A DNA stretch of 64,000 nucleotides from the sequence record NC_048196.1; one strand, given 5' to 3'. Below the pieces are notes generated by a model, which was not told the DNA's origin, searched no databases, and worked only from the letters and a program-made list of their open reading frames with translations. A program made the position numbers and the translations under genes. This document shows, one piece after another, positions 1 to 64,000 of this stretch; within the stretch, counting starts at the first letter, position 1, and each line of letters begins with the position of its first letter. This DNA is from Escherichia phage vB_EcoM_Schickermooser.

Positions 1-629
1 CCTGCAAAATGGTAAGTCTTTACAGATCTTGACCAACCTGTTTTTAATACTTCAAAAATAGCTTCTGCTAAATCTGGGGCATATGTTGGACAAGAGAACT
101 GATCTGCAACGATAGTAAAATCACGTTGTCCATCATTATAGCGAGACAACATAGTTTTTAGAAAGTTATTTCCAAATTCACTATATACAGACGCTGTTCG
201 AATAATATATGCGTTCGGGTTAACTCCTCGCACCATTTTTTCACCGAGTTCTTTCGTATACCCATAATTGTTTATCGGGTTAGGTGTAGTATCTTCAAAA
301 ATAGGATGAGAATAATTAAAAATATAGTCTGTAGAAATATGCACAAAATCAATTTTAAGTTTGCTGCACACTGCCGCAATATTTGCAGGGCCATAGGCAT
401 TAACAGCCAAAGCAGTAGCAAAATCATGTTCTGCTTTATCTACAGCCGTATAAGCAGCGCAATTAATAACACCATCTACATAATCTTCAATAATAGCGTT
501 TCGCACAGCTTCAAAATTTGTAATATCTACACGTTCTTTAGGATAAATTAAAGACACATTTGAAGGAGCCACTTTACGTAAAGCTTGTCCCAGTTGTCCA
601 TTACCACCCAATACCAGATATGTTAGCAT
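1..629 (-). CDS. rmlD: dTDP-4-dehydrorhamnose reductase, partial (3' end beyond window start)
   Basis: Minus-strand ORF with ATG at 629; hand translation [15 protein letters not shown]... shows Rossmann GxxGxxG, AAYTAVDKAE and STDY motifs typical of RmlD; last gene of rml operon. Confidence 0.7.
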   Translation of the reverse strand, partial: MLTYLVLGGNGQLGQALRKVAPSNVSLIYPKERVDITNFEAVRNAIIEDYVDGVINCAAYTAVDKAEHDFATALAVNAYGPANIAAVCSKLKIDFVHISTDYIFNYSHPIFEDTTPNPINNYGYTKELGEKMVRGVNPNAYIIRTASVYSEFGNNFLKTMLSRYNDGQRDFTIVADQFSCPTYAPDLAEAIFEVLKTGWSRSVKTYHFA

Positions 630-1189
630 ACACCCTCGCTACGTAGCTGTTGAAAAGACTTAGCCATTGCATCTTTTGTTGATAAGATAGGTTTAAAATC
701 TTCGTCAAAAATCATATCGAAGCCCCAATCAATCCCTATATCAGGATCATCCCAACGTAAACTTTGTTCGCTGGAAGGGTCGTATGGAGTTGTGCATTTG
801 TATTCGAAGATAGCATCCATACTCAACACTATAAAACCATGTGCCAAACCAGGTGGAAGCCAGAACTGTGTATGGTGTCGTGCACGAAGAACAACACCGT
901 CCCAAGCACCGTAAGTAGGACTATCTTTACGTAGGTCTACAGCGAAATCCAATACTTCCCCACTTACACAACGAACAAGCTTACCTTGCGGATTATTTGT
1001 TTGAAAGTGCATTCCTCGCAAAACACCGAAGTTTGATTTAGACATGTTATCTTGAACGAAAGTTTGTCTACCAATGATATCTTCATATTTTTGTTCATTA
1101 TATGTTTCTAAAAAGAAACCACGGTCATCTTTATAAACGTCTGGTTTGATAATTACCGCACCTTCAATTTTTGTTTTTTCTACTTTCAT
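623..1189 (-). CDS. rmlC: dTDP-4-dehydrorhamnose 3,5-epimerase
   Basis: Track ORF 623..1309; likely true start at internal [26 protein letters not shown] (RmlC N-terminus), RBS GGAGGG upstream, ATGA overlap with rmlA stop. Confidence 0.8.
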
Positions 1190-2064
1190 TTTCCCTCCGC
1201 TAATTTGAGTAGGTATTGCCCGTACTCTGTTTTCTTCAGTGAGTTTCCATGGTAGACCAAAGTCTCTAAAGAAATCCACCCTTTTTTGAAAGCAATTTCT
1301 TCCAGGCACGCAATCTTCAATCCTTGACAGTTCTCAATAGTCTGCACGAATTGACCAGCTTCCATCAGACTGGCGTGTGTTCCTGTGTCAAGCCAAGTAA
1401 ATCCTCGTCCGAGAACTTCTACTTGTAACTTCCTGTCTTCGAGGTAGCTGCGATTGATATCGGTGATCTCCAGTTCTCCACGCGCGGAAGGGGTTACTTC
1501 TAATGCACGTTGAATAACAGAGTTATCATAGAAATATAAACCTGTGACAGCATAATCTGATTTAGGATTTTCAGGTTTCTCTTCAATAGAAATAACTTGA
1601 CGATTACTCCCAAATTCAACCACACCGAATCGTTCAGGATCTTTCACCAAACACCCGAAGATACAAGCTCCGCCCCAAACATCTACCATCTCACTAGCGT
1701 TAATCAGTAGTTTACCAAAGCTTTGTCCGAAGAATAGGTTGTCACCTAAAATAAGAGCAACAGAGTCTTCTCCGATAAAATCTTTACCGATGATGAAAGC
1801 GTCCGCAAGACCTCGTGGCTCGGATTGGATTGCGTAAGTGAGTTTTATCCCAAACATAGACCCATCTCCAAGAAGATGCTCAAAGTCTTCCTGATCGCCT
1901 GGTGTGGTGATGATTAAGATATCCTTAATGTCAGCCAACATCAATACCGATAAGGGGTAGTAGATCATAGGTTTGTCATACACAGGGAGCAATTGCTTGC
2001 TCACACTGCGTGTTACCGGATGAAGGCGGGTTCCACTTCCTCCCGCCAAAATAATACCTTTCAT
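1186..2064 (-). CDS. rmlA: glucose-1-phosphate thymidylyltransferase
   Basis: 292 aa; [18 protein letters not shown]...[17 protein letters not shown] nucleotidyltransferase signature of RmlA. Confidence 0.9.
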
Positions 2065-2072
2065 AACCCTCC

Positions 2073-3065
2073 TTAAATCTTCTTACTCCACCATTGAGGG
2101 TTGTTTAAGTACCATTCAATCGTTGAGTAGAGATCTTGTTCAAATGTAGAGTTTGCACTCCAACCCAGTTCAGACTCTATTTTAGAAGGATTGATTTCAT
2201 AACGCAAGTCATGTCCTTTACGATCTTCAACAAAAGTTATCAAGTTGGAAGAAGGGTAGGTTCCTGCTTCTGGATGTACAGCATCCATGTAGTCACAAAC
2301 CATATAGATGATCTCCATATTGGTTTTGGGATTACGTGTTCCAACATTATACGTTTGACCTGGTTCTCCACCTGTTGCCACTTGAAGAATAGCTCGCGCA
2401 TGATCCTCAACAAAAAGCCAGTCTCGCACCTGATCGCCTTTACCATACACCGGAATCTCTTTATTCGTCAAGATACTTGTGATGATTTTTGGGATCAGCT
2501 TTTCTGGATGTTGATAAGGTCCAAAGTTATTGGAGCAGTTGGTTATCACAACAGGTAAACCGTAGGTACGGTACCAAGCTTTCACAAGATGGTCAGATGC
2601 TGCCTTAGACGCACTGTACGGGCTTGAAGGCGCATAAGCTGTCTCTTCGGTAAAGGGAACGCCAGAGTCTGCCATATCGCCGTACACTTCGTCTGTGGAG
2701 ACATGTACGAACATCTTAAGTTTATTTTTTGGGAGGAGCCTTGCAGCTTCCAATAAATTGTATGTACCAATAATATTGGAGTCGATGAAAACTCGTGGAT
2801 TCTTGATAGAATTATCCACATGACTCTCTGCCGCTAAGTGAATGATGAAATCGGGATTGCACTCTACTACTAAACTTTTGACCTGGGTTTCGTTTGCCAA
2901 ATCTGTTATGCTTAGTTTAACGTGAGTGATATCGCCTACATTCTCAATATCTGCTGCATAGCCCATCTTATCAACGACAAAAACTTCGTTATTGGGATCT
3001 TGACAAAGAGAGCGCACCACGGCACTCCCAATAAAACCAAGACCACCTGTTACCAGATAGCGCAT
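2073..3065 (-). CDS. rmlB: dTDP-glucose 4,6-dehydratase
   Basis: 330 aa; N-terminal TGGLGFIGS Rossmann motif, SDR catalytic YxxxK (YSASK), length typical of RmlB. Confidence 0.9.
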
Positions 3066-3074
3066 CAGTTCTCC

Positions 3075-3401
3075 TTACCAGACATGTTGAGAAATAATAG
3101 TTTCCGTTTTAATGTTATATTTTTCAAGTAGCTTTGCATAGGCTTCTTTTGCATTCTCATTCAATTGCTCAAGATCTACAGCTATGCTTCCTTCTCCGCC
3201 TTCTAAATCAAGGCCATATATGCAATAAGACTCATCCGCATCGTAGAAAGGAGAGATGCGGCTTAAGTCAAGACCTTCTTGTAAGAACCAGTTAAAATCT
3301 CCGTCAAATTCTTCTTCAATTCTAGGATCTTCTCCTACAGCCTCTTCCCACTTATTAAAAGGTGCACCCTGTAACATACGCCATTCGATATCAATACCCA
3401 T
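3075..3401 (-). CDS. hypothetical protein (acidic, 108 aa)
   Basis: Track ORF; start overlaps stop of upstream small ORF. Confidence 0.5.
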   Translation of the reverse strand: MGIDIEWRMLQGAPFNKWEEAVGEDPRIEEEFDGDFNWFLQEGLDLSRISPFYDADESYCIYGLDLEGGEGSIAVDLEQLNENAKEAYAKLLEKYNIKTETIISQHVW

Positions 3402-3555
3402 TTTTCATCTCCTCCTCTTCTTGAGCAGCTTTAATAATTGCTTCATAAATATCGTAAGCAATGCCTCCACAACATCTAGCTTCGAAAGCTATTGCTTCTG
3501 CAATGTGATCTGTTAATTCTCGTGGAATGCGAACATACTCTTTTTCACTCTCCAT
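3391..3555 (-). CDS. hypothetical small protein (54 aa, MESEKEYVRIPREL...)
   Basis: Hand-translated minus-strand ORF below track size cutoff; tightly packed between neighbours. Confidence 0.4.
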   Translation of the reverse strand: MESEKEYVRIPRELTDHIAEAIAFEARCCGGIAYDIYEAIIKAAQEEEEMKNGY

Positions 3556-3697
3556 CTTCTACCTCCAACCCTTCTTTTTCAAAGACTACTACTCGTCCCT
3601 CACCATGACAATTCAGGCAAGGAAATGTTACCATAATTTCCACTTCCATCTGTCCCGTCCCACCGCACACAGGACAAAAAATAAGTTTTTCAGCCAC
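3545..3697 (-). CDS. small zinc-ribbon protein (about 50 aa, CPVC...CLNC), GTG start
   Basis: Hand-translated; AAGGAGG RBS upstream of GTG; two CxxC pairs. Confidence 0.35.
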   Translation of the reverse strand: MAEKLIFCPVCGGTGQMEVEIMVTFPCLNCHGEGRVVVFEKEGLEVEDGE

Positions 3698-3906
3698 TAT
3701 TCCTCCTTAATTATTTCAAATTTGGCAACACCATTTACAATAATATGACCACAAGACATAACTCCTAGCCAAGGATCGCCGTTTTTCTTCAGGCGTTTAC
3801 CGAATACATCACAAAAACCATTCTTCATTTCAGAGGCTTCATAAGAAGCCCCTTTATCAAAAACGTCTTTGAATGTGTCGATTATACCAACACATTTCAA
3901 AATCAT
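3697..3906 (-). CDS. hypothetical protein (69 aa)
   Basis: Track ORF; 4-nt overlap with nrdB stop. Confidence 0.45.
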   Translation of the reverse strand: MILKCVGIIDTFKDVFDKGASYEASEMKNGFCDVFGKRLKKNGDPWLGVMSCGHIIVNGVAKFEIIKEE

Positions 3907-4991
3907 TCGAAGTCAAGCTCCTCATCATCAGAGAGATCTTTGTTAGCTGAATTCAATTTGTAGTTAGTTAACTGAATCTCTTGGGCTGCTGACTGAATCA
4001 AATCAGGATTCAACCATTTTTCCATCCAAGCTAAAGGGCTATGTTTAGGTGCTTTAAACTTGGCTTTCATTTTCAATCGACGATAAATAGGAGCAGCATT
4101 GAAATAAACCCACTGTTTAGACAATTCGGCGTTAAGACCTACAATAAAACGACCTTCACTAAACAGGTAGTCACACCACTGTTCCTCTTGTTCAACAACA
4201 GTGTCGAGGATCAAAGTCAACTCTTCAATATTGTCTTCGTAAATTTTACGCCAAATTGGGTCATGCATCAATGCATCAATTACAGCATAATCCATCTTAA
4301 CATGCAAGATTTCATCTAGCATAATTTTCTGGATCAGTTTACAAGCTCCAACAAACAGTTGTTGTTCTGCCATAGCAAAAGTAGCAGAGAAGGAAGATAT
4401 AAACTGAATACCTTCTAATCCAATCAGGGCTACCATCCCTTTAAGAATCAGCAATCGAAGTTCATCGTTAGCTTCAATCAATCCTAGAGCATACTTATGA
4501 CCAGCTTCTTCCAACTGACCCATGATATCAGCAATGATACCCATACGATTGAAAATTTTATCATTAATCATAATCTGATTGATGACTTCAATTGGATCTG
4601 GAGTACATTGACGGATTATTTCAGAATACGTTAACGCATGGAGAACTTCCATTTCACTCTGCTTCATCATCATAGCACAGGCTTCATTATTACTCAAGAA
4701 TGGAGAGAACAAAGTGATGATTGATTTTGCAAGAGAATCATTTTCCCATTGGAACGATAAGTTTTTAATCATAACATCATAATTGTTTTTAGAACAAGCT
4801 ACGAAATCTTTACGTGTCTGATCCAGATTGACTTCATTCTCATCCCAATCTTGTGCTTTTTGAAGTTTGTAGAGTTTGTGCATCTCTGGATAAGTTACGT
4901 TAACAGAATCAAAGATCCCTAATTGTTCCCCTAAAAATACTGGATATTTTCCTGTTTTGTAAACTTCATTGTGTAAATTAATTGCTGCCAT
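3903..4991 (-). CDS. nrdB: ribonucleoside-diphosphate reductase beta subunit
   Basis: 362 aa, size and position immediately downstream of nrdA; ferritin-like R2 features. Confidence 0.8.
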   Translation of the reverse strand: MAAINLHNEVYKTGKYPVFLGEQLGIFDSVNVTYPEMHKLYKLQKAQDWDENEVNLDQTRKDFVACSKNNYDVMIKNLSFQWENDSLAKSIITLFSPFLSNNEACAMMMKQSEMEVLHALTYSEIIRQCTPDPIEVINQIMINDKIFNRMGIIADIMGQLEEAGHKYALGLIEANDELRLLILKGMVALIGLEGIQFISSFSATFAMAEQQLFVGACKLIQKIMLDEILHVKMDYAVIDALMHDPIWRKIYEDNIEELTLILDTVVEQEEQWCDYLFSEGRFIVGLNAELSKQWVYFNAAPIYRRLKMKAKFKAPKHSPLAWMEKWLNPDLIQSAAQEIQLTNYKLNSANKDLSDDEELDFE

Positions 4992-5007
4992 TTAAAATTC
5001 TCCTCAA

Positions 5008-5030
5008 TAAAAAGGGGCCGAAGCCCCTAG
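5008..5030 (-). terminator. hairpin plus T-run between nrdA and nrdB (minus orientation)
   Basis: Minus strand reads AGGGGCTTCGGCCCCTTTTTATT. Confidence 0.45.
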
Positions 5031-5035
5031 TTTCA

Positions 5036-7276
5036 TCACATCTTGCAAGCTTCACAACCACCATCAGAATCTTCTTGTGCTAAAGAGTCTGCTGATTTTG
5101 TTCTACTATTAAGGTAATACAATGATTTGCCACCCAGTCTAGCAAAATTCAGAATAAACTGCATCTCAGCTTTCACGGATAAACGTCCACCTACCAATTT
5201 AGAATAATCTAGCCAAGAATCACAAGAAATTCCTTGGTCAGTAAACTTGGTAAAGATACCATACATTTCTGCAAGGTCTTTAGCCGGAGTATCCCAGGCA
5301 GATTGGTAGAACATTTTCAGTTTTTCGTAGTCTGGAACAATAAATAATACACTACCTTTCTGACTTTGTTTATACATAATGGTATCACGAACAGGATACA
5401 GAGAGTTAGTAGTATTGCTTACCAAACTGCTGGACTCATTAGGTGCAATAGCAGCCAATACACTGTTACGGATACCACCTTGTTCAATGATTTCAGCACG
5501 TAAACCTTCCCAGTCCATTTTAAGATCAAAATTACCGATACTATCTACTGTTTTAGCATAGGTGTCAATTGGTAGCCAACCTTGAGGCCATTTGGTCTTA
5601 TCGATCCATTCCGCATTACCTTTTTCCTTAGCCAGACGCAGAGAGGCTTTTGCCAACCAAAAGTAATGACGTTCTGCAAGTTCATGCATTAATTTTTTAG
5701 CATAAGCATCTGAATAATTTACAAAATTACTTGCCAAGTAATGCGCTAAGTTTGTAATACCTACACCAATAGATCTACGTGCTTTAGCAGTTATTTCGTT
5801 ATGTTTAAATGGATAATCCATTGTTTCAATAACGTTGTCAATTGTCAATACAGTGTAGTATGCAACATCCTCATATTCTTCAGGTAATACACGACCAGCA
5901 ACAATAGAAGATAAGAAGCATAAAGCCAATTCTTGATCTTCTGTATTCTCACCAGTAAAGAGATCCGGCATACTGTGGAAAGCTTTAGTTGGCAAGAAGA
6001 TCTCTTGACACAGGTTTGATTGATACACCGTATCCAGGAAAGGTGTATGGTTGTTAACGTTGTCAGCAAAGAACATGTAAATACGTCCTGTTTCTGCACG
6101 TTGAACAATAATCTCTGTCAGAAGATCACGAGCCTTAACAAATTTTTTCTTAATGCGACGACGACTTACTTTGTCATAAACTGCATCAAACTCTTCTTCA
6201 CTTTTATATAAAGCTTCATAAAGTTCAGGAGCATCATCACAACTAACTAACATCCAGTCTTCGTTTTTTGCTGCTCGACGCAAGAACGAACGGTTAACAA
6301 CAATAGAATAATCTAGTTTATCCACTCGTTTATCTATAGGTGTTGTTGGATTCTTCAGTCGAATCAGATCGTCGAAGTCTGGTTCAAGTATGGTAAAGGT
6401 AACTGTAGCACTACCTCCACGGCTTGCTTGCTTTGAAGCTCCAACACTATCTTCCATCCATTTCAGATACGGAAGAAGACCACCGTGAATAATACGATTA
6501 TTCTTAACACCTTGACCTGTGGCACGAGTTTGAAGATTAACACCAATACCTGCGTTATTCAACGTATACTCATGAGCTAAGTAATTAGCAATGGCTAAAG
6601 ACTCTGCCGTATCGTCTGCACGGAATAAACAACAAGACGCACTTCCTTTGATTGGAGTTCGTAGAGTTGTCAGATATGGCGATGGCAGATTAATCTTAAG
6701 ATCGCTGACATAAGTATAAAGTTTTTTAATATCTTCTATACGGCGTTCTTTTGGTTGGATCTCCATAACCTTCATTGCGATACCAATGAAAAGGAACTGT
6801 GGAGACTCATGCACCACATCGTTTACTGCATCTCGAATAAGATATTTATCCACCATTTGACGTAAAACAGAATAACCATAAGTTAGATTTTTATTATGCT
6901 TTACAATCTTACCGATTTCTTTGATCTCTTCATCAGTATAATCCATTTTAGCCCAATGACCACGTTCTACCATATCATGATAAAAGGTATTCAGTGAAGG
7001 GATACTGTGGTATCCCCCATGAGCCTGTTTGTAAATCATACCCAGAAGAAGTCTTCCTGCCATATCACTGTAAGCTTGTGTTTTCTTGTCAATACACGCT
7101 GCAATCATTGCTTTATGCAGATCACGTGTAGACACACCGTCATAACACCGCTTCACAGCTTCTAATTCAATTTCAGACCAGTTTAGTTTACCTGCTGCAA
7201 ATTCAGACCACTTGCGAAGTTTTTCTGGATTAAACTCCTCTGTCTTACCGTTAGATTTAGTTACAAAACGAATCAA
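5036..7276 (-). CDS. nrdA: ribonucleoside-diphosphate reductase alpha subunit
   Basis: 746 aa; class I RNR large-subunit length and conserved cysteine-containing regions. Confidence 0.85.
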   Translation of the reverse strand: MIRFVTKSNGKTEEFNPEKLRKWSEFAAGKLNWSEIELEAVKRCYDGVSTRDLHKAMIAACIDKKTQAYSDMAGRLLLGMIYKQAHGGYHSIPSLNTFYHDMVERGHWAKMDYTDEEIKEIGKIVKHNKNLTYGYSVLRQMVDKYLIRDAVNDVVHESPQFLFIGIAMKVMEIQPKERRIEDIKKLYTYVSDLKINLPSPYLTTLRTPIKGSASCCLFRADDTAESLAIANYLAHEYTLNNAGIGVNLQTRATGQGVKNNRIIHGGLLPYLKWMEDSVGASKQASRGGSATVTFTILEPDFDDLIRLKNPTTPIDKRVDKLDYSIVVNRSFLRRAAKNEDWMLVSCDDAPELYEALYKSEEEFDAVYDKVSRRRIKKKFVKARDLLTEIIVQRAETGRIYMFFADNVNNHTPFLDTVYQSNLCQEIFLPTKAFHSMPDLFTGENTEDQELALCFLSSIVAGRVLPEEYEDVAYYTVLTIDNVIETMDYPFKHNEITAKARRSIGVGITNLAHYLASNFVNYSDAYAKKLMHELAERHYFWLAKASLRLAKEKGNAEWIDKTKWPQGWLPIDTYAKTVDSIGNFDLKMDWEGLRAEIIEQGGIRNSVLAAIAPNESSSLVSNTTNSLYPVRDTIMYKQSQKGSVLFIVPDYEKLKMFYQSAWDTPAKDLAEMYGIFTKFTDQGISCDSWLDYSKLVGGRLSVKAEMQFILNFARLGGKSLYYLNSRTKSADSLAQEDSDGGCEACKM

Positions 7277-7292
7277 CTTCTCCTCCCTATTA

Positions 7293-7535
7293 TTAATGCA
7301 TATTCAAAACATCTACATCATAACCGAACTTCATTTCATTAAAAAGTCCATTAGCATATAGAAAACCTTCAAAATGAGTTATGTCATCAAACCCTTTTGC
7401 TTTTGCTCGACGGTCTGCTTCTTGTCTTTTAGGAGATAAACGTTTTGAAGTGTCTAGAATTACAGTTACATTACAACCAACAGTTTCATCAAAATAGACT
7501 TCGATTTCACAGCCTTCATATTTATTATCAGTCAT
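7293..7535 (-). CDS. hypothetical protein (about 80 aa)
   Basis: Track ORF 7293..7547; second ATG has better RBS (GAGAGGG). Confidence 0.4.
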   Translation of the reverse strand: MTDNKYEGCEIEVYFDETVGCNVTVILDTSKRLSPKRQEADRRAKAKGFDDITHFEGFLYANGLFNEMKFGYDVDVLNMH

Positions 7536-7543
7536 TGTCCCTC

Positions 7544-7954
7544 TCATTGATTAGTATCATCTGCTTTCGCAGGATCATAAGAGTTACCGAAATCATCCAT
7601 CTTAATATGTGACGCACCCCAACCTGTAAATTCTTCATCACCAAAATGAAAAATATCATTTTCTTGGTAGATTCGTTTAAAACCACAATTAGGTGAAACA
7701 GGGAAAGTGAAAAGCGTTGTATTTGCAAACACTACTCGCTTATCGTTATTGCTTCGGATATTCACATTACGCTCAACAGAATAGTGTGAATCTTCAGCCA
7801 TACCCAGCATTACAAGCGACGCTCTAATAACAGCATTTTGTTTCTCGTGTGGGATATTACCATTGTGTTTATTTGATTCTAGTTTCCAGATAGGGGTAGA
7901 CATTACAGTAGACATGCTTACGGTAGCCCAAGTTGTAGTATTTACTAATGACAT
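7544..7954 (-). CDS. hypothetical protein (about 137 aa)
   Basis: Track ORF 7544..7987; start moved to ATG preceded by GGAGGAGG RBS. Confidence 0.45.
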   Translation of the reverse strand: MSLVNTTTWATVSMSTVMSTPIWKLESNKHNGNIPHEKQNAVIRASLVMLGMAEDSHYSVERNVNIRSNNDKRVVFANTTLFTFPVSPNCGFKRIYQENDIFHFGDEEFTGWGASHIKMDDFGNSYDPAKADDTNQ

Positions 7955-8008
7955 ATTTTCTCCTTCATTTTGAATGGGAGGACTCACCTCCTCCCAGTAT
8001 TGTGCTAT

Positions 8009-8036
8009 ATTATACTAAAACTAATACTAAAGTCAA
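8009..8036 (-). promoter_or_regulatory. sigma70-like promoter (minus strand): TTGACT-16nt-TATAAT
   Basis: Reverse complement reads TTGACTttagtattagttttagTATAAT upstream of 7954 gene. Confidence 0.5.
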
Positions 8037-8052
8037 TAACTATTTAAACAGA

Positions 8053-9051
8053 TCACCATTTAGTATGATTTGTTAAAAGTTGACGATGTTGAATCCAGCC
8101 TTTGAAATTGCCAGACCAAAACTTACCATTACGATCTACATGGGTAATACCTGGTTCCCAAGAGTTAAAATCCCAAGGAGCATTGATAAACAAATCTTCA
8201 AAACAGTTCTCTCCGTATTGTTCGCATGTTTCTTGCATTGGGGTGGCTTGATGTTCAAACGGAGAAGCATGAACCTTGCGCCCAGTTAGCAAACGACCAT
8301 AGATATCTAAAGCTTTATCTTTAGTTGCATTCAAACGACGATAGCTAACCTGTGCACAACACGAAGCTGAAATAGCTTTGGCTTCTTCCAAAGTAAGCAC
8401 AACAACTTCTCCAGATTCATCTTGAACATAGTATCCACCAAAAACAAAATGATCGTCACCTTCTGTGCCAATACTATCATAGAAATGGTCTACATAAGGT
8501 GTGTGCCATTGCCCTGGTTTCAGCACTTCTGGTGTAGATTCTTCATACTCTTTGTGCATCTCTTTAGCCAAAGCCTCGATAGTAGGATCGGCTTCTTTGT
8601 CATCACGTAGCCACCAGAAATTTTCATATTCTGTTGCTGTCAGAACTGTTTTAATTCGTTGGAAAGGTTCCAGAAGACGGTTTGCAACTTGTTTGTGGTA
8701 CCCTGCCAAAGAGAATTCTTCTGCAAAACGTGCTGCACTAAGCGCGGCAAGATCCCACCACTCTTGAGCAGTATAACCTGCATCAATAAGAGCATCATGG
8801 TCAACACCTTTATCCTGCATACCAGGTTGGTTAGCCCCAAAACGATAAGGACGAGCAGGTTGACTTCGCACCATTTCAATCAGTGTTTTAACAGGTATAG
8901 CACGGCTAGAAGCAGCATTACGACTGAACAGGCGGTGAGTCATCAATTCTGAATGAATAATACGTGGATACTCTAGTTCAAAAGTTACAATCTCTTTTCC
9001 GTCTTCAGTGATGGAATGCGCAATAATACTAGCCGAAATCTGTTTTGTCAT
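8053..9051 (-). CDS. thyX: flavin-dependent thymidylate synthase-like
   Basis: 332 aa; MTHRLFSRNAASSRAIP resembles ThyX RHR/serine signature. Confidence 0.6.
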   Translation of the reverse strand: MTKQISASIIAHSITEDGKEIVTFELEYPRIIHSELMTHRLFSRNAASSRAIPVKTLIEMVRSQPARPYRFGANQPGMQDKGVDHDALIDAGYTAQEWWDLAALSAARFAEEFSLAGYHKQVANRLLEPFQRIKTVLTATEYENFWWLRDDKEADPTIEALAKEMHKEYEESTPEVLKPGQWHTPYVDHFYDSIGTEGDDHFVFGGYYVQDESGEVVVLTLEEAKAISASCCAQVSYRRLNATKDKALDIYGRLLTGRKVHASPFEHQATPMQETCEQYGENCFEDLFINAPWDFNSWEPGITHVDRNGKFWSGNFKGWIQHRQLLTNHTKW

Positions 9052-9060
9052 TTTTTCTCC

Positions 9061-9669
9061 TTAGTTTTTAAAATTGTTCAAAGTGTTAAAAACATCCAAA
9101 CATGTTAACCACTGATCTTCTAAACCTGTGATCACAACATTTGGTTTTTTCTTTAGTTCTTCTAGATGGTTATCTTTATAAGGCGTATTAAAATATATTT
9201 TAACCACTTCATCTGGAAAATATAGTAGGTTATCAGCCCTGTCATCTATTGCTATATCACAAGGCAATAAGTATTTTTCTTTCGTAGCAAAAAAGCCGTT
9301 ACCAGATCCTTTGCTAAAATCAATCGTATCTAACGTTCTTAAAACATGCTTATGTTTAGAACTTAAGTGACCACCTTTTGTCACACTTGCGATCAAAAGA
9401 TTGCTACCTTTCCTTGAAACATACTTTAAGAAATCTGGCATACCTGGAACAAAACCCATTGTATCATAGAGATGAGGATTATCCAGAAATCCGTAAGGAT
9501 CTATATTGAACTCCTCCCTGAAACCAGGAAAGTAGTTGGTAAGATCATAGTCTGCATTTTTTGTGAATGTGTCTATCTTAACACCAAGTCCACTAATCTT
9601 ATTCAACCATTCTAACCAAGCAACATCTAATGGAGCCACAACTAAATCCCAATCACATACTATCTGCAT
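9061..9669 (-). CDS. HAD-family 5'(3')-deoxyribonucleotidase-like
   Basis: N-terminal IVCDWDLVV matches HAD DxD motif; located in nucleotide-metabolism block. Confidence 0.45.
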   Translation of the reverse strand: MQIVCDWDLVVAPLDVAWLEWLNKISGLGVKIDTFTKNADYDLTNYFPGFREEFNIDPYGFLDNPHLYDTMGFVPGMPDFLKYVSRKGSNLLIASVTKGGHLSSKHKHVLRTLDTIDFSKGSGNGFFATKEKYLLPCDIAIDDRADNLLYFPDEVVKIYFNTPYKDNHLEELKKKPNVVITGLEDQWLTCLDVFNTLNNFKN

Positions 9670-9705
9670 AAAACCTCCTCTCTCTTTTAGTATAGTTATC
9701 TTATA

Positions 9706-10281
9706 CTAACTTTCAATTTCCTGCAATAGGATTTTGACTATTTGTTTGCGGCGTTTCGCTACTGTGCTTTCAGGTTCTATTTTACGCTTCTTCAACCAAG
9801 CTTTATCTTTCTTAGCTCTACACAAAGCTATTGCTTCTTTTTCAGCTTTCGCTTCTTCAAAAGATATGCCTTGCTTGTCTGCATAAGCAAGAATAGAGTT
9901 GCACAATTTACAAACCATTCGCAAATCTTCTTCTTTCACATAGATTAAACGGAAAACAAAAAGAGGAATATCATCAAAACATTGAAGTTGTTTTGCTGCG
10001 TGAATATGATCCACTTGGAAGTCTTTCATTCCTCCTCTATGTCCACATATTTCGCACTCACAATTCCAAACTTGTTTTGGTTTTCCAGTTTTCTTGTCTA
10101 TCATCACATTGCCGTCTTTATCTACGCGATCAACTTTAAAACGCCTTGCATTGATAACCTTAATTTTATTAGGGTGTCTCATCCATGCTTTTCTAAAACA
10201 TCCTCTAAGATAAGTATAAAATTCCGCTTGTGTTTTCCAGGGTGTTCCTTCACCCCACATTATTTTTGGTTCACCTGCCAA
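9706..10281 (-). CDS. HNH-like endonuclease / zinc-binding protein
   Basis: CECEICGH...VDHIH...CKLCN arrangement resembles HNH nuclease fold. Confidence 0.35.
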   Translation of the reverse strand: MAGEPKIMWGEGTPWKTQAEFYTYLRGCFRKAWMRHPNKIKVINARRFKVDRVDKDGNVMIDKKTGKPKQVWNCECEICGHRGGMKDFQVDHIHAAKQLQCFDDIPLFVFRLIYVKEEDLRMVCKLCNSILAYADKQGISFEEAKAEKEAIALCRAKKDKAWLKKRKIEPESTVAKRRKQIVKILLQEIES

Positions 10282-10330
10282 TATTGCTCACCTTTTTAGC
10301 TGTATATTCCCCTGGTGGGATATTGTGTTT

Positions 10331-10359
10331 AAAAAACAAAAGGCGGTCTAACCCCGCCT
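10331..10359 (-). terminator. rho-independent terminator (minus orientation)
   Basis: Minus strand reads AGGCGGGGTTAGACCGCCTTTTGTTTTTT. Confidence 0.5.
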
Positions 10360-10448
10360 TGCACATTGTTTCTGGAATAGTCAAAGTTAGTAAAAGTTTA
10401 TCACCTTTTCGGTTGAATATTTTATAAACTTCTCCTGCTCCATATTGT

Positions 10449-10850
10449 TTAGTATTGCTCGCCACTAATACGTTCCTTAAGTTGTTTAATAGCTTCAACT
10501 GCATCTACATAAGAAGAGTTATACATGTGTTTCAGTGCCACTCGGATTAAAGGATCTTTTGTGAAGAAATCAATAAGAAGCATAGCTTGATCATGTTTAG
10601 CTGCATTTGTCATAGATGGATAATTTTCACGAACCATATACGTGTTATTTTGCATAAGGGTTCTTTCTAGTTCGATACAATGAATAGCTTTATCTAGGTT
10701 AATCTGACGTTCACCTTTAATACGTGTTGCGTATTTTGCCAATTTGCAAAAACAAGGTGTGCCACCAACCAAATAAGTTAGTTCGATAGGTTGCATTGCC
10801 ATTTTTGTGTAGTGATCACCGTCAACCTGATTATCAAAAGCATTAGACAT
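10449..10850 (-). CDS. hypothetical protein, DUF3310-like (GDHYTK...QPIE motif)
   Basis: 133 aa track ORF; motif recalled from phage DUF3310 family. Confidence 0.4.
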   Translation of the reverse strand: MSNAFDNQVDGDHYTKMAMQPIELTYLVGGTPCFCKLAKYATRIKGERQINLDKAIHCIELERTLMQNNTYMVRENYPSMTNAAKHDQAMLLIDFFTKDPLIRVALKHMYNSSYVDAVEAIKQLKERISGEQY

Positions 10851-11070
10851 AATTTTCCTCCTGAATTCCTACTGCGCCTTCTTCTGGGTAATCTGTATAA
10901 TAAGCTACCCTACCTTGATAGATAACATCACCATCATCATTGTAGATTGCTGTATCTTCTTGAATTGTTATTTTAACGTCAAGTAAATCTGGGTCTTTCT
11001 CGATGGTGTAGTTTAAACCTAACATTTCAAACAGTTCGAAAATTTCGTTACCTGTTAATGTAATGCTCAT
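10843..11070 (-). CDS. hypothetical protein (about 75 aa)
   Basis: Track ORF 10843..11115; internal ATG with AGGAGG RBS preferred. Confidence 0.4.
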   Translation of the reverse strand: MSITLTGNEIFELFEMLGLNYTIEKDPDLLDVKITIQEDTAIYNDDGDVIYQGRVAYYTDYPEEGAVGIQEENYV

Positions 11071-11124
11071 ATTTCCTCCTTTTATTGTGGTTAGCAGAGT
11101 ATACACTAATATCAAATTTTTGTC

Positions 11125-11150
11125 AATAAAAAAGGGAGCAATAAGCTCCC
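11125..11150 (-). terminator. rho-independent terminator (minus orientation)
   Basis: Minus strand reads GGGAGCTTATTGCTCCCTTTTTTATT. Confidence 0.5.
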
Positions 11151-11156
11151 TGATTA

Positions 11157-12116
11157 TTAGATTCCAATAATAGTTGCTGCTCGTTTATCTTTGGATCTGG
11201 TGTTTGCTCTACTACGTGACAAACCTCCACAAGATTCACAACGAATGATATCGAAAGAACTTACCGCAGTGTGGTATTGTTTACCAGTAACAACGTGAAC
11301 GTGATCACTGCCACAACGAGAACAACGGACCTTCTCATCTGGGTAATAAGCGGATAAGTTAGGATGCTGTGGAATCCACGGAAGGATTTTCATATACAAA
11401 TCACGGAGCGAAACAACATCACCATCATTGTAAATCTGCATACGTTCAAAAGCATCACGATCACCTTCACAACATGCTTTCCATAAAGGGAACCCCTCGT
11501 TATCCAGTTTTTCACTTTCTGTTTCGAAATATGCTCCCATTTCTTTAAGGGAGTTGGAAGGAAGTGCAAATTGTTTCTTAGCTGCCTTCAATGTATCAAC
11601 AACTACATAATTAGAAGGAGGAGCCATATCGTGATATGCAAATCGTTGGTTAATGTATGCACGGTCAAACTTATATCCGTTGTGTGCCACAACTACATCT
11701 GCCTCATTCAGAAGGTTCCAAAGATCTTGGCAAAGCTCCCAATCATCTGTATGATCAATATCAAAAAGAGGATAAGAAGACAAGTTCTTACCTTCCACTT
11801 CACCAGTATACAGGTCGGCAGAAGAGTAAGATAACAAATAACCCCTACGAATTACTTGATCTGGAGAAATGAAGGCTTTGAATCGACGGAAAGTATATGC
11901 AATCTCTGGTGCAGTTTCAACATCAATAATTTTAATAACTGGTTGTTTCTTTTTAACTGGCTCTTGTTTACTTGCTCCGAATCGTGCAAGGAAATCGTTC
12001 ACTGTGCTTTTTCTTGTTGGACTACCTAAAACAATTGCTGCAATATTGCGAGAAGACATACCCTCTGCACTCATACTAAGGATATCTGCTTTCTGCTCTT
12101 CTGTTAATCTGCTCAC
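11157..12116 (-). CDS. DEDD-type 3'-5' exonuclease with C-terminal zinc ribbon
   Basis: DVET (Exo I) and HNGYKFD (Exo II) motifs; CSRCGS...CESCGG. Confidence 0.5.
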   Translation of the reverse strand: MSRLTEEQKADILSMSAEGMSSRNIAAIVLGSPTRKSTVNDFLARFGASKQEPVKKKQPVIKIIDVETAPEIAYTFRRFKAFISPDQVIRRGYLLSYSSADLYTGEVEGKNLSSYPLFDIDHTDDWELCQDLWNLLNEADVVVAHNGYKFDRAYINQRFAYHDMAPPSNYVVVDTLKAAKKQFALPSNSLKEMGAYFETESEKLDNEGFPLWKACCEGDRDAFERMQIYNDGDVVSLRDLYMKILPWIPQHPNLSAYYPDEKVRCSRCGSDHVHVVTGKQYHTAVSSFDIIRCESCGGLSRSRANTRSKDKRAATIIGI

Positions 12117-13231
12117 TCTGCCTCCTGTTGCGAGATGTATGACTGAAGCATACTCTCAAATGTTGTATCGTCATTATCCCAGCGTTTCATGTATACCAAC
12201 TGGAAAATTGTTTCTATCCATTCATCTGTTGTCATATGGACTTCTTCTCCATCCCAAGAAGTAAAATTAACACCATCTGGGAACCATGAGTAGTAAGTAT
12301 CTTTAACTGTTTGGAAAAGTTCTGCTTGAGTTTTACAAGCTGAAAGAAGATTAAAACAAGTAATATCTCCGAACTTAATATCAAAATCTTGATAAGGTCG
12401 GATACTATCTGTTTTATCTCCCATTAGCATCTGATATGCTAACCAGTAACTGCCCCAACCTTTAACTTCTTTCTTTTTACCTTTATCTACGATCCATATG
12501 TCGCCAATAGACTCGTCAATAAGAATTATATCTGGATTTTTAAATACTCCATCCTCTTTGTAGAAATTAAAAAGGATACTAGGAGTATGTAAACTATCTT
12601 TATCTATAGATACAACGATATAAGAAAATTTACCCGTCCTTTTATAATCTTTATAACCTTGGAAACCATACTTCTCTAACTCATCATCAGCTTCTATTAC
12701 AGTAACAACATCACCATTGTGGAACTCCACAAGATAATCTTTGGTTTCTGAAAGCTGGAGTGGTTTGATATCTAATCGTTCAGATTTATATTCTACAGGC
12801 ATTTTGAAGGCGTGTCTGAAAGTTTTTCCTACGCCAATAACTCCGCAATATTTTTCTAAACGTAGATGTTTTAGAATACCTAAGACTTTTGTTTTAGCTG
12901 CTTGGAAGGTGTGTCCGATATCTTCTGGCGGATATTGCTTATCAATGATTTCGAACTCTTCCTTTGTGAAGGGACGTTTGTTTTTGGAGGCTCTTTCTGC
13001 ATTTGTATCTCCTAGCCAACCTCCAATTTTAGTCTTGCTTTTACCCCAAAACTCTGTCTTATTTTTAAATTCCTTTTGAGCACCTGAAGGGATGTGCTTC
13101 GCAATGATTGTTCTTTTCTCTAATGCAGACGCTGCTTGGAAAGCGATCTGATCATAATCAATTGCAGCTATTGTTTCTTCGTTGACATATAAATGAAGAT
13201 CTTCAGGTTTAATTAAAATATAACCGCTAAT
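12113..13231 (-). CDS. T4 RNase H-like 5'-3' exonuclease / flap endonuclease; start codon uncertain
   Basis: Track ORF 12113..12802 starts at an internal Met; frame is open 143 further codons upstream with no ATG/GTG/TTG; N-terminal IDYDQIAFQAASAL resembles T4 RNase H. Confidence 0.45.
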   Translation of the reverse strand: MSGYILIKPEDLHLYVNEETIAAIDYDQIAFQAASALEKRTIIAKHIPSGAQKEFKNKTEFWGKSKTKIGGWLGDTNAERASKNKRPFTKEEFEIIDKQYPPEDIGHTFQAAKTKVLGILKHLRLEKYCGVIGVGKTFRHAFKMPVEYKSERLDIKPLQLSETKDYLVEFHNGDVVTVIEADDELEKYGFQGYKDYKRTGKFSYIVVSIDKDSLHTPSILFNFYKEDGVFKNPDIILIDESIGDIWIVDKGKKKEVKGWGSYWLAYQMLMGDKTDSIRPYQDFDIKFGDITCFNLLSACKTQAELFQTVKDTYYSWFPDGVNFTSWDGEEVHMTTDEWIETIFQLVYMKRWDNDDTTFESMLQSYISQQEAE

Positions 13232-13243
13232 ATTTCCCCCTAA

Positions 13244-13453
13244 TTATTCATCGTCATCCTCTGTTGAGAATGTTTTAGTATACGGACATTGACGACTTTT
13301 CGGGATTGCTATAACTTCATCTTGGTTAGCGTTAGAATAGTAGCAATATTTTGTGTTGCCATTAACTTCAGAATCAGACAAGATTAAAGTAATTTGACCT
13401 GCTGCTACTGTGAAACTAAAAGCTAAAAGAACGACTGTCAGAATCTTTTTCAT
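13244..13453 (-). CDS. small secreted protein (signal peptide, 69 aa)
   Basis: MKKILTVVLLAFSFTVAAG hydrophobic N-terminus; AGGAGG RBS. Confidence 0.45.
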   Translation of the reverse strand: MKKILTVVLLAFSFTVAAGQITLILSDSEVNGNTKYCYYSNANQDEVIAIPKSRQCPYTKTFSTEDDDE

Positions 13454-13463
13454 AACGCCTCCT

Positions 13464-13492
13464 AAAAAGCCTACCTCATTAAGTAGGTAGGC
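13464..13492 (-). terminator. hairpin plus T-run (minus orientation)
   Basis: 8-bp stem GCCTACCT/AGGTAGGC followed by TTTTT on minus strand. Confidence 0.4.
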
Positions 13493-13525
13493 ATAATATC
13501 ATAACTAATCCCGCAAGTCAAGAAC

Positions 13526-14404
13526 TTATTTAAGGATTGTTGCTTTGGTTAAATCTTCCATCAGACCTCGAATCTCATTGAAGCACAGAAGGACTGAAGC
13601 TTCAATACTACCTTCTTCGTCTGCAAAATATTTCGGAAAACGTAGTTTAGAAAGTTTAAACTCTTTATCCACTACAAAATCTACAACACCGTCATATTCA
13701 AGACCGATTGCAACAACATCTTTACCATCTTCTTTTAGTTCGACAGCTTTAGACTCGTATAGAGATTCTTTACTCCAAACAACAACGCCCTCGCTATCCT
13801 CCATTTTGATATAATTTCCGAGAGTAATACGATCTGCTTCGTGATTCTCCAGCAATTCACCAAAACCTTTTACAATAGCTTCTTCGTGCACACTAAAACC
13901 TACCGAAGGGAAAGTCCCCAGGACGGAACGGAGGAAAGAAGTAATCTCTTCTGCAACCTTTTTACTTCCATTAAGAACATAAAGAAGATTCGTAGTTTTA
14001 TCCAAGACAACATAGTTAAAGAAATCTTCAGGTTCTGTTTCAGGCAATAGTGCAAATTCAATATCTTCTTTCATTGCTTTGACTACTTCTTTATCGACAT
14101 AAAACTCTTTACCTTCGCTCTCCATGTCCTGACGCATTTCTTCTAGACGTTCATTCAGAATACGTTTAACTTTCTTTTTATCTACCTTCTTCACAGATTG
14201 ACCTACATTAAGCAGTTCAAGATCTGAAAACTCTTTTACAAATTTAGAGTCATCTTCGAAACGAACAAGACCGATAGTGTGTGACTGGGAGCCTTCTGCT
14301 GTTACAAATTCCAGAGGAATATCTGTAATGCTGTTAAGGGATGCTACAGAAGCATTGTCACCAACAACCATAGGCAGAGCGGATTTAAAAGATTTTACAA
14401 ACAT
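13526..14404 (-). CDS. hypothetical acidic protein (292 aa)
   Basis: Track ORF. Confidence 0.5.
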   Translation of the reverse strand: MFVKSFKSALPMVVGDNASVASLNSITDIPLEFVTAEGSQSHTIGLVRFEDDSKFVKEFSDLELLNVGQSVKKVDKKKVKRILNERLEEMRQDMESEGKEFYVDKEVVKAMKEDIEFALLPETEPEDFFNYVVLDKTTNLLYVLNGSKKVAEEITSFLRSVLGTFPSVGFSVHEEAIVKGFGELLENHEADRITLGNYIKMEDSEGVVVWSKESLYESKAVELKEDGKDVVAIGLEYDGVVDFVVDKEFKLSKLRFPKYFADEEGSIEASVLLCFNEIRGLMEDLTKATILK

Positions 14405-14460
14405 GTTTCCTCCTATTTAATACATCTCACATTACCGCCCATAAAGGGCGGCTTACAACA

Positions 14461-15186
14461 TTACTTATTAATAATACCTGCAATATTAGGTTTGACAAAG
14501 GTCGATGGTTTCATGATCTTACCTTTATCATCAAAGAACACATACACTTTCTGTTTTTCATTATAAACAGCATGAACACCAGTGTATGCCCCTTCTGGAC
14601 GATTGGCATTTCGTTCTTCAATTGCAGCGCATTCTTGTGCAATGGCTGAATCGATATCCGAAGTTTTCCAAGTTTTCAGCAACTGTTGTTTAGTTGGATA
14701 CTTGGAATCATTACTTTTCAATACCTCTTTAATAACTTTCTTTTCTGGATATTTTGAACGGATTAGAGTGTCACGAGACATACGCATAATACCAGCAGCC
14801 ATTAGTGCCATTTGAACTGGCTCTGTAAATGTTTGTTCCAAAGCATCAAAATCAGTATACACAGTTGGAGTAAAAACATCGCCTACAGCATAGTCCAAGA
14901 AATTCATCGTATGTTCTTCACCAAAGAACATGTAGGTCAGATAACTGGATACTACAAAAATATCCGCTGCTGCATCCAAGAGTTCTACATGATCGTTTAC
15001 TTTCGCGGCTGTTTCATACTCTTTAAGCTCTTCACGAACGAATCCGATTTGGGACATAAATAGCTCTTGAGTGAATTCAGGTTGTTCACCACCTCGTGCT
15101 TTAGCATTCCAATCAATCACGTGCTTCGCTGCATTTTTGAAAAATTCAGTATCGAACTTAATATCTTTAAAAAAATTCTCGATCAT
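14461..15186 (-). CDS. MazG-like nucleotide pyrophosphohydrolase (tentative)
   Basis: FVREELKEYETA...ELLDAAADIF resembles MazG EExxE...D motif. Confidence 0.35.
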   Translation of the reverse strand: MIENFFKDIKFDTEFFKNAAKHVIDWNAKARGGEQPEFTQELFMSQIGFVREELKEYETAAKVNDHVELLDAAADIFVVSSYLTYMFFGEEHTMNFLDYAVGDVFTPTVYTDFDALEQTFTEPVQMALMAAGIMRMSRDTLIRSKYPEKKVIKEVLKSNDSKYPTKQQLLKTWKTSDIDSAIAQECAAIEERNANRPEGAYTGVHAVYNEKQKVYVFFDDKGKIMKPSTFVKPNIAGIINK

Positions 15187-15195
15187 TATAACTCC

Positions 15196-15378
15196 TTATT
15201 TAAAATAGCTTTCTAGAAAGTTGCTAATATTTACTACAGTCTCACCCATGTAAATTCCTGCGAAACCGAAAACAAGCATACGTGGAATATTGAAATACCA
15301 TTTATCCGCTGGAAAAGATGCCAGAATTACAATAGCAATTGCTATCAGCATCATAAGAATTGTTGCTAAAATTATCAT
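15196..15378 (-). CDS. small membrane protein (about 60 aa)
   Basis: Track ORF 15196..15456; internal ATG with GGAGG RBS; hydrophobic. Confidence 0.35.
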   Translation of the reverse strand: MIILATILMMLIAIAIVILASFPADKWYFNIPRMLVFGFAGIYMGETVVNISNFLESYFK

Positions 15379-15578
15379 AAAAATGCCTCCAGGTATTTTG
15401 AACAATGATAAGCTAAGAAACAAGAAACTACCGCATACCCAACTCCAGACATACATGAATCAATCACAACACATACGGTTCTTTTCTTTGAATTCTTAGG
15501 AAAGTTTTCCGAAGCATTCATACAATAAAAAGAAAGTACACTGAAAACGATTAAAATGGCTAAGAACATTTTTCCTCC

Positions 15579-16694
15579 TTACTCTGCTGGTTCCCAAGTG
15601 CCTGGGATCATTTCTCGAATACGAACACCAACAGGTTTTGTTGGAATACCTTCATCTGAAAATTCTTCATACTCTATTTCAACGAACTGATTAATCAAGG
15701 TAGAAGCATTCTCTGCTTTACGATAATTGATAGTCTCATGAGCATCTTTACGCATTAAGAATTCGACTACTTTACCATTTTCCATCTCACCTGTCAACAC
15801 TCCATCGCCATTTTTATCGCTTTTTGAATTTGTTACTTTAACTTCAAGGGTGTGGCGAGGCTTACGTTTAATAACGTCATAAGAACGTTTATCAAATTCG
15901 TAAACTCCGTGAGCATTACGATATACTACACCTTCAGCTTTCTCAAGTAAAGCTTTTTCATAGAAAGCGTCAAACTGCTCTTGGTTTTCAATATACTCTG
16001 TATGAACTACACAAATAAGCTCGTCAAGACCATAATCTTCAACTACTGCCTTAAGAGCAGCAAGAGCATCAACACGTTTTTCAAACGGTAGACCTGGAAC
16101 TGGAATATCGTATACGTAATAATTCAGCAAAGGTGTATTTGCATTATGCTTCTTCCAAGCACTGTTAATTTGTTGCAGACTAAGGACACCTAACCCAGCA
16201 AACACTTCACCATCAAGAGGATGACCAACAACTTCACTAATAAAGTTTGGAATACCTTTCCAATGAGGTGGCAGGTTATACACTTCCCCAGCTTTTGATA
16301 AACACTCCCCTTTCATGTTAATCATAGAACGTAACCCGTTCAGTTTGTATTGTGCATAACCAGGGAACACAACCCTTTCAGGATAATCTTTATAATCCTG
16401 GCATTTCATTGGTGTGGAAGGAACATGGTTTTCAGCTTCTTCTTTTGTTTTATAATAGCCATTCTTTAACTGTTTTGTCCATTTGGCAAAAGCTTCAAGT
16501 TCAGCTTGTTCTTCCGGTGTTGTTTCATTGGAACGACCAATGTTTTTTGCTTCTGCTGTATAAGATTTTTCTGTGATCTTTCCACCTACTCTTCCATGAG
16601 CTACAGTAACAACTGCACCATCTGTATATACTGTCCACTGTTTAAGTTTTCCTTTTGAATCTTTACCATACAGCGTTTGATTTGTTTGTTGCAT
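15579..16694 (-). CDS. ATP-dependent DNA ligase
   Basis: 371 aa; motif I K-L-N-G-L-R at 16329..16346; N-terminal region typical of phage ligases; TAATG coupling with upstream ORF. Confidence 0.65.
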   Translation of the reverse strand: MQQTNQTLYGKDSKGKLKQWTVYTDGAVVTVAHGRVGGKITEKSYTAEAKNIGRSNETTPEEQAELEAFAKWTKQLKNGYYKTKEEAENHVPSTPMKCQDYKDYPERVVFPGYAQYKLNGLRSMINMKGECLSKAGEVYNLPPHWKGIPNFISEVVGHPLDGEVFAGLGVLSLQQINSAWKKHNANTPLLNYYVYDIPVPGLPFEKRVDALAALKAVVEDYGLDELICVVHTEYIENQEQFDAFYEKALLEKAEGVVYRNAHGVYEFDKRSYDVIKRKPRHTLEVKVTNSKSDKNGDGVLTGEMENGKVVEFLMRKDAHETINYRKAENASTLINQFVEIEYEEFSDEGIPTKPVGVRIREMIPGTWEPAE

Positions 16695-16915
16695 TAGTCC
16701 TCCCATTTAAAAACTGAAATTTTCAATCTGTTACACACTTCATCCAAATCTGCGTCGAGTAACGTTGTAGATGTTGCCAACATATAATCAATGCTTGTGA
16801 AACCTTGCCCTTTGGCATAGTCAAGCATATCTTCATACATATCTTCAAGATCACCGTCATCAAAAGTAGCTAGAAAATCCTCTTCTCCGCTACGAACATA
16901 AAATGCAGTACTCAT
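16694..16915 (-). CDS. hypothetical acidic protein (73 aa)
   Basis: Track ORF. Confidence 0.4.
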   Translation of the reverse strand: MSTAFYVRSGEEDFLATFDDGDLEDMYEDMLDYAKGQGFTSIDYMLATSTTLLDADLDEVCNRLKISVFKWED

Positions 16916-17103
16916 TCTTCTTCATCCCAAGATTCAAAAGCACAACAATCATCGGTTTCTATAATACCAACACGTCCGCAGGTATTGCAAGTGATTTTAT
17001 CCCCGTAGAATAAATAATTTTTATCACCCTCTGTGTTTACAGTTATGTCATTACTACCACAAGGGCAAGTCAGCCAACCAACAACAACGATATCTTTTTT
17101 CAT
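16912..17103 (-). CDS. small zinc-ribbon protein (63 aa)
   Basis: CPCGS...CNTCGR. Confidence 0.4.
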   Translation of the reverse strand: MKKDIVVVGWLTCPCGSNDITVNTEGDKNYLFYGDKITCNTCGRVGIIETDDCCAFESWDEEE

Positions 17104-17112
17104 AATCCCTCC

Positions 17113-17439
17113 TTAAGCGTTCAGTTCGTTGTTGAGTTCGTAAATCTCTTCTTGAAGAGCATCAATCTCTTCCTCCAAACGGGAGATCTCTTCTTTTAGA
17201 TATACCATTTCGGATTCTTTCTCTTCTAATTCATTTTCAAATTTTACTTTATTAGCCTCATTTTCATAATGCAGTTCAGCGTAATCATCACGCATTTGTT
17301 CAATAAGATGAATCAGAGACAAGATATAATTGTCTCCCGTTTCATCACGCCACTCTTCACCGTGACGGAGAACGGTAATTCGTCCAGTATCTTCATCTAA
17401 AATTGTCTCATATTTACGATCATCTGTATAAATCTGCAT
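17113..17439 (-). CDS. coiled-coil protein (108 aa)
   Basis: Heptad-rich EEISRLEEEIDALQEEIYELNNEL. Confidence 0.45.
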   Translation of the reverse strand: MQIYTDDRKYETILDEDTGRITVLRHGEEWRDETGDNYILSLIHLIEQMRDDYAELHYENEANKVKFENELEEKESEMVYLKEEISRLEEEIDALQEEIYELNNELNA

Positions 17440-17448
17440 TATTTCTCC

Positions 17449-17853
17449 TTATTGAAGTTTAAGTGAACCACGAAGACGTTTCTCTTGCTGATCACGGATA
17501 TATTGTGGAACCTCGTGAATTGAATCATTACCGTGCCTATTTTCAACAATTAAAGAGATAACTTGATAACCAAACTCTTCAGCAAGAGCTAGATAAGGTT
17601 TAAGTTCTTTCTCTGTGGTTGAAGTATTAGAAACAATAATCTTGTTAAGATTAGATGCCATAGCATCACGAACAATACCCTGACACCATGCGTGTGCTTT
17701 ACCTACATTTTCTGGCTTCCAATCGTAAACACCACTCTCTGTGTAATGATATTGATCTGCCTCACAGATAGGCCAATAACCTTCAGAAATAATTTCTGCT
17801 ACTGTAGATTTACCAGCACCTGAAACGCCACGTAAAATGATAAGTTGTTTCAT
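17449..17853 (-). CDS. pnk: polynucleotide 5'-kinase (T4 Pnk kinase-domain-like)
   Basis: Walker A GVSGAGKST; resembles T4 Pnk N-terminal domain; adjacent to RNA ligase. Confidence 0.6.
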   Translation of the reverse strand: MKQLIILRGVSGAGKSTVAEIISEGYWPICEADQYHYTESGVYDWKPENVGKAHAWCQGIVRDAMASNLNKIIVSNTSTTEKELKPYLALAEEFGYQVISLIVENRHGNDSIHEVPQYIRDQQEKRLRGSLKLQ

Positions 17854-18786
17854 TTATCCTCCAAAAAAGTTTTCGATTTTTTCACGTCGCTCTTGCTGAT
17901 TTAAAGCAGCCCATTGAGTCTTCGTAAAATTATTTCGAATCCATTCTAACAAAGCGTAATATTCTTCGTCAACCATTTGTTTGGCATTTTTTGGATTATC
18001 CCAAATCAGATCCCACTTTTTATCTCCACCGCGCATAAGAAACTTCTTAGTAAGATAGTGTGGTGATTTAATTTTTAAAAGTAAGTTGAACGGATAGTTT
18101 GTTTCACGAACTACAAACCCTTCGTGTTTACAATGTTTAGACATTTCAACAACATCTGAAAACTTAACCATTGGATGAACTTCAGGACGCTTAAATTTGG
18201 TGACAGAAGCAATTCCATCAAGAGCACCTTCAGGTAACATAAAACTTGTCCCATCAGGATTTTGAATTCTGGCACCAATTAAGTATGCACCTGGTTCTTC
18301 TTCGACAATATGCGGATCAGAAGGATCACAGATTTCAAAAAGGAAAGTTGCTTTTGCACTCTCTGTCCATTTGATGAAATGTTCTATGTCATCACACTCT
18401 GAAACAATACGATTCTTTGCAATACTTGCAAAATCTGATTCAAGGCTTCCTGTTGTCGATACAATAAGTTGACCTTTATATACACCTACAGAGGCCATAA
18501 AACCATTTACTTTACGAACCACATCTACAAGTTCATCCAATGGTAGATCTGTGCCATTCTCAAAACGATTAAAAATCTTAGTGAAAGGCCAAATAACAAC
18601 ATTGTCATCAGCATCAACAACGATTCCGCGACATTCTAGAAGACGAGAATCAATGCTCCATAAGTTATCCCAGAAAACTTTGTTCTTATACTTAAGAACA
18701 GATAGACCAGAATACTCTCCTTCTTTATATGTTTTCTTATGAACTAAACCTTTTTCAACCAAATCGTCGCAATTAAATTTAGTCAC
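17854..18786 (-). CDS. RNA ligase, Rnl1 (T4 RnlA)-like
   Basis: LLECRGIVVDADDNVVIWPFTKIFN and motif I KVNGFM resemble T4 RnlA ALECRGIMFE...KEDGSL. Confidence 0.6.
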   Translation of the reverse strand: MTKFNCDDLVEKGLVHKKTYKEGEYSGLSVLKYKNKVFWDNLWSIDSRLLECRGIVVDADDNVVIWPFTKIFNRFENGTDLPLDELVDVVRKVNGFMASVGVYKGQLIVSTTGSLESDFASIAKNRIVSECDDIEHFIKWTESAKATFLFEICDPSDPHIVEEEPGAYLIGARIQNPDGTSFMLPEGALDGIASVTKFKRPEVHPMVKFSDVVEMSKHCKHEGFVVRETNYPFNLLLKIKSPHYLTKKFLMRGGDKKWDLIWDNPKNAKQMVDEEYYALLEWIRNNFTKTQWAALNQQERREKIENFFGG

Positions 18787-18787
18787 A

Positions 18788-19339
18788 TTACTCTCCTTTG
18801 ATTATTTTGTGATGGTCTACAGTCACGATATCTCGTTTACTCATCATAGAAATTATCTCATCAAAATGCAAGATTTTTCCGTGTGCATCCCAACCCACAT
18901 CTAACATTTTACCATAAGCTTCATCAGGGAAAGATCCGTGGGAATGCCCGTGTAGCATGATTGATCCACGACCTTGTTTATTCCAGGAGGCCATAGGGTA
19001 ATGACTTAAGACGAAGAACAGCTTCTGATATTTCACTTCGTCATAATACACCACTTCCCCATACTCTGCAAGCACTTCTCGGTGTTTGCTGTAGTCATGG
19101 TTCCCAACACAGTAGGTGATATCTCCTTGGAGACGAGAAGCAATTTTACGGGTATCTTCTTCAGTTCCGAAACAGAAGTCGCCCAAATGCCACATCTTAA
19201 CACCAGGAGTAGTAGCACATTTGTTCCATGCTTCGATCAAGGCTTCTGTCATGTGGTCCATATCTTCCCACGGACGATATTCAGGAGCAAACTCTCGAAT
19301 ACGTTTATGCATAAAATGCAAATCGCTTGTAATAAACAT
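18788..19339 (-). CDS. calcineurin-like metallophosphoesterase
   Basis: GDF...GNHDY...GHSHG metallophosphatase motifs. Confidence 0.6.
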   Translation of the reverse strand: MFITSDLHFMHKRIREFAPEYRPWEDMDHMTEALIEAWNKCATTPGVKMWHLGDFCFGTEEDTRKIASRLQGDITYCVGNHDYSKHREVLAEYGEVVYYDEVKYQKLFFVLSHYPMASWNKQGRGSIMLHGHSHGSFPDEAYGKMLDVGWDAHGKILHFDEIISMMSKRDIVTVDHHKIIKGE

Positions 19340-19695
19340 TAGTATAATCCCTCGCTAAATAATTCATGGTCGTGACCATTACGCTCATGGTCGATCTGGT
19401 CAGCATTTTCCGCGATGATGTAAGCATCCGCACGACTCCACCAATTGTAATACTGATCGATAAAGCCTTGATTATCTGGTGTGCACAAAGTTTTGTTGAT
19501 TACACCTGCTTCTTTCAACACGTTTAACTGTGCATATAGTACAGGATTTGCATGTCGAACACAAGGAATAATTAACTCTTCACCATTATTCAAAATATAC
19601 TTATTTGCAGCACAGACGATAACACGTTGCGCATAATGACCCTCACCCATCCAGGTAAGAGGTTGGTAACAAATATTGTTTTCAATACCACTCAT
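19339..19695 (-). CDS. hypothetical protein (118 aa)
   Basis: Track ORF. Confidence 0.45.
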   Translation of the reverse strand: MSGIENNICYQPLTWMGEGHYAQRVIVCAANKYILNNGEELIIPCVRHANPVLYAQLNVLKEAGVINKTLCTPDNQGFIDQYYNWWSRADAYIIAENADQIDHERNGHDHELFSEGLY

Positions 19696-19854
19696 TGTTT
19701 CCTAATCCTCCTCTCTTAAGTTATCCTCGAAAAAACTAGTGTCTGGAAGTAAAAGATCATTACTTGTGTCGGGCCAATCCTCTTCTTCTCGGTAGATAAA
19801 GTAACCTTCGTCCTCTTCTTGTTCCGACCAAACCGAATGATGCATGTTCTCTCC

Positions 19855-20199
19855 TTAGTAGTGCACACGAATCATTTTAATACCATAACGCAGCATAGAT
19901 TCTTTTGCAAGCATGAATTTATCCCCAGCGGCGGGATTAGAAGTATGCACGAAAATGGTGGGTGAACCAAAGCAAGGTTTACCAAACGCCAGAAGTTCTT
20001 CCAGGTACAGGAAAACATCATACCCATCTTGGTCTGACTCCATACCTAAATCATTGTCAAAAGACCACTCGGTTACTCTTCGATACAGTTTAGCAGGATC
20101 GTTGAGAAAGGCCATAGCTTCTTGTGACGTTTTAAACCAAATTGCATCCTCCTGTCCATAGTCGGCTGGGTTCCGCATATCATCTATCCAAACTTTCAT
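19855..20199 (-). CDS. hypothetical protein (114 aa)
   Basis: Track ORF. Confidence 0.45.
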   Translation of the reverse strand: MKVWIDDMRNPADYGQEDAIWFKTSQEAMAFLNDPAKLYRRVTEWSFDNDLGMESDQDGYDVFLYLEELLAFGKPCFGSPTIFVHTSNPAAGDKFMLAKESMLRYGIKMIRVHY

Positions 20200-20209
20200 A
20201 TAACCTCCT

Positions 20210-20680
20210 TTAAGCTGGCATGATTAAAAAAGAACTTTCCACTTCAAAATGCCAATCATCAACAAGCCCTGATTCCCAATCCTTCTCTTCATGGAAAGAG
20301 CAAATCCAACGGTACATACCTGGCGGTGTATTCTCAACATCTTCTGGCAACCCATAATCCAAAGCTGTCTTACCGTTCTCTGTAAAACTAGGATGGAGAT
20401 TAGGAGCCTTCAGTACAGAAACCATACCTCCAACATCCACAGCTACGATCCACTCTGTCATGTATGGGCTGTCATATTGAGGCTCATCAGAACCTACCTC
20501 AACAGCCTCTGTGCGTAAGATGATAATAGCCTGCTCTGTGATTGGGGCTTTGACAATATAACCGTGGTCCTCAAAAAGATCGATAACCTCGAACTCATCG
20601 CCGTTTTCGACACCATAACTCTTATTCAAAGAGATAAACTTCGGGTTATCATCGTAAGCTTTAGTTACTTTAATTCTCAT
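20210..20680 (-). CDS. hypothetical protein (156 aa)
   Basis: Track ORF. Confidence 0.45.
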   Translation of the reverse strand: MRIKVTKAYDDNPKFISLNKSYGVENGDEFEVIDLFEDHGYIVKAPITEQAIIILRTEAVEVGSDEPQYDSPYMTEWIVAVDVGGMVSVLKAPNLHPSFTENGKTALDYGLPEDVENTPPGMYRWICSFHEEKDWESGLVDDWHFEVESSFLIMPA

Positions 20681-20880
20681 TTTTCCTCCTTCACTTTAAC
20701 CTCAAATTCTACAGGATTACCCTCAATGTAAAAACACTGATACTCTGCCTTATCATCATCACGAGGCCAAGTTACCAAGGAGTTATAGCAATCTTCTGGT
20801 GCTTTGAAGATGGTTTTAGTCTCCACAGTAACATTCCCATTAAGTGTTGCCAATACCACCCACCCAGCTACAGGGATCAT
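20677..20880 (-). CDS. hypothetical protein
   Basis: Track ORF 20677..20898; start at ATG with GGAGG RBS. Confidence 0.4.
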   Translation of the reverse strand: MIPVAGWVVLATLNGNVTVETKTIFKAPEDCYNSLVTWPRDDDKAEYQCFYIEGNPVEFEVKVKEEK

Positions 20881-21059
20881 AGTGCCTCCACTTTCCACGT
20901 TTTACCCTTATCAACCAAGGTCTTTGCTACAGCATACTCCTTCCCATTAACAATGAAATAATAAACTATAAAAGATTTTCCGATTGTTACTGTCTTAGTA
21001 ACCTCTACGCGTTTAACACCTTGCATGTATTTTGCCTTACCGGAATAGAGTAAAATCAT
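20877..21059 (-). CDS. hypothetical protein (60 aa)
   Basis: Track ORF; ATGA overlaps with neighbours. Confidence 0.4.
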   Translation of the reverse strand: MILLYSGKAKYMQGVKRVEVTKTVTIGKSFIVYYFIVNGKEYAVAKTLVDKGKTWKVEAL

Positions 21060-21337
21060 TTTGCATTCCTCTTGTTGTTGATAACATCCATAGTAGTATA
21101 TGGTTTATTAGTGCCATGATACTCCAGAATCATTGGAGATCCTTCTTGCACTACTTCAAAGATACCATAAACAGAACTTTCAGCAAATACCATTTGCTTC
21201 GTACCTTCATCGTTTACAACGAGAGAAAACTTCTTGCCTGTCCCGTTGAGGATCTCGTATTTCTTGCCAGCAGTGAATAATCCAGAGTACCACTCATTAT
21301 CTGTTGCTTTTACACACTTCAGGAAAGTCTTGATCAT
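21056..21337 (-). CDS. hypothetical protein (93 aa)
   Basis: Track ORF. Confidence 0.45.
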   Translation of the reverse strand: MIKTFLKCVKATDNEWYSGLFTAGKKYEILNGTGKKFSLVVNDEGTKQMVFAESSVYGIFEVVQEGSPMILEYHGTNKPYTTMDVINNKRNAK

Positions 21338-21687
21338 TTCTTTTTGCTCCTCTTTTTAGATTTCTCATACAAACCTAACACAGCCGCTTCTTTTGCACAA
21401 GTAGGAACTGAAGTCATTCCTCTTCGTTTTGCTTCTGGTAGTTGCAAAGTCCATATTCCCCACCAATAAATTTGGTCTGCCGTGAGTGGTTCAGCCATTG
21501 GATCTGCCTCCTGCTCCTCAAGACGTTGCAACGCTTCTTCAATCTTCTCGATTGGTGTGTCAAAGACGAATGCCTCCGTATCAAATTTATCTTTCTTAGG
21601 AACTGATTTGGCTACTTTGAGAACCTCGTTTTTCTGTTTCTTAGTAACGTTCTTTGGCTTTGATAACTTCTTCGGTGTTTTCGCCAC
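21334..21687 (-). CDS. lysine-rich hypothetical protein (117 aa)
   Basis: Track ORF. Confidence 0.4.
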   Translation of the reverse strand: MAKTPKKLSKPKNVTKKQKNEVLKVAKSVPKKDKFDTEAFVFDTPIEKIEEALQRLEEQEADPMAEPLTADQIYWWGIWTLQLPEAKRRGMTSVPTCAKEAAVLGLYEKSKKRSKKK

Positions 21688-21880
21688 TTACTACCTCCAT
21701 ACGATCTAAAAAGTCATTCACAAATCTCCAGTAACGTTGACCTGTTCTAAGATCTTCATAGATAACCACAGGATCAAACACTTTAGATATTCCGGCAGGT
21801 TTTGGAAATTCCACTACCGTATATAAACCACCTTTTGCTACACAAGAATAGGTTACGCCTGTAATTGGATAGTTGCTCAT
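21641..21880 (-). CDS. hypothetical protein (79 aa)
   Basis: Track ORF. Confidence 0.4.
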   Translation of the reverse strand: MSNYPITGVTYSCVAKGGLYTVVEFPKPAGISKVFDPVVIYEDLRTGQRYWRFVNDFLDRMEVVSGENTEEVIKAKERY

Positions 21881-22071
21881 TTCTTTACGTACTCCATGAT
21901 TGGAGTATGGTCGCCAGTAAGCGTAACACGGCTGTAGGACACATCTTGTGTCTTCAATGTATCAATCCACTCTAAGAAGTGTTCTTTCGCTTCTGTGTAG
22001 TTCTGTGTGCCTTTAACAACGTGTATACCATCTAGCGTTACACGGAATACCATTTGAATAACGTCTTTCAT
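21877..22071 (-). CDS. hypothetical protein (64 aa)
   Basis: Track ORF. Confidence 0.4.
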   Translation of the reverse strand: MKDVIQMVFRVTLDGIHVVKGTQNYTEAKEHFLEWIDTLKTQDVSYSRVTLTGDHTPIMEYVKK

Positions 22072-22183
22072 TTCTTACCTCCTTTGTTGTCAAAGTAGCT
22101 TACCAGAACATCGTGAACCACACACATGGCAAAAATCAGAACAATTGTTGCCAGGATTGGGTTCTCACTAATTAGTGCTATCA
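22068..22183 (-). CDS. small hydrophobic protein (about 38 aa)
   Basis: Internal start of track ORF 22068..22265 with GGAGGTGG RBS. Confidence 0.3.
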
Positions 22184-22491
22184 TCTTTAACCACCTCCAA
22201 TTGCCTTTCGAGTTTGACTTTGTTTGAGAACTGATAATGACACAACTTACATTGCATGTCAACAATCTGATCGTGATTTAACCCTACAATTTTAACTTCC
22301 TTTGCACCATCCCACTCCAAATACTCAAAGCCATCCAAATGATTACTCTTGTCCAACAGGAATGCTATCTGCTGCCATTCAATCTGAATATCATTTAAAT
22401 GATATGCTGCACAGAAGATATCCTCGTAGTAAAAGACGATCATTGTCATTGCTTCGTCCAGCACAACTACCTCTTGTCTTGTAAATCTCAT
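22168..22491 (-). CDS. hypothetical protein (107 aa), first gene of leftward block
   Basis: Track ORF adjacent to divergent control region. Confidence 0.45.
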   Translation of the reverse strand: MRFTRQEVVVLDEAMTMIVFYYEDIFCAAYHLNDIQIEWQQIAFLLDKSNHLDGFEYLEWDGAKEVKIVGLNHDQIVDMQCKLCHYQFSNKVKLERQLEVVKDDSTN

Positions 22492-22968
22492 TCTAGCCTC
22501 CTAAACGCGTCTCTGACGCACTTTTTATATATAAGATGATAAATCACCTTACCTAGTAAGTGAACTTTCTCTACGAGCCTCTTATGAAGCTTATGTTATA
22601 GGCTATACTATTGCTACCTATTTAAGCAAGGTTTTTTGCACAAAGAAAATAATTTTTAATAAAACTCTTGACTTTTGTGTTCGAAGTGTGCTACCCTAGA
22701 AATCTATTAACGAGCGCAGCGAGTTAAGGTTTTAGGTTGTTGATGTAGTACTCTGTACTCAAGTACTGTACTCCGTACTAGATTAATAATTATTAAATAT
22801 TAATAATAAATAATTATTAGATCTAACAAACAGGTACAGTGTATCAGAACTGGTACGTACAGATCAACTTCTATCAATTAAAAATAATAAATTATTATAA
22901 ATAATACTTGATCTATAGATTAGTATGAAGTACAGTACGGAACATCTTAACAAGAATGGAGGTGTGCA
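22492..22968. promoter_or_regulatory. divergent intergenic control region (candidate early promoters and/or replication origin)
   Basis: 477 bp non-coding between leftward and rightward gene blocks; GTACT repeats and AT-rich palindromes. Confidence 0.5.
22746..22782. repeat. cluster of five GTACT repeats
   Basis: GTACTCTGTACTCAAGTACTGTACTCCGTACTAG read directly. Confidence 0.7.
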
Positions 22969-23154
22969 ATGATTAGTGAGAATCCGTGCAAATGGCATCA
23001 TGTGCCTATTAAAGATTGTATGTCTTGTAATCCACGTTCTATTTATAACATTGCATCTTATGACGATGACAATGTGTTAGACGATGATGAAGGCTGGGAG
23101 GATTTAGATTGGACTGGTTATGAAACCAAAAAGGATAAAATTATTCCTAGTTGA
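22969..23154 (+). CDS. hypothetical protein (61 aa)
   Basis: GGAGGTG RBS before ATG. Confidence 0.45.
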   Translation: MISENPCKWHHVPIKDCMSCNPRSIYNIASYDDDNVLDDDEGWEDLDWTGYETKKDKIIPS

Positions 23155-23191
23155 CTTAAGATATCCTTCGTGCTAAACTAGAAGTGAGGAG

Positions 23192-23443
23192 ATGCCGATC
23201 ACTCCCCATTTGGGGTTCGAAGGATATATGCAAAATAGTTTTTATTTTAGGTGCCGTGCTTGTAATAGGCATTTGACAAACCACTCCAGACGTGATAAAA
23301 ATGGAGTCATCAAGGAATCAGACCTCTGTTCTATTTGCACAGGTTTGGCTTTTGATGATAGTCCCGAAAGGGTTTATCAGCATCAATGTATAACAGACGT
23401 TCTCGTGTCAAACTTGGTAGAGGACGAACAACTAACAGATTAG
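23192..23443 (+). CDS. hypothetical Cys-rich protein (83 aa)
   Basis: GAGGAG RBS. Confidence 0.4.
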   Translation: MPITPHLGFEGYMQNSFYFRCRACNRHLTNHSRRDKNGVIKESDLCSICTGLAFDDSPERVYQHQCITDVLVSNLVEDEQLTD

Positions 23444-23451
23444 GAGGAACA

Positions 23452-23700
23452 ATGTCTCTATTAGAAAAACACGTGTTTGAAGATGGTAACGGCAATGCAG
23501 TTTTTCTTTTCCATCCAGAAAAATACACATCTGAAAACAATGGTACAACTTCTATTGTAATCACTAAAGATGTTAAAGTTATTGATTTCTTGGCTCTGAT
23601 GCGAGAGATGGATCTTGAAATTAATACTTTTAACGCAGAAGCTTTGGTTGTTGCTCTTCTGGAAAAGAAAGATAGTGAAGAAGTAGCAGAATATGCTTAA
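23452..23700 (+). CDS. hypothetical protein (82 aa)
   Basis: AGGAGG RBS before ATG at 23452; track start 23386 likely too early. Confidence 0.45.
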   Translation: MSLLEKHVFEDGNGNAVFLFHPEKYTSENNGTTSIVITKDVKVIDFLALMREMDLEINTFNAEALVVALLEKKDSEEVAEYA

Positions 23701-23707
23701 ATAACTA

Positions 23708-23737
23708 TTGACAAACGTATCCTTCATATGTTAGGAT
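23708..23737 (+). promoter_or_regulatory. sigma70-like promoter, copy 1 of AACTATTGACAA family
   Basis: TTGACA-18nt-TAGGAT. Confidence 0.45.
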
Positions 23738-23946
23738 ACGTTCATCAAGTGTGGTAACAGGGTCGTTGACTTTTGTTAAGAGGGGCTTGCACTGCGGTAG
23801 TGTTAGAGACTACTTCTTCAGAGGTTAGCTACCAAAGAGGAAAAGGAATAGTCTCGGCTCAAGAACTTTTACGCTGAAAGTTGGGCTTGGTCTTAGAGAA
23901 TGTAGCGGTTCTCTACAATCGTCAGCGTCTCTGTTACCACATTTAT

Positions 23947-24021
23947 GGCCCTGTAGCTCAATGGGAGAGCTGTCGGCTCATAACCGATAGGTAGCTGGAT
24001 CGAAACCAGCCAGGGCCACCA
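23947..24021 (+). tRNA. tRNA-Met or Ile2 (anticodon CAT)
   Basis: Cloverleaf folded by hand; anticodon loop CTCATAA; encoded CCA. Confidence 0.8.
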
Positions 24022-24023
24022 AA

Positions 24024-24098
24024 GTCTTTATGGTGTAATGGATAGCACAGGAGTCTTCTAAACTCTTAGTCAAGGTTCGATTCCTTGTAAAGACACCA
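24024..24098 (+). tRNA. tRNA-Arg (TCT)
   Basis: 7-bp acceptor stem, loop CTTCTAA, T-loop TTCGATT, encoded CCA. Confidence 0.8.
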
Positions 24099-24294
24099 GA
24101 ACATTTTAACATGAATTAGCTCAAGTGATTTGAACCCACTACTGATCATGGTGGCAGAGAATGAGGCAAGTATGTCAGACATTATAAACAAAGGCCACGG
24201 TTATATTAGAAGACATAAATGCTCGAAGAGCACCGTTCGTGGAGAACGGGGGTTGGTGGAGTCACCATTCATGGTAAAATGTTTTAAAAAACTA

Positions 24295-24324
24295 TTGACA
24301 ACAAGTATTATTTTATGTTAGATT
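24295..24324 (+). promoter_or_regulatory. sigma70-like promoter, copy 2 of AACTATTGACAA family
   Basis: TTGACA-18nt-TAGATT. Confidence 0.45.
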
Positions 24325-24332
24325 ATAAGTAT

Positions 24333-24423
24333 GGAAGGGCAAATCGACGTGGCGACGAAAACGGTCTTGAAAACCGCCGAGCTTTAAAGAGCCTTGGGAG
24401 TTCGACTCTCCCTCCTTCCGCCA
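24333..24423 (+). tRNA. tRNA-Ser (TGA), long variable arm
   Basis: Loop CTTGAAA, long extra arm, discriminator G, CCA. Confidence 0.7.
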
Positions 24424-24428
24424 GGTTA

Positions 24429-24514
24429 GGTAGATTGGTGAAATGGTAGCCACGACAGTTTGCTAAACTGTAGTCGGAAACGGCGTGTAGGTTCGAGTCC
24501 TACATCTACCGCCA
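24429..24514 (+). tRNA. tRNA-Ser (GCT), long variable arm
   Basis: Stem ACAGT/ACTGT, loop TTGCTAA, long extra arm, G73, CCA. Confidence 0.75.
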
Positions 24515-24644
24515 AGTTCTTTTTAATGTAGCTTACTTTAATAGAGTAAACTTTCGGCAAATGGCCCCCACCATCTTACCGATAACTCATAGTTAGTGGT
24601 GCGAACACTGGCTATTTTAAAAAGAATTTAAATACTAGCATTTA

Positions 24645-24732
24645 GGTGAGTTAATTCCGTAGGGGTAGCGGGGCAGACTGTAAATCTGTTATCATTGCGA
24701 TTCGGGTGGTTCGACTCCATCACTCACCACCA
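24645..24732 (+). tRNA. tRNA-Tyr (GTA), long variable arm
   Basis: Anticodon arm GCAGA-CTGTAAA-TCTGT closely matches E. coli tRNA-Tyr; A73, CCA. Confidence 0.7.
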
Positions 24733-24738
24733 AATTAA

Positions 24739-24824
24739 GATGAGTTGGCTGAATGGTTTAAGCGGCGGACTGTTAATCCGTGTTCGAAAGAACGATATAG
24801 GTTCAAATCCTATACTCATCGCCA
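24739..24824 (+). tRNA. long-variable-arm tRNA with Asn-type anticodon arm (GTT)
   Basis: Acceptor GATGAGT/ACTCATC, 3-bp D-stem, anticodon arm GCGGA-CTGTTAA-TCCGT, 15-nt extra arm with GTTC-GAAA-GAAC hairpin, G73, CCA. Confidence 0.55.
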
Positions 24825-24831
24825 GAATTAT

Positions 24832-24910
24832 GGACTTGTAGAGTTAAGGTAAACCCCCCAGTCGCCAAGAGGCTTCTGGAATTGCAGGTATCGAATCCTG
24901 CCGAGTCCCA
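24832..24910 (+). ncRNA. tRNA-like element with degenerate D and anticodon arms
   Basis: Acceptor GGACTTG/CGAGTCC and T-arm-like hairpin present; no canonical anticodon arm. Confidence 0.25.
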
Positions 24911-24915
24911 GCTTT

Positions 24916-24990
24916 GCTCCTATAGTATAATGGCTATTACAACGGTTTTGTAATCCGTGGATCTCTGTTCGATTCAGAGTGGGAGCACCA
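24916..24990 (+). tRNA. tRNA-Thr (TGT)
   Basis: Loop TTTGTAA, T-loop TTCGATT, CCA; one mismatch closing anticodon stem. Confidence 0.7.
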
Positions 24991-25263
24991 ACACAACATT
25001 AAGGGCACTGTGATTGATCGTCGTATCCTGTGCACAAGGTCTGTTCGAAAGACAGTGTTCTTAGTATTGTGTTGATCACAAAAAGAGTTACCTGAAACTT
25101 GACCGGAGTAGGGTTGGATGGGGCAAAAGAAGAAGCGGCTCTCCCATCGACAGCAACGAAGAATAATATTTGACTTTGGTTTTGTATTATTTTAAGTTAG
25201 CTTACCGAACGTAGGGCTAGTCACCCAATGGGATACTCGTCACTGTCCCACTCAATAAAACTA

Positions 25264-25293
25264 TTGACAACCAATAGTAAAATGTAGTATAGT
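25264..25293 (+). promoter_or_regulatory. sigma70-like promoter, copy 3 of AACTATTGACAA family
   Basis: TTGACA-18nt-TATAGT. Confidence 0.55.
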
Positions 25294-25304
25294 AAAGATG
25301 TAGG

Positions 25305-25378
25305 GCGTTCTTGGTGTAGCGGTAGCATTCCGTCCTTCCAAGTCGGCGGCACGAGTTCGATCCTCGTAGAACGCTCCA
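25305..25378 (+). tRNA. tRNA-Gly (TCC)
   Basis: Loop CTTCCAA, T-arm ACGAGTTCGATCCTCGT, discriminator T, CCA; layout like E. coli tRNA-Gly. Confidence 0.75.
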
Positions 25379-25476
25379 AATTATTTAATAAAGGGTTGCC
25401 AGAAAACTTTCTCTTTTACTCATGGTTTTCTCCTTCTCTCACACCTCTTCTGGTTGCCCTTCATTAAATGATTTAT

Positions 25477-25552
25477 TGGTTTGTAGTGTAGTCAGGTAGC
25501 ACACGACACTTTGACTGTCGTAGGTTTGGTTCAAATCCAGACAGACCAGCCA
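25477..25552 (+). tRNA. tRNA-Gln (TTG)
   Basis: Stem CGACA/TGTCG, loop CTTTGAC, CCA. Confidence 0.7.
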
Positions 25553-25557
25553 TATAA

Positions 25558-25634
25558 CGGAATTTAGCTCAGTTTGGTAGAGCATACGCTTTGGGAGCGT
25601 AGGGTCGCAGGTTCGAATCCTGCAATTCCGACCA
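25558..25634 (+). tRNA. tRNA-Pro (TGG)
   Basis: D-arm GCTCAGTTTGGTAGAGC, loop TTTGGGA, CCA. Confidence 0.8.
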
Positions 25635-25640
25635 ATTTAA

Positions 25641-25714
25641 TGTTTCGTAGTTCAATGGTAGAACCCACGACTGATAATCGTGAGACACAAGTTCGATTCT
25701 TGTCGAAACAACCA
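25641..25714 (+). tRNA. tRNA-Ile (GAT)
   Basis: Stem CACGA/TCGTG, loop CTGATAA, CCA. Confidence 0.75.
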
Positions 25715-25716
25715 AT

Positions 25717-25790
25717 TTCCCGTTAGACTTACAGGATAAGAGTTCCACAGCTTATTGTGATGCTGGTTCGAATCCAGCACGGGATACATA
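25717..25790 (+). ncRNA. tRNA-like element with non-canonical anticodon arm
   Basis: Acceptor, D and T arms (GCTGG-TTCGAAT-CCAGC) present; anticodon region folds only as CACAG-CTTA-TTGTG hairpin; no encoded CCA. Confidence 0.3.
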
Positions 25791-25792
25791 AT

Positions 25793-25871
25793 AGCGGGAT
25801 AGAGGAGTCTGGTCGTCCTCGCCAGTTTCATATGCTGGAGATCATCGGTTCAAATCCGATTCCCGCCTCCA
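25793..25871 (+). tRNA. tRNA-Met or Ile2 (anticodon CAT), second CAT tRNA
   Basis: Loop TTCATAT, T-loop TTCAAAT, CCA; A1-C72 mismatch. Confidence 0.65.
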
Positions 25872-25984
25872 AATATCGCTTGCCAGCGGTATCTTTGAAG
25901 ACCTTGCCTGGTTCCTTCTAAGATGGAGGGGTGCGACTCCTTAACGCACAACATACTACTACTAAATACTTATCAGGAGATATC

Positions 25985-26254
25985 ATGTATACTTTAAAAG
26001 TAATTCGCAAGTTTCCTCAAGAAGAGGAAGTAAGAATTTATAACACTGTACCATTCGTAGTAAATGAAGAAGAATTCTTTTATTGCTTAGAAGATGAAGT
26101 AATTATTCAATATCATTGGGAAGGTTACGACAGACAAGATGGTGTTGTAGCTTCTGTGCTTGCTGGTGATAGAGTGTTATTCATTCACAAAACTGAATCA
26201 GCATATCTAATGAATGATAAAGGACAAACTGTTAAAGTAATTAACAGACCATAA
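25985..26254 (+). CDS. hypothetical protein (89 aa)
   Basis: ATG preceded by AGGAGA; track start 25931 lies in tRNA spacer. Confidence 0.5.
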   Translation: MYTLKVIRKFPQEEEVRIYNTVPFVVNEEEFFYCLEDEVIIQYHWEGYDRQDGVVASVLAGDRVLFIHKTESAYLMNDKGQTVKVINRP

Positions 26255-26266
26255 AGAATTTTATAA

Positions 26267-26290
26267 AAGCCTCCTTATTGGAGGCTTTTT
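26267..26290 (+). terminator. rho-independent terminator
   Basis: AAGCCTCC-TTATT-GGAGGCTTTTT. Confidence 0.55.
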
Positions 26291-26309
26291 GCTATCTATT
26301 GAATAAAAC

Positions 26310-26338
26310 TTGACTTATTATTTTTTATATGTTAAGAT
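26310..26338 (+). promoter_or_regulatory. sigma70-like promoter TTGACT-17nt-TAAGAT
   Basis: Read directly upstream of 26360 gene. Confidence 0.5.
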
Positions 26339-26359
26339 AAGGTTTAGGAGGATTTTATT

Positions 26360-26656
26360 ATGCCTAAACTAAAACGTGGTCGTGGAAGACCAACAGCCGA
26401 AATGCAACAGATTTACGCAATGGATGCGGCGCAAGCAAGTGTAAAAGAATTATTTGCAGAGCATTATTTAGAAGCTATGCGATATATTGTTGAACTTGTT
26501 AATGATAAGGATGCAGCAAAACCTCTCCGCTTCCAAGCAGCTAAAGCTATTAAAGAGCAAGTAGAAGAATGGTTAGAAGAACATTATGAAGCTATGGAAG
26601 AAGAAACCCCTGCCGTGCAGAATACAGATGACGTTCCTAAAAAGATCGTAATCTAA
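26360..26656 (+). CDS. small DNA-binding protein, possible terminase small subunit
   Basis: 98 aa; GRGRPT motif near N-terminus; positioned upstream of terminase. Confidence 0.35.
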   Translation: MPKLKRGRGRPTAEMQQIYAMDAAQASVKELFAEHYLEAMRYIVELVNDKDAAKPLRFQAAKAIKEQVEEWLEEHYEAMEEETPAVQNTDDVPKKIVI

Positions 26657-26705
26657 TCCCTCTCCTCTCTTGGGGCTTTGCCCCTCCTCCTTGTTATTTT
26701 TAACA

Positions 26706-26734
26706 CCCCTCTCCGAAAGGTTAGGGGCTTTTTT
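26706..26734 (+). terminator. rho-independent terminator
   Basis: CCCCTCTCCGAAAGGTTAGGGG followed by CTTTTTTATTTTT. Confidence 0.5.
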
Positions 26735-26745
26735 ATTTTTAATGC

Positions 26746-26775
26746 TTGCAATTGTATATCATTTTGTGATAAGAT
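26746..26775 (+). promoter_or_regulatory. sigma70-like promoter TTGCAA-18nt-TAAGAT
   Basis: Read directly. Confidence 0.4.
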
Positions 26776-26796
26776 CAGATATGAGGAGGATAAAAT

Positions 26797-26967
26797 ATGC
26801 GCAATTTTGTAGTTAAAAATGACTTTAACCGCTCTTCTTATCATAAAGATAAAAAGAATGATTACACACGTGTTTGGAATTTGGAGGAAGAACTCTATGA
26901 CGATAGAGAAGACGTGGGAAGAGATCCTAGCGGAATCTCAACCAATGGAAGTGAAGAAGATAGTTAA
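26797..26967 (+). CDS. hypothetical small protein (56 aa)
   Basis: Strong RBS GAGGAGG before ATG; below track cutoff; overlaps alternative frame 26897..27034. Confidence 0.35.
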   Translation: MRNFVVKNDFNRSSYHKDKKNDYTRVWNLEEELYDDREDVGRDPSGISTNGSEEDS

Positions 26968-27017
26968 TAATGCCCCTTCTCTTCCTAAAATAAAATTTTA
27001 TGAGGAAGCAGAAGATA

Positions 27018-27410
27018 ATGAATCTAAAGACTAAAACTGTATTAGGTTTTGTTTTAATTGTCGTTCTTATTCTTGCTGGAATGTTTGCTTATAACAAGAT
27101 ACATGAGTCTGGCTACAAAGATGGTGTTGTCTATCAAACGCAATTGTATCAAGCAGCCCAAGCAAAAGCAAAACAAGATTTTGATGTTCTTCAAAAAAGA
27201 GCAGATGAAGAAAGAGCATTATTAAATACTCAAATAAACAACTTGTCTAAAAACAATGCACAATTAAAAGCAGATTTAGAGAAGAAGAAACAAACGATCA
27301 ATGAGGATACAACGAATTATGCAAAAACTAATTCTGGCAGTATGTCTTGCTTTGCCCCTAATGATGACGGGTTGTTCATCATCAACAAAAGCTTCCCCAG
27401 TTCTTATTGA
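27018..27410 (+). CDS. i-spanin (Rz-like)
   Basis: N-terminal TM helix then coiled-coil; contains embedded out-of-frame lipoprotein gene. Confidence 0.5.
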   Translation: MNLKTKTVLGFVLIVVLILAGMFAYNKIHESGYKDGVVYQTQLYQAAQAKAKQDFDVLQKRADEERALLNTQINNLSKNNAQLKADLEKKKQTINEDTTNYAKTNSGSMSCFAPNDDGLFIINKSFPSSY

Positions 27411-27645
27411 TGAGTGTAAGGCCGTAGCAATAGAAAAGGTTAAAGGTCCAGATTCGGACTTGATGGATAAAGTATCGACACCTGTGCCATACACTAAAAA
27501 TCAAATTGCAAAAGGGGTTAGTAGATCTGAAGTTGTCAACAACCAAACTCAAAACAATGCTCTTTGGGAGCAAGATAGACGAAAGGTTTTAGGTTTACAA
27601 GCATATATTAAAACACTGCAAGAAAAAGGTATTATTGCTGAATAA
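27319..27645 (+). CDS. o-spanin (Rz1-like outer-membrane lipoprotein)
   Basis: Signal peptide with lipobox LMMTGC; starts inside i-spanin gene in another frame. Confidence 0.5.
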   Translation: MQKLILAVCLALPLMMTGCSSSTKASPVLIDECKAVAIEKVKGPDSDLMDKVSTPVPYTKNQIAKGVSRSEVVNNQTQNNALWEQDRRKVLGLQAYIKTLQEKGIIAE

Positions 27646-27654
27646 GGAGGGAAT

Positions 27655-29730
27655 GTGGCAAAGAAAAAGGCAGCAGGTAGTTTAGCTGGAGTAGATATTG
27701 AAGTAAAGGCTCAACCAGGTAAACAGACTCTTGCAATGGATTTAATGCCAGAAGTTATGATTTATGGTGGTGCCGCTGGATGTGTTTCTGCTGAAACGGA
27801 ATATCTTACAAAAGACGGTTGGAGACAGATTAGTAAATATTCGGGAGAAGATATTTACCAATACAACCCTAAGAATAAGCGTTTAGAATTGGTAACACCT
27901 TACTTTGTAGAATACGATTTAAATGGAGATAATCTATACAGAATAACAAATGGTGTAGGATTGTTCCAAGAACTTAGTATGGAACACCGTTTTGTATTCT
28001 ATAAGAAAAAGAAATCAAAGAAACATTTCGAGATTCTTGTAGGAGATCTTATTGCATTACAGCAAATAGGAAAACCCCTGCAAGGTTATGTAGAAAATCC
28101 ATTCGGTAAACGTGTTCCTTTTAACATACCTGGTAAAAAGAGCACTTACTTAAAAATACACGAGGTTATTTCAACAGATGATAAGAAATATTGTTTTGAG
28201 ACTCCAAGCAGCTATATTGTCTTTAGACGTGGCGATCACTGCTTCGTTACTGGGAATAGCGGCAAGTCTCGTCTGCTATTGCTGAAAGCTTTAAAATACG
28301 CCTACAAAGATCCTTTGTTTGGTGGAATACTTTTCCGTAAGAACACCACTGCTCACCGTAAACCAGGTGGTCTGTTTACAGAAGCAAAACGTTTGTATCT
28401 TCCTTTACAACCGCACGTAAAAGAAAGTACAATGGATATCATTTTTGAAGCCACTGGTGGTGGAACCCTCAAATTTGACCATTTGGAAAATGACAACGTA
28501 ACAGCAGAAACAAACCATCAGGGTACACAGTATTCAATGGTAGGTTTTGACGAGTTAACCCACTTCACGCAATATGAAATGCTCTATCTTCTGGGACGTA
28601 TGCGTTCAGAATCAGAAACAAGCTTCATGTTGTGCACATGTAACCCCGATGCAGATAGTTGGGTTTTGAATTGGGTATTACCTTATCTCGATGAGGGCGG
28701 TTATCCTAGAGAAGATATGTGTGGTAAACAAAAATATTTCATCATTGTTAACGATGAACCTGTTTTTGCTGACACACCTGAAGAACTGAAAGAAAAATAT
28801 CCAGAAAACTGTTTCATGGAAAACCCTAATACAGGGGAGACAGTTGTTATTGAACCACAAACTTTCGTATTTATCGGTGGGACAATATTTGATAACCCAG
28901 AATTGATTAGGCTTAACCCTAATTATTTAGCACAGCTTAAATCACAAACAGCAATCAAAAGAGCACAACTCTTGGACGGCTGTTGGTTTGCACGTATACA
29001 GAAAGAGTCTTTCTTCCAACGTGAATGGTTGCATAAGATATCTTATAAAGATGTTCCTAATAATCTTAAACTAATGCGAGCATGGGATAAAGCTGTTTCA
29101 GTTCCTACAGAAACTTATCGTTATCCAGACTATACAACATCTGTCAAAATGGGTAAAGACCAAGATGGTAATATCTACATCTTTGGTGACTATGATTATG
29201 ATGCTGTGGATGAGAAAAGTAAAATTTTCGGAAGGTTTCGAAGATTACCTGGGGAAAGGGATAACCTGATTCTAAATCAATGTAAGATTGATGGACCAGA
29301 AGTTACAGTAGTTCTTCCTAAAGACCCATCTGGTGCTGGGACAATAGAATATACAGAGTCTGCAAAGAAACTTATTCTAGAGGGTTTTGTTGTTAAACCA
29401 GATGCTATGCCAGGCAACAAGAAAAAGCTTCAGCGTTTTATGCCTTTTAGTAGTGCGTGTCAAAACGGTTTTGTTTATATTGTTGAAGATTCTTTCCCTA
29501 ATGTGGAAACTTTAACCCACTTTTATAAAGAATTGGAATCTTTCAATGGTGAAAGATCTACAGCCACTATTAAAGATGACATTCCCGATGCTGCTGCTTC
29601 TTGTTTCAATACTCTGTCAAAAGAGAATACTTTCAAAGCAGTAGCTATCCCTGCAACAACAAATGCTCCTACAGGATACAGTAGAATGAACAGCGGATTT
29701 CACCAACCGTATAGTGTCCGTAAAAGATAA
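27655..29730 (+). CDS. terL: terminase large subunit (with putative intein)
   Basis: 691 aa, GTG start after AGGAGGG; split Walker A; upstream of portal. Confidence 0.75.
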   Translation: MAKKKAAGSLAGVDIEVKAQPGKQTLAMDLMPEVMIYGGAAGCVSAETEYLTKDGWRQISKYSGEDIYQYNPKNKRLELVTPYFVEYDLNGDNLYRITNGVGLFQELSMEHRFVFYKKKKSKKHFEILVGDLIALQQIGKPLQGYVENPFGKRVPFNIPGKKSTYLKIHEVISTDDKKYCFETPSSYIVFRRGDHCFVTGNSGKSRLLLLKALKYAYKDPLFGGILFRKNTTAHRKPGGLFTEAKRLYLPLQPHVKESTMDIIFEATGGGTLKFDHLENDNVTAETNHQGTQYSMVGFDELTHFTQYEMLYLLGRMRSESETSFMLCTCNPDADSWVLNWVLPYLDEGGYPREDMCGKQKYFIIVNDEPVFADTPEELKEKYPENCFMENPNTGETVVIEPQTFVFIGGTIFDNPELIRLNPNYLAQLKSQTAIKRAQLLDGCWFARIQKESFFQREWLHKISYKDVPNNLKLMRAWDKAVSVPTETYRYPDYTTSVKMGKDQDGNIYIFGDYDYDAVDEKSKIFGRFRRLPGERDNLILNQCKIDGPEVTVVLPKDPSGAGTIEYTESAKKLILEGFVVKPDAMPGNKKKLQRFMPFSSACQNGFVYIVEDSFPNVETLTHFYKELESFNGERSTATIKDDIPDAAASCFNTLSKENTFKAVAIPATTNAPTGYSRMNSGFHQPYSVRKR
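27781..28257 (+). mobile_element. putative mini-intein (159 aa) in terminase P-loop
   Basis: Begins CVSAETEYLTKDGW, internal S-x-x-H block, ends ...HCFVTGN followed by Ser; removal gives GAAGSGKS. Confidence 0.5.
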
Positions 29731-29733
29731 TTG

Positions 29734-29762
29734 TTGACAAAAGTCACTTTAAAGTGTATTAT
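29734..29762 (+). promoter_or_regulatory. sigma70-like promoter TTGACA-17nt-TATTAT
   Basis: Read directly upstream of portal gene. Confidence 0.5.
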
Positions 29763-29831
29763 AACTAGATAGGTGAGGTTGTATATAATACAGCCTTGCC
29801 TTAACGATTTTATACCTGACTGGAGGAACAA

Positions 29832-31397
29832 GTGTCAACAGGAAAAAGAACGTACACTAAAAAGTCAGAATACTGGGACAAAGGTGCTGCAAATAAAGCT
29901 GCTCTCTCTCCAACAAAAGAGGCAGAGAAAGAGAAAACGTTACTCCTGTCACCTGAAATAGGAACGATCGGATTAAACTCAATCAAAGCATTTACGAATT
30001 TCATGCAACCTTATGAGACTCGTTTCCCAGAATGTATTCGCACTTTTAAAGAGATGGGTGAAGACCCTGATGTAGCTACTGCTCTTGACGCTACATATAT
30101 CTTTGTAGATAGAGCATTCTTTGATTTCAAGATAAAATACAATGTAAACTCGGCAAAGTCAAGAAAAGCTGCTAAGTTTATTGATTACATGTTACGCAAT
30201 ATGCAAGCCCCTCTACGTCAATATGTTAGATCACTTTTGACATATAAGCAATACGGGTTTGCATTCGCAGAAAAAGTTTATGAGTTGGATGAAGATCCTA
30301 AGAGTCCTTACTTTGGGTATTGGCGATTGACCAAACTGGCTTTTAGACCACAAGACACTCTTCACATGGCTCAACCTTTTACATATTCGGCAGACGGACG
30401 TTCTATTCTATCTGTTAACCAGAATATCACCAATACGATGTTAGCTCCAGGTAATACAACTTTAGAAACTGGTATTAAAGAAATTCCTTTCAGTAAAGTT
30501 TTATTTGTTGGTAGTAACATTACAGAGAATAACCCACTAGGAGTTAGTCCGCTTTTAGCTGTATATCGTAGCTGGCGTGAAAAATCTCTTATTCAGGAAT
30601 TTGAGGTTATTGGGGTATCTAAAGATTTAGGCGGTATGCCAGTTCTTAAGGTTCCAAGTGACATTCTAAACAGGGCATCTTTAGATCCTGCTGGGGATGA
30701 AGCACAATCTCTTCGAGTTCTCCAAGCCAATATCGCTAACCTGCACTCTGGTGAGCAAGCCTATATGGTATTGCCTTCAGACGTTTATGAAGGCACAGTG
30801 ATGCGTCAATACGATCTTGTATTCCAAGGTGTTGATGGCACGGGTAAACAGTTTGACACTCAAGCACTAATCAAACAACGCAAACTGGATATTTATAACC
30901 GCTTTGGTGCGGGTGTGTTGATTATGGGTGATGGTGATGCAGGAAGTTTTGCGCTTTCTGACAACAAACAAACACTATTGTCTCATTTTATTGAGCGAGA
31001 TGTAGATATTGTTGTAGAAGCTATAAACTCTCAACTGATCCCTCAAACACTACGACTAAACAATATCTTCCTTTCTGATGAAGATATGCCTAAGTTTGTC
31101 AGTGGTGAAATGGGTGATCCTGATATTGAAGTAAATGCTAAAGCTATTCAGCAGTTGGTAGCCTCTGGTGCAATACCTTTAACCCCAGAAGTTATTAACG
31201 AGTTCCTTGAAAAAATTGGTTTTGAATATCGTATCCCTGACGATATTGTTGCCAATAAAGAGAAATTCTTTGAATTCATGGATAACTATATGCCTGACAA
31301 AACTTCACGATCAGGAGATGGTTTAGCTACAGCGGGAACTGGAACGTCTGATACTGTTTCTGCTTTAGATCCTTCGGCACAAAACCTGTCGAATTAA
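29832..31397 (+). CDS. portal protein
   Basis: 521 aa, GTG start with GGAGGA RBS, immediately after terminase. Confidence 0.55.
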   Translation: MSTGKRTYTKKSEYWDKGAANKAALSPTKEAEKEKTLLLSPEIGTIGLNSIKAFTNFMQPYETRFPECIRTFKEMGEDPDVATALDATYIFVDRAFFDFKIKYNVNSAKSRKAAKFIDYMLRNMQAPLRQYVRSLLTYKQYGFAFAEKVYELDEDPKSPYFGYWRLTKLAFRPQDTLHMAQPFTYSADGRSILSVNQNITNTMLAPGNTTLETGIKEIPFSKVLFVGSNITENNPLGVSPLLAVYRSWREKSLIQEFEVIGVSKDLGGMPVLKVPSDILNRASLDPAGDEAQSLRVLQANIANLHSGEQAYMVLPSDVYEGTVMRQYDLVFQGVDGTGKQFDTQALIKQRKLDIYNRFGAGVLIMGDGDAGSFALSDNKQTLLSHFIERDVDIVVEAINSQLIPQTLRLNNIFLSDEDMPKFVSGEMGDPDIEVNAKAIQQLVASGAIPLTPEVINEFLEKIGFEYRIPDDIVANKEKFFEFMDNYMPDKTSRSGDGLATAGTGTSDTVSALDPSAQNLSN

Positions 31398-31425
31398 AAA
31401 TATTTAATATTTTTTAATTTTTCTA

Positions 31426-31454
31426 TTGACAAAACAACAAATATCCTGTAGACT
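31426..31454 (+). promoter_or_regulatory. sigma70-like promoter TTGACA-17nt-TAGACT
   Basis: Read directly; AT-rich tract upstream. Confidence 0.5.
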
Positions 31455-31490
31455 AAGATTTATGGGATATCTGTTTTTAAGAGGTTTCAA

Positions 31491-31970
31491 ATGGAACTCA
31501 ATAAAGATACACTGTGGGAACTCTTCAAAACCTTCGCTGGTTTTAAAGAGAATTCTGAATCCCAACAAGATTCTATACCATCTCAAAAACCTGAAACTCT
31601 AGTCAAACAAAATAAATTTGATGAAGAAAAGATGCAGGTTATTGAGGTCTTGTATTGTCCACCTGAAGAAGACGATCTCCACGGAGAGCGCATGTCTGAT
31701 TTGGAAATCAGGAAGATGGTTGACAACTTCAATGAGAATATTACCAACATTAGTGGTAATCTTGGTCACATGAAGAACACCGATAAGTTTTCTCCAATTA
31801 AAGCTTGGGTAAATGAAGTCGATTGTTACATTGGTGACGAACTCGTTGTGGAAGGAACTCCCCTCGTTAAAATCCAATTCAACGACCCTGAATTATATCA
31901 AGCTCGTAAAGACGGCGTTCTTAAAGGTTTGAGTATAGGCGCAATGGGCGTTAAAGTCAAGAAGGACTAA
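31491..31970 (+). CDS. head morphogenesis protein (possible prohead protease)
   Basis: 159 aa between portal and scaffold; function by position only. Confidence 0.3.
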   Translation: MELNKDTLWELFKTFAGFKENSESQQDSIPSQKPETLVKQNKFDEEKMQVIEVLYCPPEEDDLHGERMSDLEIRKMVDNFNENITNISGNLGHMKNTDKFSPIKAWVNEVDCYIGDELVVEGTPLVKIQFNDPELYQARKDGVLKGLSIGAMGVKVKKD

Positions 31971-31972
31971 TC

Positions 31973-33088
31973 GTGGCAAATACATATTTAACTAACGTAG
32001 ACTTTTCTGGAAAAGCTACGGAAGAGTCACTAGGTGCTCATATTGCTTACACTTTTGATTTTCAAGGTGGAGCGGCATCTGGTTATAATACCCCCCTTTT
32101 ATTTAAGTCAGACGGATCTCCAGACATAACTTTTGAAAAGTTAGAAGCTCTCACTAAAATGGGAGAAGATGTTACAGAGTTACGTAAAAGCTATATTCAA
32201 CAAGTGATGGATCGCATTTCTGAAAAAGTGCGTGAAAAATTTGAAGCTGGTTGGGATTGGGTTTACGTTATTGATGCTGACTTCGATGCGAACGTTGCAA
32301 TTTTCTGTTCAGATAACGGTATGTTCTCTGTTGGCTTTAAAGTTGACGGACTGAATGTTGAAGTTGAAGAGGTTGCTAAACCTGTTGTTCGTGTTACTGA
32401 TTATCAAGTTGTTGATGGTGATGTAATGATCTCCATTGATTTCTTTGAGGACGTTTTAGACGATGCTTTGAGTAATCTCGTTAAGAGTTCCTTGAAACAA
32501 AGTCAAGTTAAAGATTATTTAGTGAAAGCTCACGCTAAAGCTAATACAAACTCTGTGGATGCAGAGGCTAACCCCGCAGGTGATAAATCTGCAAACACAA
32601 CTGGAATCAATAAAGGAGAAACCCCTTTGGAAAATATCAACAAAGAAGAATTCCTGAAATCTGCTGAATTCCAAGAACTGATGAAAGCACAGATCGCTGA
32701 AGCTGTAGAAAAAGCAGCCGCAGATGCACGTGCAGCCGCAGAACTTGAAGCACAGGAAAAAATCGCTAAGGCAGAACAGGAAGCAGAAGAACTTCGTAAA
32801 GCTGAACAAGCTCGTATCGAAGAAGAATATACAACTGTTGTTAAATCCTATTCTTTCGTAGAAGAAGACAAAGTTGAAGCTCTCGTTAAATATCTGGTAG
32901 ACAATAAAGATATCGCTGAAACTATCGTCAAAGCATTCGAAAAAGCACGTGCAGAAGTGGACGCAGTTAAGAAAGAATTTGGAGCAGAACGTGGTGTTGA
33001 TGTGATCAATACTCAACCTGTAGCTAAATCTTCTTCTGAACTGATTAGTCAGAAAGCTGCTGAACTTAAAAAAGCCCAGAAACAATAA
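31973..33088 (+). CDS. putative head scaffolding protein
   Basis: 371 aa; Ala/Glu/Lys-rich coiled-coil C-terminal half; precedes capsid genes. Confidence 0.4.
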   Translation: MANTYLTNVDFSGKATEESLGAHIAYTFDFQGGAASGYNTPLLFKSDGSPDITFEKLEALTKMGEDVTELRKSYIQQVMDRISEKVREKFEAGWDWVYVIDADFDANVAIFCSDNGMFSVGFKVDGLNVEVEEVAKPVVRVTDYQVVDGDVMISIDFFEDVLDDALSNLVKSSLKQSQVKDYLVKAHAKANTNSVDAEANPAGDKSANTTGINKGETPLENINKEEFLKSAEFQELMKAQIAEAVEKAAADARAAAELEAQEKIAKAEQEAEELRKAEQARIEEEYTTVVKSYSFVEEDKVEALVKYLVDNKDIAETIVKAFEKARAEVDAVKKEFGAERGVDVINTQPVAKSSSELISQKAAELKKAQKQ

Positions 33089-33107
33089 TCTTAGGAGATT
33101 AAATTAA

Positions 33108-33506
33108 ATGGCTAAAGGAATTACTTTATCTAACTCTCGCCAGGAATTCGGACACCTGGTTCTGGGTGGAGTGTTTAGCTCTGACCTTGGACACTGTGTA
33201 CGTGAAGTTAACCTGGTTAAAACAGCAACCATGAAAATTGGTTCTATCCTGAAAGCTGACAACACTGAAGCTGCTAAAGCTGAAGCTGCCGATGCTGCTA
33301 AAGTTCTGATTTGGACTGATGCTCTGTTCGGTATTGATGATGTAGCAGTAGGTGACACTTTCACCGCAGTTGTTGGCGTACGTGATCTTACTCTGAACCG
33401 CTTTGCAGTATACTACAAAGATGGCTCCCTGGTAGATGACGCTGGCGTAGCAGCACTGGAAACACATGATCTGAAACTGACCGAAAAAGTCGTTTTCACT
33501 TCTTAA
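33108..33506 (+). CDS. putative head decoration protein
   Basis: 132 aa directly upstream of major capsid gene; host-optimal codons. Confidence 0.4.
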   Translation: MAKGITLSNSRQEFGHLVLGGVFSSDLGHCVREVNLVKTATMKIGSILKADNTEAAKAEAADAAKVLIWTDALFGIDDVAVGDTFTAVVGVRDLTLNRFAVYYKDGSLVDDAGVAALETHDLKLTEKVVFTS

Positions 33507-33527
33507 TTTTAATAGGAGATTAATATA

Positions 33528-34529
33528 ATGCCAGCAGTAATTTTAGATCAGGTTGTAGATTTCAGCCCTATGATCGAACTTCAGGATTCCCCTGATACAC
33601 TGATTGCCAGCCTGAATCTGTTCAGTGTTGACTATCATTCAACTACCGCTATTGAAATCGGTAAAGAAAAAGCTGAAGATGCTCTGATCTCCGCTCGTGA
33701 GCGTGGTGGTGAGCGTAACTTCCTGACCATGAAAAATCCAGAACTGAAAGCGTTCCGCATTCCGTTCTTCCCTCTGGATAAAAACATCAAAGCTCAAGAT
33801 ATTCAATCTTTCCGTAGCTTTGCAATGGCAGGAATCAATGACTCTCTGCGCACAGACGCTGAAGTTGTTAACCGTTATATGTCCCAGATTCTGCGTGACG
33901 TAGCAAAAACCAAAGAGAAAATCTTTGCAGAAGCAGTTATGGGTCGTGCCTATAACGGCGTAGGTGGTGCAGCTAACTCTGCATACAACTGGTATACCGA
34001 GTGGAATGCTACCCAGAAATCTGTTGCTGTAGACTTTGCTTCTACCACTGTTTCTCCAGCAGCCACTATCGAACAAGAAGCTCGTGCTTACATCATCGAT
34101 ACTAAACAAGATGGCTCTACCGCTACCCGTATCGTAGCTCTGTGTTCTCGTGAATTTTTCGCATCTCTGGTTAACTCTCCATTTGTTCGCCAGGCGTATC
34201 AGTATTTCCAGGGAACTCCTAACCTTCTGCGTGACCGCCTTAGCGGTAACATGGATGTTCAGGTGTTCGAATGGAACGGTGTAACTTACATTGAAGATAT
34301 CCACGGTAACATCCCTGCTGGTGAAGCATATGTTCTGCCTATGGGTATCGAAGGTATGTTCCAGGCGCACTACGCTCCTGCGGATACTCCAGAACTGGCT
34401 AACACCCAGGCTCGTGAACTGTATACCTTCATGATCAGCCAGCACCGCACTATTCAGCTTCAGTCTGAATTCTCGCTGCTCGCAGTTAACACCCGTCCAG
34501 AACTGGTAGTTAAACTGACTACGGCTTAA
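33528..34529 (+). CDS. major capsid protein
   Basis: 333 aa; strongest host-like codon bias in window; followed by strong terminator. Confidence 0.6.
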   Translation: MPAVILDQVVDFSPMIELQDSPDTLIASLNLFSVDYHSTTAIEIGKEKAEDALISARERGGERNFLTMKNPELKAFRIPFFPLDKNIKAQDIQSFRSFAMAGINDSLRTDAEVVNRYMSQILRDVAKTKEKIFAEAVMGRAYNGVGGAANSAYNWYTEWNATQKSVAVDFASTTVSPAATIEQEARAYIIDTKQDGSTATRIVALCSREFFASLVNSPFVRQAYQYFQGTPNLLRDRLSGNMDVQVFEWNGVTYIEDIHGNIPAGEAYVLPMGIEGMFQAHYAPADTPELANTQARELYTFMISQHRTIQLQSEFSLLAVNTRPELVVKLTTA

Positions 34530-34550
34530 CAGAACTCTGCTAATATTAGA

Positions 34551-34583
34551 GGCTCGTCCGTGATGGGCGAGCCTTTTCTGTTT
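34551..34583 (+). terminator. rho-independent terminator after capsid gene
   Basis: GGCTCGTCCGTGATGGGCGAGCC then TTTTCTGTTT. Confidence 0.6.
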
Positions 34584-34613
34584 ACAATAAGAGTTTACAA
34601 TGAGGAGATTGAT

Positions 34614-34958
34614 ATGTCAAACCCAGAATTGAAACGTTACTTTAGTTATCACGAAATGATTCGTGATTTCGAATCGCTTTCACCACTGATTGATGCTGAT
34701 AAAACATTAGTATCTGCGCCACCAATGTCTTTCTATCTGAAAGATGGTCGTATTGCATTAGGTGGAAACTTCATTCACTTCCTCACGCGTTTGAGAGAAG
34801 AAACAGGTATTCTTGTGCATCCTTTTGCAAGTGAAGAACACATGGGTTACTATCTTGTAAGTTACGAAGACTATGCACCTGTAAAAATCAAAGAAGAAGT
34901 TTTAAAAGTAGAAGCGGTAGACACTCCAGCTAAAAAACGTTCCCTTCGTAAAAAATAA
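34614..34958 (+). CDS. hypothetical head/neck protein (114 aa)
   Basis: ATG with AGGAGA RBS; track start 34560 overlaps terminator. Confidence 0.45.
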   Translation: MSNPELKRYFSYHEMIRDFESLSPLIDADKTLVSAPPMSFYLKDGRIALGGNFIHFLTRLREETGILVHPFASEEHMGYYLVSYEDYAPVKIKEEVLKVEAVDTPAKKRSLRKK

Positions 34959-34967
34959 GGTGGGCTT

Positions 34968-35516
34968 ATGCTGAATGCGGTAGAGTTGGCACCACTGATC
35001 CGAATTCTTGTTTATAACCCTTCTCAAGAAGTATTGCCAGATGCAATGCTGATTCAGATCGTCCAAACTTGGATTGATATTATAGGGAATGAAGATAAGG
35101 ATAAGTGTGCAGTATTGTGGAACAGCTTGATTTCTGTTTTAGAGTATTTATGGAACAACGATGTTCTTAATAACAATACTCAAACAGGAGGAGCTATGTC
35201 CCGCAGAGAAAAGATGGGTGAAGTCGAAGTTGAAGTTAAATTTAACAACGGTCAAGTAACTTATAAGTCTCCGTGGGAAGATATCTATCATAACTATTTA
35301 AATGGTCTTATGGTGATCCCTGGGTGCACGGCAGGACGAGGAGCAACCAGTAAAGTTCTTATTGGTGGTGTTGATGCTCGTGAGATTGATCGAGTAAACA
35401 GTGATCCTAACTCTGTAAATGGTCTTGGTAATGTTGCAAGTGTTGATCGTAATACACGCAACGTTAATTATTTGCGAAATTACGGACCTGTTTCTTTTTA
35501 TCGTAGGGACAAATAA
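34968..35516 (+). CDS. hypothetical head-tail connector protein (182 aa)
   Basis: Track ORF. Confidence 0.4.
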   Translation: MLNAVELAPLIRILVYNPSQEVLPDAMLIQIVQTWIDIIGNEDKDKCAVLWNSLISVLEYLWNNDVLNNNTQTGGAMSRREKMGEVEVEVKFNNGQVTYKSPWEDIYHNYLNGLMVIPGCTAGRGATSKVLIGGVDAREIDRVNSDPNSVNGLGNVASVDRNTRNVNYLRNYGPVSFYRRDK

Positions 35517-36004
35517 TGGAAAGTGAGATCTTACCAGGTGACGATACAGATTGGGAAACCATTATCAAAAAGATGATGGACCTTGAACAAGTTCAAATCG
35601 AAGCTGGTTTTTTAACAAACAAAAGGCATCCTGAATCAGATCTCACTATTCCTGCAATAGCAGCTATTCAACAATATGGTAATGAAACAAACAACATACC
35701 TGCTCGCCCTTTTATAACAGATGGTGCTGTTATCTCACAGAACAATATCGCTAAAAAGATGAAGCAGGTGTTTGCAAATTACCTAATGAATAATGTCGGG
35801 TTAGCTGTTTTTGAGCCTATAGCGAGAGCCTCTAGAGAAGGAATAGCTCAAGCGATTGCAATGCAACGTTATCGTCCTTTATCTCCTGTGACAATTAAGA
35901 TACGACAAGATAAAGGCAACTATTCTAATCATATCTTAATAGATACGGCACACATGATAAATGCAATCGAAACAAAAATCACAAAAAGCAAGTCTAAAAA
36001 ATAA
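35516..36004 (+). CDS. hypothetical virion morphogenesis protein (162 aa)
   Basis: Track ORF; ATGA coupling with upstream gene. Confidence 0.4.
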   Translation: MESEILPGDDTDWETIIKKMMDLEQVQIEAGFLTNKRHPESDLTIPAIAAIQQYGNETNNIPARPFITDGAVISQNNIAKKMKQVFANYLMNNVGLAVFEPIARASREGIAQAIAMQRYRPLSPVTIKIRQDKGNYSNHILIDTAHMINAIETKITKSKSKK

Positions 36005-36005
36005 C

Positions 36006-36034
36006 TTGCATAAACTTTGTTTTTGATGTATACT
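36006..36034 (+). promoter_or_regulatory. sigma70-like promoter TTGCAT-17nt-TATACT
   Basis: Read directly. Confidence 0.5.
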
Positions 36035-36049
36035 AAAAAGGAGATACAA

Positions 36050-36466
36050 GTGTTACTAGATCAATTTACTCTCCTTGATCTAACTGAATACCAAGGTCGT
36101 AGACGAGTCTACAAAGAGGCAGTTGGTTCAGTTATTGCTAACTTAGAAAGTAGTGTAGAGTATGAACCATTTACTATCGAAGCAGCAAGCTTACAACCGA
36201 TATCTGGTAAAACACTGAATGCACTACCTGAAGGTTACAGATCTAAGGCTCAATATAGTTTCTGGACTAAAACAGAAATGAAGGGGTTACAACAAGGAAC
36301 AGAACAGTTATCAGATCAGATATTGATAGATGGTAAATGGTATTCTGTTTATTCCCTTAAAGATTGGACCAGAACATCTTTCTTAGTCCATCATCACTGT
36401 GTTGCAATATTAGACGATCAAAACAACTCCTGGTCTTATGGAACAGAAGGAGGAAACTTTGGCTAA
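36050..36466 (+). CDS. hypothetical tail-associated protein (138 aa), GTG start
   Basis: AAGGAG RBS then GTG; track start 36017 lies inside promoter. Confidence 0.45.
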   Translation: MLLDQFTLLDLTEYQGRRRVYKEAVGSVIANLESSVEYEPFTIEAASLQPISGKTLNALPEGYRSKAQYSFWTKTEMKGLQQGTEQLSDQILIDGKWYSVYSLKDWTRTSFLVHHHCVAILDDQNNSWSYGTEGGNFG

Positions 36467-37097
36467 TATTTACCAACAAATAGAAGCATACGAAAATGCC
36501 ATCTACTTAAATATAGGTGGCTTCCTTCAAGAATTAGTGGGGTTGCCAGTCTATGTTATGGATAAGCCATTCATTAAACCGGATACTCCTTACCTAGCAC
36601 TACGTATTATCACTTCCAGCGATTCTGGAGGTTGGTCTTACCGAAGTTCTATTCAAAATGATATGTATTCCTACGAGATGGATAATACCTACGAGATTGA
36701 ACTTGTAGCCTATCGTGGAAGACCTACCACTTTGATGAGCTATGTTCTGGCTGCTCTCCGTGGTGCAGAGGAATTAAAATACAAACATCTCTATTCTAAA
36801 GGTCTTGGTTTTTTAGGAGCCTCTAATATAGCTCAAGCCAATACAATTGTAGACGGAGATAAGACTGAATTAAGAGCGCGTATGGTTATGACGTTCAACA
36901 CTCGCATGAGTATTGAAGATATTGCTACTACACCAATAGAAGCAATCAACATGCACATCCGTTCATTCAGAGATAGTTACAATGATCCTATCCCTTTAGA
37001 TTTAATTCTAAACAGGGTTTATGCAATTACTTTGGTTCCAGGCGAATACTCGTCAGTTAATCAAAATGGATCATTATTTAACAACCCTACCGAATAA
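36438..37097 (+). CDS. hypothetical tail-associated protein
   Basis: Track ORF; alternative TTG start at 36459 after AAGGAGG. Confidence 0.45.
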   Translation: MEQKEETLANIYQQIEAYENAIYLNIGGFLQELVGLPVYVMDKPFIKPDTPYLALRIITSSDSGGWSYRSSIQNDMYSYEMDNTYEIELVAYRGRPTTLMSYVLAALRGAEELKYKHLYSKGLGFLGASNIAQANTIVDGDKTELRARMVMTFNTRMSIEDIATTPIEAINMHIRSFRDSYNDPIPLDLILNRVYAITLVPGEYSSVNQNGSLFNNPTE

Positions 37098-37131
37098 ACT
37101 CATTGGAATTAAGTTTCTAACAGGAGCATAA

Positions 37132-38505
37132 ATGGCAACTTTTCGTGAAAAGGTAGCAACCGTAACTTTACTGTATGGTGCTACATCAATTCGTGAAACC
37201 CAGTTCGATATTCCCCTGATCCTTACAGGTCAGAACGTAACTGGCGAAGCGATTCAATATTACTCTTCTTCCGATGCACTTTTGGAAGCAGGTTATGGAT
37301 TAAATGATCCAGCGTATATTATGGCAGTCAAACTGTTTAACGGTTTGTTCCCACCAGATCAAGTTATGGTTGGTAAGCGTGAAGTTACAAACTTTACTCT
37401 AACTCCAATCGTAGAAGATAGTGCAACTTACACAATTACCATCAAAAATGGTACCAAGAAAAAAGAATTTAAATTCATTGCTGATGACACTGCAACTGCA
37501 CAAGAGATTGTAGTTGGTCTGACTGAAATGATCAATGCAGATCTTGTTTATGGCCCACTGTTTACAGTAGCTAACAACGGCGCTGCAATGACTTTCACTC
37601 CAGTAGAAGGTAAGTTTGGTTCTATTGACAGCACAGGTTTCACTCAAGAAACTGTCTATGCTAATGCTATTACGGAAGATATTGCTGCTCTGCATGATAT
37701 TGATAGTAGCTGGTTCTGGACCCTTTCAGATTCCCATGAAACAGAAGATATTCTAGCTTTGGCTGCATGGGTAGAAGAGAATGATAAAGTTTACTTCTTC
37801 TCTAGTTCTGAACCTGGAATTAAAACGAAAGCAGAAGATAACGTTCTGGAACGACTGAATGATCTCGGTTATAATAACACTTGCTTTGCATTGTGGATGA
37901 CCGATGCAGATTCTGTATTCCCAGAAGCAGCAGTTGTTGGTGCTATCTGTTCTCGTCAACCTGGTTTAACTACCCTTCACGGTAAAACACTGGTAGGTGT
38001 AGAGATCGAGAAACTGGATCAGACTTCGGAAAACAATATTGTTCAACAGAACGGTAACATCTATCGTAAAGAGCATGGAACTCTGTTCTATCGTGATGGA
38101 TTGATGGTTAGCGGTTTCTTTGTTGACTATGTTGTTCATGCTTTGTGGTTTAAAGCTCGCACAGAAGAATCACTGTTTACACTGTTTAAACAACAGTCTA
38201 TGCTGGGTGGTGGTGTTCGTGCTACTTCAAACGGTCTAGCTTTGATTCGACAAGCTGTTCTGGCTAACCCGATCCAAGTAGGTATCCTCAACGGTTCCAT
38301 CGCTAATGAAGTTGTTACTTCTGAAGAGACTGGTTTGCGTGTCGATCTGAAACCTATTGTTTATATTCCTTCTCGTGCCGATATGACCGATGCGCAAATC
38401 AATGCTCGTCTGGTTGATGGGATGAAGATTGAATATGTTTACGCTGGCTTCTTCCATTACGTTAAAGTTCAGGTCAACGTCCTGACTAACCGTACTGCAA
38501 ACTAA
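37132..38505 (+). CDS. tail sheath protein
   Basis: 457 aa, host-optimal codons, directly upstream of tube, chaperone and tape measure genes. Confidence 0.55.
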   Translation: MATFREKVATVTLLYGATSIRETQFDIPLILTGQNVTGEAIQYYSSSDALLEAGYGLNDPAYIMAVKLFNGLFPPDQVMVGKREVTNFTLTPIVEDSATYTITIKNGTKKKEFKFIADDTATAQEIVVGLTEMINADLVYGPLFTVANNGAAMTFTPVEGKFGSIDSTGFTQETVYANAITEDIAALHDIDSSWFWTLSDSHETEDILALAAWVEENDKVYFFSSSEPGIKTKAEDNVLERLNDLGYNNTCFALWMTDADSVFPEAAVVGAICSRQPGLTTLHGKTLVGVEIEKLDQTSENNIVQQNGNIYRKEHGTLFYRDGLMVSGFFVDYVVHALWFKARTEESLFTLFKQQSMLGGGVRATSNGLALIRQAVLANPIQVGILNGSIANEVVTSEETGLRVDLKPIVYIPSRADMTDAQINARLVDGMKIEYVYAGFFHYVKVQVNVLTNRTAN

Positions 38506-38507
38506 TA

Positions 38508-38535
38508 CGGCGGGGGTTAAGCCCCCGTTATCAAA
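38508..38535 (+). terminator. hairpin (possible attenuator) after sheath gene
   Basis: CGGCGGGGGTTAAGCCCCCGTT, weak T-run. Confidence 0.35.
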
Positions 38536-38551
38536 ATAAAGAGGATCTATA

Positions 38552-39031
38552 ATGGATAAAATGCTTACTGGCGTAATGGCCTACGACCCATCTCAAGTTA
38601 TCCTTTCATTAGGTGGTTGGGAACCGTGGGGTTTTGCGGCTGATACTAAAATCGTTATTGCTAAATCTAACGATATTATCAACCCTTATTCAGGGACTGA
38701 TGGGGACGTTTCATTAGCTTTGAGTCGTAACCGTTTGGGAACACTCACAATGTCTTTGCAACGCACATCTCCAGCTAACGAAGTACTTGCAACATATGCA
38801 CAAACAATGTATTCTACTCGTCAAGTAGCATTCAGTGTTTACTTGGAAGACCCACGTGGCTATTACATTAGCACGATTGGATGGATTCAAAGTCAGCCTG
38901 AAGATACTATTGGCGAAATGATTACAGAGAACCAATGGGTTATTGGTCTTAAAGATGCAAGCCTTCTGCGTAATGAAGTTGGTGTAGGTTTGAGCACCCT
39001 TAACTCAATCTCTGCTCTGACAATTCAATAA
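38552..39031 (+). CDS. tail tube protein
   Basis: 159 aa immediately after sheath gene. Confidence 0.5.
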   Translation: MDKMLTGVMAYDPSQVILSLGGWEPWGFAADTKIVIAKSNDIINPYSGTDGDVSLALSRNRLGTLTMSLQRTSPANEVLATYAQTMYSTRQVAFSVYLEDPRGYYISTIGWIQSQPEDTIGEMITENQWVIGLKDASLLRNEVGVGLSTLNSISALTIQ

Positions 39032-39039
39032 TAAATAAA

Positions 39040-39059
39040 GGGCAGAAATGCCCTTTTTT
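39040..39059 (+). terminator. rho-independent terminator after tube gene
   Basis: GGGCAGAAATGCCCTTTTTT. Confidence 0.6.
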
Positions 39060-39077
39060 ATCATTAGAGAGGAAAAT

Positions 39078-39560
39078 ATGTCACAAGAACAAGATAACAC
39101 AATTCAAAAATATGCTCGACCAGAAGAAGTAGTTGAGATTCCGTTAGATGGAAACAGATCTGTTACTTTCCGTATTATGAAGTGGAGTCCATCTAAAGTG
39201 TTTGACAGGATTCCAGAATTAGGTAGTGTTCTGGTTGTTCCTATGACTATGTATAGCACAGCAACAATGTCCGCAGACGAAGACCTTGAGTCACGTATTG
39301 CTATGGCACTGATCCAACTTTTTGCAGGTTTGGAAGAAAAGAATTTAACTGTCTTTTTGCGTAAAATTTTAGATGAGGTTTATACCCAAGACGGTTATAA
39401 CGTTGCAGAAAATTTTGATGAATTATTTATGGCTCACCCAGAACTAGTGTTAGATCTTACTGCTAAAGTTCTGGAGGTAAACTACGGCCCTTTTTTCAAA
39501 CGAGGTTTCGGAAAACTGTTCACACAGCTTCAGGCGATGACGAGTTTAGCAGCAAATTAA
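39078..39560 (+). CDS. tail assembly chaperone (zero-frame product)
   Basis: ATG with GAGAGGAAAA RBS; track start 39048 overlaps terminator; upstream of tape measure. Confidence 0.5.
   Translation: MSQEQDNTIQKYARPEEVVEIPLDGNRSVTFRIMKWSPSKVFDRIPELGSVLVVPMTMYSTATMSADEDLESRIAMALIQLFAGLEEKNLTVFLRKILDEVYTQDGYNVAENFDELFMAHPELVLDLTAKVLEVNYGPFFKRGFGKLFTQLQAMTSLAAN
39491..39497 (+). other. candidate -1 frameshift slippery heptamer T TTT TTC
   Basis: Zero-frame codons TTT TTC; -1 frame open from 39467 to 39826. Confidence 0.45.
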
Positions 39561-39607
39561 CACCTGCGATTGAACATGCTATCGACACAGCAACGAAAAC
39601 CCTTACT

Positions 39608-39826
39608 TTGAAGTGGTATGAGGTTATTCTTTGCAAAGTCGTTAAAGATACCTCGGAAACACTGAAAACATTGGATAACTACGGTGTAGATTATCTTTTA
39701 AAACTATATGAGTATTTAACATACGAAGAGTATGTTGAAGCCATGTATGTTAAAGACACTTCAATAAAGAGAAAACATCAAAACCAGACAAATAAAATGT
39801 CAGATTTGTTTAAGAAACTTGTTTAA
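39608..39826 (+). CDS. -1 frame extension of tail assembly chaperone
   Basis: -1 frame open from 39467, overlapping end of 39078..39560; track ORF begins at TTG. Confidence 0.4.
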   Translation: MKWYEVILCKVVKDTSETLKTLDNYGVDYLLKLYEYLTYEEYVEAMYVKDTSIKRKHQNQTNKMSDLFKKLV

Positions 39827-39846
39827 TCCAACACGAGGAACATACT

Positions 39847-41835
39847 TTGTTAGAAATTAACGCCTCCAGAATTAGTAACGTGGTTACGTTTAAGGTGGAC
39901 AAGAACAGTCTCAAGGAAGCAAAAGATGCCGTGTTGAGTGTTCAGAAGTTTGCAAATAAAATGCAACCCACTATGAACATGACCAAGTTTAGACAACAAA
40001 TGAAAGAGATTGAGCGTGAACTTAAGAAAGCTCAAACTCAAAGTCAAAAACCTATGCGAGCACCTACTCCCGCCGGAGCGGGTGCTCCTGTAGGAGGATC
40101 TGGTAGACCTAGAACTCCTAAAACCCCGCAAGGAAGAGAAGAAGAAAAAGCTCGTAAAGCTGCTGAACGCGAAGCTAAAGCAGCAGCACGTAGGGAAGAT
40201 TTAGGTAATCTTCGTTTGCAGAACTTTAACTACAGAGCAAGAGCATTTAGTAAAGCCAGTCCTGGCGCTATGCAAGAAGCTAGGGACGTTATGGGTAAAG
40301 CTGTAGAGCAATACAAAAAGGGTGAAATAACTCTTCAACGTATGAACCAAGCTCTTGCTCACCAGTTGGATGCTTTACGCAGATCTCATCGTGAAAAGAA
40401 TGCTGAAATAGAAGACGAGGTTCGCGGTCGTCGCCGTATTCGTAGAGAGCTAGAAGCAGAAGCTAAAATGCGTATACGTATGCGAAATCGTGAACTTAGA
40501 GATATAGAACGCAACCGTAAGCGTGAATTAGCTCAACAGAAACGTGATCGTGATCGTAGATACGGACAATTAAAAGAAGGTGCAGCAGGTCTTAATCCAC
40601 GCATGATTGCATCCTCTTTGATAGGTGCTGGGCTGTTTGCAGGTGGTTCTGTAGTTGGTAACACGTTGATGAATACTAACGAAAGAATTAAACTTGTAAG
40701 TCGTGGTGCTGAAAACGTTCAGACAAACGCCAACGCTATTTTGGCAATGACAGCTTGGGGTGAACAGAACGGTGTAGACTCTGCAAATATTATTAAATCA
40801 ATAGATAATATTAAAGACGTTCGTGAACGTCTTGGTAATACCGTTTTAGCTGCAAAGTGGAATGAGAAAGAAGGGAAGTGGAAAGGCGGTGATAATGGCA
40901 TAACTGACATTATGAACTTGTTTGGATGGAATCCAGAACAGCTTAAACCTTTACAGAACGATCCTTTAGCTTTTATTCAGGCTACTGTTAATGAAGGTGA
41001 GCGTCGAGGTATGAACTCTGCTCAAATCGGGCGACTTCTTGAAAACCTTGGTGATGACCTTATGCACTACCAACGTATGTTTAGTAAAAACGGCGAAGGG
41101 TATAATGAAGTATTGAAAATGCTTCAAAGAACAGGTGCAACATTAACTCAAGAACAAATAGATGCTTCTAAAGAGTTTACTCGTTTTGCTGCAACAGTTC
41201 AGCTTGTAGGTCAAGGTATGCAGAACCACTTCTTAGAGGGTTTTGTGAAAGCCTTACCTAAAGATGATTCTTGGTTGGATAACGTTAAAGTGCTAGATCA
41301 GTTTGCCAAAGATTTAGGTGAAGAACTCGGTAAGACAACAGTTCAATTAGGAGGTTTTGCTAAAGAATTAGGAGATGGCTTCGGATCTTTTACCAATTGG
41401 CTTAAAGAAACATTCCCAGATACATTCGGAGACAACACAGATCCTAATAAATCTATGGCACAAAAAGCATACGAGGCAACGCAAAGTGGAGACAGCAATC
41501 CTGTAGCAGATTGGTTGTACAATTTAACAGGTATTGATACACAAGACATTGGTCGTATGTGGAGAGGAGAACAAACAAGGACACGTGCTTTTGGATTTGG
41601 TAATCCTCTTGAAGATTTACGTGAATCAGCCTATACACCTAACGTAAGTTTGGCTCGTAATCAACCTGTTGTTGAGAATACGGTAGCAATACCAAGTGAT
41701 CTTATCAAAGTTACGATCAGCCCTTCTTCAGAGTTTGGAAATATTCTTGATGCAAGAATTCAAAATAGCGGAAATAGCATTTTCCAACGTTTGTCTCTTT
41801 CAACTCTAAGTGGACAATCTAACACTGGTGGTTAA
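39847..41835 (+). CDS. tail tape measure protein
   Basis: 662 aa, TTG start, coiled-coil Arg/Glu-rich N-terminal third, position after chaperones. Confidence 0.55.
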   Translation: MLEINASRISNVVTFKVDKNSLKEAKDAVLSVQKFANKMQPTMNMTKFRQQMKEIERELKKAQTQSQKPMRAPTPAGAGAPVGGSGRPRTPKTPQGREEEKARKAAEREAKAAARREDLGNLRLQNFNYRARAFSKASPGAMQEARDVMGKAVEQYKKGEITLQRMNQALAHQLDALRRSHREKNAEIEDEVRGRRRIRRELEAEAKMRIRMRNRELRDIERNRKRELAQQKRDRDRRYGQLKEGAAGLNPRMIASSLIGAGLFAGGSVVGNTLMNTNERIKLVSRGAENVQTNANAILAMTAWGEQNGVDSANIIKSIDNIKDVRERLGNTVLAAKWNEKEGKWKGGDNGITDIMNLFGWNPEQLKPLQNDPLAFIQATVNEGERRGMNSAQIGRLLENLGDDLMHYQRMFSKNGEGYNEVLKMLQRTGATLTQEQIDASKEFTRFAATVQLVGQGMQNHFLEGFVKALPKDDSWLDNVKVLDQFAKDLGEELGKTTVQLGGFAKELGDGFGSFTNWLKETFPDTFGDNTDPNKSMAQKAYEATQSGDSNPVADWLYNLTGIDTQDIGRMWRGEQTRTRAFGFGNPLEDLRESAYTPNVSLARNQPVVENTVAIPSDLIKVTISPSSEFGNILDARIQNSGNSIFQRLSLSTLSGQSNTGG

Positions 41836-41842
41836 TAAAATA

Positions 41843-41866
41843 CCTCGCTTCGGCGGGGTTTTTTCG
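41843..41866 (+). terminator. rho-independent terminator after tape measure gene
   Basis: CCTCGCTTCGGCGGGGTTTTTT. Confidence 0.55.
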
Positions 41867-41872
41867 TTTCCC

Positions 41873-41902
41873 TTGACACGAAGTTTCTATATGTGTTACA
41901 AT
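41873..41902 (+). promoter_or_regulatory. sigma70-like promoter TTGACA-18nt-TACAAT
   Basis: Read directly upstream of baseplate block. Confidence 0.5.
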
Positions 41903-41961
41903 AATCAATATGGGAAGATCTTGCATCTTCCTTTTGGCATTATCATTACTACGAGGTTATC

Positions 41962-42663
41962 ATGGCAGCAATGACTCCACAACAGTCGGTGAGAGCCGTC
42001 TATAAGGCAGAACAGGAAATCAACTCTACCGAGAATAAAAATACCTCGGCATCTACTGTAAAGGGTGATAATGGTTTCTGCATTTTAGCAAGTGTTTATA
42101 ATAGTTCAAGTGATCAATACATTCAAAACTTTAAAGCAATTACTTTCGATTCGGTCCCTGAAGTAGGTGTAACTCGTGAGGCAGATGTTACAAGTTTTCC
42201 AGTAGAATCAGGATCGGATGTAAGTGACCACGTTCAAATAAAAAACAACAGATTTAAACTTTCAGGTATAATTACCGAAACACCAATTCGGCTTATGCGA
42301 GATCAATTATACAGTGCAGGTGTAAATGGGGCAAGGATTTCTCAAGCAATAGAATATCTAGATCAAATATTTGAGTCAAGACAACCAATAGTTCTTTTGA
42401 CAGAACACAGGACTTTTGAAAATGTTATTCTGAAAGGGTACTCTTATGATTATAAATCTGAATTTGCTATGCAATTTGATTTAGAGTTCGAACAAATTCG
42501 TCTAGTCTCTAAGGCCACTACTAATGCTATTGCTGTAAAAACAGCACCAAATAAGTCAACTGGTGGTGATGTGAAAGGTCAAGTCGCTTCTAATGGTCCT
42601 AAGTCAGATATTACAGTAAGAACTGCTGAAGCTACTAATACCCCAACAAACAACGGAGGTTAA
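41962..42663 (+). CDS. hypothetical tail/baseplate protein (233 aa)
   Basis: Track ORF. Confidence 0.45.
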   Translation: MAAMTPQQSVRAVYKAEQEINSTENKNTSASTVKGDNGFCILASVYNSSSDQYIQNFKAITFDSVPEVGVTREADVTSFPVESGSDVSDHVQIKNNRFKLSGIITETPIRLMRDQLYSAGVNGARISQAIEYLDQIFESRQPIVLLTEHRTFENVILKGYSYDYKSEFAMQFDLEFEQIRLVSKATTNAIAVKTAPNKSTGGDVKGQVASNGPKSDITVRTAEATNTPTNNGG

Positions 42664-42665
42664 TA

Positions 42666-43079
42666 GTGACAACTTATTCTAAAACAACAAGGTCTACAAG
42701 TAATACTGGCTACAGTGCAGTTTATCTGGAGGACCATTCTACTTATTTTGCATGGTATCTGAAAACTGAAGAGTACCCTGATCAAACATATACAGTTACA
42801 TTGGATGGAGTTGATTATGACATTCGTTTAAGGTGGAACACTAGGGACGAGTCTTGGCAATGTCAGATAGGATTATCTGGAGATGATCCAAGTATAAGTT
42901 TCAAAGTTACAAATGGTTTAGATCTTCTTAAACCTTATAAATATCTTGAAAGTGTGCCAGATGGTCAATTGTATATAGTAGATACAGTTAAGATTAATGG
43001 TCGTCCTGGGTATACAACTACAGGTCGAGATAAACGTTTTGTATTGGTTTATATTGATAACAAACCTAATCAGGCGTAA
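42666..43079 (+). CDS. hypothetical tail/baseplate protein (137 aa)
   Basis: Track ORF. Confidence 0.45.
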   Translation: MTTYSKTTRSTSNTGYSAVYLEDHSTYFAWYLKTEEYPDQTYTVTLDGVDYDIRLRWNTRDESWQCQIGLSGDDPSISFKVTNGLDLLKPYKYLESVPDGQLYIVDTVKINGRPGYTTTGRDKRFVLVYIDNKPNQA

Positions 43080-43088
43080 GGAGATAAT

Positions 43089-44099
43089 ATGGCAGAAAGA
43101 GAGTATACAAAAGCTCCCGCCCCTAATTTAAACAGGGCATACAAATTATTAATTGGTTCTGCCACAAACACAATACAGAAGAGAACTAAGAACTCGGCAT
43201 TTAAATCTACAGTAGATTTGGATACCAAGTTAGGGACAACAGAAAAATCCTCTTCTAATTTGTATTTGTTGCAAGACCATCAAATAACCTTCAGTATTAA
43301 GAAAGATAATAACAAAGATCCTAACCAAGCAGAGATTGTAGTTTATAACCTTTCGGATGATACTGTTAACTATATAAACCGTGGTATCCGAAATAACTTG
43401 GCTGTTGCTTTAGCGGTAGGATACGAAGGTGAAGAGTTGGTTATGGTCTTCAAAGGAACTATCCAGTGGGTTAGTGATACTTTTGACTCGGTAGACAGGA
43501 AAACCACTTTACACTGTTTGGATGGCGGTATTAACATTGCAGAAGCAAGAACAAGCCGCAGTTATCCAAAAGGAACTAAAATCAAACGTGTTGTGACAGA
43601 TTTGGTAAAGGATTTAGGAACTACAGAAGGTAATATACACGTAGATAATGATCAAACCTTATCTTCAGCAACAGCTATGTGTGGAAACACTTCACATTAC
43701 CTAGAACATATTTGTAAAAGTATTGATCACAATGTGTCGATACAAGATGGATCTGTTTATGTCACTCCTCGTTCACAAATGTCTAGTGCACGTAGCGCCT
43801 ACATTAGCCCTGAAACTGGTCTGATAGGAAGTCCAGAACCATTCCACAACGATATAAAACCTACTAAAAAAGTTACCAAGTCCTCTAAGAAGGCAAAGAA
43901 ACCTACAGATGGTGTTAAATTCAAATGCCAAATGAATGGTGCAATACTACCAGAAAAAACAATCTGGTTAAAAAGCCGAGATTATGATGGTCCATTTAAA
44001 GTTGTTTCTGTTTCTCACAATGGTGATAAAGAGGGTAAAGAGTGGGTTACTGAAGTGGAGTGTGTATCCGTGTCTGAAATAATGACTAAGGAGAAATAA
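43089..44099 (+). CDS. hypothetical baseplate hub-like protein (336 aa)
   Basis: Track ORF. Confidence 0.4.
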   Translation: MAEREYTKAPAPNLNRAYKLLIGSATNTIQKRTKNSAFKSTVDLDTKLGTTEKSSSNLYLLQDHQITFSIKKDNNKDPNQAEIVVYNLSDDTVNYINRGIRNNLAVALAVGYEGEELVMVFKGTIQWVSDTFDSVDRKTTLHCLDGGINIAEARTSRSYPKGTKIKRVVTDLVKDLGTTEGNIHVDNDQTLSSATAMCGNTSHYLEHICKSIDHNVSIQDGSVYVTPRSQMSSARSAYISPETGLIGSPEPFHNDIKPTKKVTKSSKKAKKPTDGVKFKCQMNGAILPEKTIWLKSRDYDGPFKVVSVSHNGDKEGKEWVTEVECVSVSEIMTKEK

Positions 44100-44833
44100 T
44101 GGATGCATTGAATTTTGTCACAGCAATGCGCGGATTAATGACAGAACAATTAGCAGAAGTCCATACAGCCCTGCCAGTCCGTGTGACTGGCGTTAATTAT
44201 GGTGCTAAAACTGTCACTTTAGAATCTATTGTTAAAAACACACGATCTAGTGAAGATGAAATAGATTATCCTACTTTTGAAGATGTTCCTTTTATGGTTA
44301 ATGGGGGTGGGACAGGAAGAATCTCATTCCCTATTAAAGCTGGCGATTTAGGAACTGTTATATTTTCTGAAAGAGATCCTTCTAATGCACTGCAAACTAG
44401 TGGAGAAACCTCTTCATCATCCACTTTTATGCAGCCTTGTGGATTATACCCTATTTGTTTTATTCCCAAAATAGCTACAGGAACAGATTCAACAGAAGCC
44501 GTAGATTCTGAAAAGGTAGTTATTTCTAATAACAAAAACACGTACGCTTCTTTCGACCCTACAGGTAATATTTCAATATGGAATAGTCAAGGGATGAAAA
44601 TAGATATTACTACCTCCGGTATTACTATTACAGATGGCACAGGGACTTTGGATCTAAAAGGTGGTAATTTAACTTTCAAAGGCGGCGTGGCAGATATCAA
44701 TGGTCTTAAAATAGATCAGAACGGTTTGATGACAGATGGTAATGGCATCGGATTCCATACTCACACGCACACGGTTCGTAACATTCAGAGCGGTAACTCA
44801 AGTGCCGAGTCCTTAAAACCAACAGGAGCCTAA
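44099..44833 (+). CDS. putative central baseplate spike (gpV-like)
   Basis: 244 aa; C-terminal FHTHTHT motif resembles metal-binding spike apex. Confidence 0.4.
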   Translation: MDALNFVTAMRGLMTEQLAEVHTALPVRVTGVNYGAKTVTLESIVKNTRSSEDEIDYPTFEDVPFMVNGGGTGRISFPIKAGDLGTVIFSERDPSNALQTSGETSSSSTFMQPCGLYPICFIPKIATGTDSTEAVDSEKVVISNNKNTYASFDPTGNISIWNSQGMKIDITTSGITITDGTGTLDLKGGNLTFKGGVADINGLKIDQNGLMTDGNGIGFHTHTHTVRNIQSGNSSAESLKPTGA

Positions 44834-44834
44834 C

Positions 44835-45461
44835 ATGGGAATCCCTTTTGACTTAAAACTTGGGCCAAACAACGACCTCATCATGGATGATGGGGATTTG
44901 GTCCTCACTACAACCAGAACAGAAATTGCAGCACAAACTCTTGGGATAACTCTGAACACGTATCGTGGGGAGTGGTTTTTAAATACTAACTTCGGTGTTC
45001 CTTACTTACAAGAGATTATTGGTGTTGCTAGAAAGAAAGATATTGTAGACAGAATATTTTTAGCAGAGATTGCCAAAAACGTTTACATAGATACAATAAA
45101 CAGTTATAAATCTGCTTATGATATGGATCAACGTTATTACTCAATGACAGTTATGGTCACAGTTGGAGCAGATACAGTAACATCTATATTCAATACTCAA
45201 CCTTCTGAAGAGTTTATTTACCCTGAAGCTGGTGAAGACAATGCAGCGATCACTTGTGAAGCTTACAGTATTGTTGAGAATTCGAATAGACTTTATCGCT
45301 TTATCAACTTTGTTGGTTTGCCACGTGATACCTACTCTACTTGGTGGAATGAATGGTCTACAGAGTCAGCAGTGGAAAGAATCATGGTTAACGAAAAAGG
45401 TGATGCATTAGCTACAAACAATAATTTCGGTATAACAGCTATGACAGGAGTAGAAGAGTAA
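44835..45461 (+). CDS. hypothetical baseplate protein (208 aa)
   Basis: Track ORF. Confidence 0.4.
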   Translation: MGIPFDLKLGPNNDLIMDDGDLVLTTTRTEIAAQTLGITLNTYRGEWFLNTNFGVPYLQEIIGVARKKDIVDRIFLAEIAKNVYIDTINSYKSAYDMDQRYYSMTVMVTVGADTVTSIFNTQPSEEFIYPEAGEDNAAITCEAYSIVENSNRLYRFINFVGLPRDTYSTWWNEWSTESAVERIMVNEKGDALATNNNFGITAMTGVEE

Positions 45462-45934
45462 TGGCAGATTTAACTACGATCAAAGTTTCTGATCTTACAC
45501 AAACAACCTCTGTGTCTGATACAGATTTCTTTGTAACAGATCAGGCTGGAATAACAAAGAAAACTTCTTTGAAAGTGCTGTTGAGTGGTGCAGGGGTAAC
45601 TAGAAACCGTCTGAATGCACGGGGAACAGTAACTAGCACCCTGGCATTAGATATTAGTTTGGCAGAATATTTTTCAGCAACTTTATCTTCTGCAACGTGC
45701 ACAATTAGTTTTACTAATATTCCAGTAGCAACAAATGCAGTTTTAAACTTTACTTTAGCTTTGCGTCAAGGAAGTGGTGCAAATAAAGTCGTATGGCCTT
45801 CTTCTGTAAAATGGAGTTTTGGTCGTTCCCCAGTTTTGAGTTATCGTCAAGGTGCAACAGACACTTTTGAGTTTATCAGTTATGATAATGGAGCAACTTG
45901 GACAGGTAGCTTAGTTTTAGCAGGAGTTATTTAA
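45461..45934 (+). CDS. hypothetical baseplate protein (157 aa)
   Basis: Track ORF, ATGA coupling. Confidence 0.4.
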   Translation: MADLTTIKVSDLTQTTSVSDTDFFVTDQAGITKKTSLKVLLSGAGVTRNRLNARGTVTSTLALDISLAEYFSATLSSATCTISFTNIPVATNAVLNFTLALRQGSGANKVVWPSSVKWSFGRSPVLSYRQGATDTFEFISYDNGATWTGSLVLAGVI

Positions 45935-48810
45935 TGTCAAGAGTTAAGCACAATATTGACAACACGTTTCAGTTGATTGAAGGGTTGGTTCAGTTTTTGG
46001 AAAGAAATACTGGGCTTACCATAGATCCTACGGTTCAGCATTACATTATCAACCCACAAAACGTATTGGCGAACAACAGACACTTTATTAACTGGACAGC
46101 GCAGGAAGGGCAACCAAACGGTGACGCTACTACCGAAGGTCAATCTGTGCTTATCACTGGTTTTGCTTATGCATATTTGGCTACAGGGGATAAAAAATAT
46201 CTTGAATCTGCCGAGAAGTATTGGCAAGCCTATATAGATCACTTCTTCGGGGGCCAACCTATTCCTGATCCTCCGGCTAAGTATCGTCCCAACTGGATCA
46301 TCAATGGTAAAGAACCACGTTTAGCACATTACCCTCTCACAGATGATGGGTATCCTACGCACGGTGGGTTCAAAGGTAGCATGATGACTTGGATTAACGG
46401 AAGGACTGTTATTCCTAAAGGTGCACCGCATTGGGGAGAATACTTAGATAAAGCTTGGTTTGCTTTCAATGGTAATCTTGGTTGGAACTCCGTTAACGCA
46501 ACAGTTTATGCAACTAACCCAGATGGTTCAACTAACTGGAAAGAATATGGAGATCAGTGGGACGTTGAATGGATTATAGATCGTCTAGGACGTAAAGTTG
46601 ATTGGGATGGTAACATTTTATCTACAGGGCACAGCTTCGCAGAATATGGAACAGTGCAACTTAAAAATGCTTCTGTGAACGGTGATTATAAATTCAACTA
46701 CGCTACATGCAACCCTGTAGAACACGGTGGATATCTGCTTAAGCGTAATGAGATGTGGCATAACCGTCCTGTAAACGTTCCGGTAGAGTTAGGCTATCAA
46801 GATAATGCTTCCGATGCTGAAACGTGGTGGTGTGATGCAAACTACTTGATGTATCAGATCACAGGAGAGAGAAAATACTGGCTTTGCTGGCAATCTTCTT
46901 TATTGTTGTGTCAAGACTACTCAAACATCGATATGTTTGATAAATTCTTCCGTAGATCTACGACAGCAATAATTCCTTTTACAGATGGTATCTCGTATGA
47001 TTACTCATACCCATCTACAGCAATACCTAAATATTCTCGTGACGAATTAGGATATACAGTAATTCGCCAAGATGTTTCAGCACAAACAACTCTAGAACAA
47101 CAGGCAGTTTGGTTCAGAGTGGATCAGAATTCAAAACTGCGTATTGAGTTTCAAGGTGTAGATGATGCAGGGGAAGGTGTTCTTTTCCGTCCAGAGTTAG
47201 AATTAAGCAAGACTAAGAGTGAAACAGACACAGTGACATATCGTTGTGGCTTACCTCTTGGTGCAGCTAATATGACTAAGATGGATATACCTTTATCTAG
47301 TTTTATGCGCACCGAACCTCCTGGAGGTGGTGTATATATTATTGCTGAACCTAGAATCATTGTTGACTGGGGAAGCAATACTGTGATACAATATAAATAT
47401 GCAACTGGTATTGCTGGGACAAATAGTGATCAGATAGTTTCTGCTAATATGGATTCAGATGGTGGTTTTACTATTGGATTTTGGTTAACACCAACTAAAA
47501 CAGCCAATTTAAAATCTATTACCTATCGTTCATACGCAGATGATTTTAACATCACTATTACGGATTCCGCAGGTTGGAGATGGTGGGCCATGTTAGAAAA
47601 AACAAATTCTGCATGGGTTACTAAAGTTTTAAGTCCTGCTGATTTCAAATTAAGTACTTGGCAACCTAATCACAATGACACAGAGACAAAACCTTCGTCA
47701 ATAAACCTGACTGCTGTTGATCAGATCAACATTGCATTGGATTCTGAACCTGCAAATGGCTTGACAGGGGCAATCGACTTTTATTGCGTTAACGATATCC
47801 CATCTTTGTATTCTTCAGCCGCTGGTGATGATTACACAATGTATTTCAGGGTTACAGTTTCATCTGAAAATCCTTATACAGCAAAACTTGGAGATTGTAC
47901 AATACTGGACTACAAACTTGACAGTTTGAATTATACTCCAGGAATCATTCCATTTTCCAATATTAGTGATCCTAACACAGCATTATATGACGGTTGGCGT
48001 GGTATTCCTTACCCAGGTTATCAATACCCATCCTTATATTGTTTTAAAGGGAGAGATATTGACTGGGTTCGTATGAACAACAGTATAGACTTTTTATATG
48101 ATTCACAAATGTGGTTTTATAATAAGTTTGCCCCTGTGATGCCTGGGCCAATGGCACAAGCTTATGTTTGGGATCGTTGGGATGCTCATAAATACGGAAA
48201 CAAGAATGAGTTCACAATGTATCATTGGAACGATAAAGCTTGGGATGGTTATGAAGCACGAGCATTCTTCTGTGCATGTCATACAGTATACGAACTGAAA
48301 CAACGAGGAGCAGAAGTTCCTGCAAAACTTTTAACAGTTTGTAAAAACTGGATCAACTATCTGAAATGGTTCCAAGATAACAACGAAGGAAGAACACCAA
48401 CAATATTTTATCCCAATGGAGAAGTGGCTGCGCCTGTAGATGACTTTACAAGTCACATGTCTGCGCTCTTTATGGCGGGATGTGCTATAATGGGGATGGC
48501 TGGATATGATTCAGAAATTCCTAACATTAGAATAGTAGCAGACCGCTGTTTTGAACTTATTCAGGAAAACTATATTGTTCTTGGTCCTAATCACGTCATG
48601 AATGGTTGTTGGAGTGCCGCTCCTAGACCAGACAGTGATAACGGAGTCTTCTTTGGCTTCCACGCTGGAGAGTTGTTACGTGGTTTTGGGTTGTATGCTT
48701 TATACAAAAAACTTAATCCCCAAAATGCATTACCTGTTTTGGATTCGAGCAATATTCCTGCACTTACTGTTTTGACAATGGCAAACATTAGTGTGGACGT
48801 TACCGAGTAA
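45934..48810 (+). CDS. large baseplate/tail fibre protein (958 aa)
   Basis: Track ORF. Confidence 0.5.
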   Translation: MSRVKHNIDNTFQLIEGLVQFLERNTGLTIDPTVQHYIINPQNVLANNRHFINWTAQEGQPNGDATTEGQSVLITGFAYAYLATGDKKYLESAEKYWQAYIDHFFGGQPIPDPPAKYRPNWIINGKEPRLAHYPLTDDGYPTHGGFKGSMMTWINGRTVIPKGAPHWGEYLDKAWFAFNGNLGWNSVNATVYATNPDGSTNWKEYGDQWDVEWIIDRLGRKVDWDGNILSTGHSFAEYGTVQLKNASVNGDYKFNYATCNPVEHGGYLLKRNEMWHNRPVNVPVELGYQDNASDAETWWCDANYLMYQITGERKYWLCWQSSLLLCQDYSNIDMFDKFFRRSTTAIIPFTDGISYDYSYPSTAIPKYSRDELGYTVIRQDVSAQTTLEQQAVWFRVDQNSKLRIEFQGVDDAGEGVLFRPELELSKTKSETDTVTYRCGLPLGAANMTKMDIPLSSFMRTEPPGGGVYIIAEPRIIVDWGSNTVIQYKYATGIAGTNSDQIVSANMDSDGGFTIGFWLTPTKTANLKSITYRSYADDFNITITDSAGWRWWAMLEKTNSAWVTKVLSPADFKLSTWQPNHNDTETKPSSINLTAVDQINIALDSEPANGLTGAIDFYCVNDIPSLYSSAAGDDYTMYFRVTVSSENPYTAKLGDCTILDYKLDSLNYTPGIIPFSNISDPNTALYDGWRGIPYPGYQYPSLYCFKGRDIDWVRMNNSIDFLYDSQMWFYNKFAPVMPGPMAQAYVWDRWDAHKYGNKNEFTMYHWNDKAWDGYEARAFFCACHTVYELKQRGAEVPAKLLTVCKNWINYLKWFQDNNEGRTPTIFYPNGEVAAPVDDFTSHMSALFMAGCAIMGMAGYDSEIPNIRIVADRCFELIQENYIVLGPNHVMNGCWSAAPRPDSDNGVFFGFHAGELLRGFGLYALYKKLNPQNALPVLDSSNIPALTVLTMANISVDVTE

Positions 48811-48818
48811 GGGGTAAA

Positions 48819-50882
48819 ATGAAACAAGCTATATTTACTGTCACGCGAGACAAGAGAGTAAATGCGAGTTCATTTAACTACACGACTGTTGACGGAACAG
48901 CAGTCGCTGGTAGAGATTATATAGCAAAATCGGGAACACTTGTGTTCCCTGATGATGCTGATTCTGCTACCATTGTGGTTGAAGTATTTGAACGACCAAA
49001 GAACTCAATAGATCTTAACTTCTCCCTCCAAGTTTCAGGGATTAGTCAAAATAACATGATGGTTGAAACGACCATCAATTGTATTATAACTACTATCCAA
49101 GAAAACACTACTCCAATAACTTGGACTACAAAAGACGTTAAAATGTTCTCTCCTATGTATTGGACAATAGACTCTCAAGCAACGGAAAGTTGTTCTATTG
49201 TATCTCATGGAGACTCTTTTACTGCAAGATTTGTAAACAGAACAGCAGCAGGTTTGGCAGGGGTTATCTGGAGCACAGTTGACAAATATGATCACAAAGG
49301 AGTTGGGTATTTACCCCACACAGATTTAAGTTCAGAGAAACTTTGGTTTAAAATGGAAATTAGTCAAAACATGCCAGGTTTTAAAGAAGAACCTTTGGTG
49401 CCGACTTTGACTGTAACTCTCCTGGATAAAAGTGTTCATTATGTCAGTTTAGGATTCTACGCTTCAGATATTTCAGAAGATGGTAAAACAGCCACAATCA
49501 AGTTAGATTTTGGTAATATCTTTTCTGGCCCTAATAATGATATTCCTTTGGATATGAGTGCTGTAGATAATATTTTCTTCTCTTTGATTACAGCAAGGTA
49601 TGAAGAAATAGAAGAGATTGTACCTATTGCCAGTCAAGAGGCTTGGTTTACTTTCACTCTTCTTGAACCTACTTCTGGTTACAGTATGATGAAAGTCAGC
49701 AACCTTGTCCAGCCTGAACATGATATTCGCATGTGCACATCTTATGATGATATGTATAACCTGACTCCAGAGAGAGTTATTTATAATACGTATGCACTAG
49801 GTTATCGTGGAATGATTAACCATTACAACGGAATGTCTCACTATTATGAGTTCTCATGGAACGGAACATCTTGGGCTTTAAATAGATCTGTTTTCCTGAA
49901 TCCGGCTACAGAAGCTTGGCTTAACAGTTTCCATTCTATAGCTAATGAAAATGGCTACACAATAATGAACTCTTTGAGTTTTGAGTTGATGAGCACAGTT
50001 TGTCCTGTAGAATGGGTTCAACATGATTGGAACGATGCTCTTGCAGCAACAGGTTATGAGCCGCCTAGTTATGTGTTATCTCCAACAATTGATGAAGGTA
50101 TGGAATATTTGCAAAATGTTATTAACAAAATAGCATCTATTTCTCAAGCTAACAATATTCCAGTCGTCATTCAAATTGGTGAACCTTGGTGGTGGTATAA
50201 TACAGCAAGTAAAATGCCTTGTATATATGATTACACTACCAAACTAGCATTCAATACAGAAACAGGCTTATTTGCACAAGATGCAGGAACAATAGATAAT
50301 TATAAAACAGGAACACCGTTTGACGAATACTATGCATTTTTGTCTCGTAAACTAGGATTAAGAGTTACAAAGTTTGCAACAGACACTAGAGCAACTTATC
50401 CAGGAGCTAAAGTAACATTGCTTCCGTTCTTACCGTCAATTATTGGCAACGGTTTGATGGAGAAAGTTAACTTTCCGTCTGATTACTACATTCCTGAAGC
50501 TTTTGATTTTTACTGTTCAGAGTGTTACGACTGGCTTCTGGAAGGTAAAATGATGAAAGCATTTGATGCAATTACCATACCACATGAAAAATTAGGTTTT
50601 GAATATTCTGATATTCACTATCTTTCAGGTTTTGTTCCAGATGCTACTCTTGCACCTTTGTATGGCTTCGATCCTGAATCAAACTACCGCACGTATCTTT
50701 GGAAAATGATTATAGGTAATATAGTGTTGAACGCCAATAAGTTCAATGGACTTACACAATATATATGGGCCTATCCTCAAATAATGCACGATTCCATCAC
50801 GGTAGTTAATTCTCAATCCCAAGTTTTCTATATGGGTAACGTGCCTTTGAACGTTTATTTACAGGATACAGTATATGCCTAA
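48819..50882 (+). CDS. tail fibre or baseplate-associated protein (687 aa)
   Basis: Track ORF. Confidence 0.5.
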   Translation: MKQAIFTVTRDKRVNASSFNYTTVDGTAVAGRDYIAKSGTLVFPDDADSATIVVEVFERPKNSIDLNFSLQVSGISQNNMMVETTINCIITTIQENTTPITWTTKDVKMFSPMYWTIDSQATESCSIVSHGDSFTARFVNRTAAGLAGVIWSTVDKYDHKGVGYLPHTDLSSEKLWFKMEISQNMPGFKEEPLVPTLTVTLLDKSVHYVSLGFYASDISEDGKTATIKLDFGNIFSGPNNDIPLDMSAVDNIFFSLITARYEEIEEIVPIASQEAWFTFTLLEPTSGYSMMKVSNLVQPEHDIRMCTSYDDMYNLTPERVIYNTYALGYRGMINHYNGMSHYYEFSWNGTSWALNRSVFLNPATEAWLNSFHSIANENGYTIMNSLSFELMSTVCPVEWVQHDWNDALAATGYEPPSYVLSPTIDEGMEYLQNVINKIASISQANNIPVVIQIGEPWWWYNTASKMPCIYDYTTKLAFNTETGLFAQDAGTIDNYKTGTPFDEYYAFLSRKLGLRVTKFATDTRATYPGAKVTLLPFLPSIIGNGLMEKVNFPSDYYIPEAFDFYCSECYDWLLEGKMMKAFDAITIPHEKLGFEYSDIHYLSGFVPDATLAPLYGFDPESNYRTYLWKMIIGNIVLNANKFNGLTQYIWAYPQIMHDSITVVNSQSQVFYMGNVPLNVYLQDTVYA

Positions 50883-51135
50883 AGAAAGTGGTTTTAAAAA
50901 ATTTATTCGCGGAATGTTCTGCACTTACCCTGGCAACGGGGTAAGCTCTACAAAAGTCTGGAACGCTGTAGGCATGTCTGTTATGACAGGCATGTTTATC
51001 TTTTTAGGAATAGAAAAAGAAATTCCTGAATGGATGGGTTGGGCTTTTGTTTTCATGATAACTCCTTCTCGCCTCATGAAAAATCTTATTGATTTACGCT
51101 GGGGCAGATCACAATCTACCAAAGAGGATGACTAA
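50875..51135 (+). CDS. small membrane protein (86 aa)
   Basis: Two hydrophobic segments. Confidence 0.35.
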   Translation: MPKESGFKKFIRGMFCTYPGNGVSSTKVWNAVGMSVMTGMFIFLGIEKEIPEWMGWAFVFMITPSRLMKNLIDLRWGRSQSTKEDD

Positions 51136-52622
51136 TGGATGAATATGGTTTGACAGATGCGGGATTTGTAATCCCGACTTTTGACGATGTTCTAAACAAC
51201 TATATGACAGCAGTAAAAAACACATTTGGTGCAGATGCAGCCACTTCGGAAGATACTGTGATCGGACAACTGTTTAGAATAATTGCATACACAGATTACA
51301 CATTGTGGGAAGGTATGCAAGGTGTTTATAATACTCAAACACTGGATGGTGCAGAAGGTATTTATCTTGATGAAATCTTTTCTAAACGCGGTTTCTATCG
51401 AGCAGGGGCAGCAGCAAGTACAGGTTATGCCTATGTTAAGAGTAATAACAAAGCAGCTTGGACTTATGAGTTAGGCACGGATATTTACTTCAACTCTGAT
51501 AGTGATATGAACTACTATGTTAGCACACCAACTATGTTGAATGCTAAGATTGCAGCTTATCAAATCTCTCGTGCTAATGCAACTGCTACAGGTGTTCCAA
51601 ATATTACTTTTTATGCACAAAGTGCGGTGGATGGAGGACTAAACAGTAAAACACTTGCACCTGGTTCTTCTACATTTATAACCGATCTTGAAACTTTTAT
51701 CAAGGCGAATTTAACAGAAGCTGATCGTAGTCTTGTATTTTCTGATTCAGGTAACTTATCAATTGGTTTTACTTCTTTAACCAGTGATACTCCAGTGGGG
51801 CTGGTAACTCCTATTAAATTTTATGCTAGTGTTCCGGTTGGAACCAAGTGGAGTGAGATTCCGGTAGTTGCAGCAGAGAAAGGATACAATCCTGTTGGTG
51901 TGGAGTCTATTACAGGGATATCTTCTACCTTTACAGGTTATCTTGATAGTGGTAACTTCTATTCATTTTCCCCTGGTCGAGATGTTGAGACAGACGCAGA
52001 ATTCCGCTCTCGTTTCAATGACAACGTTGACGAAGCTAACGCAGGGACACGAGCAGCTATTGTGAAAGCTCTGCTACTTACAGATGGTGTTACTAAGGTG
52101 AAGATTTATGATAACCCTACATTACATGATCAAGAACATGCTCCAGCTATGACTTTCCAGACTATAGTTTATGGTGGCAGTGCAGAAGAAATTGCAAATG
52201 TTATCTATAAAACCAAACCAATCAACACTTTGACACACGGAACAACAAACATAACAGTTACAACAGAAGATGGAGGACAAGAAATTATTCGCTTCTCTCC
52301 TGGTGCTTCTGCTATGTATTCCGTAAAACTTGTTTATCAAACTGTCAACGGAACAACTTTAAGTGGAACAGAAAAACAAAACATCGTAGAAGCTTTACAA
52401 AACCTGCAAGCTTACTTTGAGTTAGGTTCTTCAGTAACGAACGATCAAATCAAAGGTGTTATTTATGCAGCACTTGCTTTTGGACGCTTGACTTCTCTTC
52501 GTGTTTATGTTAAACTTAATACTGAGGATGACAGTAAATATACAGAGAATAATATAGTTCCTGCTTATAATGTTGTCCCTTCTTTTGACCTTGATAACAT
52601 TTCTTACGAGTATGGAGTGTAA
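51135..52622 (+). CDS. baseplate J-like protein (495 aa)
   Basis: Size and position. Confidence 0.4.
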   Translation: MDEYGLTDAGFVIPTFDDVLNNYMTAVKNTFGADAATSEDTVIGQLFRIIAYTDYTLWEGMQGVYNTQTLDGAEGIYLDEIFSKRGFYRAGAAASTGYAYVKSNNKAAWTYELGTDIYFNSDSDMNYYVSTPTMLNAKIAAYQISRANATATGVPNITFYAQSAVDGGLNSKTLAPGSSTFITDLETFIKANLTEADRSLVFSDSGNLSIGFTSLTSDTPVGLVTPIKFYASVPVGTKWSEIPVVAAEKGYNPVGVESITGISSTFTGYLDSGNFYSFSPGRDVETDAEFRSRFNDNVDEANAGTRAAIVKALLLTDGVTKVKIYDNPTLHDQEHAPAMTFQTIVYGGSAEEIANVIYKTKPINTLTHGTTNITVTTEDGGQEIIRFSPGASAMYSVKLVYQTVNGTTLSGTEKQNIVEALQNLQAYFELGSSVTNDQIKGVIYAALAFGRLTSLRVYVKLNTEDDSKYTENNIVPAYNVVPSFDLDNISYEYGV

Positions 52623-52624
52623 AA

Positions 52625-53254
52625 ATGGCAGTGAGTGTTGACCATGTAACAACTTGGGCCAGTATCAATGAAGACGTTAAAAACCTTCTGATTGAAGATT
52701 TTAAATCTTCTCCTAACATTGTCAAGCTCCTCTACATCGTATCCAGTGAAAAGCAAAAGATAGATCAGGCAATGATCTATCTTGCTAAACACCGCTTGAT
52801 CTCCACAGCCACAGGCAAATACCTAGATATCTTAGGAGAAGAAATGGGGATCGAACGTAATGGCTCTGATGATGAAGAGTATAGAACAATATTAAAAATC
52901 AGGGCTTACCGCGTAGCCTCATCGGGGACTCGTGGTGACATAATTGATATCTTCGCCCGTTTCACAGGAACAGAGCGTGAAACGCTTAATACTTACGTAG
53001 GTTTGAATAAAACCTTTGATGTGTTTTTCTACAACCTGTGTCTTCAATCTGATCAAGCTTTAGAGCAGTTGCTAAGTGTTTTCCCTATTATTAGTAGCTA
53101 CCGTCTTGGAGCAAAAGCAGGATCAGCTTTTGGTTTTAGTTCTTATTATGCTACCAAACCGCCTCATGGTATTGGTGGTTTAGGTTCCCTGTACATGGAA
53201 TCTACTGGGGATGAAACAGGACGCATGTGTACGCTTCTCAAGCAAATAGATTAA
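52625..53254 (+). CDS. hypothetical baseplate protein (209 aa)
   Basis: Track ORF. Confidence 0.4.
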   Translation: MAVSVDHVTTWASINEDVKNLLIEDFKSSPNIVKLLYIVSSEKQKIDQAMIYLAKHRLISTATGKYLDILGEEMGIERNGSDDEEYRTILKIRAYRVASSGTRGDIIDIFARFTGTERETLNTYVGLNKTFDVFFYNLCLQSDQALEQLLSVFPIISSYRLGAKAGSAFGFSSYYATKPPHGIGGLGSLYMESTGDETGRMCTLLKQID

Positions 53255-53263
53255 GGAGTTTAA

Positions 53264-54325
53264 ATGGCGAAGCCAATATATTATCCTGACTGGGCTACAC
53301 AAACTGTAACGCTCCCAGGAACTTTAAACACAAACAAAATTAGACCTAAAGAAACCATCCGCACAGTTGGTATGGATTATGGTCAAATCATGACTTGCGA
53401 AGAAATGAACTGGATTCTTAATAATATCGGTTTATGGATTCGCTATTTGGTGGATGACTTTCTTCCAACTTTACCTAATACCTACTTGCCTTTAGTGGGA
53501 ACTAAGATTACAATGGCAGGTGATGCTACTGGTGAGGCTACTTGGAACGGTAACAAAGAAGTTACTTTATCTATCCAGGTTCAAGATAACAGTCATAATC
53601 ACTTGTCGGCAAACATTACGGATGCCACTAGTTCAACAGTAACACCAAACGTGTTGGTAAAACGTGATGCGGGTGGTGCTATTTATGGTGGTGATGTTTA
53701 TGTTAACGGTACTTCCACAACAGATCCTGCAACACTGTTCTTCAAAAACTTTGCAGGACAAACGAATGGTGAGATTTCTGCCGAGTATCAAAGCGGAGGT
53801 CAGCTTTACATCTACCGTAGAAATCCTAGCACAGGTAGTGTATCGGCAGGTGTTCGTTTATATGATGCAGGTTATGTTCTAATAGATAATCCAAGATCAA
53901 ACAGTGGACAAGACACTTCTAACGGAAATGCTTTAGTTCGTTTAGATTATCTGAACTCTCGTTTGACTTCCCTTCAGAACACATTGCAGACGAATATTAA
54001 CACTGTTCAAAACAACTTGAATAATGTTAACAACAACCTCTCTTCTCGTATAAACAATGTAGAAAGTAATCATCAAAGTCAGATTACAAATAACTACAAC
54101 TATGCTAACGGAACCTTTGTAAGAGATATTCGTTATACTAGCCAAGGTGTGTATTATCCACCAGGGAACGAGGTTTCTTGGACTTATATCTGTTCTTCTG
54201 GTTATGTTCTTTCTGGTATTATCGTACAGGAAACAGGACGTAGCTCTGCGGATAACATCGGTGGGGTTTACTTCAAACGCCTCCAGCGCAACGTTAACGG
54301 AAACTGGTACGATATTGGAGGCTAA
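53264..54325 (+). CDS. tail fibre protein (353 aa)
   Basis: Asn/Gln-rich coiled-coil segment NTLQTNINTVQNNLNNVNNNL. Confidence 0.45.
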   Translation: MAKPIYYPDWATQTVTLPGTLNTNKIRPKETIRTVGMDYGQIMTCEEMNWILNNIGLWIRYLVDDFLPTLPNTYLPLVGTKITMAGDATGEATWNGNKEVTLSIQVQDNSHNHLSANITDATSSTVTPNVLVKRDAGGAIYGGDVYVNGTSTTDPATLFFKNFAGQTNGEISAEYQSGGQLYIYRRNPSTGSVSAGVRLYDAGYVLIDNPRSNSGQDTSNGNALVRLDYLNSRLTSLQNTLQTNINTVQNNLNNVNNNLSSRINNVESNHQSQITNNYNYANGTFVRDIRYTSQGVYYPPGNEVSWTYICSSGYVLSGIIVQETGRSSADNIGGVYFKRLQRNVNGNWYDIGG

Positions 54326-54871
54326 ATGATATTTACAAACTTTAAAAAATATATTCCTGAAGACCCTGAACTAAAAGAATTGGTAGAAGCAGAGAACATT
54401 CTTTTTCTTCGTTGCGATCAAGGTTACGATTGGTATGATTTACGTAGCACAGAATTCAATAACGATAAAATGAAAGTCGTTTTTGATGATCAAAATCGTA
54501 TTGTGTTTTGGAATACTGATCCTACACTACTTTGCCCTGAAGATCTTTCTATAGCACAAGTAGACTTTAACATAGATACTTTTGAGGATATTAGGAACAA
54601 GGTTCTGGATTTAGAAACCTTAACTCTTAAGAATAAAGAGTATTCCCGTGAAGAGTTGATGACACAAGCTAGTGCAAAAATTCGCTCTTTACAAGAAACA
54701 GCGGTAGCACTTATAACACCTTTACAGTATGCTAAAGATTTAGAAATGGCTACTGAAGACGAATTAGCTTATCTTAAAAATCTTCAAGTTTATGTAGTTA
54801 AACTAAATCGTGTTCCGCTTCAAAAAGACTATCCTTACGCTATAGATTGGCCTACATTACCGACAGAATAA
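54326..54871 (+). CDS. possible tail fibre assembly protein (181 aa)
   Basis: Position after fibre gene. Confidence 0.35.
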   Translation: MIFTNFKKYIPEDPELKELVEAENILFLRCDQGYDWYDLRSTEFNNDKMKVVFDDQNRIVFWNTDPTLLCPEDLSIAQVDFNIDTFEDIRNKVLDLETLTLKNKEYSREELMTQASAKIRSLQETAVALITPLQYAKDLEMATEDELAYLKNLQVYVVKLNRVPLQKDYPYAIDWPTLPTE

Positions 54872-54880
54872 GGGATCACT

Positions 54881-55216
54881 ATGGAATTTCAAGAAGCATG
54901 GGGACTTGCAAAGGATGCAATAATCCCTTTAATCGGAGTCATCTGGTTCTTTTTCAAACAAAAAATGGATAAATTCGGCTCTGATCTTGAGGAAATGGAG
55001 GAGAAAAGTCGAGAGCTAGAGAAGAAGTTGGTCTTTGTTGAATCAACTTATGCAACTAAAGCCGAACTTACCCAGATGCTAAATCAAATTAACTCTACAT
55101 TAATGGCAAATAATAACACCCTTGAGCAAAAAATTGAAAAGATTATGGACCTCAAGAATGCGACTATCCAAATGATGCTAGATGACATAGTTAAACGTAC
55201 ACAGAATAAGGGGTAA
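54881..55216 (+). CDS. hypothetical coiled-coil protein (111 aa)
   Basis: Track ORF. Confidence 0.4.
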   Translation: MEFQEAWGLAKDAIIPLIGVIWFFFKQKMDKFGSDLEEMEEKSRELEKKLVFVESTYATKAELTQMLNQINSTLMANNNTLEQKIEKIMDLKNATIQMMLDDIVKRTQNKG

Positions 55217-55219
55217 TTA

Positions 55220-58200
55220 ATGGCAACATTCCCAACATATCCAGCAACGTCTCTCGAACAGGGCGTAGACCTGGTTATTTTCTCATCTAACCAACTCCAT
55301 GATGTTATTAATGGAAGTGCTACAGAGAGTATTGAAACAGAATCAGGGTTGATACCAACCCTGAGAAAAGCCCTTGTTGACAACTTTTTCTTTAAAAGCC
55401 CATTGGATTGGGCGCAAGGCACAAACGAAACAGTTTTTAACCAACTACGTTATTTTCAGAATGGGGTATTGAGCGGTTATTATTATGCTCCTAATGCTAC
55501 ATTGGTAAACCCAATCCCTATGCAAGGTACTCCAGTAGGAGATAACAACTGGGTATTGTGGGGATTGAAGACAGAACAATTGGCAACAGAAGTCACACCT
55601 TGGGTATATTCTGGTGCAACGGGTTATGAAACAGTAATTAGTCCTCCTTACATCTTTGATAGTGCTATTGTTACGATCAATGGTGTTATTCAGGTTCTGG
55701 GGGAAGCTTTCCGTATAGAAGATAGTAAGATCATCTTATCTGAACCTTTGGGACACGATCCTGCAACAGGACTGCCAAACAAACTTTTTGCTTATATTGG
55801 CAAAATCGTAGCTTCAGCAGATACAGATCCTAATCTAGAGAACCGTCTTGTTAGTTTAGAAACAAAAACGGAAGAACTAACAGAAAGTATGGATAAAGTC
55901 CCTCTGCAAACTATTGCTCGTAAGTATGGTTTGTTAGATGATGAGGTGGCTTACGCAACAGCAGGTCAATCGTTAACAGGGATTAAAGCTCTATATGATC
56001 CGGTAGCGCAGTCTTCCTACACATTACCTCCTAACATTACAGGCACTTTAACATCCCTGTCTGTTTCTGGAGTAATGACTTATTCTGGAGGATCTGTAGA
56101 CCTTTCTGCACTGGCTGTTGAGCGTGGACAGTTTGTTCATTTGCCTACAAGCTTTGGTAATAATGTAACTCTGACAGCTAAAAATCAGACGATTGGACGT
56201 GGCGCTGGTCGTTATCGTTGGGCTGGAAGTTTACCAAAAAGTATTTTGGCTTCTGATACATTGGAGACGAGCGGAGGATTAGGTCCAAATGCATGGGTTC
56301 TGACTAATACAGAAGGACTGTTAACCCCTCGTGGTGGAACATACAACGATTTATTCGATGTTGTCTACTTGTCCGAATTTGCTAACAATACAACTACCTA
56401 TACCACACCAGAAGCAGCTTTCCAGGCGGCACTGTTAGCAGCAAAAGCTTCGAAAAGCAAGATTCTCGATGCTTACGGTTGCGATATGACTTTCACGACA
56501 AGCTCTTTTGATATTCAAGGTATCACTTTGCGTGGGGGTGTGTTCCGTGGTCAACGCGACTATCGTGTGCAAAATGCTACGGTAGAAGGCACAACTTTCC
56601 GTAACTCTCGTGTTATGTATTGGGGTGGTGCTGTGCGCATGTTCGATTGTTTATGGGATGGTGCTCCTCGCGCAGGTCAAGTTGGTAGCTTGGTATTCCA
56701 AGGCAACCCAATATCAGGTACTTTTGAAATTGATAATTGTACTTTTAAAAACGGGTTATATGGCATTCTTCAACAAGGAACAGGGGAACCAGTAACACGT
56801 GGTGTCTTCCGTAACCTTACCTTCATGGACATGCAAGGTGATGCAATAGAACTGAACGTCATCAATAAACATTATGACGATGGTTGTGTGATTGAGAATA
56901 TTTACCTGTCTAATATCGATGGAACTAATGCTCCTATTCCTCTGTCGAACTGGGGTATCGGTATCGGTGTAGCTGGTAAAGGACCATATGGTTACGGAAT
57001 TCCTGATGATCAATATTGCAAGAATATTACAATTCGTAACGTTTTTGCAAAACGTTGCCGTCAGATTGTCCACGTAGAAGTTGGTCGTAATATTTCTATC
57101 GAAAACATTCATGGCGATCCAGATCAAACCGTATCTGTTGGGACAGGTTTGGCAACTGGCGCAGTTGTAATGTATGGAAGTAAAGATTTTACGATTGACG
57201 GTGTTTATGGAGAGCCTAAAACAGACGGTAGCACACTTGCAAGTAATATCCGTATGATTTATTTGGAGTGGGGAACTAACGCAGTTCTGGACGAAGAGGG
57301 TAATCCGGTAGTTCCGGCACAGGGTAGACCTTCAAACCCATGTTTTAACTATTCTGTTCGTAACATTCACACCAAAACTGGGCGTGTTTTTGCGGGAGTT
57401 TCCGCTGGGCCAGGTTATGAAAACAGAGTTAGCTTTGAAAATATTCGTTGCGCTGCATTGCAGTTGTTCGGTATAGCTTCTTGGCTTTCAATGTCTAACA
57501 TCACCTGTAATATCTTCGATTGTGTTGGTCAACCTGAATCTGGTCCAGGAACATTTTATGATGGATTCTTCCGTAGAGAAAAATCTGTTCTTGAAATGGT
57601 TAACGTAAACTGTTACCCAGATGGCAAGACGATGGTTACTGGTCGTCCACAGTGGAGCCGTTGCCGTTACTCGGATATTCATCGTGTCAACTGTAATGTT
57701 GAAGCTAATATGTATACCAATATCGCAGGTGGTATTGGAGCTATTGTAGGGACAACGGGCAAAGTTTATTACTTAGAGCCTAATCCTAGTCGAAACATTG
57801 ATGGAATGCATTTCCCAACAGGGAAAGAGTTTGACAAAGGTGATATGATAGTCAAAGCGGATAATACGTTCTTCCTTGTAACAACAAGTGGGGCATATAT
57901 TCCAGATATCCCAGCTTTCGGTATTCGAGCTACACAGGCAGGAGATACCTTCCTGACACAGAACTTGACTCCTAACGGGACAGCAACAAATGCTTCTTGG
58001 TTGTATCATTACCCTCTGTCAGCAGGGACACGTATCCGTATTCCTGGTGCTGGCGTAGGTGGAGCAGATTTGGACACAGTTATTACTCGTGCACCTTATC
58101 AAGATAATGATACGTGGACTAACCCAGTTAAAATAGACATTGCAGATCCAATTGTAACGCCTACAAGTGCTGGAGTTAGAATTAAAACCATACCTAATGA

Positions 58201-58273
58201 TTCCAGTAATGTTTCTGTAGGTAATACTGCGGTTATTCGCCCAACGCCAGTAGTAGATGTGCCAACAACCTAA
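55220..58273 (+). CDS. tailspike / receptor-binding protein (1017 aa)
   Basis: Long Gly/Asn/Thr-rich repetitive region suggestive of beta-helix. Confidence 0.5.
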   Translation: MATFPTYPATSLEQGVDLVIFSSNQLHDVINGSATESIETESGLIPTLRKALVDNFFFKSPLDWAQGTNETVFNQLRYFQNGVLSGYYYAPNATLVNPIPMQGTPVGDNNWVLWGLKTEQLATEVTPWVYSGATGYETVISPPYIFDSAIVTINGVIQVLGEAFRIEDSKIILSEPLGHDPATGLPNKLFAYIGKIVASADTDPNLENRLVSLETKTEELTESMDKVPLQTIARKYGLLDDEVAYATAGQSLTGIKALYDPVAQSSYTLPPNITGTLTSLSVSGVMTYSGGSVDLSALAVERGQFVHLPTSFGNNVTLTAKNQTIGRGAGRYRWAGSLPKSILASDTLETSGGLGPNAWVLTNTEGLLTPRGGTYNDLFDVVYLSEFANNTTTYTTPEAAFQAALLAAKASKSKILDAYGCDMTFTTSSFDIQGITLRGGVFRGQRDYRVQNATVEGTTFRNSRVMYWGGAVRMFDCLWDGAPRAGQVGSLVFQGNPISGTFEIDNCTFKNGLYGILQQGTGEPVTRGVFRNLTFMDMQGDAIELNVINKHYDDGCVIENIYLSNIDGTNAPIPLSNWGIGIGVAGKGPYGYGIPDDQYCKNITIRNVFAKRCRQIVHVEVGRNISIENIHGDPDQTVSVGTGLATGAVVMYGSKDFTIDGVYGEPKTDGSTLASNIRMIYLEWGTNAVLDEEGNPVVPAQGRPSNPCFNYSVRNIHTKTGRVFAGVSAGPGYENRVSFENIRCAALQLFGIASWLSMSNITCNIFDCVGQPESGPGTFYDGFFRREKSVLEMVNVNCYPDGKTMVTGRPQWSRCRYSDIHRVNCNVEANMYTNIAGGIGAIVGTTGKVYYLEPNPSRNIDGMHFPTGKEFDKGDMIVKADNTFFLVTTSGAYIPDIPAFGIRATQAGDTFLTQNLTPNGTATNASWLYHYPLSAGTRIRIPGAGVGGADLDTVITRAPYQDNDTWTNPVKIDIADPIVTPTSAGVRIKTIPNDSSNVSVGNTAVIRPTPVVDVPTT

Positions 58274-58279
58274 TGGAAT

Positions 58280-58302
58280 AGAGGGGGATTCCCCCTCTTC
58301 TT
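58280..58302 (+). terminator. hairpin terminator, weak T-run
   Basis: GAGGGGGATTCCCCCTC. Confidence 0.4.
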
Positions 58303-58334
58303 CCAATAGAATGGTCTAATGATAGGAGAGATAA

Positions 58335-60359
58335 ATGAATTTAACAAGACCTAATAGTGCGATAGCCGATCTGGTAGAAGCTACTTATCGAAAACGTCGC
58401 AGCTTTGAGGCAGGTTTTACATTACGTAATTCCCGTGAAGTTTTGCTGTTAGCAGCAGAAGGGAATTATTACCAATGGAAAGGAACTTTTCCTAAAGTGG
58501 TTCCAGCAAACTCTACGCCAGCCACCACAGGTGGTATTTCTTCCCTTGCATGGCAAAGTGTTGGGACCGCTGATGATATAGCAATTATCAATGCCAAGTT
58601 TACGGCAATGCAGCAACAAATTGATGATCTGTCGGAAACAATACCTGAAGCTGGTAAATCGGCTTATCAGATCGCACTTGATAATGGTTTTGTTGGAACA
58701 GAAGCACAGTGGCTTGCCTCTTTGAAAGGGGATACTGGTGCTCAACTTAATATTAAAGGATCATTAGCAAGTACTAGTGAACTACCATCCACAGGTAACG
58801 TTGCAGGGGATGGTTATATCGTAGGTGATGTAATCTACGCTTGGGATGGTTCTGTTTGGAAACTTATTTCTTCTCTTGGGCCAGAAGGTAAATCAGCTTA
58901 CGAGGTATGGTTGGCAGATGGTAATACAGGATCTGTTTATGATTTCCTTACCTCTATAAAAGGTGATAAAGGCGATGTTGGTCCTACAGGGCCACAGGGA
59001 GCACCTGGTGTTAACGCCAACGGTTTTGATTATCGTGGAGATTTGCCTTCTACAAGTAACTTACCACAACCTAACTCTGAAAACGTAAGCCAAGCTTATT
59101 CTATCAATGGAAATCTTTATGTCTCTAATGGGACAGCTTGGGTCAACATGGGTAATATTGTTGGTCCTCAAGGTCCACAAGGTGAGGCAGGTAAAGACGG
59201 TCTAGATGGAACAGATGGAGATGAAGGGAAATCTGCATATCAAAGTTGGCTGGATGCTGGTAATGAAGGGACAGAAGTAGATTTTATTGCCTCGCTTAAA
59301 GGTCCAAAAGGAGACAAGGGTGATCAAGGAGAGCAAGGTCCACAAGGTGAATTAGGTCCACAAGGACCAGTAGGTGCAACAGGATCAGGCTTAGAGATTA
59401 TCGGGGTTCTGAACAGCGAAGCTGAACTTCCTCCGACTGGAGAAGTAGGTGACGCATATAAAATTAATAATGATTTATATGTTTGGGTCCAAGATGCTAC
59501 GGAATGGATGAATGTTGGCAGTCTTGGAGGAACATCAATTACAGCTAAAGGTCATGTTCCGAACAGTGAAGCTCTCCCTGTTTACAATAACTATGGTGAT
59601 GCTTACTTAACTGAAGACACTAGTAATCTTTACATCTATACCTACGATCAAGACACCAATTCCGCATCTTTTGTTGACATGGGAAGTATTAAAGGCGACA
59701 AAGGTGAAAAAGGGGATAAAGGAGATAAGGGTGATCCTGGAACAAACGGAACCAACGGTACTGATGGGACCAACGGTAAGGATGGCGCACAGTGGTTTGT
59801 AGCAACAACTAATCCAGTCACAGGAGACGGTGTTATCAATGATTACGCCTTCAATACTACCACTGGAGCAGTATTTAAGAAAACAGATTCTTCTACGTGG
59901 ACACTTATAGGAACTCTTCCTAGTATACCAGAAGCCCCTCAAGACGGCTTGACGTATGGTCGTTCTGATGGAAACTGGATCGAACTATCAGGATCAGATC
60001 CTACGGAAGCTATAACACCAACTAGAGTTACAGCAGGTTTCATGGAACTTGAAACAACTACTGCCAACTCTGGAGCATCTTGGACTCCTTCTGGAACTTC
60101 CAATATGTATGTTGTTACAGTAACTGACGCTCTGACAGTTGGAGCATGGCCTGGTGTCACTGGCTCTACAAAACCTAAAGCGTTTTCAGCAATGATTTAT
60201 TTGATTCAAGATACAACGGGACACACGGTTACACTAGATGCGTCTTATGGAGCACTAAATGATACAGAAATAGCAACTACTGCTAACGCAGTAACAATTT
60301 TGCAATTAACGTATCCTGGTGTGGGTGATATCGTGGACATGGTTGTTGTAACACGATAA
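58335..60359 (+). CDS. tail fibre with collagen-like Gly-X-Y repeats (674 aa)
   Basis: GPQGPQGEAGKDGLDGTDGDEG, KGDKGEKGDKGDKGDPGTNGTNGTDG and three copies of GKSAY...KGDKGD module. Confidence 0.55.
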   Translation: MNLTRPNSAIADLVEATYRKRRSFEAGFTLRNSREVLLLAAEGNYYQWKGTFPKVVPANSTPATTGGISSLAWQSVGTADDIAIINAKFTAMQQQIDDLSETIPEAGKSAYQIALDNGFVGTEAQWLASLKGDTGAQLNIKGSLASTSELPSTGNVAGDGYIVGDVIYAWDGSVWKLISSLGPEGKSAYEVWLADGNTGSVYDFLTSIKGDKGDVGPTGPQGAPGVNANGFDYRGDLPSTSNLPQPNSENVSQAYSINGNLYVSNGTAWVNMGNIVGPQGPQGEAGKDGLDGTDGDEGKSAYQSWLDAGNEGTEVDFIASLKGPKGDKGDQGEQGPQGELGPQGPVGATGSGLEIIGVLNSEAELPPTGEVGDAYKINNDLYVWVQDATEWMNVGSLGGTSITAKGHVPNSEALPVYNNYGDAYLTEDTSNLYIYTYDQDTNSASFVDMGSIKGDKGEKGDKGDKGDPGTNGTNGTDGTNGKDGAQWFVATTNPVTGDGVINDYAFNTTTGAVFKKTDSSTWTLIGTLPSIPEAPQDGLTYGRSDGNWIELSGSDPTEAITPTRVTAGFMELETTTANSGASWTPSGTSNMYVVTVTDALTVGAWPGVTGSTKPKAFSAMIYLIQDTTGHTVTLDASYGALNDTEIATTANAVTILQLTYPGVGDIVDMVVVTR

Positions 60360-60362
60360 CAG

Positions 60363-60387
60363 AAGCCCCGAAAGGGGCTTTCTTTTT
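60363..60387 (+). terminator. rho-independent terminator
   Basis: AAGCCCCGAAAGGGGCTTTCTTTTT. Confidence 0.6.
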
Positions 60388-60400
60388 ATGGAGGGTTTAA

Positions 60401-63076
60401 ATGTTTCCAATTCCAATATTTACTATTATGACCAGCACTGGTGTCGTTCCTCTGCCAGCAGGTATTGTTAAAAAAGTAATCACTCTAGATTACCCAGATA
60501 ATGCTGGCAATTCTAATAGCAGTTTAGCAATTTTGCTTAATGATGGTAGATTGTTTACTCAAGGCGCAAACCTTTTTGGTGAGATTGCAGATGGAACTCG
60601 TAGTGCACGATTCAATAATTTCCACTTAGCTTCTACTGTAGTAGCGGATGTGTTTACCGCAGATCGTTGTTTTGTTATTAAAACTAACAGTGGGGGATGG
60701 CAATATTCAGGATTGACAGCAGGGTTGGTAGGATCTATAGCAGCAGGTGGTACGGATGCATGTGTAACCACTTGGACCAGCTTTCCATCTGTAATAACAG
60801 GGACTATCTCTTTAGCCAATCTTAAAGAGGTTAAGGGAGGATATAACAATACTCTCTGGTTAATGAATAGTGGTGTTCTTTATGGATCGGGTCAAAACAC
60901 AGTAGGCAGTTTAGGTGCAAGCACTACTAACGAAGTTTCTACTCCTCGTCAGATAACAAGCGCAGCAGTTGCTTTTGATGCAGGTTACAACCAATGTTCT
61001 TATGTCAACAATGTGGGAACCTTGCGTGTTTGTGGAGCCAGTAAAGGTTTAGCAGGTAATAATAACACAACAACAGCTTTTGTCAATGCCAAGATATCCG
61101 CTACTGAAACAGTGTATGTCAAAGATTACATCAATACAGTTTCCCAGACAATAGTTGTAGGAGATACCTCCGGTGGCACGGGTACAGTAAACTACTTATA
61201 TGTTAGATCTAATACAGAAACAACCTACACTAAACTGGATACCTTTGCAGCAGGTTTCTCAACATGGAAGTTTCCACCAAGCCGCCACTCTTTTTTCGTT
61301 GGGATTAATAATTCCTTGTGGGCTATTGGTAAGAACTACACTGCAAACTTAGGTTTGGGGTATGATTCTGCGAGCGGAGATCCACTCCAAGTGGGAAAAC
61401 CAGTTAAACCTGAAGGAGTGGGTTCTTGGGATATAAACAAGCTCACAAGCGTTCATACGCTGAATATGGATGTTACTAACCAATTAGGTTATCAAGGAAC
61501 CTTTTTCGTTTATAATGGAGATATGTATTATTCCGGTATTTGGAAAGATGGGAAAGCCTCGTATCTGTTCAATAGTGGTCTAAACTATAATAAATTCACA
61601 CCAATAGCAAGCTCCGTGATTACGGGCGATATTCTGGCAACTGGCTTAACTACAGATTCTTTAGGAATTTGTATTGTAGGTGGAACTAAACAGTTGACAC
61701 ATTCTGTTAGCCCAGAAGGAGGTAAACTTTTCAATATTAAATACACTTCTTCTGCCCCTGCAAACATGACAATATCATCTACTGGTTTAATGACTTTCCA
61801 TGCAGAAGGTGGTTTTGATGCAGGTATGACAGCCTTAAACGCTGAAGGAACAACTTTATCAGATACCTCTGGAGGATATGCTTCAACATTGAGCGTTTAC
61901 ACCCCTAGCTTATCTGCGATGGATGTAGGAACAACACAAACAATGGTAGCAGAAATAACGCCAACAGGAGCAGCAAGCTTACCTGGTATGGTTGTTGAGT
62001 ATTTCTCTAATGACCCTACGGTAGCAACAGTTGACCCCGTTACAGGCGTTATTACAGCGGTTGCTGATGGGGATTGTCGTATCGGTTGTAGAGCAACTTA
62101 TCAAGGTGTGGTAACTGCCGAAGATAGTTCTTATCTCGCAGTGAATGCTGTGGTGATTGTGATGGACTATGATTTGACGCAAGAAACTATTCCAACGGAT
62201 GTAAAGGTCAATAGGAGTAACCGTTATGCCAGGGCTTCTGGAGATATCCTTGTACCTACAGAGAGTTCTGCTCCCGTAGCACCTTTAGAATATGTTGGTA
62301 CAACTCCACAAGGTAGACGTGTTGTAGCAGCCAACCGTACACATATCTTTATCAACAATAACTTGACAACAGCTTCCCCGTGGTTGAAGACGAACTTGAC
62401 AGTCACAGCATCAACAATCAACTCTCCGGTTGGAACTACGGCTAACACTTACAAGTTAACACCTTCTACAACTTCAGGACAACATATTTTATCAGCAGTG
62501 AATACAGCCTCTGATATTACAGCAGGTAAGCACTGGGCGGCATCCGTATTCTTGAAGACAGACGGGATCACTAAAGTTAAACTCAAATTGACTTCAGGAG
62601 ATGAGATTAACGAAGGGACTTATGATCTTGTAGCTGGAACATTTACAGGTGCAGATGCAAACATAATCGATATGGGGAATGGTTGGTATCGTGTAATTCT
62701 ACACAAAGTGACAGTTGCCAAACAAGCATCTATAACCTATGAGATTATAGCTTTGAATGCAAGTGGATCAGACACTTTCGCAGGAGATGGTACGGCAGGT
62801 CTTATTGCTTGGGTTCCACAGCTTGAGATGGGTGATATGACAAATCCAGTTTGGGCGGGGACACCATTTGTTTGTTCTTATGCACGAGACACTACCAGTG
62901 CTGTTACCTTCACTATTCCTAAGAATGGACATACTGGCGTGGACATTTACCACACCGATGGTACTGTGCAACGAGAGGTCTTCACTGGTACAGCTACAAC
63001 TTGGATGTTGACGTTCACCGCCGCAAGTGCGGATTGGGGATCGAAGTTCATTACAGGTTTGAAATATTACGACTAA
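60401..63076 (+). CDS. tail fibre protein (891 aa)
   Basis: Gly/Thr/Ser-rich; last gene of rightward block. Confidence 0.5.
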   Translation: MFPIPIFTIMTSTGVVPLPAGIVKKVITLDYPDNAGNSNSSLAILLNDGRLFTQGANLFGEIADGTRSARFNNFHLASTVVADVFTADRCFVIKTNSGGWQYSGLTAGLVGSIAAGGTDACVTTWTSFPSVITGTISLANLKEVKGGYNNTLWLMNSGVLYGSGQNTVGSLGASTTNEVSTPRQITSAAVAFDAGYNQCSYVNNVGTLRVCGASKGLAGNNNTTTAFVNAKISATETVYVKDYINTVSQTIVVGDTSGGTGTVNYLYVRSNTETTYTKLDTFAAGFSTWKFPPSRHSFFVGINNSLWAIGKNYTANLGLGYDSASGDPLQVGKPVKPEGVGSWDINKLTSVHTLNMDVTNQLGYQGTFFVYNGDMYYSGIWKDGKASYLFNSGLNYNKFTPIASSVITGDILATGLTTDSLGICIVGGTKQLTHSVSPEGGKLFNIKYTSSAPANMTISSTGLMTFHAEGGFDAGMTALNAEGTTLSDTSGGYASTLSVYTPSLSAMDVGTTQTMVAEITPTGAASLPGMVVEYFSNDPTVATVDPVTGVITAVADGDCRIGCRATYQGVVTAEDSSYLAVNAVVIVMDYDLTQETIPTDVKVNRSNRYARASGDILVPTESSAPVAPLEYVGTTPQGRRVVAANRTHIFINNNLTTASPWLKTNLTVTASTINSPVGTTANTYKLTPSTTSGQHILSAVNTASDITAGKHWAASVFLKTDGITKVKLKLTSGDEINEGTYDLVAGTFTGADANIIDMGNGWYRVILHKVTVAKQASITYEIIALNASGSDTFAGDGTAGLIAWVPQLEMGDMTNPVWAGTPFVCSYARDTTSAVTFTIPKNGHTGVDIYHTDGTVQREVFTGTATTWMLTFTAASADWGSKFITGLKYYD

Positions 63077-63083
63077 TAAAAAA

Positions 63084-63112
63084 GGGAACCCGCAAAGGTT
63101 CCCTTTTCTTTT
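63084..63112. terminator. bidirectional terminator between convergent genes
   Basis: GGGAACCCGCAAAGGTTCCC flanked by A-run upstream and T-run downstream. Confidence 0.6.
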
Positions 63113-63139
63113 ATAAAAACTCTTTATAAATCAATAAGA

Positions 63140-64000
63140 TCAGAATGGAATATCATCGTCGAAGTCCATTGGAGGTTCTTCTTGATTACTTGGAGTTGGT
63201 TCTGGTTGTGGTTCAGGTTTCTTAACTTCTTTCTTCTCTTCTTTCTTAGGCTGTTCTGCGGAACCACGAATGGCAGCAGCAACTTTATCAGACAGAGCCA
63301 GAACTTTACGAGCAGAATCAATCAGATCTTCTACAGAGACAGTCTTGATGGTATGGTCTTTACAAGCATTGAGAATAGCGTGACCAACAGATGCCCCAAG
63401 ATCATAATCATTAATATCAACGCCACGAGATTCAGCAATTTCAGATTTCAGCGTGACAGTTGCAGATTGAACAACCCCAGCGATATCGAAAGCATCGCCT
63501 TTAACACCATTACGAATCAGTTCCAGTGCACCATTTACTGCGTGACCAGTTTCCAGACCTACAGTATCACGTTTTTTATAGGACTGCTTAGGAGCAGCAT
63601 CGTTGGAACCTTTATTGCCAGAAGATTTGTTAGACTTCTGAACACCATCGGTAGACAATACTGTAATACGAGATTTTTTAGTATTGTAGTAAGTTTTACC
63701 GCCTTTATTATCAACGCGATCAATATCAATACTTACTTCTACACCTTTTTCAATAGTGATCCAATTATCACCTTCTTTGACTTGCAGGTTTTCATAACCT
63801 TCTTTCAGTTCAATGTCACCAAGAGAAATCCAAACACCTTTCTCATCTGGTTTAGCACCTTTCTCTTTCAGAACAAGAGAAGCTCGGTGAGTTGAAACAA
63901 TCGTTTTTCCTTCCCAATGGAAGGTTTTAGGTTCAGCGAATTTATCCAGTTTAACGTAGTCTACGATACCAGTTGCATAAGTTACGGTTTTGCCTTTACG
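63140..64000 (-). CDS. ssb: single-stranded DNA-binding protein, partial (5' end beyond window)
   Basis: C-terminus ...EEPPMDFDDDIPF; frame stays open upstream of track start (TTG at 63658) to window edge. Confidence 0.5.
   Translation of the reverse strand, partial: RKGKTVTYATGIVDYVKLDKFAEPKTFHWEGKTIVSTHRASLVLKEKGAKPDEKGVWISLGDIELKEGYENLQVKEGDNWITIEKGVEVSIDIDRVDNKGGKTYYNTKKSRITVLSTDGVQKSNKSSGNKGSNDAAPKQSYKKRDTVGLETGHAVNGALELIRNGVKGDAFDIAGVVQSATVTLKSEIAESRGVDINDYDLGASVGHAILNACKDHTIKTVSVEDLIDSARKVLALSDKVAAAIRGSAEQPKKEEKKEVKKPEPQPEPTPSNQEEPPMDFDDDIPF

Follow-up and report, generated by a model that had tools for sequence, protein, structure and literature searches.

The switch regions of phages 186 (pR/pL), P2 (Pe/Pc) and lambda (PR/PRM) place several sigma-70 promoters within a few hundred base pairs, between divergent early gene blocks. 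These are temperate phages with defined repressors and operators of 17-20 bp. Arrays of heptads or other short boxes are bound by ribbon-helix-helix proteins, as in the case of omega of pSM19035, MetJ at its metboxes and ParG at its ACTC boxes. Here, both are compared with a 477-bp spacer at positions 22492-22968 of a 64,000-nucleotide stretch of Escherichia phage vB_EcoM_Schickermooser (NC_048196.1; this stretch is called the window). Like the switches, the spacer has several predicted promoters between divergent blocks, including a converging pair whose balance could depend on transcriptional interference or on a bound regulator. Unlike them, it belongs to a virulent 150-kb myovirus with no known repressor, and its repeat units lie 5-8 bp apart. 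It also resembles the ribbon-helix-helix boxes, with tandem units of 7-8 bp near promoters and a GTACTC that includes ACTC, but its unit spacing is irregular (7, 8, 5 and 7 bp) and none of the neighbouring genes was recognised as coding for a ribbon-helix-helix protein. The spacer is best explained as an early-transcription control hub of a phAPEC8-type myovirus. The promoter-hub part of this explanation is likely, judging from sequence comparison, whereas the full explanation, with a role for the repeat array included, stands at about an even chance. Sequence anatomy, conservation, covariation and statistics are shown directly; promoter activity, transcription starts and whatever the GTACT array may do are inferred.

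The window is from a Phapecoctavirus, and its closest complete genome relative, DIJ07P1, is 99.5% identical to it. The initial annotation had described a 477-bp gap between leftward and rightward gene blocks, and this gap is indeed bounded by open reading frames at 22168-22491 (-) and 22969-23154 (+). The first leftward gene encodes a 107-aa protein (phrog_14390), a homolog of which is also the first gene beside the divergent spacer in Justusliebigvirus muut and Klebsiella phage phi1_175008. Its 5' leader carries a small GC hairpin, GCGTC-TCT-GACGC, at 22507-22519, just upstream of the ribosome binding site; the hairpin was scored as terminator-like on the + strand in a scan and is kept in aligned relatives. 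On the other side, a GGAGG at 22958 precedes the first rightward gene (ribosome binding site and gene together, 22958-23154), which encodes a 61-aa protein (phrog_26411) with a CxxH...CxxC motif followed by an acidic tail. No domain was recognised in the proteins neighbouring the spacer, and neither an initiator nor a ribbon-helix-helix gene was found among them. The gap is followed, some 4.5 kb downstream, by the terminase gene, and a tRNA search found none inside the spacer. Repeats comparable to those described below were not found at the second divergent junction of DIJ07P1 (71-73.5 kb), and the literature yielded nothing usable on start sites, transcriptome, protein binding, origin or termini for this phage group.

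Three candidate promoters fit the sigma-70 pattern of a -35-like hexamer, 16-18 nt and TAnnnT, with a TGn motif in two of them. P_A (22668-22697, +) is an extended -10 promoter with TTGACT at 22668-22673, an 18-nt spacer ending in TGc and TACCCT at 22692-22697; it is preceded by a 19-nt A/T run at 22646, and its start is predicted near 22704. Both hexamers stay constant, and the sequence between them drifts, across the phAPEC8 and phiWec clades, Justusliebigvirus, the Klebsiella-phage lineage and IMG/VR contigs, such that TTGACw, 17-18 nt and TGnTACCCT recur in at least six lineages with unrelated spacers. P3 (22867-22838, -) is also of the extended -10 type, with a -35 of TTGATC at 22867-22862, a 15-nt spacer, TGA at 22846-22844 and a -10 of TACACT at 22843-22838. 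Its predicted start is near 22831, and its DIJ07P1 counterpart is at 139607 (-). Counterparts read off the sequences by eye, with other spacer sequences, are TTGATC-N15-TGT-TACTAT in the phiWec clade and TTGAGT-N15-TGA-TACTCT in Klebsiella phage phi1_175008, so that the 15+3 spacing with its TGn motif recurs in three lineages. P2 (22908-22936, +), just before the first rightward gene, comprises TTGATC at 22908-22913, a 17-nt spacer and TACAGT at 22931-22936, with a start predicted near 22943 (+). Its position and 17-nt spacing are kept in four lineages, in which the -10 reads TAGAGT, TACACT or TACAGT. The P3 segment is absent from phage nieznany and the P2 -10 from phage EP57, suggesting that the tandem promoters appear to be individually dispensable; the stretches that natural variants can do without are 22838-22893 and 22916-22953. 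A fourth, P_left (22536-22564, -; TTCACT, 17-nt spacer, TATCAT), is a weak, low-confidence prediction from the consensus scan only (9/12), and its -35 is not kept in the phiWec clade.

A generic consensus scan with a 9/12 cut-off left P_A, P2 and P3 all below threshold, and for this reason cross-lineage conservation was used as the basis for calling them, together with the extended -10 motifs in the case of P_A and P3. The extended -10 pattern itself occurs 35 times in DIJ07P1 vs 5 in shuffles, an excess of about 7-fold. The idea that the gap is a control or switch region is supported by conserved hexamers at fixed spacing, on both strands, with one pair facing, in several lineages.

In the proposed hub, host sigma-70 RNA polymerase would act on up to four promoters, arranged as the back-to-back pairs P_left/P_A and P3/P2. 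P_A and P2 would feed the rightward operon, consisting of the 61-aa gene, a tRNA array and then terminase, while P3 and perhaps P_left would feed the leftward early block. P_A (start about 22704) and P3 (about 22831) would converge and, since they face each other, their 5' leaders are predicted to overlap by about 130 bp. Each P_A-type transcript would open with a conserved hairpin. The overlap between the facing promoters would be occupied by two additions of the phAPEC8 clade, five GTACT units and an A/T-rich inverted repeat (IR1), both probably produced by local duplication and slippage. Together these may form a cis element that sets the balance of rightward and leftward early transcription. 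Such an element might work as an operator or roadblock array to which a small DNA-binding protein attaches, or else as an intrinsically deformable barrier against converging polymerases; an operator or roadblock is our best guess, and a tentative one.

The hairpin following P_A lies at 22707-22727 (+), with a TTAAC/GTTAA stem and the core GAGCGCAGCGA at 22712-22722. The core can be read as tandem G.A pairs, a GC/GC inner stem and a GNA triloop. It includes GCGCAGC, which fits the GCGNAGC mini-hairpin pattern of C-G-N(1-2)-A-G with complementary flanks. Mini-hairpins of the GCGNAGC / GCGNNAGC type have been defined, and reviewed as occurring where replication or transcription starts in phages and plasmids (PMC13037366). 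The hairpin follows the same G-N(1-2)-A loop rule as those of the phage G4 complementary-strand origin, RSF1010 ssiA and the N4 early promoters (PMC13037366), and the box core GCG(C/A)AGC, with its variants ACGAAGT, ACGTAGT and GCGATAGC, has a C.G or A.T closing pair. Unlike the G4, RSF1010 and N4 examples, it is on the non-template strand, 10-30 nt past a sigma-70 promoter, in a double-stranded DNA myovirus. Covariation was found in this hairpin: 79.5% of cells pair, vs 65% in shuffles (0 of 500 shuffles reach the observed value), and five of the eight pairs change on both sides, including an inner-stem change from G-C to A-U. A covariance model scores the hairpin here at E = 4.5e-7, with the site in the training set; a site outside the set scored E = 0.044. 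Searching with the model gained one further plausible site and one likely chance match in coding sequence. Against Rfam, nothing but tRNAs exceeds the gathering threshold in the window, and matches within 22400-23200 are at chance level (E >=1.2). The P_A-plus-hairpin module also occurs at sites without an AT-rich element, and at DIJ07P1 69281 it appears to stand ahead of an ordinary mRNA.

The GTACT x5 direct-repeat array (22748-22779, +) consists of GTACTCT, GTACTCAA, GTACT, GTACTCC and GTACTAG. Its units start at 22748, 22755, 22763, 22768 and 22775, spanning 32 bp with start-to-start spacings of 7, 8, 5 and 7 bp. All five units reported by the initial annotation for 22746-22782 are therefore present, as are the further GTAC motifs it had listed, GGTACAG (22833-22839), GGTACGTACAG (22852-22862) and GTACAGTAC (22930-22938). 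Beyond the array, five more GTAC sites lie at 22834-22938. This clustering stands against a background of avoidance. GTAC is the most depleted 4-bp palindrome of the window (67 observed vs about 202 expected, ratio 0.33), and GTACT occurs 36 times on both strands vs 112 +/- 12 expected. Ten GTAC sites inside 191 bp compare with 0.17 predicted from background, a Poisson P of about 5e-15 for sites that are not independent events if local duplication produced them. In the complete genome of DIJ07P1, the only 200-bp segment with more than five GTAC is found here. A second cluster in the window, at 2566-2764, belongs to a dTDP-glucose 4,6-dehydratase gene and has nothing to do with this one. Of the ten sites in the gap, four or five fall in or beside the P2 and P3 elements. 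For instance, GGTACAG overlaps the first two bases of the P3 -10 as well as the predicted start, GTACGTAC (22853-22860) falls in the P3 spacer, and GTACAGTAC is the P2 -10 with its flanking bases.

Of 63 Phapecoctavirus records, 46 match a 53-nt segment with the array at 100% identity, compared with about 97% for the whole spacer. Only the phAPEC8 clade has the array; neither the phiWec clade nor muut nor the Klebsiella-phage lineage contains it, and AGATCT motifs take the place of the array and IR1 in the sister clade. Since the sister clade and other genera do without the array, it cannot be essential to the hub. A protein-binding array, as first suggested, may exist here; against it stand irregular units of 5-8 bp, confinement to one clade and the failure to find a partner protein. 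To our knowledge, spacings of 7, 8, 5 and 7 bp match no known dimeric operator phasing. The TrpR operator of E. coli has inverted GNACT / AGTNC half-sites in an 18-bp arrangement, GTACTAGTTAACTAGTAC. A likeness to it was rejected, as the GTACT units are direct repeats and the sole GTACT-to-AGTAC pair is offset by 14, not 13. The 107-aa protein was likewise rejected as the specificity partner of the array; it does not co-vary with spacer type because phiWec190 combines a window-type protein (93% identity) with a phiWec-type spacer. To look for a phage DNA methyltransferase that might explain the GTAC oddities, all DIJ07P1 ORFs of 120 aa or more were screened with crude motifs, a weak test, and none was found. 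In two records, BI-EHEC and KKP 3954, GTAC is changed to ATAC or GTAT, which may be real or may reflect base-calling artefacts at modified GTAC.

The strongest alternative, which we consider doubtful yet worth weighing in full, is that the GTACT array, and probably IR1 as well, are neutral products of duplication and slippage in a fast-evolving spacer. The -10 segment GTACAGTAC would have been copied in direct and inverted orientation, after which a short unit would have been amplified. Such an origin fits the restriction of the array to the phAPEC8 clade, and other short duplications are seen in the spacer, including TTAAGGTTT in anhysbys and UP17 and AT-block units in BI-EHEC and L017. In addition, GTACTGTACT (22763-22772) is the exact reverse complement of AGTACAGTAC at the P2 -10, and a 56-nt imperfect inverted repeat, together with the direct-repeat families D1 and D2, ties the left half of the spacer to the right half. 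The evidence for inverted copying is tempered by the estimate that chance alone would give about 0.1 ten-mer inverted repeats per 477 bp, which makes them only mildly improbable. Heptamer-type arrays are also common in viral contigs whatever their core, which makes a neutral origin plausible. In IMG/VR, heptad-type array loci number 94 for GTACT, at least 120 for GTCAT and 72 for GATCT; with control cores giving similar or higher counts, the notion of GTACT heptads as a special, widespread phage motif was dropped. Tandem Repeats Finder called only the AT block at 22782-22819 and not the array, whose irregular period does not qualify as a regular tandem repeat. The array would also change the restriction exposure of the genome little, since about 124 other GTAC sites are present and ten more at one locus add little. 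Against neutrality, the array segment is identical in 46 of 63 records despite the indel-prone spacer, GTAC is avoided about 3-fold elsewhere across the phAPEC8-type clade, and the array is placed exactly between two facing promoters.

The AT-rich segments bear on a second alternative, that the spacer is an origin of replication. Perfect palindromes had been pointed out in these segments, and they are there: TAATAATTATTA lies within the 14-bp palindrome TTAATAATTATTAA (start 22783), and ATCTATAGAT starts at 22911, overlapping the P2 -35 and spacer. In total, the gap has five perfect palindromes of at least 10 bp vs 0.95 expected from dinucleotide-preserving shuffles, about 0.2% of which reach five. 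IR1 (22779-22825; arms TAGATTAATAATTATT / AATAATTATTAGATCTA) is almost all A/T. The longest A/T-only run (38 nt, 22782-22819) falls inside it, as does the least stable 40-bp duplex (dG40 of -34.2 vs a mean of -51.4 +/- 3.3), and it is nearly invariant across 12 relatives, with a 1-nt insertion in UP17 giving a perfect repeat. AT block 2, a 31-nt A/T-only run at 22876-22906, forms the common upstream flank of the back-to-back P3 and P2. The similarity of IR1 and AT block 2, through families D1 and D2, suggests local duplication. The two longest A/T-only runs of the 142.9-kb genome, as well as its least stable 40-, 100- and 200-bp duplexes, are all in the gap. Three GATC sites fall within 94 bp (P ~0.008), and TAGAT/ATCTA (25 vs 4.2) and AGATC (23 vs 4.4) are enriched in the spacer in six of six lineages, which suggests an operator-like motif common to these lineages. 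The 14-mer CGAGCGCAGCGAGT is also present in ColE1-type plasmids, an observation given no weight as evidence.

A transcription-primed origin, in the manner of T4 oriF/oriG, the T7 primary origin or ColE1, would work through P_A and P3 transcripts that enter IR1 and form R-loops priming the leading strands, with the GCGNAGC mini-hairpin on the displaced strand and the GTAC repeats loading a phage replication protein. We regard this as unlikely. As in T4 oriF/oriG, the T7 primary origin and ColE1 RNA II, an AT-rich unwinding element lies beyond a promoter; here it is the least stable duplex of the genome, with promoters facing IR1 from both sides. The GATC sites, the AGATC enrichment in every lineage and the global cumulative GC-skew minimum at the gap point in the same direction, as does the occurrence of GCGNAGC-type mini-hairpins at initiation sites (PMC13037366), and genes for a T7-like primase-helicase and a PolA-type polymerase have been reported from the related phage rV5 (PMC3606486). 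In contrast to the T4, T7 and ColE1 origins, the AT element can largely be explained as promoter upstream DNA, and relatives do not have the clade-specific parts. In the phiWec clade, muut and the Klebsiella-phage lineage, a comparable AT block directly adjoins the P2 -35. With an AT block directly upstream of P2 in four of four lineages, AT block 2 is more simply taken as the upstream flank of P2 and P3, and in the hub it would serve both promoters together as a UP-like flank. Sister lineages, which have to replicate as well, do without IR1 and the array, and the P_A-plus-hairpin module is also found where no AT-rich element is present. Nor are the units iteron-like (~17-22 bp, in helical phase), at 5-8 bp and with spacings of 7, 8, 5 and 7, and no initiator gene was recognised nearby.

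GC skew had been proposed as a check. Over the full DIJ07P1 genome the minimum is at the gap, but the sign of the skew flips at four of four gene-block boundaries with no consistent replication component (block-wise slopes of 0.077, 0.149, 0.145 and 0.145 per kb, as read from the skew output). Skew that tracks gene orientation in this way has no separate word on replication and was set aside as origin evidence; the same behaviour has been reported for rV5 (PMC3606486). What is left of the early suggestion of an origin is circumstantial, namely the least stable duplex, an upstream promoter and the skew minimum. A more elaborate version is less probable still. In it, the origin would be bidirectional and transcription-primed, the hairpin would stabilise an R-loop or signal priming, and a clade-specific GTAC-recognising protein would load or nick.

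A third alternative, which we judge improbable, is that the region acts mainly as RNA, either through a folded P_A leader (GUACUGUACU paired with AGUACAGUAC, plus an AU hairpin) or through P_A/P3 antisense double-stranded RNA, controlling the translation or stability of the first genes. The leader does fold better than shuffles (z = -3.2 as RNA, z = -3.5 as single-stranded DNA), the predicted leader overlap is about 130 nt, and the 5' hairpin covaries. Against this reading, the long-range pairing shows no covariation and has been disrupted or lost in phAPEC8, dw-ec, EP57 and nieznany, Rfam gives no match, and the AU-only stem is weak, with no U-tract behind it. Long-range RNA pairing of the array with the P2 -10 was rejected, having no covariation and being disrupted in natural variants.

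In P1 pac, GATC-containing hexamers cluster on both sides of the cut. A packaging site or genome terminus of this kind, with short motifs flanking the cut, is very improbable here: a short motif with a palindromic core does cluster around a centre, with GTAC groups on either side of GTACGTAC, and the terminase gene is ~4.5 kb downstream, but the motif is GTAC rather than GATC, no GTAC methylase emerged from the crude motif search, no terminus maps to the site, no terminus data were found in the literature for this genus, the phi92-like phage BME3 has a reported 342-bp terminal repeat in another, ~3-kb non-coding region, deposited records neither start nor end at the site (that of nieznany starts within the 61-aa gene), and the motif set differs between clades despite near-identical terminases.

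Read as an early-transcription hub, the spacer provides testable early-promoter coordinates for Phapecoctavirus. Together with their phi92-like and rV5-like relatives, these phages are among the commonest broad-host-range coliphage isolates and are included in therapeutic cocktails. The promoter-then-mini-hairpin module is common to several genera and absent from Rfam, and the gap is the one place that concentrates a tetranucleotide, GTAC, avoided genome-wide. If a bidirectional origin with a GTAC-recognising protein were true, this avoidance would be tied to its one local concentration. Should the array or the hairpin bind a regulator or prime replication, it would offer a handle for engineering these phages or controlling their timing; otherwise, the spacer would represent an ordinary though dense promoter cluster with a lineage-specific repeat.

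The window belongs to a phAPEC8-like myovirus of the genus Phapecoctavirus (Stephanstirmvirinae). Its closest relative, DIJ07P1, is 99.5% identical to it over 3 kb, and ESCO13, tuntematon and others are about 98.8% identical. The 477-bp gap between its divergent gene blocks (22492-22968) is bounded by a minus-strand gene (22168-22491) that heads a block of small early-type genes and by a 61-aa ORF (22969-23154, plus strand) that opens the rightward block, where 10-11 tRNA genes (23947-25871) follow and the terminase lies about 4.5 kb downstream. An eleventh tRNA-like sequence (24645-24729, plus strand) was recognized by Rfam (39 bits, above the gathering score) without an ARAGORN call. Apart from 'repeat_region' features generated automatically for some Danish isolates, the gap is unannotated in all records. 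Within the phAPEC8 clade the spacer is shared, at roughly 97% identity, by about 60 records. The genus also includes a sister clade (phiWec179, 181, 186, 188 and 190, PsgM04F and one IMG/VR contig) that agrees with the window in the flanking genes and in the left part of the spacer; the middle is unrelated, with no GTAC, five GATC (three of these within AGATCT) and one more leftward gene, of 70 aa. Homologs of the first leftward gene led to syntenic divergent spacers in Justusliebigvirus muut and Klebsiella phage phi1_175008, and pattern scans of IMG/VR added further lineages. In the phiWec and Klebsiella-phage lineages and that of comparison sequence L151, the first leftward gene beside the spacer encodes a small basic protein with the motif (D/N)LTP.xK.GG (L005 2573-2785, L029 2131-2388 and L151 6428-6619, all minus strand). 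This protein is absent from the phAPEC8 clade and muut, and could be a regulator.

Alignment of the syntenic spacers across lineages resolves most of the gap into elements. The predicted rightward promoter P_A (22668-22697, plus strand) consists of TTGACw, 17-18 nt ending in TGn, and TACCCT; the hexamers and TGn are invariant in every lineage, while the sequence between the hexamers is unrelated. A promoter of the type of P2 (plus strand; -35 TTGATC, 22908-22913; -10 TACAGT, 22931-22936) stands directly upstream of the first rightward gene in every lineage, always with a 17-nt spacer. It is everywhere preceded by a 30-50-bp AT-rich block, so the AT block at 22876-22906 can be regarded as promoter upstream DNA. 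Because P2 is conserved across lineages, GTACAGTAC can be assigned to its -10 plus flanking bases; ATCTATAGAT overlaps its -35 and spacer. P3, an extended -10 promoter on the minus strand (-35 22867-22862, TGA 22846-22844, -10 22843-22838), keeps its 15+3 spacing in the phiWec clade and the Klebsiella-phage lineage, with GTACGTAC inside its spacer and GGTACAG overlapping the -10 edge and start region. With 35 occurrences in DIJ07P1 versus 5 in shuffles, the extended -10 pattern is a real signal in this genome. P_left (22564-22536, minus strand) is a consensus match only. Three GATC (Dam) sites are packed into 94 bp, at 22820, 22862 and 22910 (P about 0.008), two of them in the TTGATC -35 hexamers of P3 and P2; the equivalent stretch of the phiWec clade holds five. 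Methylation-sensitive activity of these promoters is conceivable. DIJ07P1 also carries a second promoter class (TTGAyN, 13 nt, TGn, TAnnnT -10) with a conserved leader of the pattern (G/T)TATC(A/G)(C/T)(A/G)TAGGGCGG(C/G/-)(G/A)A(A/T)(T/A)(A/G/-)(G/C)T(G/C/T)CC(G/A/C)(C/G)(C/A)(G/C)(C/A)(T/C/A)(C/A/T), in five plus-strand copies within 5.5 kb (78764, 80201, 80654, 83964 and 84252; about 28764-34252 of comparison sequence L011).

P_left and P_A would stand back to back, as would P3 and P2, leaving P_A and P3 face to face about 130 bp apart. This interval contains a hairpin, five GTACT units in an array (22748-22779) and IR1, an inverted repeat of A/T only (22779-22825). Two relatives with deletions, both deposited as isolated phages, support the view that the tandem promoters are redundant: nieznany lacks 22838-22893 with P3, and EP57 lacks 22916-22953 with the P2 -10.

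The conserved 11-nt hairpin core, GAGCG(C/A)AGCGA (22712-22722, plus strand), lies 10-30 nt downstream of P_A. Its flanks are complementary yet lineage-specific (TTAAC/GTTAA in the window; TGAC/GTTA, AGTATG/CATACT or CC/GG elsewhere), and in the variant GAACGAAGTGA the inner G-C pair has become A-U. In an 11-sequence alignment, 79.5% of cells pair versus 65% in shuffles (none of 500 reaching 79.5%), a result somewhat inflated by deriving the structure from the sequences tested; both sides have changed in five of the eight pairs, and slid controls score much lower. The core contains GCGNAGC, variants elsewhere in the genome carry GCGATAGC, and this rule defines the 'mini-hairpin DNA' reviewed in PMC13037366. 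A search of Rfam returned nothing resembling the hairpin. P_A-type promoters (TGnTACCCT) followed by a GNA/GNNA mini-hairpin can be found in 2-3 copies per genome in several genera (L058 with L100, L090 with L097, L130, L136 and L150-L152), and many lineages have an earlier mini-hairpin (ACGAAGT or CCGAAGG) right after the -10, ahead of the main one. For example, DIJ07P1 has a minus-strand copy at 69281 (L011 about 19281) that drives an ordinary mRNA, and another at 99522 (L011 about 49522) with no downstream ORF, whose transcript may be a non-coding RNA. The exact 21-mer AACGAGCGCAGCGAGTTAAGG (22709-22729) is found again in two unrelated contigs from bacterial metagenomes (L015 and L018), each time just after a hairpin; the L015 copy stands between GTTAAC and GGCGCGCC, a setting that may indicate an engineered construct. 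The 14-mer CGAGCGCAGCGAGT is shared with about 2,100 ColE1-type plasmids, presumably downstream of their origin.

The motifs listed by the initial annotation are all present in the gap, at slightly corrected coordinates, and their pattern exceeds chance. GTAC is the most depleted 4-bp palindrome of the window (67 observed versus about 202 expected, ratio 0.33), and GTACT on both strands numbers 36 versus 112 +/- 12 expected; ten GTAC fall inside 191 bp of the gap versus 0.17 predicted from the background rate (P about 5e-15). Perfect palindromes 10 bp or longer are about five times as frequent as expected (5 versus 0.95). The complete 142.9-kb genome of DIJ07P1 holds 134 GTAC versus 434 expected, the gap being the only strong cluster; the only other 200-bp interval with five GTAC falls in a sugar-nucleotide dehydratase gene. 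In the window, a second, weaker cluster (2566-2764; six GTAC in 200 bp) lies inside ORF 2073-3065 (minus strand), a dTDP-glucose 4,6-dehydratase by the ESCO13 annotation, in an rml-like sugar-nucleotide gene set; this gene may be a recent acquisition from which GTAC has not yet been purged. The depletion is peculiar to the phAPEC8 clade (ratio 0.28-0.33 versus 0.5-1.0 in other lineages), and the phiWec clade has no CTAG versus 36 expected (15.7 kb). Such clade-specific depletion looks like avoidance of restriction sites, and ten extra GTAC at one locus would add little restriction risk. Two records, BI-EHEC (OL505078) and KKP 3954 (OR067838), deviate from all relatives specifically at GTAC sites, mostly by GTAC to ATAC or GTAT plus small insertions. 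In 50 kb of BI-EHEC, whose annotated genes are fragmented, 26 of 46 GTAC sites are changed, and 0.37% of the columns account for 24 of the 846 mismatches. These changes look like base-calling errors at a modified motif, in which case GTAC was methylated in both DNA preparations; alternatively, they may reflect a real purge.

The GTACT array is confined to the phAPEC8 clade, where 46 of 63 records carry the 53-nt segment around it with 100% identity; phAPEC8 itself has GCACT as one unit. We tentatively favor an operator or roadblock as a possible role. A neutral repeat is a slightly less likely reading, to which the probable origin of the array by local duplication and slippage lends weight: the spacer contains other small duplications, GTACTGTACT matches the P2 -10 segment exactly in reverse complement, and direct-repeat families and an imperfect inverted repeat of 56 nt connect the spacer halves. 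Also in its favor, IMG/VR contains 94 loci with arrays of four GTACT units at 5-9-bp spacing, and control cores are similar or commoner (at least 120 loci for GTCAT, 72 for GATCT), so arrays of this kind occur in viral DNA generally and are not particular to GTACT. A minimal ORF, ATG TAG (22743-22748), lies just ahead of the array, with an AGG about 6 nt before it; directly upstream, the TTAAGG-containing unit TTAAGGTTT is present as a tandem duplication in anhysbys and UP17. For an operator shared among lineages, TAGAT/ATCTA and AGATC are predicted to be better candidates than GTAC, being the 5-mers enriched in the spacer in all six lineages; several copies coincide with the -35 and spacer of P2 or with the ends of IR1. 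Among the neighboring proteins, which have no recognizable domains, no candidate array-binding protein was found; the 107-aa protein of the first leftward gene was rejected since it does not co-vary with spacer type.

The initial annotation had read the gap as a control or switch region or an origin; the lineage comparison upholds the former, with most of the gap resolving into promoters, and leaves a replication origin unlikely. In favor of an origin, the gap is the least stable duplex at 40-, 100- and 200-bp scales (z about +5 at 40 bp), the predicted promoters aim into this duplex from both sides, and the mini-hairpin motif has been tied to initiation sites in the literature. The two A/T-only runs of the gap, which measure 38 and 32 nt in DIJ07P1 and 38 and 31 nt in the window, are the longest anywhere in the genome. 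A 31-nt A/T-only run inside the structural gene block (31392-31422) ties for second longest of the window. The GC-skew minimum does fall at the gap, but the direction of transcription switches there too, as it does at each of the other three turning points, and slopes computed block by block show no consistent signal of replication; rV5 has been found to behave likewise (PMC3606486). Also against an origin, the AT block beside P2 is conserved as promoter upstream DNA, relatives lack IR1 and the array, the P_A-plus-hairpin copies at DIJ07P1 69281 and 99522 have no AT element, and the repeat units are not iteron-like. Nothing was found that places genome ends or a packaging site in the gap, and in the phi92-like phage BME3 a 342-bp terminal repeat has been reported in a separate, roughly 3-kb non-coding region (PMC12210895). 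A duplicated stretch with N bases in the BME3 record hints at an assembly problem. The E. coli Fur box has the consensus GATAATGATTATCATT, and several similar sequences lie in that non-coding region (L026 1-1480, L027 1490-3000).

Most of the gap is thus predicted, from sequence comparison, to be a dense early-promoter cluster of familiar type. Less ordinary are two elements: a promoter-proximal mini-hairpin that is conserved between genera and is not in Rfam, and the GTACT array with IR1, which is specific to the clade and would sit between facing promoters in a genome where GTAC is otherwise avoided.

Follow-up and report, generated by a model that had tools for sequence, protein, structure and literature searches.

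What is encoded in the long stretches between the tRNA genes of Escherichia phage vB_EcoM_Schickermooser, if anything is encoded there at all? Phage tRNA clusters have been studied with a focus on the tRNAs, on codon supply and on escape from anticodon nucleases (PMC10264068), and the tRNA region of phage T4 yields two small RNAs of unknown role (PMC3014915). In our literature search we came across no study of the transcriptome or of small RNAs for either Phapecoctavirus or Seunavirus. The window analysed here, 64,000 nucleotides of sequence record NC_048196.1, comes from a phAPEC8-like myovirus (Phapecoctavirus) and shows about 99% identity to phage anhysbys. Its tRNA array lies at 23.7-25.9 kb on the plus strand and contains 12 tRNAs, two tRNA-like elements (X1 and X2) and five spacers (S1 to S5), the latter amounting to about 900 nt of DNA. 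Our comparisons with related phages indicate that the spacers are non-coding RNA elements transcribed from the plus strand and selected for their structure; compensatory substitutions have preserved their helices, which argues that the plus-strand RNA elements are functional.

Ten of the tRNAs are called by ARAGORN, and Rfam adds tRNA-Tyr(GTA) at 24645-24729 and, below its threshold, a Ser(UGA)/Sec-like tRNA at 24333-24419. Both had already been counted as tRNAs in the original prediction. The second is a divergent type-II tRNA-Ser(UGA)-like gene with an encoded CCA (24333..24422, plus strand), which reaches 38 bits with the Rfam tRNA-Sec model (threshold 47 bits), is missed by ARAGORN and has a canonical tRNA-Ser(TGA) as its homologue in Paula. 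The remaining genes, all on the plus strand, are tRNA-Met(CAT) and tRNA-Arg(TCT) (23947..24098), tRNA-Ser(GCT) (24429..24514), tRNA-Tyr(GTA) and tRNA-Asn(GTT) (24645..24824), tRNA-Thr(TGT) (24916..24990), tRNA-Gly(TCC) (25305..25378), the trio of tRNA-Gln(TTG), tRNA-Pro(TGG) and tRNA-Ile(GAT) (25477..25714) and an atypical tRNA(CAT) of 79 nt (25793..25871), annotated as a pseudo-tRNA in phAPEC8. Once the tRNAs of ARAGORN and Rfam are placed, exactly the five spacers that had been proposed remain: 23738-23946, 24099-24294, 24515-24644, 24991-25263 and 25379-25476. The array is followed on the plus strand (25872..26295) by a conserved 5' UTR of 114 nt (92% identity in Paula), a small ORF running from an ATG at 25986 to 26254 and an intrinsic terminator at about 26268-26293 (GCCTCC-TTATT-GGAGGC-TTTTT), which was read from the sequence by eye and was missed by our terminator scan.

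Within the 64 kb window there are exactly three copies of the motif AACTATTGACAA, all of them on the plus strand and in the array, at 23703, 24290 and 25259; about 0.9 matches would be expected by chance even with one mismatch permitted. Thus the three near-identical promoter cores noticed originally are indeed exact copies, with one position corrected from 24289 to 24290. Each copy combines TTGACA, an 18-nt spacer and a -10 element and matches 10-11 of the 12 sigma-70 consensus positions. Promoter P1 (23703..23737, plus strand) has a TAGGAT extended by an upstream TG, a start predicted at about 23744-23745 and an inverted repeat, I6, that covers its spacer and -10 region; its position is kept in phiWec179 (L005:2609). 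P2 (24290..24324, plus strand) has a TG-extended TAGATT and a start predicted at about 24331, which leaves 1-2 nt to the next tRNA, and P3 (25259..25293, plus strand) has a TATAGT and 11 of 12 consensus matches. The reading of these sites as predicted sigma-70 promoters is supported by the fact that all three -35/-10 pairs hold their positions in phiWec179 and Paula despite altered surrounding sequence. The array would then be made of three back-to-back sigma-70 transcription units: P1 would drive S1-Met-Arg-S2, P2 would drive Ser-Ser-S3-Tyr-Asn-X1-Thr-S4, and P3 would drive Gly-S5-Gln-Pro-Ile-X2-Met and the small ORF up to the terminator, which closes the third unit.

One could argue that some of the spacers encode small proteins. 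The candidates are an ORF of 63 amino acids with a TTG start (24130-24321), ORFs of 34-37 amino acids in S1 and a micro-ORF of 12 amino acids on the minus strand of S5, where GAAGGAGAAAACC-ATG reads as a textbook ribosome-binding site; PHANOTATE-style annotation of WPEC4 and FENT2 also calls tiny hypothetical proteins. However, no ORF that overlaps a spacer exceeds 63 amino acids, and the longest one is absent from all other lineages compared. The open frames in S2 vary from lineage to lineage in their strand, phase and length and are interrupted by indels that are not multiples of three, so that a coding role of S2 was rejected for want of a conserved ORF. The S5 micro-ORF has 12, 8 and 12 codons in the window, Paula and Klebsiella phage KP13-26, with frame shifts between them, and was discarded as well. 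No minus-strand promoter is evident, most records annotate nothing (across 96 records the spacers are either empty or carry inconsistent tiny ORFs), and the pattern of covariation described below is a signature of RNA. The earlier view that the spacers hold no convincing ORF is therefore well founded, and protein coding in some of them is highly improbable.

The inverted repeats that had been noticed in the spacers were confirmed. The five longest inverted repeats of the array (23700-26000) are the helices of the five spacers, with arms of 35 nt in S1, 27 nt in S5, 23 nt in the 5' hairpin of S4, 19 nt in S3 and 17 nt in S2. Folding of each spacer gave z-scores against dinucleotide shuffles of -4.95 for S1, -4.2 for S2, -3.0 for S3 and -5.7 for S5; only the whole of S4 (-1.2) folds no better than its shuffles. 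The ends of a spacer pair with each other in a helix of 17-24 bp, except in S4, where the helix lies within the 5' part. The helix begins 0-3 nt past the CCA of the upstream tRNA or, in S1, 2-3 nt past the transcription start. The next tRNA follows directly after S1, S3 and S5 (with a gap of at most 3 nt for S1 and S5), and S2 and S4 run into P2 and P3 in the Schickermooser window. Long-stemmed modules (16-25 bp) are also present in the arrays of Paula, 05F01, KP13-26 and GAP31, with z-scores as low as -6.6, and a complete module of 93 nt, present between Gln and Pro in phAPEC8 and phiWec179, is missing from this window. The spacers belong to no known family: nothing but tRNAs reaches the gathering threshold of Rfam 15 in the window, and a permissive Rfam scan of 23400-26100 and of the homologous region of PVP-SE1 gave no credible match in any spacer. 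A motif common to all spacers was also considered and dropped, as the enrichment of UAGCU (S1-S4) and TAGCTTAC (S3 and S4) is weak. Neither do the closing helices act as terminators; none is called as a terminator on the plus strand, and in Klebsiella phage 05F01 and Seunavirus S2 lies directly 5' of a tRNA, so transcription must read through it.

The helices could, on the other hand, be purely cis-acting sites that guide RNase III or RNase E, split the precursor and separate the tRNA folding units, with interiors that are degraded as by-products. RNase III substrates are helices of about two turns, about 20 bp or more, and the spacer helices of 17-24 bp, also about two turns long, fall into this size class and are placed exactly at the tRNA borders. 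They resemble in this the RNase III stems around the 16S and 23S units of the rRNA operon and the R sites of the phage T7 early transcript, which are likewise helices of about two turns flanking a unit in a polycistronic RNA, positioned so that cleavage would part the neighbouring units. The stem in the rRNA operon encloses a functional RNA, whereas the stem in Schickermooser encloses the spacer itself. Whole modules are, moreover, gained and lost between close relatives. What such a purely local role leaves unexplained is the conservation of the interiors, and here S2, S1 and S5 differ from RNase III stems.

S2 (24099..24287, plus strand), a conserved structured RNA of about 190 nt, is found in four lineages spanning Stephanstirmvirinae and Vequintavirinae. 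It consists of a closing helix of 17-19 bp (helix P1), a hairpin with the invariant loop CUGAUCA (P3), a variable domain (P4), the hairpin CCGUUC[GYGGA]GAACGG (P5) and the invariant hairpin GGUG[GAGU]CACC (P6). In an alignment of 15 distinct sequences from the four lineages, 16 of the 44 pairs are changed on both sides while 98.9% of cells stay paired; this covariation was reached by none of 500 shuffles, and slid controls gave 0-6 such changes. The G-U pairs fit the plus strand only. About 80 positions are invariant, many of them in loops and junctions, although the lineages are just ~70% identical, and this speaks against a purely cis-acting helix. S2 fills the gap between tRNA-Met and tRNA-Leu exactly in 05F01 and abuts tRNA-Leu in Seunavirus, which argues that its ends are set by tRNA processing sites. 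Searched with a covariance model, the window, the remainder of the anhysbys genome and nine arrays of related phages showed a single copy per genome, with none in Paula, KP13-26 or A73. S2 is carried by Phapecoctavirus, 05F01 and Seunavirus and is absent from Justusliebigvirus. Two motif patterns of S2 retrieved the same four contigs from IMG/VR, a metagenome scan yielded four contigs, all of already-known lineages, and a scan of 185,579 genomes of bacteria and archaea found no match; the family thus appears to be narrow and restricted to phages.

S2 also contains tRNA-like pieces, namely UAGCUCAG, GUAGAGC, an AGGUC 'variable loop' and a short T-like hairpin, and looks, from its sequence, like a heavily remodelled tRNA. 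As a tRNA it was rejected: no Rfam tRNA model, nor any other Rfam family, matches it in the window or in the homologous region of PVP-SE1, its T-like hairpin carries a GAGU tetraloop and not a loop of the UUCGAAU type, its closing helix has 17-19 bp where an acceptor stem has 7 bp, and it lacks a CCA. An nhmmer alignment of its 3' half to a T4 tRNA is not significant (E = 0.59). We regard S2 as a new, unnamed RNA family common to two phage subfamilies.

S1 (23745..23946, plus strand) is a structured 5' leader module of about 200 nt that ends 2-3 nt before tRNA-Met, with a closing helix of 22 bp (23747-23769 with 23922-23944) around a multi-branched interior. A comparison with phiWec179 (81% identity) shows each of the 66 predicted pairs intact, eight of them after changes on both sides, and slid controls gave 0-1 double changes. 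S1 is limited to Phapecoctavirus and the phiWec179 group; the statistics for S1 and S4, which occur in two close lineages, represent one pairwise comparison, in which a single alignment served both to predict the structure and to score it. The eight compensatory changes keep helices of the S1 interior, again at variance with interiors that serve no purpose.

S3 and S4 supply part of the case for a purely cis-acting role. S3 (24515..24632, plus strand; ~118 nt) is found 3' of tRNA-Ser(GCT) in five Stephanstirmvirinae lineages and consists of a 17-bp closing helix (24514-24532 with 24611-24629) and two conserved hairpins inside. Covariation is present in 7 of its 33 pairs, five of which belong to the closing helix (5 of 17 pairs, with 98.8% of cells paired across the five lineages). 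Conservation is higher in this helix than in the interior, and KP13-26 has kept the helix and exchanged the interior for another one. S4 (24991..25258, plus strand) comprises a 5' hairpin (24989-25074) with a 22-bp stem (inverted repeat I3) and a conserved linker; its middle is variable, and its 3' part, which leads into P3, is again conserved. Its first ~135 nt have just three differences from phiWec179, the middle has diverged, and Paula carries a protein gene at this position.

S5 (25379..25474, plus strand) has a closing stem of 24 bp that begins at the first base past the CCA of tRNA-Gly and presents a pyrimidine-rich loop (25405-25447) that contains CUCAUGGUUUUCUCC and has as its core CUCAUGGUUUUCUCCUUC, the exact complement of GAAGGAGAAAACCAUGAG, a Shine-Dalgarno site with its AUG. 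Across three genera, with Paula and KP13-26 compared, the stems have been rewritten and always have 23-26 bp, while 36 nt of the loop are nearly invariant and single-stranded in all three lineages. A stem that varies freely around a fixed loop is difficult to reconcile with a helix that serves cleavage only. Over 20 nt the loop is a perfect complement of the region around the translation start of E. coli gapC; in a whole-genome duplex scan several phage start regions pair about equally well (-28 to -35 kcal/mol), one early-gene start as well as gapC does. The 18-mer is common among ribosome-binding sites and has 26 exact matches in IMG/VR. These comparably strong phage sites and the commonness of the 18-mer speak against a unique target, and gapC is a lead only. 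A second site complementary to S5 was not found in the window.

Taken at the level of sequence, S2, S1 and S5 at least seem to carry more than a processing signal, S2 because of loop and junction nucleotides that are invariant across two subfamilies and S5 because it displays a conserved single-stranded anti-ribosome-binding-site sequence. These features exceed the needs of a simple cleavage site, and we consider a purely cis-acting role of the spacers rather unlikely.

The two tRNA-like elements, proposed at 24832-24910 and 25717-25790, do keep acceptor and T arms, as had been described, and have no 7-nt anticodon loop; X2 has in addition a normal D arm. X1 (24832..24908, plus strand), identified by its fold, has an acceptor stem of 7 bp and a T arm whose loop measures 8 nt. 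Its D-region sequence is conserved but forms no D stem, a hairpin with a loop of 4 nt stands where the anticodon arm would be, and a CCA is not encoded. Its homologue at the Asn-Thr position of Paula shows compensatory changes in the acceptor stem, the T stem and the central hairpin. X2 (25718..25786, plus strand), identified by fold and alignment, has intact acceptor, D and T arms. A deletion of 3 nt in its anticodon loop has left an anticodon arm with a stem of 4 bp and a loop of 6 nt, and its 3' end reads ACA, a degenerate CCA. X2 can be aligned to a tRNA of phage phiEB49 and to phage A73, its acceptor stem covaries, and its sequence is clearly that of a tRNA derivative. Both were rejected as tRNAs: neither is called by ARAGORN or matched by Rfam at E<=10, the fold of X1 is not a cloverleaf, and X2 lacks a 7-nt anticodon loop and a CCA. 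The modeled folds indicate that X1 and X2 are tRNA-shaped RNAs incapable of decoding.

The damaged anticodon loop and degenerate CCA of the tRNA-derived X2, the tRNA-like pieces in S2 and the module indels among close relatives would all be expected if the spacers and X elements were functionless remnants of decaying tRNA genes or mobile insertions, conserved by kinship only. However, pairing at 98-100% despite 8-16 double substitutions is not the product of neutral decay, nor would such decay hold S2 with invariant loops in two subfamilies at ~70% identity or let the acceptor stems of both X1 and X2 covary. Such an origin without function is thus very unlikely. The original prediction was to fall if the spacers were not conserved in related phages, and they are conserved, with compensatory substitutions.

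How do these elements relate to known systems? The likeness to T4 that had been suggested holds as an analogy and not as homology. In T4, rnaC and rnaD (L015:1409-1547 and L015:1554-1672; the species 1 and species 2 RNAs) are non-tRNA RNAs on the same strand among or next to phage tRNA genes, as here, and this embedding suggests that the modules would share precursors with tRNAs. The fold of rnaC has a tRNA-like T arm, paired ends and a z-score of -4.6. The T4 RNAs measure about 120-140 nt and the Schickermooser modules 95-200 nt; the latter are more numerous, and their terminal helices of 17-24 bp are much longer. T4 is unrelated to the Stephanstirmvirinae and Vequintavirinae discussed here, and a comparison of the T4 region with the S2 covariance model, with S2 by nhmmer and with all elements by blastn placed nothing significant on rnaC or rnaD, so that the spacers were ruled out as their homologues by sequence and profile similarity. 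GOLLD and ROOL are conserved ornate phage RNAs of about 600-800 nt, typically located next to tRNA genes and of unknown function; these Rfam families have no match here, and the modules are shorter and unrelated in sequence.

YrlA and other Y-RNA-like RNAs, mascRNA and the tRNA-like domain of tmRNA provide another comparison, as X1, X2 and probably S2 similarly lack an anticodon loop for decoding but keep a partial tRNA architecture, with a helix of the acceptor type, sequence of the D arm and a hairpin of the T type. They would probably be recognised by RNase P. S2 differs from these RNAs in its 17-bp 'acceptor' helix, an insertion of ~105 nt in place of the D-loop and a 4-nt T-like loop. YrlA and mascRNA models gave only weak Rfam matches that overlap real tRNAs, and no Ro/Rsr gene is annotated among the related genomes examined.

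We propose the following course of events. RNase P would cut the 5' end of the downstream tRNA, RNase E and exonucleases would mature the 3' end of the upstream tRNA, and cuts by RNase III inside the long helices may help this 3' maturation. The cuts would free the modules as small RNAs with both ends base-paired and, because of this pairing, protected. The helices would also stop the spacer sequence from mispairing with the adjacent tRNAs. We infer, with a fair degree of confidence, that the modules are excised by the tRNA-processing enzymes as end-protected small RNAs and that their helices serve as processing and insulation signals as well. The original prediction offered small RNAs and processing signals as alternatives; probably both apply. 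A helix that starts right at the CCA could also hinder the 3' maturation of a tRNA rather than aid it. The replaced interior of S3 in KP13-26 and the missing Gln-Pro module fit helices that act as cis signals around dispensable interiors.

A bolder view of the array is that it encodes trans-acting phage riboregulators of new classes, which we regard, with all roles taken together, as speculative and unlikely. S2 may under this assumption be a phage-only tRNA-derived RNA of ~190 nt that works as a ribonucleoprotein or a homodimer; its sole invariant hairpin loop, CUGAUCA, holds the self-complementary hexamer UGAUCA, as is found in kissing-loop dimerisation sites. S5 may be an anti-ribosome-binding-site sRNA freed by tRNA processing, and it may block the translation of host gapC-type or of phage early mRNAs. 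X1 and X2 may be non-decoding mimics, acting as decoys or substrates of tRNA-targeting defence nucleases or of a phage CCA-adding enzyme.

The usual annotation of a phage tRNA cluster consists of tRNAs and junk. Here we find ~900 nt of spacer that bear the marks of selection for RNA structure, in regions that are unannotated or filled with inconsistent tiny ORFs in roughly at least 100 GenBank records examined; annotators would do best to drop the tiny-ORF calls in them. The phage group concerned is widespread and includes therapeutic-candidate phages of E. coli, Salmonella, Klebsiella and Cronobacter. Several new RNA families, S2, S3, S5 and the tRNA-like element X1, would be added by these comparisons. 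They also bring back, for phages and hosts that are readily studied, the question of what small RNAs co-transcribed with phage tRNAs are for, which dates back more than 50 years.

Our comparative data imply that the spacers of the tRNA array are closed RNA modules and not merely filler between tRNA genes. The 2.4 kb around the array shares about 99% identity with Escherichia phage anhysbys and with other phAPEC8-like myoviruses (Phapecoctavirus, Stephanstirmvirinae). ARAGORN found ten tRNAs at 23947-25871, all on the + strand; the last of them, a tRNA(CAT) of 79 nt (25793-25871), carries a pseudo-tRNA annotation in phAPEC8. Two + strand genes missed by ARAGORN were recovered by Rfam: tRNA-Tyr(GTA) at 24645-24729 and, through a sub-threshold match at 24333-24419, a divergent type-II tRNA-Ser(UGA)-like gene (24333-24422), the anticodon loop of which is that of Ser(UGA). 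Once these tRNAs are set aside, exactly the five spacers of the original prediction remain, S1 (23738-23946), S2 (24099-24294), S3 (24515-24644), S4 (24991-25263) and S5 (25379-25476), plus two gaps of tRNA size that hold the tRNA-like elements X1 and X2.

S1, S5, S2 and S3 each have a terminal helix and S4 has a 5' hairpin, and these are the five longest inverted repeats between 23700 and 26000. Measured against dinucleotide shuffles, folding gave z values of -4.95 for S1, -4.2 for S2, -3.0 for S3 and -5.7 for S5; S4 as a whole folds no better than its shuffles (z = -1.2). The helices begin 0-3 nt past the CCA that the upstream tRNA gene encodes. S1 and S5 end at most 3 nt from the next tRNA, S3 is also directly followed by a tRNA, and S2 and S4 run in this phage into promoters P2 and P3, respectively. 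Paula, Klebsiella phages 05F01 and KP13-26 and Cronobacter phage GAP31 have arrays of the same module design, in which helices of 16-25 bp close spacers of 93-190 nt (z down to -6.6) and acceptor-like helices of 6-9 bp close spacers of about 80 nt. The long-stem architecture seems to be general in rV5-like tRNA arrays. A GAP31 module between tRNA-Trp and tRNA-Gln (comparison record L010:5372-5508) has a 21-bp closing helix and z = -6.1, and its sequence is unrelated to S1-S5. Another stem-closed module, of 93 nt, lies between tRNA-Gln and tRNA-Pro in phAPEC8 (L016:15809-15901) and phiWec179 (L005:4500-4592) and is missing from the window (25553-25557) and from anhysbys; therefore, even close relatives differ by the gain or loss of whole spacer modules as units. 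The D-arm-like motif UAGCU occurs once each in S1, S2, S3 and S4 (23825, 24116, 24528 and 25197), S3 and S4 have UUUUAA-N-(G/U)UAGCUUAC in common, and the window has only three + strand copies of the 8-mer TAGCTTAC. Such motifs, the enrichment of which is weak, may go back to a tRNA ancestor or mark a recognition site that the modules share.

The promoter core AACTATTGACAA, described earlier as repeated three times, indeed has three copies in the 64 kb window (promoters P1, P2 and P3 at 23703, 24290 and 25259), all on the + strand and all within the array. Each copy combines TTGACA, an 18-nt spacer and a -10 element (TAGGAT, TAGATT or TATAGT), with an upstream TG in the first two. At the equivalent positions phiWec179 and Paula retain TTGACA and a -10 of the TGTTAGAT type, with different bases in between. 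The inferred starts lie 2-3 nt 5' of the S1 helix, 1-2 nt 5' of the Ser(UGA)-like tRNA and about 5 nt 5' of tRNA-Gly. The third unit continues through a 114-nt 5' UTR, 92% identical in Paula, and a small ORF of about 89 aa (25872-26295). A terminator scan of the array found no terminator behaviour among the spacer helices, and the first clear terminator, read from the sequence and missed by the consensus scan, lies at about 26268-26293, after the small ORF. Therefore, the array reads as three consecutive transcription units, probably with read-through. A 16-nt inverted repeat, TTGACAAACGTATCCT / AGGATACGTTCATCAA (23708-23748), stretches across promoter P1 from -35 to -10, just 3' of the upstream ORF's stop codon; its arms co-vary in phiWec179 (AGCGTGTCTT / AAGATACGCT), and it could be an operator or the 3' hairpin of the upstream mRNA.

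S2 (24099-24287) was found by BLAST in 96 phage records, always within a tRNA array and annotated either not at all or by inconsistent tiny ORF calls. Its range covers Phapecoctavirus, the phiWec179 group (82%), Klebsiella phage 05F01 (71%) and Seunavirus (about 70%; PVP-SE1, SSE121, 4MG, GAP31, FENT2 and EspYZU15), with one copy per genome. An alignment of 15 distinct sequences (195 columns) yielded a consensus fold of 44 pairs in which 98.9% of cells are paired and 16 pairs have changed on both sides; none of 500 shuffles reached this covariation, and controls with partners slid gave 0-6 such pairs. The supported helices are the closing stem P1; P3, the stem of which covaries at four of six pairs below an invariant CUGAUCA loop; the base of P4, a variable domain; P5, CCGUUC[GYGGA]GAACGG; and the invariant P6, GGUG[GAGU]CACC. 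Conserved G-U pairs fix the + strand. The absence of a convincing ORF, as originally predicted, holds for S2, where open frames vary in strand and phase across lineages and indels are not multiples of three. In 05F01 it exactly fills the gap from tRNA-Met to tRNA-Leu, and in Seunavirus it adjoins tRNA-Leu(TAA); therefore, its ends would coincide with tRNA processing sites. The directly adjoining tRNAs also rule out S2 as a terminator. S2 was not found in Paula, KP13-26, A73 or T4, nor in 185,579 bacterial and archaeal genomes, IMG/VR and metagenomes returned it only from the same phage lineages, and an Rfam search gave no matching family. Thus, comparative prediction gives solid grounds to regard S2 as a new, conserved and unnamed RNA family. 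By eye, its order is acceptor-like P1, UAGCUCAG, an insertion of about 105 nt, GUAGAGC, an anticodon-arm-like hairpin, AGGUC, a short T-like hairpin and the 3' strand of P1, and nhmmer aligned its 3' half to a T4 tRNA at a non-significant E = 0.59. We hypothesize that S2 is by origin a remodelled tRNA; as a present-day tRNA it was rejected by every membership test. Seunavirus genomes carry upstream of S2 an unannotated tRNA-like element (comparison records L009:3700-3804, L003 ~215-300 and L004 ~2800-2908), which directly adjoins S2 in SSE121 and 4MG; it ends in GGTTCGATTCC...CTCCA, and its score against the Sec-type model of Rfam is 27 bits. In PVP-SE1 the interval from tRNA-Ile to tRNA-Leu, about 1 kb, carries no annotation at all.

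Outside Phapecoctavirus, S1 turned up in the phiWec179 group alone. Between the two, at 81% identity, not one of the 66 predicted pairs is broken and eight have exchanged both partners (slid controls 0-1); the 22-bp closing helix hardly varies. In five Stephanstirmvirinae lineages tRNA-Ser(GCT) is followed by S3, the 17-bp closing helix of which has five pairs changed on both sides, with four pair types at one position, and KP13-26 keeps the helix around a different interior. The first ~135 nt of S4, including a 22-bp hairpin, are nearly invariant and its middle has diverged. Inside the Paula array the S4 position is occupied by a protein gene, a paralogue of the ~89-aa ORF.

The two tRNA-like elements had been predicted to keep acceptor and T arms and to lack a canonical anticodon arm. 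This description fits X1 (24832-24908, + strand): its acceptor stem has 7 bp and its T-arm loop 8 nt, CCA is missing, the D-region sequence is conserved without a D stem, and a 4-nt-loop hairpin takes the place of the anticodon arm. For X2 (25718-25786, + strand) it has to be amended: the anticodon loop is damaged by a 3-nt deletion, but the D arm is intact as well as the acceptor and T arms, and CCA has become ACA. Paula also has X1 between its Asn and Thr tRNAs, as a homologue in which acceptor stem, T stem and central hairpin show compensatory changes; the X2 acceptor covaries, and X2 aligns over its full length with a phiEB49 tRNA and an element of Vequintavirinae phage A73. Judged by their predicted folds, X1 and X2 are tRNA-shaped RNAs unable to decode, and the selection on their stems argues against simply dead genes. 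Outside the window, anhysbys has a gene for a putative tRNA nucleotidyltransferase / poly(A) polymerase (L049:2342-2935), which may be relevant to these elements without encoded CCA. The early region of anhysbys has 1.6 kb without an annotated gene (L050:8853-10463; 53853-55463 of anhysbys).

The stems of S5 are heavily rewritten across the window, Paula and KP13-26, still at a length of 23-26 bp, and the apical UUUCUCUUUU..CUCAUGGUUUUCUCCUUC is nearly invariant. The reverse complement of this loop, GAAGGAGAAAACCAUGAG, is a perfect Shine-Dalgarno site with a start codon; the minus-strand micro-ORF behind it keeps neither its frame nor its length among the relatives, which makes a peptide product improbable. 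In complete E. coli genomes the antisense loop hit by BLAST a single locus, the gap gene beside cybB (gapC), with 20 perfectly complementary nt (25415-25434 against E. coli record L022:401-420) over Shine-Dalgarno site, start codon and third codon in 3,829 of 5,426 genomes. The chance of such a match in one 5-Mb genome was estimated at ~1e-3 or less. However, this match is weakened because the 18-mer is a common ribosome-binding-site sequence (26 exact matches in IMG/VR) and phage starts pair as strongly: duplex scanning across the entire phage genome gave -34.8 kcal/mol at the anhysbys_113 start (L050 ~12109) versus -33.2 for gapC. We conclude that S5 displays a generic, conserved anti-ribosome-binding-site sequence; as a candidate riboregulator it is a testable lead.

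RNase P cleavage at each downstream tRNA and the usual 3' maturation of the upstream one would release the modules with both ends locked in a long helix, and the 5' end of S1 would be a triphosphate. Such ends should resist exonucleases and 5'-end-dependent RNase E, and the helices would also prevent mispairing between spacers and tRNAs. Helices of about two turns could serve as RNase III sites, and one could argue that the spacers act purely in cis. However, S2 and S5 have invariant loops, S2 has invariant junctions as well, and the interior of S1 is compensated, all of which exceeds what a cleavage signal needs, so this main rival looks rather unlikely to us; therefore, we favour a dual role, the modules probably being both processing units and functional small RNAs. 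The spacers are conserved among BLAST relatives, and the helices of S1, S2, S3 and S5 are kept through paired substitutions; to this extent of structure and conservation the small-RNA or processing interpretation is partly supported.

Our literature search found no paper on transcripts of these phages. The closest precedent is RNA C and RNA D of T4, small RNAs from its tRNA region with roles still unknown (PMC3014915); the elements described here share this tRNA-region context but not the sequence. Their geometry is like that of RNase III stems, and parts of their architecture recall tRNA-like non-coding RNAs, but none of the elements here displays the testable features of any of these families. 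Small RNAs embedded in phage tRNA operons would thus gain further members, among them the unnamed S2 family and, as a lead, the candidate riboregulator S5.

Follow-up and report, generated by a model that had tools for sequence, protein, structure and literature searches.

A tRNA-Asn(GUU) gene with a long variable arm in a phAPEC8-like phage and its nearly phage-confined family

Class II tRNAs are defined by a variable region of at least 10 nt that forms a stem-loop (PMC7609411). The bacterial determinants of serine identity comprise G73, C72, G2-C71, R4-Y69, C11-G24, a large variable region and G30-C40, whereby G2:C71 is absolutely conserved in E. coli tRNA-Ser and the identity as a whole is independent of the anticodon, resting chiefly on the variable arm (PMC9976931). 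Asparagine identity was assigned to G73, G34, U35, U36 and A37, and tyrosine identity to A73, G34 and U35 (PMC9976931). Long-arm bodies with a non-Ser anticodon have been described as allo-tRNAs and as anticodon variants of tRNA-Ser, which are mistranslating (PMC7609411, PMC9976931).

tRNAs are also targets of bacterial defence systems. AriB of the PARIS system cleaves E. coli tRNA-Lys(UUU) as well as tRNA-Thr(UGU) and, secondarily, tRNA-Asn(GUU) between positions 40 and 41; its site in the latter is U36-A-A-U-C/C41, with the slash marking the cut, and cleavage also depends on contacts that lie distal to the anticodon loop (PMC12409363). P2 OLD acts on several tRNAs of E. coli by cutting their anticodon stem, tRNA-Asn(GUU) being among those assayed (PMC12445682), and a known route of evasion consists of changes in the anticodon stem-loop of phage tRNAs (PMC10264068). 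The Lys, Thr and Asn tRNAs of phage T5 were found to jointly rescue infection from PARIS, and the tRNA-Asn of phage Bas34 was found to be insufficient against it (PMC12409363). Both of these tRNA-Asn are of class I, the T5 molecule having 78 nt and an anticodon stem-loop unlike that of the host (mismatches, U32) and the one of Bas34 (phage SelmaRatti) having 77 nt, and for this reason both experiments were set aside as evidence on long-arm molecules.

The window considered here comprises 64,000 nucleotides from Escherichia phage vB_EcoM_Schickermooser (NC_048196.1), a phAPEC8-like myophage (Phapecoctavirus, Stephanstirmvirinae). It holds a tRNA gene for which the original prediction had described an Asn anticodon arm on a class II-style body and had raised the idea that the molecule is serylated and decodes AAC/AAU as Ser. 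The first part of this interpretation holds, the second finds no support. In bacteria, long arms are by rule confined to the Leu, Ser, Tyr and Sec tRNAs, with the arm serving as the main handle of SerRS, and this rule is broken by the family to which the gene belongs.

The tRNA-Asn gene and its genomic setting

When applied to the window, ARAGORN reported a tRNA-Asn(gtt) of 86 nt with exactly the span given in Table 1 and with the anticodon starting at position 34. Rfam RF00005 matched the gene with 62 bits, as compared to a gathering score of 29, and covered model positions 1-71; in its alignment 12 nt of the variable region appear as an insertion and the anticodon loop is the same as that of ARAGORN, hence the covariance-model check proposed along with the original prediction yielded no differing loop. 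The cloverleaf together with the extra hairpin was recovered in the minimum free energy (MFE) fold, whose shuffle z-score of -1.71 is by itself weak. Span and fold of the 86-nt tRNA that had been claimed from hand folding were thus confirmed by all three approaches, and the claimed details were found as well, namely the 3-bp D-stem and G73 in the ARAGORN drawing and the 15-nt extra arm GTTC-GAAA-GAAC as variable hairpin in both that drawing and the MFE fold. The locus is a real phage tRNA gene.

According to the ARAGORN drawing and the MFE fold, the acceptor stem consists of 7 bp, among them G1:C72, A2:U71, U3:A70 and G4:C69, and the acceptor/T architecture is the canonical 7/5. The D-stem, as drawn by ARAGORN, is formed by G10:C25, C11:G24 and U12:A23 and is followed by G13/A22; the closest D-arms in other phages are those of long-arm tRNA-Asn and of tRNA-Ser. 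The variable hairpin starts without any unpaired nucleotide after position 43 and leaves three nucleotides (GAU) unpaired on its 3' side. With a variable region of 15 nt that folds into a stem-loop, the molecule has the size and shape of a class II tRNA, but its anticodon GUU lies outside the class II isotypes of bacteria (Leu, Ser, Tyr, Sec), and the 4-5 nt variable loop of a typical class I tRNA-Asn body is replaced by the hairpin.

The comparison with the host yielded a mosaic. Positions 26-43, i.e., a G followed by GCGGACUGUUAAUCCGU, are identical to asnT/U/V/W of E. coli K-12 at 18/18 positions, which bears out the match named in the original prediction; for the anticodon arm alone the figure is 17/17, and in the acceptor stem none of the 14 positions is shared. 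G73, which had been counted among the features of Ser, Leu and Tyr tRNAs, is present, but it is equally the discriminator of tRNA-Asn, and as it is the same in the phage and the E. coli tRNA-Asn, both carry the same bacterial Asn identity set in this respect.

Table 1. Coordinates of the tRNA-Asn gene, its parts and neighbouring features in the window
Feature	Position	Strand	Details and source
tRNA-Asn(GUU) gene, complete, encoded CCA included	24739..24824	+	86 nt; ARAGORN, Rfam RF00005
Acceptor stem, 5' strand GAUGAGU	24739..24745	+	partner 24814-24820; ARAGORN drawing
D-arm, loop AAUGGUUU, class II style	24748..24763	+	ARAGORN drawing
Anticodon arm GCGGA-CUGUUAA-UCCGU	24765..24781	+	anticodon GUU at 24772-24774; ARAGORN, Rfam
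Variable region	24782..24796	+	15 nt; MFE fold, ARAGORN drawing, family alignment
Variable hairpin GUUC-GAAA-GAAC	24782..24793		4-bp stem 24782-24785/24790-24793, GAAA loop 24786-24789; GAU at 24794-24796 unpaired
T-arm AUAGG-UUCAAAU-CCUAU	24797..24813	+	Rfam, ARAGORN drawing, family covariation
Acceptor 3' strand ACUCAUC, discriminator G73, CCA	24814..24824	+	G73 at 24821, CCA at 24822-24824; ARAGORN drawing
tRNA cluster	23947..25871	+	ten tRNAs by ARAGORN; Rfam; comprises Met, Arg-UCU, Ser-UGA-like, Ser-GCU, Tyr, Asn, Thr-UGU, Gly, Gln, Pro, Ile-GAU, Met/Ile2-like
tRNA-Ser(GCU)	24429..24514
Degenerate tRNA-like element	24645..24729		tRNA-Pseudo-GTA in a relative
Degenerate tRNA-like element	24832..24908		without anticodon loop
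Promoter-like site TTGACA-N18-TAGATT, with TG	24295..24324	+	consensus scan, 10/12 matches
Perfect TTGACA site	23708
Perfect TTGACA site	25264

The cluster lies between leftward genes of nucleotide metabolism and rightward spanin, terminase and structural genes, and shares the orientation of the latter; its region shows 97-99% identity to many Escherichia phages, and the tRNA-Asn has been annotated both in RefSeq phAPEC8 (NC_020079) and in many relatives. Downstream of the promoter-like site at 24295 follows a block of Ser(UGA)-like, Ser(GCU), Tyr, Asn, tRNA-like and Thr elements, in which tRNA-Tyr directly precedes tRNA-Asn, and the two further TTGACA sites stand ahead of the two remaining tRNA blocks. 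The total of promoter-like sites in the consensus scan is not above that of shuffles and their support is positional; going by position, the candidate promoter at 24295 probably drives transcription of the tRNA-Asn. PHROG and Pfam scans of the small flanking ORFs returned nothing tRNA-related.

A family of long-arm tRNA-Asn in phages

A BLAST search with the gene against 50,697 phage records returned matches in 292, and for 210 records the match spans 80% or more of the gene length. The matching phages infect Escherichia, Salmonella, Klebsiella, Proteus, Enterobacter, Serratia and Erwinia, their loci are almost always annotated as tRNA-Asn, and in many of them the gene is 100% identical. When IMG/VR was scanned for the Asn anticodon arm followed by 10-20 nt and a T-loop, long-arm tRNA-Asn were identified on 67 contigs, which are 13-476 kb long and come from a wide range of environments, and ARAGORN called the matches tRNA-Asn of 79-90 nt. 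The class I form of the pattern matched at least 120 times in IMG/VR, so the long-arm form makes up a substantial minority of the viral tRNA-Asn with this anticodon arm. When a similar pattern with 13-20 nt was applied to cellular genomes, one per bacterial or archaeal species, seven matches were obtained among 185,579 species' genomes; all seven are on contigs of metagenome-assembled genomes (MAGs), and at least three of them sit within dense phage-style tRNA arrays. No match over at least 80% of the gene was found by BLAST among 5,426 E. coli genomes; a match of 35 nt in yobD was put down to chance. The long-arm tRNA-Asn family is therefore widespread and nearly confined to phages, more precisely to tRNA-rich ones, as the median number of tRNAs per locus is 12. 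Within T5-like phages, one shared genomic slot is occupied by the 78-nt class I tRNA-Asn in T5, by one of 83 nt in Bas32 and by one of 86 nt in Bas29. Extra arms are also found on other class I isotypes of phages, with Thr(UGU) being the second commonest and Trp, Cys, His and Ile(UAU) being further cases; for Lys(UUU) there is one. The gene itself is already known, being annotated as tRNA-Asn in hundreds of records, whereas for the structural type, i.e., a long-arm class II-like phage tRNA-Asn or its family, no earlier description was found in the open-access literature.

For the analysis of covariation, a covariance model was built from nine family members and the fetched viral loci were searched at E <= 1e-15, which kept long-arm Asn only (at E <= 1e-8 the 287 matches represented all tRNAs). 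The resulting alignment holds 50 sequences with 40 distinct rows and was fitted to the model structure, by which pairing is somewhat inflated; 95.6% of its cells are paired, as compared to 35-47% with slid partners. The covariation score is 0.749 versus 0.169 for shuffles, none of 500 shuffles scored equally high, and all five helices are backed across the 40 distinct homologues. The acceptor helix is paired in 99.6% of cells with compensatory changes in 7/7 pairs, and for the extra helix two-sided changes are seen in 4/4 pairs at 91% of cells paired, one of these pairs occurring as AU in 13, GC in 10, UA in 9 and CG in 5 cases. Among 50 distinct long-arm sequences, 28 different stem sequences were counted and the GAAA loop was found in 21. 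Such compensatory changes in 28 stems, together with GAAA across very divergent phages, point to purifying selection on the arm, and judged by this comparison the extra arm is no accident but has been maintained by selection in a family restricted to phages.

The geometry of the arm was expressed as the number of unpaired nucleotides on its 5' and 3' sides. Long-arm tRNA-Asn have stems of 2-5 bp with (0,3) in 19 and (1,4) in 12 cases, close to phage tRNA-Tyr (3-4 bp, (1,3) or (0,3)) and to E. coli tyrU (3 bp, (1,3)), whereas phage tRNA-Ser have stems of 4-9 bp, mostly in (1,1) geometry. The arm in the window, with 4 bp and (0,3) register, is by this measure more Tyr-like than Ser-like. As to the comparison with host tRNA-Ser suggested in the original prediction, the arm is unlike that of E. 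coli serV and serU (6-7 bp, (1,1)).

Probable charging of the tRNA and possible purpose of its arm

Taken together, we consider it probable that the gene encodes a functional phage tRNA-Asn of an unusual, phage-restricted long-arm type, which is charged by the host AsnRS and aids the phage. The tRNA would be co-transcribed with its neighbours from about 24295 and, its CCA being encoded, would need no CCA addition. Host AsnRS would then charge it with asparagine, which is likely because all bacterial elements of Asn identity (G34, U35, U36, A37, G73) are present and the anticodon arm is identical to that of the host; the TyrRS set is incomplete, with G34 and U35 present but G73 in place of A73. 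Once charged, the tRNA would read AAC and AAU as Asn. In line with this, the family keeps the Asn elements GUU, A37 and G73 (G73 in 46 of 50 distinct sequences, along with the bacterial Asn-type U1:A72 in 31 of 50), while pair 2:71 is found as GC in 20, CG in 16, UA in 8 and AU in 6 and pair 3:70 is just as variable; with G73 kept and both pairs free, selection has acted on Asn and not on Ser determinants, and of the arguments on the charging synthetase this family comparison is the strongest. Class IIb synthetases come to the tRNA from the side of the variable region, and as a consequence the long arm might hinder AsnRS. We infer two benefits: the tRNA may supply Asn for an Asn-rich late proteome, and it possibly replaces host tRNA-Asn, an AriB target, where this has been depleted by tRNA-targeting defences.

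How the phage uses AAY codons was assessed by aligning its NrdA, NrdB and RmlB-like proteins with their E. coli K-12 homologues. The 75 phage AAY codons align to E. coli Asn in 25, to Asp in 9 and to Ser in 7 cases, and the self-conservation of Asn codons in these alignments (33%) equals the rates for codons of Ser (34%), Thr (33%) and Lys (32%). In this genome AAY is written for Asn. The Asn share of codons is 5.9% in a set of 23 large ORFs; for the strand of the structural genes it is 6.4%. This exceeds the usage of about 3.9% in E. coli. This high share suits a role in Asn supply and would make Asn-to-Ser mistranslation costly.

The alternative according to which SerRS serylates the tRNA by way of its long arm and G73, AAC/AAU being partly read as Ser in deliberate mistranslation, is regarded as very improbable. 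It has a real basis, as serine identity ignores the anticodon and lies mainly in the variable arm (PMC9976931), and six of the seven Ser determinants are found in the molecule (G73, C72, G4:C69, C11:G24, G30:C40 and the large variable region), of which G73 and G30:C40 also occur in E. coli tRNA-Asn. The similarity of its body is 0.77 to phage tRNA-Ser and, nearly equal, 0.78 to other long-arm Asn, and its arm has the length of that in the phage's own tRNA-Ser(GCU), a GAAA-capped stem of 4 bp in (1,2) geometry and shifted by one nucleotide in register, so that arm length alone is no argument against SerRS. Yet the sole missing determinant, G2:C71, which is replaced by A2:U71, is invariant in 43/43 distinct tRNA-Ser sequences from the same viral loci (A3:U70 in 39/43), and the long-arm Asn family bears no mark of selection on 2:71 or 3:70. 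The (0,3) register of the arm is Tyr-like; E. coli SerRS is reported, from work of Himeno and colleagues in 1990, to refuse the arm of tRNA-Tyr unless this is re-oriented and given additional nucleotides. Furthermore, the complete Asn set implies competition from AsnRS, the AAY codons are located at Asn-conserved sites, and random Asn-to-Ser changes would burden a proteome so rich in Asn. Even less credible is a decaying or non-functional pseudogene: degenerate tRNA-like elements do exist in the same cluster, but the perfect cloverleaf with its Rfam score, the identity of the gene in many phages, its plain tRNA-Asn annotation beside neighbours flagged as pseudo, the conservation of G73 and CCA, and covariation in all helices speak against it. 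It is also unlikely, albeit less so than serylation, that the arm is an inherited and functionless relic, tolerated since a class II tRNA of a phage, be it Tyr or Ser, was switched to Asn, either through changes of anticodon and discriminator (in tRNA-Tyr, GUA to GUU and A73 to G73) or by acquiring the anticodon arm of Asn in a recombination event. Such a history would account for the Tyr-like arm geometry, for G34 and U35 being common to Tyr and Asn, for the most similar tRNAs within the window (tRNA-Ser(GCU) 69% and tRNA-Tyr 65%, as compared to 50-58% for class I tRNAs) and, by recombination, for the mosaic of host-identical anticodon arm and wholly different acceptor stem. tRNA-Tyr lies directly upstream of tRNA-Asn in the window and in 7/64 viral cases and adjoins it in the MAG loci L073 and L077. 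This adjacency is only modestly enriched, however, and the purifying selection on the arm does not fit a relic; U1:A72 and the class I-like D-arms of most family members suggest either the addition of arms to genuine tRNA-Asn or their long retention. An origin from tRNA-Tyr was accordingly not adopted as a conclusion, given the 7/64 adjacency and a body analysis that slightly favours Ser over Tyr, and was kept as a minor rival.

A further idea concerns not the charging but the arm, which might act as a structural shield against nucleases of the anticodon stem (AriB, P2 OLD) and let the phage tRNA-Asn outlive that of the host. This would add a purpose for the arm to the AsnRS-charged tRNA-Asn favoured here and would not replace that reading; we put it forward tentatively, as the best of several doubtful options. 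The AriB site UAAUC/C is intact, and as the anticodon stem-loop is that of the host at 17/17 positions, the tRNA lacks the known mark of evasion, i.e., an anticodon stem or loop unlike the host's near the nuclease site, so any resistance must stem from elsewhere. The host-identical stem-loop may have been kept because AsnRS and the Q34/t6A37 enzymes need it, with the hairpin starting right after position 43, and AriB needs distal contacts beyond the anticodon loop as well (PMC12409363). T5 solves the problem otherwise, by a mismatched anticodon stem in a class I tRNA-Asn, and the tRNA-Thr(UGU) of the window, an isotype that is a prime target of AriB and OLD, carries a U31/U39 mismatch by which its stem is shortened. 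That Thr(UGU) ranks second among the class I isotypes with an extra arm, that OLD cuts in the anticodon stem with tRNA-Asn(GUU) among the tRNAs assayed (PMC12445682), and that the family is limited to tRNA-rich phages likewise accord with a shield. Against it stand the single extra arm on Lys(UUU), the main AriB target, the extra arms on Trp, Cys, His and Ile(UAU), which are no known targets, and the cleavage of class II tRNA-Tyr itself by PtuAB of retron-Eco7 (PMC11555353), according to which an arm gives no general protection. The wider proposition that tailed phages evolved a structural class of tRNA-Asn of their own, a GNRA-capped hairpin being grafted onto it as a counter-defence device, must be considered somewhat less likely still, and so must its extension to the rarer use of the design on tRNA-Thr(UGU), Trp, Cys, His and Ile(UAU). 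If true, the hairpin would keep the host-like stem-loop accessible to AsnRS and the modifying enzymes and yet render the tRNA refractory to AriB, P2 OLD and related nucleases that cut there, and it would constitute a second tRNA-based route of immune evasion, distinct from mutations of the anticodon stem-loop.

The family reaches the BASEL model phages Bas29 and Bas32 as well as therapeutic-type phAPEC8-like phages, and it raises the questions of how AsnRS tolerates the arm and SerRS rejects it, whether the arm protects against tRNA-cleaving defences aimed at tRNA-Asn, and whether long-arm genes are mis-scored by annotation pipelines and isotype models. An arm that serves as an anti-nuclease shield would represent a new mechanism in the tRNA arms race between phage and host and a design element for nuclease-resistant or orthogonal tRNAs; an arm that is merely tolerated would measure the structural freedom allowed by AsnRS, EF-Tu and the ribosome.

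Comparison with known tRNAs

Compared with the tRNA-Asn(GUU) of E. coli (asnT/U/V/W), the phage molecule shares the anticodon, the G27-U43 wobble pair and G73, but the host tRNA is a class I molecule of 76 nt that has U1:A72, a D-stem of 4 bp and 5 nt in its variable loop, as opposed to 86 nt, G1:C72, a D-stem of 3 bp and a variable arm formed by a 15-nt hairpin. Bacterial class II tRNA-Tyr (e.g., E. coli tyrU) resembles it in the short variable stem of 3-4 bp with three unpaired 3' nucleotides, in the class II D-arm and in G34-U35, and differs by A73 and A36, which are TyrRS determinants, where the phage tRNA-Asn has G73 and U36. The tRNA-Ser(GCU) of the window agrees with it in length (86 nt), 3-bp D-stem, G73, G1:C72, a C11:G24-type core and the GAAA-capped 4-bp variable hairpin. 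Ser tRNAs, however, always have G2:C71, nearly always A3:U70 and usually a longer arm with one unpaired nucleotide on each side, unlike the A2:U71, U3:A70 and (0,3) register of the phage tRNA-Asn. With the tRNA-Asn(GUU) of T5 it has in common that it is phage-encoded, lies in a large tRNA cluster and represents an AriB-targeted isotype; the T5 molecule departs from the host in its anticodon stem-loop and the one in the window by its extra arm, and the T5 relatives Bas29 and Bas32 have long-arm tRNA-Asn of 86 and 83 nt, respectively. Finally, allo-tRNAs and anticodon-mismatched Ser-type tRNAs likewise combine a long-arm body with a non-Ser anticodon and are the precedent for the serylation idea, but these tRNAs keep acceptor determinants for Ser (or Ala), some with an 8/4 or 9/3 acceptor/T architecture, whereas the phage tRNA-Asn is of the 7/5 type, lacks G2:C71 and carries the full Asn identity set.

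Organization of the tRNA cluster

Each of the three tRNA gene blocks is preceded by one promoter-like site, a placement which suggests that the cluster comprises three transcription units. ANN codons are read by 7 of the 11 clear tRNAs of the cluster (23947-25871), these being Met, Arg-UCU, Ser-GCU, Asn, Thr-UGU, Ile-GAU and the second CAU tRNA. In E. coli, tRNAs reading ANN codons carry t6A37, and some known targets of the defence nucleases AriB and OLD belong to this class.

Features of the tRNA cluster and of the fetched loci (L-numbers)
Feature	Location	Strand	Remark
Promoter-like site	23708-23737	+	perfect TTGACA -35 hexamer
Promoter-like site	24295-24324	+	perfect TTGACA -35 hexamer; just upstream of the Ser(UGA)-type element
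tRNA-like gene, Ser(UGA)-type class II	24333-24422	+	by eye; sub-threshold Rfam match
tRNA-Tyr(GTA)	24645-24729	+	Rfam only, 39 bits
tRNA-like element	24832-24908	+	predicted fold; between Asn and Thr genes
tRNA-Thr(UGU)	24916-24990	+	
Promoter-like site	25264-25293	+	perfect TTGACA -35 hexamer
T5 tRNA-Asn	L070:13953-14030		78 nt
tRNA-Cys with extra hairpin	L003:9032-9115		example, IMG/VR
tRNA-Trp with extra hairpin	L003:9120-9203		example, IMG/VR
tRNA-Thr(UGU) with extra hairpin	L028, L062, L089		examples
tRNA-His with extra hairpin	L092, L151		examples
tRNA-Ile, anticodon TAT	L010, L014, L058, L091, L131		91-95 nt
tRNA array	L071:4061-7952		MAG contig JALVDN010000438.1, Flavobacteriales

Irregular members of the cluster

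For the Ser(UGA)-type element no tRNA call was obtained from ARAGORN, and its Rfam match, to tRNA-Sec, reached 38 bits at a threshold of 47. Judged by eye, its sequence features mark it as a putative class II tRNA of Ser(UGA) type: the acceptor stem GGAAGGG/UCCUUCC includes G2:C71 and A3:U70, the loop CUUGAAA, G73, CCA and a long arm are all present, and the D-arm is aberrant. Some relatives have a second tRNA-Ser annotated in this region. Likewise, ARAGORN gave no call for the tRNA-Tyr(GTA) gene, in which acceptor and D-stem are spaced by 5 nt instead of 2 and the anticodon stem has 4 bp; the annotation of phage Mt1B1_P17 lists it as tRNA-Pseudo-GTA. In phAPEC8, a relative of the window, the same slot holds a different, canonical tRNA-Tyr of 84 nt, and hence the slot has undergone replacement or is decaying.

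In the tRNA-like element, the strands GGACUUG/CGAGUCC form a good acceptor stem of 7 bp, and a T-arm (GCAGG-UAUCGAAU-CCUGC) is also present. The D and anticodon arms are replaced by a long, irregular hairpin whose loop has 4 nt; the MFE z-score of the element is -2.58. It is reminiscent of what the T5 annotation calls 'tRNA-like stable RNAs' in the tRNA region of that phage.

Extra arms on other isotypes

Non-Asn class I isotypes of IMG/VR loci occasionally bear an extra hairpin of the same type in the variable region, whose short stem and GNRA-type loop are followed by 3-4 unpaired 3' nucleotides. Among non-Asn class I tRNAs it occurs in 39 of 558 in loci with a long-arm tRNA-Asn and in 10 of 304 in loci with a class I tRNA-Asn, and Thr(UGU) is the commonest such isotype after Asn in the loci examined. 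Five different phage tRNA-Ile(UAU) genes possess variable arms of 21-25 nt, tipped in four (L010, L058, L091, L131) by CCAGAUUAG and in L014 by the variant CCGAUUAAUG, a motif which looks like a second anticodon-loop-like hairpin.

One long-arm and one class I tRNA-Asn occur together in the L071 array, where 21 tRNA genes lie within about 4 kb and overlapping tmRNA calls are also present. This 11-kb contig from a bacterial bin resembles a piece of phage genome wrongly assigned to the MAG.

Anticodon stems and tRNA-cleaving nucleases

In the tRNA-Thr(UGU) of the window, a U31/U39 mismatch renders the anticodon stem shorter than that of E. coli thrU, similar to the stem-shortening changes reported to confer P2 OLD resistance on phage tRNA-Thr (PMC12445682). 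The anticodon arm of the T5 tRNA-Asn is strongly divergent (GCAUC-UUGUUAA-GUUGA), with mismatches G27/A43 and U30/U40 and also U32, which is consistent with evasion of AriB through stem-loop mutation. Unlike T5, its relatives Bas29 and Bas32 possess a long-arm tRNA-Asn with a host-like stem.
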